A stretch of DNA of 18,136 nt from an uncultured archaeon (GCA_964510585.1 CAZECW010000161.1:1-18136), one strand, 5' to 3'. Counted from the stretch's first letter, positions 1 through 18,136 are shown. Made by a program: numbers and translations. The notes: generated from the letters alone by a model not told the origin.

Positions 1-137
1 CTGCGTCTTGTTTAGCCTCTTAAGCCCAAGCCAAACCCTTCAGCTACCAACAACTATTAGTATACCCTACTTTCAAATAAGCTTTTTGGCGATTCATCCC
101 CACGACTAGAAGTCGGGGGCTTTCTCGCCAAGGTTTT
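1..137 (-). mobile_element. Left end of an IS200/IS605-family element; the body extends beyond the window start
   Basis: The minus strand reads TTAC|AAAACCTTGGCGAG-AAAG-CCCCCGAC-TTCTA-GTCG-T-GGGG-ATGAATCGCC. This matches the IS608-type left end: TTAC target (138-141), AAAG guide at the foot of an imperfect hairpin with a bulged T (98-119), and an outer 7-bp stem ttggcga (86-92)/tcgccaa (125-131). GGT-like coding starts exactly at the target site. Confidence 0.85.
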
Positions 138-560
138 GTAAATAGGCTTGAGCCTCATAAGAGAACGCTTCACACTCTAAGTCCCCTAATGATATTCAAA
201 GATCAAAAGCCATTCCTGGTTATGGGCACAATGGGGGGTGACGGGCAACCCCAGACGCACATGCAGGTAATATCAAACATTATAGACTTTGGAATGGATG
301 TGCAAGAGTCTATCGAAGCCCCCAGATGGATAAGTGAAAGCTTCAAAACTGACCGCCGTTTCGTAGACATACTTATTATGGAGAGAAGATTCCCCCAAAA
401 AGTCGTGGCCAAGCTGGAATCAATGGGTCACCGGGTAAGTTATGTTGAAGAATGGTCACAGATAATGGGCCACGCCCAAGCAATAATGATTAAGAAAGAG
501 GAGGGAGCCATGTATGGTGGAGCCGACCCTAGGGGGGATAGCGCCGCGTTTGGTTGGTAG
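138..560 (+). pseudogene. ggt: Gamma-glutamyltransferase (GGT) family, 3' fragment cut off by the IS insertion
   Basis: The frame upstream of ATG 189 reads VNRLEPHKRTLHTLSPLM from 138, matching the GGT N-x-L-x-P-x-KR-x-x-HTL-x-P motif. It continues with GTMGGDGQPQ, EAPRW and GGADPRGD. Sequence upstream of 138 is IS end with an in-frame TAA at 78-80, and the catalytic Thr region is not in the fragment. Confidence 0.8.
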
Positions 561-740
561 TCCTAACGACACTTTACATGGTAGACGCCAAAAATTTGTG
601 CTTGTTAGCTTGACATTGTTAATTTTCGGTTCCTAGACGGCTATCTCGTTAGTATTTAATTCTTTTGTAGGAACACTATTTTTCAGTGGTTGCTAGAAAA
701 AAAGGAAACCAGTCTAATTTACCGACTTTAGGAAGTTTTT

Positions 741-756
741 CGATAAAATTTAAATG
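741..756 (+). promoter_or_regulatory. Candidate BRE/TATA for the hydro-lyase genes
   Basis: cgataaaa-TTTAAATG about 120 bp upstream of ATG 877. Confidence 0.35.
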
Positions 757-876
757 TGTCTCAAAGAGATGTACTTGGCGTTGTTAATCTGATTTCTTGC
801 TTCAGAACAAAATCTTCGGTGCTTATTGCCTTGTTGTGTCCTTGTATTGTCTTGATGGTTTTGGTTGGTGCTGGTT

Positions 877-2127
877 ATGGGTAAAACTATTTCAGAAAAG
901 ATTCTTAGTAAGGCTTCGAACTCTGACGCTTATGCAGGGGATATTGTGGTGGCAAACATAGATTTTGCTATGGCTCAAGATGGAACCGCCCCCCTTACTA
1001 TAAAAGCTTTAGAAGAAATGGGTGTCGATAAAGTTTGGGACAATAAGAGGATAGCTCTGGTTTTTGATCATAATGCTCCCAGCCCTAGTGAGGGTGTTTC
1101 CAAGTTACATGCTATGATGCGGAATTGGGGCAGAAAGCAGGGAGTAATACTCTACGATGTGGGCAGCGGTGTTTGCCACCAGCTACTTCCAGAGCAAGGA
1201 CACGTCCCTCCTGGGGGCGTAGTTGTAGGTGCTGACTCTCACACCTGCACGTATGGTGCTTTAGGCGCCTTCGCTACAGGGATAGGATCTACGGATATGG
1301 CGGTAGTTTTCGCGAGCGGAAAGTTATGGTTTAGGGTTCCAGAAACCTTACTGGTAATGGTGGAGGGAAAACTTCCTGAAGGAGTTTACGCTAAAGATAT
1401 TGTTTTGACAGTAATTGGCAAGGTTACTGCTTCTGGAGCGAATTATATGGCGGTGGAATATGCGGGAAACACTGTTAGGGATCTAAGTGTAGAGGCCAGA
1501 ATGACCCTCTGCAATATGGCTGTTGAAATGGGAGGCAAAACTGGAATTGTGGCTCCAGATAGCAAAACCATACAGTATGTTGAAGAAAGAATGGCTAAGA
1601 ATCAGTATCAAATATTTTCCAGTGATTCAGACGCCGACTACATAAAGCGATTAGAAATTGATGCTACAGACTTGGTTCCGGTTGTGGCGTGTCCCCACGA
1701 GGTTGACAATGTTAAGCCAGTGAGTGAGGTTGAGGGGACAAGTGTAGATCAGGTTTACATAGGAACTTGTACTAATGGCAGAATTGAAGATTTAAGAATA
1801 GCTGCCAAGGTTTTAAAAAACCAAAAAATCAAGCCGATAACAATTATTACACCGGCCTCAAGAGAGGTTTACCTTCAAGCCTTAAAAGAGGGTTTAATTG
1901 AAATTTTTGTGAAGGCGGGAGCTGTGGTTTGCAACCCGGGATGCGGCCCCTGTGTGGGCACCCACCAGGGCATTCCCTCCCCAGGCTACACGGTGGTCTC
2001 CACCGCTAATCGCAACTTCAAGGGAAGAATGGGGAGCGATGAAGCTGAGATCTATTTGGCGTCTCCCCATACGGCTGCGGTGGCGGCCGTCAGGGGAAAA
2101 ATAACAGATCCGAGGTCTTATCCATGA
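877..2127 (+). CDS. leuC: 3-isopropylmalate dehydratase/homoaconitase family large subunit (LeuC/HacA); substrate uncertain
   Basis: MGKTISEKI N-terminus, so ATG 877 is preferred over TTG 865. DH, DSHT, GTCTNGR and PGCGPC (three [4Fe-4S] Cys), STANRNFKGRMG and YLASP motifs. Stop overlaps the next start (ATGA). Confidence 0.93.
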   Translation: MGKTISEKILSKASNSDAYAGDIVVANIDFAMAQDGTAPLTIKALEEMGVDKVWDNKRIALVFDHNAPSPSEGVSKLHAMMRNWGRKQGVILYDVGSGVCHQLLPEQGHVPPGGVVVGADSHTCTYGALGAFATGIGSTDMAVVFASGKLWFRVPETLLVMVEGKLPEGVYAKDIVLTVIGKVTASGANYMAVEYAGNTVRDLSVEARMTLCNMAVEMGGKTGIVAPDSKTIQYVEERMAKNQYQIFSSDSDADYIKRLEIDATDLVPVVACPHEVDNVKPVSEVEGTSVDQVYIGTCTNGRIEDLRIAAKVLKNQKIKPITIITPASREVYLQALKEGLIEIFVKAGAVVCNPGCGPCVGTHQGIPSPGYTVVSTANRNFKGRMGSDEAEIYLASPHTAAVAAVRGKITDPRSYP

Positions 2128-2633
2128 TTAGAGGAAGAGTTTGGAAATTTCCCAACGACGTTAATACAGACTATATTATTCCCGGAAAATACAAGTTCAA
2201 AACATTGGATATGAATGAGCTGGCAAAACATGCCATGGAGGGCATCGATCCCGATTTTGCAAAAAAGGTGGAGAAGGGTGATATTATTGTAGCTGGAAAA
2301 AACTTTGGTATGGGCTCAAGCAGAGAGCAGGCGCCCTTAGTACTAAAATATGCGGGAGTTTCACTTGTTATAGCTGAAGATTTCGCCCGAATATTTTACA
2401 GAAACGCATTCAACGTGGGATTGCCAGTACTCATATGTAGAGAAATAAATGAGAAAGTTGATCAGGGAGACATTTTAGAGGTTGACCTAAGAAGTGGAAA
2501 AATAGTCAATGCCACTAAGAAAGTAGAAATTTCCGCTTCGCCTATTCCAGACTTCCTGCTGGAAATGGTGGAAGTAGGAGGATTAGCAGAATATTATAAA
2601 AAGTACCGCAAGTTTCCCTGGGAAAAAGGGTAA
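2124..2633 (+). CDS. leuD: 3-isopropylmalate dehydratase/homoaconitase family small subunit (LeuD/HacB)
   Basis: NTDYIIP, NFGMGSSREQAP, FARIFYRNAFNVGLP and GGL motifs; coupled to the large subunit. Confidence 0.93.
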   Translation: MIRGRVWKFPNDVNTDYIIPGKYKFKTLDMNELAKHAMEGIDPDFAKKVEKGDIIVAGKNFGMGSSREQAPLVLKYAGVSLVIAEDFARIFYRNAFNVGLPVLICREINEKVDQGDILEVDLRSGKIVNATKKVEISASPIPDFLLEMVEVGGLAEYYKKYRKFPWEKG

Positions 2634-2668
2634 CTACCATAAAAATGAGTAAAAAAGTGTTTGCAGGG

Positions 2669-3700
2669 CTATTCCATTCTTTTTATTATTTCCTCGGTCA
2701 TTTTAACATTTGTAGCTGTTCCACCCAAGTCATAGGTGACTATTTCCTTGTTCGTTGCCCCTTCCAGGAGAACTTTGTCCACAGCATTTTCCACCTTTTT
2801 AGCAATATTTTCTTCTCCAAGGTATTTCAGCATCATCACCGAGGACAAGATCATAGCGGTGGGGTTAACCTTTTTCTGCCCAGCATACTTGGGAGCGGAG
2901 CCGTGCACTGCTTCAAACATTGCAAAGTTATCACCCATATTTGCACCGGGAGCCAATCCAAGTCCACCTATTAAACCAGCTGCAGCGTCACTCAAAATGT
3001 CCCCGAAAAGATTGGAGGTAACAATAACATCAAAGTATGTGGGGTTTGTTATCATATACATGTTGGCTCGGTCCACGTATATGTCCTCGTGTTCTAGGTC
3101 TGGGTAATTTTCGGCAACTTTGTAGAAAATGTTGGTGAAAAATCCGTCTGTTAACTGCAATATGTTTGCCTTAGTAATAAGAGTCACCTTCCTACGCTTT
3201 TCCCTCCTCGCCAATTCGAAGCCGAACCGAGAGATCCGCTCACAACCCTTTCGAGTAAATACTCGTAGAGAAACAACTTCATCATCACTCATTTTGAACT
3301 CTATTCCCTTATATAGACCCTCAGTGTTTTCCCGCACTATGACAAAATCAAGGTTAGTAAACTTTGTAGGTACTGGCACCCCGGGCCTGCTCTTGCAAGG
3401 TCTAACATTGGCATAGAGGTCAAGTTTCTGGCGAAGAGTAACTGCAACACTCTTCATCCCAGTTTCTCCACCACCCATAGGCGTGGTTGTAGGTCCTTTA
3501 AGAATACAGTTGCTCTCACCAATAATTTCCCAAGCTGAATCAGTGACTTGCTTACCAAACTTTTGATAAGCCCAATAACCCGCCTCAATAGGAATAAATT
3601 CAGCATCTAAACCCGTAGACTCAAGAACTCTCAAAGCGCAGCCTATAACCTCAGGACCCGTTCCGTCTCCTTCAATCACTGCTATCCTGTATTTTGCCAT
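2669..3700 (-). CDS. Isocitrate/isopropylmalate/homoisocitrate dehydrogenase family protein
   Basis: GDGTGPEV, LRQKLDLYANVRP, RENTEGLY, TKANIL, NLFGDILSD and EAVHGSAPKYAG motifs. Start placed at ATG 3700, with a GGAGG SD at 3707-3711. Confidence 0.92.
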   Translation of the reverse strand: MAKYRIAVIEGDGTGPEVIGCALRVLESTGLDAEFIPIEAGYWAYQKFGKQVTDSAWEIIGESNCILKGPTTTPMGGGETGMKSVAVTLRQKLDLYANVRPCKSRPGVPVPTKFTNLDFVIVRENTEGLYKGIEFKMSDDEVVSLRVFTRKGCERISRFGFELARREKRRKVTLITKANILQLTDGFFTNIFYKVAENYPDLEHEDIYVDRANMYMITNPTYFDVIVTSNLFGDILSDAAAGLIGGLGLAPGANMGDNFAMFEAVHGSAPKYAGQKKVNPTAMILSSVMMLKYLGEENIAKKVENAVDKVLLEGATNKEIVTYDLGGTATNVKMTEEIIKRME

Positions 3701-3772
3701 TTTTTGCCTCCGAATCAACTATTAATTTCAACATAAACTTTTCAGACATGATAGGCAAAAATAAAATTCTGG

Positions 3773-3780
3773 TATATAAA
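3773..3780 (-). promoter_or_regulatory. Candidate TATA box for the dehydrogenase
   Basis: TTTATATA on the minus strand about 70 bp upstream of the start. Confidence 0.45.
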
Positions 3781-3943
3781 TATGTTCTAAGAAATCCCTC
3801 CCCTTTTCTCGTATTACCCGTGAGACCTATTATAAGAGTGAAATGGAGGACGATACTATTTAGGCTAGAAGATTAGGCTCATTTTTAAGTTTAGGAATGC
3901 AGCGTTAAACCACAAAATTGTAGTTAACCTATCTATAAGTGTT

Positions 3944-3958
3944 CGAAAGATTTAATAT
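3944..3958 (+). promoter_or_regulatory. Candidate BRE/TATA for trpS
   Basis: CGAAAGA-TTTAATAT about 60 bp upstream of GTG 4017. Confidence 0.45.
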
Positions 3959-3995
3959 TTTATGGGAATTATGTCAAAAGAAAATCCATCTGTAA

Positions 3996-5129
<1,134 letters not shown>

Positions 5130-5228
5130 TGAAAAGGTTCATTATGAAAAATTAAATCATTCACGAATTTTTTGTTGTTGCGTTTAAATAAACAAGGATG
5201 GGGGGAGTTTTCTGAAAACTGAGAAGAG

Positions 5229-5246
5229 GGCTGGTTAGCCTTTTTT
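5229..5246 (+). terminator. Candidate terminator downstream of trpS
   Basis: GGCT-ggtt-AGCC hairpin followed by T6, between convergent genes. Confidence 0.3.
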
Positions 5247-5451
5247 GGCGAACGTTAACCGGTGAGAAAATAATTCGAAATTAATTCCCTTCCTGGAGAT
5301 AGTGGTGTATAATATAGGATTGGTATACATGAGTGAAATGGGTACAATTGTTGTTACAAGGTTGGGGATTGAAGGATTGTTTTGTGTTTGAAATTTTCAG
5401 AGAATCCTTTTTTGGCAGGTTGGCTGAGTGCCCCACTTTGGAACTTGTTTT

Positions 5452-6111
5452 TTATAGGCTTAGAAAAATTAGGGTGATTGTTATTACTAGTGTTATTGTC
5501 CAGAGGGTTAGTATTATTATGTGGGCTTCTGTGGTGCTTCTGATTTTTTTGGCGGTTTCTGAGGTTATGTTTTGTTCGCTTTTCTGTATTATTCTTTGAA
5601 GGTCTTTTCTTAGGCTTTTTATGGATTTGAAGGTTGTTATCAGGATTTCGTTGCTGTTTTGTGCGATTTCTGTTTCTACAGGTTTGTAACCTTTAGAGTT
5701 TACTGTGTAGAGTTTGTAGTCTAAATCCTCAATTTTTCCGGTTTTGAAAAAGGTGGTTGGGTCTATTACGAGAGCTAGGGCTTGGGGAAACATTTTCTGG
5801 TACTTTTGCTGGGTGGCTAGGTCTGTTCCGGACATGAATCCTGCTCCCATTCCTGGGTGACTGTGCCACCATCCGATTATTGTTTCGCCTTCTCCTCTCG
5901 CGTCTAGTTCTTCTGCTACTTCGGCCATCTCTGTGTCGTCAATAACGACGTATGCAGAGGTGCTGGTGTGTTTGGTTATGGTGCTGTCTGTTATTACAAT
6001 TTTATTTCCAACAATTTTTCCTATGAGGAATCCGGCGGATTCTTTTCTTAGGTCTATTCCTGTAAAGTCAATAATTTTTGACAGTGCGGAGGGGTATATT
6101 ACCACCCTCAT
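5452..6111 (-). CDS. MPN+/JAMM metalloisopeptidase (Rpn11/CSN5-like) with C-terminal helical stalk and predicted tail anchor
   Basis: E24 in ESAGFLIG; IGWW-H83-S-H85-PGMGAGFM-S94-GT-D97; TQQKYQ...ALVIDP. The last 22 aa are uncharged (IIILTLWTITLVITITLIFLSL). GAGGA SD upstream of the ATG. Confidence 0.88.
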   Translation of the reverse strand: MRVVIYPSALSKIIDFTGIDLRKESAGFLIGKIVGNKIVITDSTITKHTSTSAYVVIDDTEMAEVAEELDARGEGETIIGWWHSHPGMGAGFMSGTDLATQQKYQKMFPQALALVIDPTTFFKTGKIEDLDYKLYTVNSKGYKPVETEIAQNSNEILITTFKSIKSLRKDLQRIIQKSEQNITSETAKKIRSTTEAHIIILTLWTITLVITITLIFLSL

Positions 6112-6207
6112 TCAATATTCCTCAAAAGTTTTGTTTTGATTAATTGTTTTAAAGAATAAAAAAAGTTTCTGTCCGTATTTGGAGGTGGAATAAGCTTTTG
6201 GTTGTTC

Positions 6208-6237
6208 AAAAAAAGGGTTATTCTCCTTTTTTGGAGA
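6208..6237 (-). terminator. Candidate terminator after the 255-aa hypothetical gene
   Basis: On the minus strand, TCTCC-A6-GGAGA hairpin followed by a T7 run (6214-6208), directly after the stop at 6240. Confidence 0.4.
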
Positions 6238-6239
6238 GG

Positions 6240-7007
6240 TTAGTATATGAAATATTTCTCATTTTTGTGTATTATGTCGAGCACTTTTTGATATTCCTTT
6301 AAGAATTGCATATAAGCAGCATTTTTTTGTGTGATTTTCGGGTATTGTTCAATTATGTTCCAGTCACTTTCTACATTATTCTCGGTGAACCTTTCAAGTT
6401 TTTTGGTGTCTGCTTTGAGGATTTTTGTGAGTGCAGACTCGCGAAATTTGCCCTCTTTTAGCCCTTTTGCTAAGGGTCCATAAATGGCTCGGTGTTTTCC
6501 TCCAAGAACAAACCTTGCTCTATCTAAGCCTGAAACGAGGCGTACTTGGGCTTTAACAAGACTCGATTCGCGTCCCATGGTGATGGGGAGGGCGGCGCGG
6601 TGTTTAATTCTAGCTAATTCTTCGGGAATCAGTACTTTGCCTTTTTGGGTGGATATGGTTTCAATTATTTTTTCTATTTCTTTAACGGTTGAGGATTCTA
6701 GGGGATCAAAAACTTCGGGACTAATTATGTTGACTAGGGGGGTTGGTTCGTCTAAACGCATTTCGGTGGGGTCGAATATGACTATTCCTATTCGCTCCTC
6801 TATAAATACGGGTTTTCCTAAAACGTCTGCTTTACCCAAAACAATTCCCGGACCTATGAGACAAGACCTTACTATGGAACCCCTTATTAGTGACCAAAGC
6901 TGTCTTGAGGTTATCAGGATGTTCCCGTTAAAGTCAGCATTCCCAAATTCGAAGTTTAATTCGGGGATCTGTGCATCCATCAGCCAGAATAGTACGCGTT
7001 CCTCCAA
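6240..7007 (-). CDS. Hypothetical protein, 255 aa
   Basis: Long ORF with globular-protein composition. Its TTG start directly abuts the upstream TAA (TAATTG). No family motif recognised. Confidence 0.75.
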   Translation of the reverse strand: MEERVLFWLMDAQIPELNFEFGNADFNGNILITSRQLWSLIRGSIVRSCLIGPGIVLGKADVLGKPVFIEERIGIVIFDPTEMRLDEPTPLVNIISPEVFDPLESSTVKEIEKIIETISTQKGKVLIPEELARIKHRAALPITMGRESSLVKAQVRLVSGLDRARFVLGGKHRAIYGPLAKGLKEGKFRESALTKILKADTKKLERFTENNVESDWNIIEQYPKITQKNAAYMQFLKEYQKVLDIIHKNEKYFIY

Positions 7008-8240
7008 TTAGGATTCCTTCTCCTCTATTTGTATGGGTAGAACTATTCGTTCCCAAAGATAATCTGTGACTATTTTTTCTACCAAATCTGTTGGGTCGCC
7101 CTCTTTACCCGCTAATTTTTTCTTCAAGTATTCTAGGGCTTCTTGGGTTGTTATGGGGGGGAGGTTGAAATCTTGAGATATTTTGTGTATTATCCAAGCA
7201 CCGCTTTCTTCTATTCCCTGACCCTTACTTAACAGGGCTTTGTGCACTTTTCTTACCCTTTCCAGCAAAAAGCTATCTCTGACTGCTATTACCCTCCTTT
7301 TGGCAAAGATGAGGTCTCTTTCAAGAAAATCGCAGGGCTCTTTGAGATCCGGCCCCACCATTCCATCGCGCATTATTGGTGGGGTTACAATTAGGTAATC
7401 TGAAACTCCGACTGTCGGTTCCAAGGCAATGGGTTTAGGAGCTACTTCCAAAATTATCTGAGCTATGGCATGCACAGACATTGCCTGCAAGGATTTTTCT
7501 AAATCGTCTATGAGCTCATAAACTTTATCTAGGGGAGTTGCGCTACCTTCAGACATTTGACCAACTTTAGTATCGGCCTCAAAAAGGCTTTTGTCTGATG
7601 AGTGTTCAAAAGCTTCTGAGAATTTCCTGAGTACTCTTATCAATCTTCTTTTCGCCTGTTGTAAAGCAAGGATGGCCTCTGAGTGAGTGGATTTAAGAAC
7701 CGCCGCACAGAAAGTGATAGCTGCATCATTATTAGTTGAAGCCTCATGGGTTTTTTTCCACTTGTTTATAACTGGAACAATGTAGCTGTCAGCCAGCTTG
7801 ATTCTCTCATGCAAAACATGCATCGCCTTTTCCACTGGAATACTTTCCTCCCCCTCAATAACTTTTTCCAGATTATAGAGCTCCCTAGTGTTTTGTATTT
7901 TTCTAAACAGATCACTGTAGAGGTATTCTATCCATCTCCCCTCCTGAACTGCAAAATCAAACTCGTAGGAAAGAACGGGCACCACAGGGCTTCCTATCTG
8001 TCTTCTTCTATCATATTCCCACAGAATGAGCTCCAGCGCCTTTTCGGCATTCATGACGCCATCGAGTTCCAGTTGATAAGCAACCTTGCAGAAACTAATG
8101 GGGCAGTTATAAATTTTTGATAACTCCGCAGGTTTATCTTCAGGAACATTTTTAGCCCTCTCTCCCAAATTCTTATAGGTAAGTTCGAATTCCTCCATAA
8201 CCATTGACTTATCTTCTTTCGCTCTACGGAACCAATGCAA
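7008..8240 (-). CDS. Hypothetical protein, 410 aa, probably mostly alpha-helical
   Basis: Long ORF with GAGGTG SD 7 nt before the TTG start. No family motif recognised. Confidence 0.82.
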   Translation of the reverse strand: MHWFRRAKEDKSMVMEEFELTYKNLGERAKNVPEDKPAELSKIYNCPISFCKVAYQLELDGVMNAEKALELILWEYDRRRQIGSPVVPVLSYEFDFAVQEGRWIEYLYSDLFRKIQNTRELYNLEKVIEGEESIPVEKAMHVLHERIKLADSYIVPVINKWKKTHEASTNNDAAITFCAAVLKSTHSEAILALQQAKRRLIRVLRKFSEAFEHSSDKSLFEADTKVGQMSEGSATPLDKVYELIDDLEKSLQAMSVHAIAQIILEVAPKPIALEPTVGVSDYLIVTPPIMRDGMVGPDLKEPCDFLERDLIFAKRRVIAVRDSFLLERVRKVHKALLSKGQGIEESGAWIIHKISQDFNLPPITTQEALEYLKKKLAGKEGDPTDLVEKIVTDYLWERIVLPIQIEEKES

Positions 8241-8748
8241 ACTATTACACCTCTAGGGTTGGGTAAAACTGAGAATTTCATTTTTAAATTCACAAAAAAA
8301 TATTCGGGTCTCTTTCGAGTAATAAGTGGGAATATTAATATTAAAGGATTTCGTGTTAGTACTACAAAACAGAAAGCACAAATTCACAGACAATATTTAT
8401 ATGAGAAAGGTTGAAAACTTGAAAAAAGGCGTTAAAGTAACATGTGTTTTGCCTTTTAAACAAACAATGCGCTTACGCGTTCCAGATAAAATATGAAAAC
8501 CAAGTTTTTCATGGTAAAGAATTAAAAATGTTTTCCCGCACCCTTTACCTCGTCAAAGGTATCATAAGCTTCGATAGTAGACTGATTCGCTTTTGAGGAA
8601 CTTCCTTTTAATAATTAGCTTCCTATGAAGGCAGTACGTACACAAAAGATAATCGGTGAGGCTTCCTCTTTCATAAACCATAAATTATATCTTAATTTAG
8701 AAATAGTATAATATTTAGCTAAGTTTTTCAAGCATGTGGTGGATTTAA

Positions 8749-9489
8749 ATGGCTACACAAAAGATATCGTGTGACCACTGTGGTGGACCGCTTAAATATT
8801 CTTCGGGTGAAATTGTTGTCACCTGTACTTATTGCGGATACACAGTTGTTATAGATGTGGGTAAACCCTTCACCTTGGAACATGCGCTTCTTCCTAGCAA
8901 TTTTGATAGTAAAAAAGCGGTAAACATTGTCAAAAATTGGATGATCGCCAGCTTCATAGCCCCTGGAGATTTAGCGTGGCGAGCGAAGTTCACTGATGTT
9001 CAATTGTACTTTTTACCCTTCTGGATCTTACCTGTAACCGCTACCTCCACCTACAGAGGGCTATTTGAACGTATGGGCCCCCGTGTAGAGAAAAAAGGCA
9101 CAATAAATAAACGTTATAATTGGGTAATATTTGCACAACGGAAAACAGAGTTTCCAACCAGGGAATTTGACATTCCTCTAGAGGGAAAAATGCCGTATGA
9201 TTTTCGAAAAATTCCTGAAGGAGCTAAAGTGTTGAATAGCGAAATTGGAGAAGACGAGGTTATCGAGATAGCTAAACAGCAAATAAGACATGACCACGAG
9301 TTTCTAGCAAAACAAGAAGCGGACAGACTCATTGAGATAGAAACAGAGTTTAAGATAGGTAAACCCTATTATCTTCACGCCCCCATATGGATAATAAATT
9401 ATAAGTACAAGGGTAAAAACTACCAAGTATTACTAGATGGCTCCAGAGGAGAAGTGATTAAGGGAGACCTCCCCACAAAATTGTTTTAA
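8749..9489 (+). CDS. Double zinc-ribbon domain protein (uncharacterised family)
   Basis: N-terminal CDHC...CTYC; C-terminal PIW...YKYKGKNY...LDGSRGEV..GDLP; GTGGTGG SD. Confidence 0.82.
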   Translation: MATQKISCDHCGGPLKYSSGEIVVTCTYCGYTVVIDVGKPFTLEHALLPSNFDSKKAVNIVKNWMIASFIAPGDLAWRAKFTDVQLYFLPFWILPVTATSTYRGLFERMGPRVEKKGTINKRYNWVIFAQRKTEFPTREFDIPLEGKMPYDFRKIPEGAKVLNSEIGEDEVIEIAKQQIRHDHEFLAKQEADRLIEIETEFKIGKPYYLHAPIWIINYKYKGKNYQVLLDGSRGEVIKGDLPTKLF

Positions 9490-9650
9490 AAATAGTGATA
9501 CTCTATGCGAGTCAAGGGCTTACCCCGCCAACGATTTTGGATGTAGAAAACAATTTTCTGCCTGCCAAAATTTTAGTTTCGTCTGAAAAGCGTATTCCAT
9601 AGGATTTTATTCATTTCCCCTTTTTAAGGGATTTTCCAAAAGATGCGTCT

Positions 9651-9660
9651 AATTTAAATT
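9651..9660 (+). promoter_or_regulatory. Candidate TATA box for acd, implying a near-leaderless transcript
   Basis: AATTTAAATT, with TTTAAA ending 29 bp before ATG 9687. Confidence 0.4.
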
Positions 9661-9686
9661 TTGTAGAGTAATATGTTAGGAAAAGA

Positions 9687-11810
9687 ATGAATGGGAAGAC
9701 AGAAATGGCTGGACTTGATTTCCTCTTCGCTCCCTCATCGGTTGCCGTGATTGGAGCCTCAAGGTATGCGGGTAAGGTTGGTTACAGTGTTTTTAAGAAC
9801 ATTGTCACCAGCAATTTCCCAGGAAAAGTATATCCCATTAATCCCTCATCGGAAGAGATTCTGGGTCACAAAGCGTATAAGAGCATACTGGATGTTAATG
9901 ATAATATTGACCTAGCAATAGTAACTGTGCCCGCTGAGTTAGTGCTCCAAGTAGCAGAGGAATGCGGTCAAAAAAAGGTTAAGGGAATGATTGTGATTAG
10001 CGCGGGGTTTAAAGAATCTGGACACAGGGGGGCTGAGTTAGAGAGGGCTTTGGTGGAAAAAGCTAAGGAGTATAATTTTCGAATATTGGGGCCCAACTGT
10101 TTAGGTTTTATTGACACATTCACCCCTATTAATGCCTCTTTTGCCTCTAGGTCGCCCCTGAGAGGTGATATTGGTTTCGCTTCTCAGAGTGGTGCCATAT
10201 TGACAGGTGTTCTTGACTGGTCATTGGAGGAGGGTATTGGTTTTAGTAAATTCATAAGTTTGGGGAATAAAAGCGACTTGAATGAAGTGGATACTATTGA
10301 AGCATTAGCCAGCGATTTTCACACAAAGGTGATACTGCTCTACCTTGAAGGTGTAGAAAATGGTGTGAAATTTTTTGAGGTTGCCAAGAGGGCTTCACGT
10401 ATAAAACCCATTGTTGTTCTGAAATCAGGAGTTAGTTCAGCTGGTGCAAGAGCCGCTTCGTCTCATACAGGTGCGTTAGCAGGTAGCGATAAAGCTTACT
10501 CAACTGCGTTTAATCAGATAGGGATACTCAGAGCTCACAGTATAGAGGAGCTTTTTGATTATGGAATAACATTTTCCCTACAGAATATTCCTAAAACTAA
10601 TGCGGTGGCAATTATAACTAATGCAGGCGGACCGGGTATAATAGCAACGGATAAATGTGAGGAGGAAGGTCTACCGCTAGCTAGATTCGCGCCAGAAACT
10701 ATAGAAAAACTCAGATCCAACCTTCCGAAGGAGGCTTCAATATATAATCCAGTAGACATTTTGGGTGACGCGCAAGAAGACCGCTATAGATTCGCTTTGG
10801 AAACCGTTCTATCGGACTCCAACGTCGGCCACGTTTTGATTATACTTACTCCGCAAGCCATGACCAGACCTCAAAAAATTGCTGAGGTCATCGTTGAAGT
10901 TTCCAAAAGACACAGAGAAAAAGCGGTGGTAGCATCTTTCATAGGTGGCGAGAGTGTTCGGGAAGCATCCAAAACTTTGATGAATAATAATCTCCCATGC
11001 TTCAACTTTCCAGAGCGGGGAGTGAAAGCTATTGCAGGTTTAGTTAAATTTGCAGAATTTATAAAAAAGGAGCCAGATCAGGAAATACCTGTATTTCAGG
11101 TGGATAAAGATAAAGTTAATGAGATTTTCACAAATGTTTATAAAGATAATAGAGTGGTTTTACTAGGGGATGAGGCAGCCGCGGTCGCGAGGGCTTATGG
11201 GATACCTACTCCTGAAGTTAAACTTGCGAGAAGTTTGGAGGAGGCTTTGGAAATAGCTGATAGTATAGGATACCCTGTGGTTATGAAGGTGGCAAGTCCT
11301 CATATAGTTCACAAAACAGACATAGGCGGCGTTATTATGAACTTAGAAAACAGGGAGGAGGTATCCGATGCTTATTATACAATCCTCTCAAACGTTTTAA
11401 GATACTTTCCAAGCTCACAAATTTATGGAATTTTAGTGCAGCAAATGGTTCCCCAAGGAAAAGAAATAATTATAGGAATGACCCGAGATCTGACTTGGGG
11501 GCCGATGGTTGGAGTGGGACTTGGTGGAATTTATGTAAACTTGTTTGAGGATGTTTCTTTCAAGATATCTCCCTTTTCTAGGAAAGAGGCATTCGATATG
11601 TTGTCCAAAACTAAAGCTTATAGATTATTGAAGGGTATGCGTGGTGAAAAACCCTCTGATATAGACTCTATAATAGATGTGGTTTTGCGTGTTTCACAAC
11701 TATCACAGGACTTCAAGATGATAAACGAAATGGACATAAATCCTTTATTCGCTTATGAAAAGGGATGCTTAGCTCTAGATGTAAAGATTACGCTAGAAAA
11801 AGGAAAATAA
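9687..11810 (+). CDS. acd: ADP-forming acetate/acyl-CoA ligase, fused alpha+beta
   Basis: CoA-binding SVAVIGAS..GKVG, GPNCLG, SQSGA, SLGNK, SHTG (catalytic H260), NAGGPG, NPVD, and ATP-grasp beta domain HKTDIGGV...DINP. Confidence 0.95.
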   Translation: MNGKTEMAGLDFLFAPSSVAVIGASRYAGKVGYSVFKNIVTSNFPGKVYPINPSSEEILGHKAYKSILDVNDNIDLAIVTVPAELVLQVAEECGQKKVKGMIVISAGFKESGHRGAELERALVEKAKEYNFRILGPNCLGFIDTFTPINASFASRSPLRGDIGFASQSGAILTGVLDWSLEEGIGFSKFISLGNKSDLNEVDTIEALASDFHTKVILLYLEGVENGVKFFEVAKRASRIKPIVVLKSGVSSAGARAASSHTGALAGSDKAYSTAFNQIGILRAHSIEELFDYGITFSLQNIPKTNAVAIITNAGGPGIIATDKCEEEGLPLARFAPETIEKLRSNLPKEASIYNPVDILGDAQEDRYRFALETVLSDSNVGHVLIILTPQAMTRPQKIAEVIVEVSKRHREKAVVASFIGGESVREASKTLMNNNLPCFNFPERGVKAIAGLVKFAEFIKKEPDQEIPVFQVDKDKVNEIFTNVYKDNRVVLLGDEAAAVARAYGIPTPEVKLARSLEEALEIADSIGYPVVMKVASPHIVHKTDIGGVIMNLENREEVSDAYYTILSNVLRYFPSSQIYGILVQQMVPQGKEIIIGMTRDLTWGPMVGVGLGGIYVNLFEDVSFKISPFSRKEAFDMLSKTKAYRLLKGMRGEKPSDIDSIIDVVLRVSQLSQDFKMINEMDINPLFAYEKGCLALDVKITLEKGK

Positions 11811-11838
11811 AAACCAAAAATGGGTAAGGTTTTAAAAA

Positions 11839-12936
11839 ATGAGAGAACCGAAAAAATTGCTGGTTTCAGGTGTTAGAAACAGCGGTAAAACAGCGCTCTG
11901 CCTAGCACTAGCACTCATACTGCGAGAACAGGGACTAGAAGTGGGTTACTTTAAACCAATCGGATGGCAGACCTTTATAAAGGAACGCGCGCCGTCAGGA
12001 AAAAAACTAGGATATTTCAACGATGCAGACGCTGTCTTGATGAAGGAGGTGCTTAATCTCAAACACTCCCTAAGCGATATTGTTCCAGTATTAGCCACCT
12101 TTGATTACTTAACTTCGATGACCAAGGAAACTGACAAAGACCTTGAAAGAAAAATTGAGGAAGCCTACAAAAATGTTTCAGAGGGAATCGACATATTAAT
12201 AATTGAGGGGGGGCACATAATGCAGCTTCTTTACAGCCGAAAGCTATCAAACTTCCACCTGGCAAGAAAATTCAATACCCCCTACCTCATAACCAGCCAA
12301 ATTCGCAGCGACCTTACCGTAGACGACTTGATTTTCAGAAAAACTATACTTGACACTTTCAACATAAACTTCATAGGTGCAGTCCTAAACAATGTCCCAA
12401 GAATCTATCTGCAGAGAACAAAAGGCATAGTAAAATCAATTCTTGAAGAAAACGGTATAAAGGTATGGGGAATAATAGAAGAAAACAGAGAACTCACAGC
12501 TCCCTCAGTTGCCGACATTCAGGAACTTGTTGAGGGGGAACTAATTGAAGGCCCCGAAAACCTAGACGATATACCCGTGGAAGATATTCTAGTGGGCTCC
12601 ATGACTGCTGAAAGCGCTATCACGTATTTTAGACGGGGATTGAACAAAGCAGTAGTAATGGGGGGAGACAGGGAAGATTTAGCCCTAGCTGCTCTTGAAA
12701 CCAACACCTCAGTTTTAATTCTTACTGGTAATCTGTATCCCAGCGTGAGAGTTTTATCCGCAGCTAAAGAAAAAAAAGTTCCAGTGATTCTAGTGCCATA
12801 TGACACCTATACTACAATATGCAAACTGGAGGGATTAACCGGAAAACTGAAACCAAATAACACAGAACGAATTAAAAAACTAAAAGAAATAGTACAAAAA
12901 GAAGTTGATTGGAAAGGAATCTACAACAAACTCTAA
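11839..12936 (+). CDS. BioD-like/DRTGG domain protein (phosphotransacetylase N-terminal-like, no PTA catalytic domain)
   Basis: P-loop-like NSGKT, GYFKPIG, DA.LMK, IEGG, then DRTGG-like VMGGDRED...LILTG; ends at 365 aa. Confidence 0.88.
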   Translation: MREPKKLLVSGVRNSGKTALCLALALILREQGLEVGYFKPIGWQTFIKERAPSGKKLGYFNDADAVLMKEVLNLKHSLSDIVPVLATFDYLTSMTKETDKDLERKIEEAYKNVSEGIDILIIEGGHIMQLLYSRKLSNFHLARKFNTPYLITSQIRSDLTVDDLIFRKTILDTFNINFIGAVLNNVPRIYLQRTKGIVKSILEENGIKVWGIIEENRELTAPSVADIQELVEGELIEGPENLDDIPVEDILVGSMTAESAITYFRRGLNKAVVMGGDREDLALAALETNTSVLILTGNLYPSVRVLSAAKEKKVPVILVPYDTYTTICKLEGLTGKLKPNNTERIKKLKEIVQKEVDWKGIYNKL

Positions 12937-13083
12937 TCGCTATTTCTATTCAAATTCAACATTAAATTTCCCCTCCCCTACAGACTAAATAAATTACAAA
13001 ACCACCAAAATATTAACTGTTCTTACCCTCGAGCCCAGAACACCGTCAAGCTTTTCAAAAATAATTGACCAGGAGGATTATTC

Positions 13084-13806
13084 TTGAAGTATATGCTTGA
13101 GGAAATGACTTGGGTTGAAATCGAAGAAGCTTTAAAGGAAAAAAAACCTATCTTAGTACCCTTTGGCTCAGTTGAGGAACATGGCCCTCATCTACCCATA
13201 TCAACGGACAGCGACATCTGCTACGCAATTGTGAAAAAAGGAGCGGAAGGCACCGGTTTTCTCGTAGCCCCCATCGTAAATTATGGTCTATGCCGCTCCA
13301 CTCGAGAGTTTCCAGGAACCGTTTCCCTCCGATTCGATACCCTTAAGCAACTGGCGAAAGATATCATATTCGAATTGGCCAGCCAAGGATTCAAAAAGAT
13401 TGTATTCTTCAGTTTCCACGCTGGCTCCACACACCTCGTCACATTAAAAGAAGCGGCCTTCGAATTTTCACTGGAAAACAAAAACGTAAAAGTATATCTA
13501 GTTTCAAGTATGGACTTAGCAGTGGAAGATTTATTAAAAATACTGGAGACCGCACCCCAGCATGCATGTGAGTTAGAGACTTCACTTATGCTGTTCCTAA
13601 AACCTGAAAGTGTCCAGATGGAAAATGCTATAGAGGAATACTCCTCAGGCACACCTTTTCTCGTGAGACCCTCGGGAAGGGAATGGCTAAAAACGGGAGT
13701 TATGGGCGATCCTCGAAAAGCTTCTGCAGAGAAGGGAGAAAAAATATTTAATTTGATGACCAAAAGACTTAGAGAAATTCTAACAAATATACAGCAAGAA
13801 GAATAA
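13084..13806 (+). CDS. Creatininase/creatinine amidohydrolase family protein
   Basis: LEEMTW, GSVEEHGPHLP..TD, FPGTVSL, FHAG, HACELETS and GVMGDP..AS.EKG motifs; AGGAGG SD before the TTG start. Confidence 0.9.
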   Translation: MKYMLEEMTWVEIEEALKEKKPILVPFGSVEEHGPHLPISTDSDICYAIVKKGAEGTGFLVAPIVNYGLCRSTREFPGTVSLRFDTLKQLAKDIIFELASQGFKKIVFFSFHAGSTHLVTLKEAAFEFSLENKNVKVYLVSSMDLAVEDLLKILETAPQHACELETSLMLFLKPESVQMENAIEEYSSGTPFLVRPSGREWLKTGVMGDPRKASAEKGEKIFNLMTKRLREILTNIQQEE

Positions 13807-13813
13807 TGAAAGT

Positions 13814-14581
13814 TCACTTTTTTCTAGCCTCTTCTATTTGAGGCCTCATCTTGACAAAGAACTCCGGCGTACAAATCTCATACGGTATGGGATAACGCGA
13901 CCCTGCCTTATGCGTTCCCTCCAAGCCTTCTATTACTGAGTCAATAATCCCCAAAGGTATAGAAGCCACCAAGTCACCATCCATTGCTAGTCCGAAGCGG
14001 CGATCGCCAAGGCATGGCAAAGCGACTTGAAGCTTCCCAGTAAGGTATGCACTCGTGATGGTATCTGCGCAGACAGCATCCCCAAATGTGGAAATAGTTA
14101 ACCTGCCACCCTCCTTCCATAGGGCGCCCTGAATTATCCTCAACATCTGAGCTGAATTACCATAGATAATTATCAAATCGGGGTCATAATCAATCCTTTC
14201 CAGAGCACCCGAAACTATAGCAGAAATTTTTCCATGGGGCATTTTAGGTATCATCTCTGAAGTTTTCTTGGCTGCCTCTTGAGTTTCATGGTATCTTCCG
14301 ACGAAAAAGTATCCCTCCAAAAAAATGTCGTAAGGCTCAACGAAGCCCATAGCAATCTCAGCTAATGGGCAAACATTATCTTCTTCTGTTAGTCCCATTG
14401 TCCACCCATAATACCGGGAATAGGTGAATATTTGGCAGAGGGCTATTTTCTTTTCCGGCCTTTTTATTTTGCTTATCCTTTTTAGCTCCTCTTTATTCTC
14501 AAGTAGCTTTACTCCTATTGGAAACGTAGCTAGCCTAAGATACCTATTTAATTTTTCTTCCAGATCTTGCCACTTACCCAT
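13814..14581 (-). CDS. DUF169 family protein
   Basis: PIGVK, CQ....R..G, CP.A..AMG, PDLIIIYGNSAQ and PCLGDRR patterns; start placed at ATG 14581. Confidence 0.82.
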   Translation of the reverse strand: MGKWQDLEEKLNRYLRLATFPIGVKLLENKEELKRISKIKRPEKKIALCQIFTYSRYYGWTMGLTEEDNVCPLAEIAMGFVEPYDIFLEGYFFVGRYHETQEAAKKTSEMIPKMPHGKISAIVSGALERIDYDPDLIIIYGNSAQMLRIIQGALWKEGGRLTISTFGDAVCADTITSAYLTGKLQVALPCLGDRRFGLAMDGDLVASIPLGIIDSVIEGLEGTHKAGSRYPIPYEICTPEFFVKMRPQIEEARKK

Positions 14582-14900
14582 AGTACACACAACCTATCAA
14601 GCCATTTTAAGGAACTCATCCTTTAAACATTTAAGAAAATTTTTTACCTCAAGCGCTTATAAAAGCTAAATTTTAATTATCCATTATTTAAACAATACTA
14701 CATTGTCGTTTCAACCCATTTTCCGCAGATTTGGGAATCATTTATAGGGGCTACGTAGCTTCCTATCGCTACACTTCGTTTCCTTGAAAAAGGGTTTCCA
14801 TATCGGCTCAGTGAAATCGAAGTATCGCTTTAACAAAAGAAAGTACAATCATTCAAATAGCCCTAAAGAATCTGTAAAATATGGGTTTCCATCAAAAATC

Positions 14901-14913
14901 AAAAGTATAAATA
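14901..14913 (+). promoter_or_regulatory. Candidate BRE/TATA for the 111-aa gene
   Basis: AAAAG-TATAAATA about 35 bp before ATG 14948; AGGAG SD at 14935-14939. Confidence 0.45.
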
Positions 14914-14947
14914 AGGGGTATGCTACATAAAGATAGGAGATGGTTAA

Positions 14948-15283
14948 ATGTCAAAATTGGATCAGTGGATGCGATATTATAGAGAGCATGCAGAAGACGC
15001 ATTAAAAATTGAAGATTACGCTTCTGCGTCTGACTATTATTCCTTGGCTTCCTTCACCTCAATAATAGCCGACGATATACCTCAAGCAAAATACTTTGCA
15101 GACGAAGCGCTTGACGCTTGTAAGACGGGAAATTTAGAGGATGACCACTTGCGGCTTGCAAAGGTGGCTAAAGCACTTGCCTCGGGAAGAAGAGAGGAAG
15201 CTGAAAAGCTTTGGGAAAAGCTTGTAGACAAGCTACAGGAAGAGATAGTAAATCTTTACCGGGGTGCCCTAAGAAAAATATAG
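14948..15283 (+). CDS. Hypothetical small helical (TPR-like) protein
   Basis: SD and TATA upstream; Ala/Tyr/Leu helical-repeat pattern (A..YY..A, A...A..A, A..L..G....A). Confidence 0.68.
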   Translation: MSKLDQWMRYYREHAEDALKIEDYASASDYYSLASFTSIIADDIPQAKYFADEALDACKTGNLEDDHLRLAKVAKALASGRREEAEKLWEKLVDKLQEEIVNLYRGALRKI

Positions 15284-15288
15284 TTAAA

Positions 15289-15834
15289 TCATTTTGAAGA
15301 GTCAAGCATAAGATCCATTAACACTTCGTCTTTATATTCCCCCTCCATCTTAAACTGGCGCTTCCTTACACCAACCATCTGAAAATTGTGCTTTTTGTAA
15401 AGTTTTATCGCGACTAGGTTAGTACTAAAGGTGCTCAAACAAATTTTTTCAAACCCCTTATCCCGTGCTCTAATTATTGCTTCGGACATCAAAGCGTCTC
15501 CCACACCCTTTCCCCTGTGCTCAGCGATAATCATTATTCCCAGGTTACCCACATGCGCTGCCGCGTCCCAATCATCGCGTTCAACTAGGCAGTGCCCTAC
15601 TACCACTCCTTCAAGCTCAGCAACTAAAATAATGCTTCCTGCATTCTTATGGTGGGAGAACCAAGATAAGCGTTCAAAATCATTCTCTTCCGCAAAAAGC
15701 ACAGGAATCCATTTTTTCTCCCCAACCACAGAACTAAAGACTCTCCAAATGGCTGCTAAGTCCTTTATACCAGCATCGCGAATCTTGACAGTTGAACCAT
15801 CCTTAAGAGAATAAACCTTCGCCGTTCCATACAC
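15289..15834 (-). CDS. GNAT family N-acetyltransferase
   Basis: Acetyl-CoA motif A HRGKGVGDALM; N..AI.LYKK..F...G. Confidence 0.9.
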   Translation of the reverse strand: MYGTAKVYSLKDGSTVKIRDAGIKDLAAIWRVFSSVVGEKKWIPVLFAEENDFERLSWFSHHKNAGSIILVAELEGVVVGHCLVERDDWDAAAHVGNLGIMIIAEHRGKGVGDALMSEAIIRARDKGFEKICLSTFSTNLVAIKLYKKHNFQMVGVRKRQFKMEGEYKDEVLMDLMLDSSK

Positions 15835-15865
15835 CCGCCATTAAAATAAAAAGAGTTAAAAAAAG

Positions 15866-16186
15866 TTAATCTCCTTGAAGGAGGTATTTAACAGGAATAT
15901 CCTGAAACTGACCATTAGGCAGAGTTCGACGGATAACTAATGGTAAAACGCCCGACTCCAACTCGATGGTGGCTATAATTATTGGATCAGTTACTTTTTC
16001 AGGTAAATCAATCAATATCGGCGCTGCCATAATAATTTGCAAAGCTCTGGTACTGATTATCCTAGACTTTTCATACTTGGTGAGCTTTGGCGGTCCGATT
16101 TTGATTTCTATTTGTTCTATTCTGTTAGCCCCCAAGTGTTTAGTGAAATAAAAGGAAATGGAGTACAGTGTACACTGAATTACCAT
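15866..16186 (-). CDS. rpoK: DNA-directed RNA polymerase subunit Rpo6/K; true start may be downstream (for example TTG 16135)
   Basis: LTKYEKSRII.TRALQI.M.AP, DPI.IA..EL and PLVIRRTLP.G motifs. The first 17 codons of the ORF overlap a long inverted repeat. Confidence 0.92.
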   Translation of the reverse strand: MVIQCTLYSISFYFTKHLGANRIEQIEIKIGPPKLTKYEKSRIISTRALQIIMAAPILIDLPEKVTDPIIIATIELESGVLPLVIRRTLPNGQFQDIPVKYLLQGD

Positions 16187-16195
16187 TTACCTTTT
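16150..16195. repeat. Long imperfect inverted repeat between ths and rpoK
   Basis: AAAAGG-AAATGG-agta-CAGTGT|ACACTG-aatta-CCATTT-a-CCTTTT. Confidence 0.7.
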
Positions 16196-16229
16196 TAAGT
16201 CTTTTCCGTGTTCTAGGGGGCAAAAACTC

Positions 16230-17885
16230 TTAATCTTCGCCTACGGACTCGCTTTCTTCACCGCCTGATGGAGGAGCACCTGGACTGCTACCTAGGCTCT
16301 TGGTGGATGCCGCAATAACATCGTCTATTTTAAGAATCATTTGAGCTGCTTCACTGGCAGATTTAATGATTTGCCTCTTAACCGCCGCTGGCTCCCAGAT
16401 ATTTATCTTCGTCATGTCCTGAATCTTACCAGAATAAACATCGACGCCGTAGACGTAGTCTGTGGGCTTAACATGTTTCGCTCTCAACTCAACCAAGATA
16501 TCCAATTGATCTAAACCTGCATTCTCAGCAAGAGTTCTTGGAACCACTTCCAAGGCCTCGGCAAACTGTTTCACAGCCAATTGTTCACGTCCACCTAGAG
16601 TGTCTGCATACTCCTTCAACCTCTTGGAAATCTCAATCTCAGTAGCCCCGCCGCCGGGAACGACTTTGCCGTCTTCGATTACATCGCGAACTACACACAA
16701 AGCGTCATGAATTGCTCGCTCTGCCTCGTCAACTATGAGTTCGGTACCTCCCCGGATTAGTATGTTAACCGACTTGGGATTTTTACATCCCTCAATAAAT
16801 ACCATGTCGTCATCGCCAATCTTCTTTCCGTAAACCACTTGCGCTTCACCTAGATCCTCTGGAGTTAAGTCCTCGATGTTGGTGATTATTTCGCCGCCAG
16901 TGGCTCGGGCAAGCTTCTCCATATCTGACTTCTTGATACGTCTAACTGCGAGAATACCTGCCTTGGCGAGATAGTGCTGGGCAACATCGTCGATGCCTTT
17001 CTGTAGAAGTACTACATTAGCGCCTGATTTGATAACTTTGTCTGTCATGCTTTTAAGCATTCGTTCCTCCTGGTCAAGGAAAGCCTTCATTTGTTCCGGG
17101 TTTGTGATGTTTATCTTTGCGTCGAATTCCGTCTTCTCGATTTCTAAGGGAGCCGCCAGTAGCGCAATCTTCGCATTTTCAACCCTCTTGGGCATACCTG
17201 GATGAACTATCTCTTTATCGAGAATTATGCCGTTAACCAGAATGGTGTTCTCTAGACTTTCTCCTTCCTTCTTGTCCACCTTCACATTATCAATGTCCGC
17301 AGTCCACTTGCCGTTGACCTCTTCAGCAACCATCTTAACTGCTTTAACGGCAATGTCGGCTAGATACTCGCGAGAACCAGCTACCACCTTACTGCTCATT
17401 GATACTGTTGCAACATTTTTTAGCATTTTCTCGTCTTTGATTGATGTTTTTGTGGAAATCTCGTCAATAATTTCTAAAGCCTTTTCAGTAGCCTTGCGGT
17501 AACCCTCAATAATCACTGTGGGATGAATCTCTTGATCTAATAATATTTCCGCATTTTTGAGAAGTTCACCAGCAAGTACGACAGCTGTGGTGGTACCGTC
17601 TCCGACCTCATCGTCTTGGGTTTTTGCCACGTTTACCATCATCTTAGCTGCAGGATGCTGTACATCTATTTCCTTCAATATCGTGGCGCCATCATTTGTT
17701 ATAACCACATCGCCGAAGCTGTCTACGAGCATTTTGTCCATTCCTAGTGGCCCTAGTGATGTCCTGACCGCTTCCGCAATTACTTTCGCGGCCATAATAT
17801 TGGTTCTTTGTGCATCTCTTCCGACGGTTCTTTCTGAACCTTCCTTTAATATTAGTACAGGAGTTCCGCCTAATTGTGCTGACAT
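16230..17885 (-). CDS. ths: Thermosome (group II chaperonin) subunit
   Basis: [38 protein letters not shown] and ILKIDDVI motifs; GAGGAGG SD at 17893-17899. Confidence 0.97.
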
Positions 17886-17961
17886 GTTATTTCCTCCTCT
17901 GGTTTTACTTTTTGTATTAAAATTTTCTCATTTTCGTTGCGGGACAGTGTTATAGCACTTC

Positions 17962-17976
17962 TATATAAATTTTACG
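17962..17976 (-). promoter_or_regulatory. BRE/TATA promoter of the thermosome gene
   Basis: Minus strand CGTAAAA-TTTATATA about 77 bp upstream of the start. Confidence 0.6.
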
Positions 17977-18040
17977 AATTTTTTAGGTGGTACAACATTG
18001 ATTTCTATCTTTGGTTGGTCTAAGGTGGTGTGATAGGGTT

Positions 18041-18136
18041 TTAAGCGTGTTTAGGCTGCCCTGTTTTCCTTCCCCGCCCTAAACTTTGCCGCGCTCCTCT
18101 CCCGGCTAGCGTTTCAAAAATGGTCTCCACTGTTTC
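18041..18136 (-). CDS. Possible C-terminus of a gene entering from the right edge
   Basis: Open minus frame ETVETIFETLAGRGARQSLGRGRKTGQPKHA* ending in TAA at 18041; too short to assign. Confidence 0.3.
   Translation of the reverse strand, partial: ETVETIFETLAGRGARQSLGRGRKTGQPKHA

Follow-up and report, generated by a model that had tools for sequence, protein, structure and literature searches.

Gene organization of the locus

The window, i.e., the whole stretch of 18,136 nt that was analyzed, belongs to a metagenome-assembled genome (MAG) of Jordarchaeia (Asgard archaea) from a hot spring, which is 3.78 Mb in size and 96% complete. The gene under study, P0001, occupies positions 5452..6111 on the minus strand, and was identified from the ORF list, its translation and a match to the Pfam JAB family. 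Its frame runs uninterrupted over 219 codons from an ATG start to a TAA stop at 5452-5454. The 219-aa product is composed of three parts. The MPN+ catalytic domain (residues 1-150; 5662..6111, minus strand) was delimited by AlphaFold2 (AF2), Foldseek and phmmer. It is followed by a helical stalk or linker (residues 153-197; 5521..5655, minus strand), which AF2 modeled as a helix and which ends in the basic juxtamembrane sequence KKIR. The last part is a predicted C-terminal transmembrane (TM) tail anchor (residues 198-219; 5455..5520, minus strand), recognized by its hydrophobicity, its conservation and the synonymous changes in its codons.

Two genes lie upstream on the same strand. Gene A (7008..8240, minus strand; from the ORF list) encodes a protein of 410 aa, which was all-helical when modeled by AF2 as part of a fusion, and gene B (6240..7007, minus strand; from its ORF) encodes a conserved Asgard protein of 255 aa with counterparts in Odinarchaeia and Baldrarchaeia. 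The TAA of gene A directly abuts the TTG of gene B. Gene B and P0001 are separated by a spacer of 128 nt (6112..6239, minus strand), read directly from the sequence, which contains a T-run after the stop codon of gene B and a TATA-like stretch rich in A and T; the sequence GAGG lies 8 nt ahead of the ATG. The T-run and the TATA-like stretch suggest that the JAMM gene may have its own promoter. The other genes around P0001 encode TrpRS, an isopropylmalate/isocitrate dehydrogenase and an AdoMet synthetase. DNA nearly identical to the locus was found in hot-spring metagenomes. In an RNA-Seq metatranscriptome, short contigs of a relative with 93-95% identity matched gene A, gene B and the JAMM gene over part of their lengths. 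Even when they come from an RNA library, such contigs are no proof of transcription, and they were therefore given no weight.

The catalytic domain of P0001

Residues 3-109 of P0001 matched the Pfam family JAB (PF01398) with an E-value of 2.7e-15 and 56.6 bits against a cut-off of 22.5, while the Prok-JAB model matched more weakly (4.3e-10). All NCBIfam matches were below threshold, and the desampylase model reached 19.8 bits against a cut-off of 130. E24, which is encoded at 6040..6042 (minus strand), is the glutamate that is predicted to position the catalytic water. The JAMM motif H83-S-H85-x8-S94-x2-D97, which comprises the zinc ligands and the oxyanion serine, is encoded at 5821..5865 (minus strand). 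In an alignment of 46 diverse homologues, down to about 25% identity, E24, H83, H85, S94 and D97 were all invariant. An earlier note on this DNA, made from the sequence alone, had named exactly these five residues as a complete catalytic set, and residue counts on the translation agreed with it; the motifs IGWWHSHPGMGAGF, SGTD..TQQ and ALVIDP that it had listed were likewise all found in the translation.

The AF2 model of P0001 had a mean pLDDT of 90 and showed an MPN fold over residues 1-150 and a single helix over residues 153-218. Averaged in blocks of 10 residues, the pLDDT was 91-98 over the first 160 residues. The best solved match was CsRpn11 from Candidatus Caldiarchaeum subterraneum, which phmmer aligned with residues 1-166 at an E-value of 5.3e-34. 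Foldseek matched the model with CsRpn11 structures 6FJU and the ubiquitin-bound 6FNN at an E-value of 1e-18, with TM-scores by target of 0.86-0.88 and 37-40% identity. Yeast and human Rpn11, CSN5, BRCC36 and AMSH followed among the Foldseek matches; for eukaryotic Rpn11 and CSN5 the E-values were 1e-13 to 1e-15 by Foldseek and 1e-13 to 1e-16 by phmmer. The suggested resemblance to an Rpn11/CSN5-like MPN+ domain was thus borne out. By its fold and catalytic set, P0001 belongs to the JAMM/MPN+ metalloproteases, and zinc isopeptidase activity is predicted.

The gap between HxH and the serine is 8 residues in P0001, whereas the canonical JAMM motif has x7. This spacing, which had already been pointed out, was confirmed by the HMMER alignment of P0001 with CsRpn11, which forces a one-residue gap in CsRpn11. 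The additional residue falls in the region G89-A90-x-F92, and G89, A90 and F92 were invariant in the short tail-anchored subfamily, so the variant is a conserved one. The unusual +1 spacing, which may affect the geometry of the zinc site, counts against reading P0001 as a deubiquitinase.

A kinship with EMC8/EMC9 (UPF0172, PF03665) was also considered and rejected. The match of P0001 to this family was only at the cut-off (24.5 against 24.4 bits), and the similarity is generic to MPN domains, since the soluble JAB of the same genome also matched, below the cut-off, with 20.8 bits (E 3.9e-4). Moreover, EMC8 and EMC9 are MPN-fold pseudoenzymes of the ER membrane complex which lack the JAMM residues, while the catalytic residues of P0001 are intact.

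The stalk and the C-terminal tail anchor

The TM call was based on the hydrophobicity scales of Kyte-Doolittle (KD) and Hessa. The KD mean over 19 residues peaked at 2.59 for residues 198-216, and the summed Hessa scale value of the tail was about -4, so that its hydrophobicity is far above TM thresholds. The highest other KD window of P0001 was 1.01, and the tail is therefore the sole hydrophobic segment, with neither an N-terminal signal peptide nor a second TM segment. These results agree with the earlier note, which had placed 22 uncharged residues at nt 5455-5520, had seen no signal peptide, and had treated failure to predict the tail as a TM segment as a reason to give up its proposal. 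The helix that it had described between the MPN domain and the tail corresponds to the AF2 helix covering residues 153-197. Along the stalk-tail helix (153-218), the AF2 confidence per 10 residues was 83, 68, 50 and 67, and fell to about 50 at residues 185-190. This dip suggests that the stalk may be flexibly joined to the terminal helix.

The tail was kept nearly letter for letter in all 15 aligned close homologues (65-98% identity). Over its 23 codons, the genes of Jordarchaeia and Freyarchaeia differed by 6-7 synonymous changes and 4-6 conservative replacements. Since the tail is conserved while its codons carry synonymous changes, its Thr-rich composition is not an artefact of strand skew, and this pattern indicates that the segment is translated and under purifying selection.

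The charges around the tail are distributed asymmetrically. K188, K189 and R191 precede the TM segment of P0001, and no charge follows it. The same was seen in the 31 tail-anchored representatives of the clade described below, in which the 15 residues that lead up to the TM segment contained 2.45 K/R on average, against 0.23 after it. In these representatives the TM core ended 0-13 residues (median 2) from the C-terminus. Across the clade, the length of the linker between the MPN domain and the TM segment varied widely (44-126 aa), which indicates that it behaves as a spacer. Judged from its sequence, P0001 has the single TM segment within about 30 residues of the C-terminus, and the lack of a signal peptide, that define a tail-anchored protein. 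By the positive-inside rule, its MPN domain is predicted to be cytosolic. An architecture of MPN+ domain, helical stalk and C-terminal anchor, as had been proposed, is thereby supported as far as a sequence can tell.

Phylogeny and distribution of the family

Close homologues of P0001 were present in MAGs of Jordarchaeaceae and Freyarchaeia, where they are annotated merely as Mov34/MPN/PAD-1 family proteins. An exhaustive search with HMMER covered 1.84 billion cluster representatives and yielded 1746 matches; of the best 60 of these, most ended in a hydrophobic helix placed at the very C-terminus. The earlier note had named an MPN phylogeny as a check, and a quick maximum-likelihood tree was calculated from the MPN domains alone of cluster representatives. 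P0001 fell into a clade of 39 representatives with an SH-aLRT support of 95, 31 of which were tail-anchored. The soluble operon JAB of the same genome was placed outside this clade. Eukaryote-type CSN5/Rpn11 sequences (HSHPGYGCWLSGID) formed their own clade (SH-aLRT 98), apart from P0001. Whether homologues keep the C-terminal TM segment had also been asked, and they do so both among the close homologues and in most of the clade; eight of its 39 representatives are without an anchor.

The named members come from Jordarchaeia/Freyarchaeia, Heimdallarchaeum, Hodarchaeota, Baldrarchaeia and Odinarchaeia, among the last of which is O. yellowstonii LCB_4. Direct checks of Asgard genomes found tail-anchored forms in families f4, f5, f12, f14, f20 and f27, and the best JAMM matches in f9 and f21 were soluble, which means that the anchor is not universal in Asgard archaea. 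In one genome of the sister family f2, a polybasic tail replaces the anchor in a form of 199 aa. These results show that P0001 is not peculiar to one genome but is a member of a widespread Asgard family. Further representatives combined a JAMM domain and one TM segment near residue 190 with a long C-terminal domain.

Link to the ubiquitin system

The earlier note had suggested looking for genes of ubiquitin, E1, E2, RING and ESCRT proteins, and the genome was found to contain two clusters of the former and two ESCRT-III genes. The cluster on contig C60 encodes a RING protein, ubiquitin (77 aa, ending in GG), E2 and E1. The cluster on contig C157 encodes an M48-RING protein, an E2-like-RING protein, E1, E2, ubiquitin (81 aa, ending in GGF) and a soluble Rpn11-like JAB with the canonical spacing; a gene for an ArsA/Get3 ATPase lies near it. 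P0001 itself is located outside both ubiquitin operons. Since the C157 operon has its own soluble JAB, P0001 is a second, unlinked paralogue in its genome, and its substrate could differ from that of the soluble paralogue. A separate Prok-JAB protein of 150 aa is also encoded. By analogy, the ESCRT-III genes make an AMSH-like role of P0001 in cargo sorting possible.

In a sample of 201 Asgard genomes, Rpn11-like JAMMs, counted irrespective of whether they are tail-anchored, occurred in 139 and E2 in 142. The patterns of the two were nearly identical at the family level, with differences in single genomes in five families. In one of these five, family f19, one of seven genomes had E2 and none had a JAMM match. 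In family f7, both were absent from all 43 genomes. In the closed Odinarchaeum-like genome G001 (1.4 Mb), the tail-anchored protein was the sole match to PF01398 or PF14464. The ubiquitin of this genome ends in GG-SVKY, and that of another genome, G053, in GG-DP. The extension in G001 implies that C-terminal trimming is needed. By analogy with CsRpn11, the obvious candidate for the maturation and recycling of ubiquitin in this genome would be the tail-anchored enzyme; here it may be a general ubiquitin-processing and deconjugating enzyme that is simply tethered to the membrane.

The earlier note had proposed that the enzyme removes ubiquitin or SAMP from membrane proteins. Between the two modifiers, ubiquitin is favoured as the predicted substrate, because CsRpn11 is the closest characterized relative and because JAMM and E2 co-occur by family; the restriction to membrane proteins found no support. 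Alternatively, P0001 might be membrane-anchored and act on another ubiquitin-like modifier (SAMP/Urm1-type) or on a lipid-linked ubiquitin-like protein, as Atg4 or Doa4 do in eukaryotes. We regard this as clearly unlikely. The position of the gene away from the ubiquitin operons, the presence of an operon-linked soluble JAB, and the +1 insertion specific to the subfamily would fit such a substrate, and an enzyme fixed to the bilayer would be well placed to reach lipid-linked ones. However, by far the closest relative of P0001 is ubiquitin-specific, the desampylase model stays far under its cut-off, and the Prok-JAB protein of the same genome fits the role of a desampylase better. In addition, Rpn11-like JAMMs track E2 almost exactly by family, down to their joint absence from f7, and the tail-anchored form is the only JAB protein in G001, where ubiquitin needs trimming.

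Genes A and B

The products of genes A and B had no match among Pfam, NCBIfam or PDB profiles. Gene A was 30-33% identical to its Odinarchaeia and Baldrarchaeia counterparts, and its motif P-x-DFLERD was invariant; gene B was 33-41% identical to the genes at the same position in these two groups, and was found in 84 of the 201 Asgard genomes. To model the fold, an artificial fusion (P0259) was used, in which the TAA between A and B is read through as Q (translation table 6). Its alignment contained two further read-through rows and trimmed homologues of A. The AF2 model of P0259 had a pLDDT of 78. The A part was all-helical, with the stretch around P-x-DFLERD being the most conserved and partly disordered, and the B part, which was poorly sampled, consisted of a beta-rich N-terminal domain and an alpha/beta part.

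A Foldseek comparison of this model with the PDB, in which the B half was barely sampled, found no match (best E 0.05). Among AFDB clusters it retrieved only unnamed orthologues, and VIA-align gave generic helical matches with Z <= 6.7. Given the sampling of the B half, a new fold is not claimed. The ESM Atlas held nothing usable for A, and for B a single homologue model with a pLDDT of 0.31, at which its structural neighbours are meaningless. The candidate role of gene B as an MPN- partner of the JAMM was rejected, as hhalign against the JAMM family gave a probability of 0.5%.

In Freyarchaeum, Odinarchaeum and family f20, the gene of the tail-anchored JAMM follows directly downstream of homologues of A and B. 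In Baldrarchaeia loci (f15, with the same order) and in f12, one gene is inserted between A-B and the JAMM gene. This arrangement raises the alternative that the JAMM is mainly a subunit of a membrane-proximal complex with A and B, and that its activity is regulated by them or secondary to them, comparable to Rpn11, CSN5 and BRCC36 with their partners. With protein identities of 30-41%, the order A-B-JAMM is kept in Jordarchaeia/Freyarchaeia, Odinarchaeia, f12, f15 and f20. The translation of A and B is coupled, a conserved stretch predicted to be disordered, as in A, is common in docking segments, and the homology to a 94%-identical relative ends at 5449 and 8269, near the edges of the three-gene block. 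On the other side, 42 of the 43 Thor-type genomes of f7 have A-B without an Rpn11-like JAMM or E2, and families f2, f4 and f8 have the JAMM without gene B. The AdoMet synthetase gene is equally syntenic in Odinarchaeia and Baldrarchaeia, so the order of A, B and the JAMM gene may simply be inherited. The T-run and TATA-like stretch in the spacer and the lack of MPN similarity in B also argue against a complex of this kind. A joint fold of A, B and JAMM(1-196) gave no answer (score 0.00, in a run without controls) and is neutral on binding. As A and B also occur without the JAMM, a functional link is at most putative, and we consider a JAMM that works mainly as a subunit of such a complex very unlikely.

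Proposed mechanism and overall reading

We propose that P0001 is a tail-anchored, cytoplasm-facing, Rpn11-like zinc isopeptidase, probably a deubiquitinase of the Asgard ubiquitin system, and assign this reading a probability of roughly 0.7. The points against it are the +1 spacing, the location outside the ubiquitin operons in a genome that also has an operon-linked soluble JAB, and the clade members and the best JAMM matches of f9 and f21 that have no anchor. It is highly improbable that the hydrophobic C-terminal helix instead becomes part of a soluble bundle of helices or of a homo-oligomer, in the manner of the C-terminal helices of Rpn11 in the proteasome lid. The C-terminal helices of Rpn11 and CSN5 do serve complex assembly, and the tail is more conserved in Jordarchaeia than a plain anchor needs (W204, T205, T211, S218 and L219 are invariant) and bears two stripes of Thr/Ser through which helices could pack against each other, but such motifs are equally compatible with packing inside the membrane, and 22 consecutive uncharged residues with KD values of 2.6-3.1, ending 0-13 residues from the C-terminus and with basic residues on the N-terminal side only across representatives with otherwise unrelated tail sequences, are the signature of a tail anchor and unlike an amphipathic bundle helix.

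As a tail-anchored isopeptidase, P0001 would be made in the cytoplasm. Since a TM helix at residues 198-219 leaves the ribosome only after termination, it would have to be inserted post-translationally. Candidates for the insertion machinery in the genome are one ArsA/Get3-family ATPase (3e-93) and one EMC3_TMCO1/DUF106 protein (6.6e-9). The N-terminal MPN+ domain would then be on the cytoplasmic side, separated from the bilayer by a helical stalk of about 45 residues, on which it could sweep the cytoplasmic face of the membrane. There, Zn2+ bound by H83, H85 and D97, the water held by E24, and S94 would cut the bond after the C-terminal Gly-Gly of ubiquitin. The expected outcome is that ubiquitin precursors are trimmed and conjugates deubiquitinated, preferentially at or near the membrane.

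A bolder version of this reading may be considered, in which a deubiquitinase tethered to the membrane was the centre of the ancestral Asgard ubiquitin system. Ubiquitin would be matured and recycled primarily by the tail-anchored JAMM, and in Odinarchaeia by this enzyme alone; ubiquitin signalling would take place mainly at the membrane surface, and A and B would be partners in several lineages. We hold this version to be rather doubtful. If it were true, Asgard ubiquitin signalling would concern, for example, cargo sorting with ubiquitin-binding ESCRT proteins or the extraction of membrane proteins for degradation, and the JAMM together with A and B would form a previously unknown membrane-associated module in several lineages.

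A tail-anchored JAMM points to a membrane site for part of the archaeal ubiquitin system, and it bears on the purpose of ubiquitination in Asgard archaea. With a conserved Rpn11-like enzyme that carries its own anchor, half of the ubiquitin cycle or more would be tied to the cell membrane. The current annotation hides this architecture, as every member goes by the name of "Mov34/MPN/PAD-1 family protein" or "proteasome lid subunit" only.

Comparison with known enzymes

The closest known enzyme is CsRpn11 (PDB 6FJU, 6FJV, 6FNN), a stand-alone archaeal enzyme whose host has ubiquitin, E1, E2 and RING proteins. It shares with P0001 the MPN+ fold, the catalytic residues, an Ins-1-type segment and helices that extend the C-terminus beyond residue ~150, and both proteins lack Ins-2. 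CsRpn11 trims its own ubiquitin precursor, cleaves ubiquitin conjugates and ignores SAMPs, and its helices 149-202 are dispensable for catalysis (PMC6043591). In that study it was treated as soluble, and membranes were never mentioned (PMC6043591). The two proteins differ in that CsRpn11 has 202 aa, the x7 spacing and a place in a ubiquitin operon, while P0001 has the terminal TM helix and the x8 spacing and lies outside the ubiquitin operons. Moreover, P0001 and the soluble, CsRpn11-like JAB encoded in the same genome fall into separate clades.

Eukaryotic Rpn11 (PSMD14) and CSN5 resemble P0001 in their fold, active site and C-terminal helices after the MPN domain. However, they are soluble subunits of PCI-MPN complexes, have an MPN- partner and are largely inactive alone, whereas P0001 has a predicted membrane anchor, and the hhalign comparison with gene B revealed no MPN- partner for it. 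HvJAMM1 and PfJAMM1, desampylases of the Prok-JAB type, are archaeal JAMM proteins like P0001 and act as isopeptidases that remove ubiquitin-like modifiers. They are small, soluble and act on SAMPs, and it is their model that P0001 missed by a wide margin.

AMSH and AMSH-LP (STAMBP) are JAMM deubiquitinases that act on ubiquitinated membrane cargo, and their structural match to P0001 has an E-value of about 1e-11. AMSH itself is a soluble protein, which is brought to the endosome by the interactions of its MIT and SBM with ESCRT-III and STAM. In P0001, for which Pfam reported only JAB, Prok-JAB and UPF0172, neither an MIT nor another recruiting domain was found. AMSH is thus recruited by partners, while P0001 appears to have an intrinsic anchor instead. 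To our knowledge, all JAMM deubiquitinases characterized so far, archaeal or eukaryotic, are soluble and brought to their site by partners.

The earlier note knew of no JAMM with a tail-anchored topology, and no characterized family or paper turned up that would contradict it. The literature on Asgard JAMM/JAB/MPN proteins and on ubiquitin-ESCRT, of which our coverage was incomplete, described no membrane-anchored JAMM, which is absence of evidence only. The catalytic domain of P0001 is an ordinary one; what is new is that the protein has a predicted tail anchor of its own, that this anchor is widely conserved in Asgard archaea, and that in Odinarchaeum the enzyme is the only JAB protein. Some eukaryotic deubiquitinases also carry a membrane anchor themselves, and those known to us are proteases of an unrelated class. 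USP19 has a C-terminal tail anchor in the ER, the anchor of USP30 lies in the mitochondrial outer membrane, and both enzymes face the cytosol. Like P0001, they carry a single TM helix of their own; unlike P0001, they are USP-class cysteine proteases, with a fold and mechanism unrelated to those of JAMM enzymes.

Gene Neighborhood of the JAMM Gene

The gene pair A-B, which lies directly upstream of the JAMM gene (positions 6240-8240 of the window, reverse strand), was conserved and translationally coupled, and its counterparts were located in other Asgard genomes at L006:3968-5985, L007:2575-4566, L017:3817-5774, L018:3832-5792, and L019:1875-4046. The A proteins were all-helical, had a length of about 390-430 aa, and shared the invariant motif P-x-DFLERD; the length of the B proteins was about 255-270 aa. 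B was contained in 84 of the 201 sampled Asgard genomes, in nearly all of them as a single copy. The members of both families were annotated as hypothetical throughout, and Pfam, PDB, and AFDB gave no relative of A or B other than the A/B orthologues themselves. Moreover, the pair occurred even in f7, a genome family that has neither E2 nor Rpn11-like JAMMs.

On the contigs of a 94%-identical relative, homology to the window stopped at 5449 and 8269, near the edges of the A-B-JAMM block. In Freyarchaeum genomes, a DUF116 gene encoding 207 aa stands between the JAMM gene and the gene of TrpRS (L001:6753-7376 and L004:6779-7402). This gene was absent from the window, and the gap between the JAMM gene and TrpRS was only 322 nt (region 5130-5451). 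The gamma-glutamyltranspeptidase gene at the start of the window (189-560, forward strand) is truncated, since it encodes no more than about 120 C-terminal residues of the enzyme (PF01019 positions 404-511).

Ubiquitin Clusters of the Same Genome

A ubiquitin cluster was found on another contig of the same genome (C157:37000-45100, equal to L015:3150-11001). It encodes E1, E2, Ub with a GGF end, and a soluble Rpn11-like JAB, together with two unusual fusions, one of an M48-peptidase-like domain with a RING finger (240 aa) and the other of an E2/RWD-like domain with a RING (293 aa). The gene of an ArsA/Get3-family ATPase was located two genes beyond this cluster. A second, compact ubiquitin operon lies at the very start of contig C60 (C60:392-2552, locus L016) and comprises RING (83 aa), Ub (77 aa, GG end), E2 (135 aa), and E1 (354 aa), the C-terminal part of which gave a weak ubiquitin-like match. 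This operon showed no JAMM gene, although upstream of it the sequence extends for only about 390 nt to the contig start.

C-Terminal Tail and Related JAMM Architectures

In the tail of the JAMM protein (aa 198-219, window 5455-5520), W204, T205, T211, S218, and L219 were invariant within Jord/Freyarchaeia, a conservation far exceeding what mere hydrophobicity asks, and the Thr/Ser residues were placed on two opposite helical faces. These sequence features hint that the tail makes specific helix-helix contacts in the membrane, which would be either self-association or contacts with a membrane partner.

The orthologue from genome G006 of the sister family f2 (L022:1203-1802, reverse strand, 199 aa) carried a strongly basic tail (KKLYRRKDTIFKERKRRKIIT) in place of the TM helix, which may represent loss of the anchor or a change to electrostatic membrane binding. 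Furthermore, ten metagenomic representatives of 430-760 aa (P0080, P0091, P0095, P0098, P0103, P0107, P0122, P0131, P0140, and P0162) had an N-terminal JAMM domain, followed by a single TM helix near residue 190-215 and a long, presumably extracytoplasmic C-terminal domain; the JGI annotation of these proteins was 'COP9 signalosome subunit 5'.
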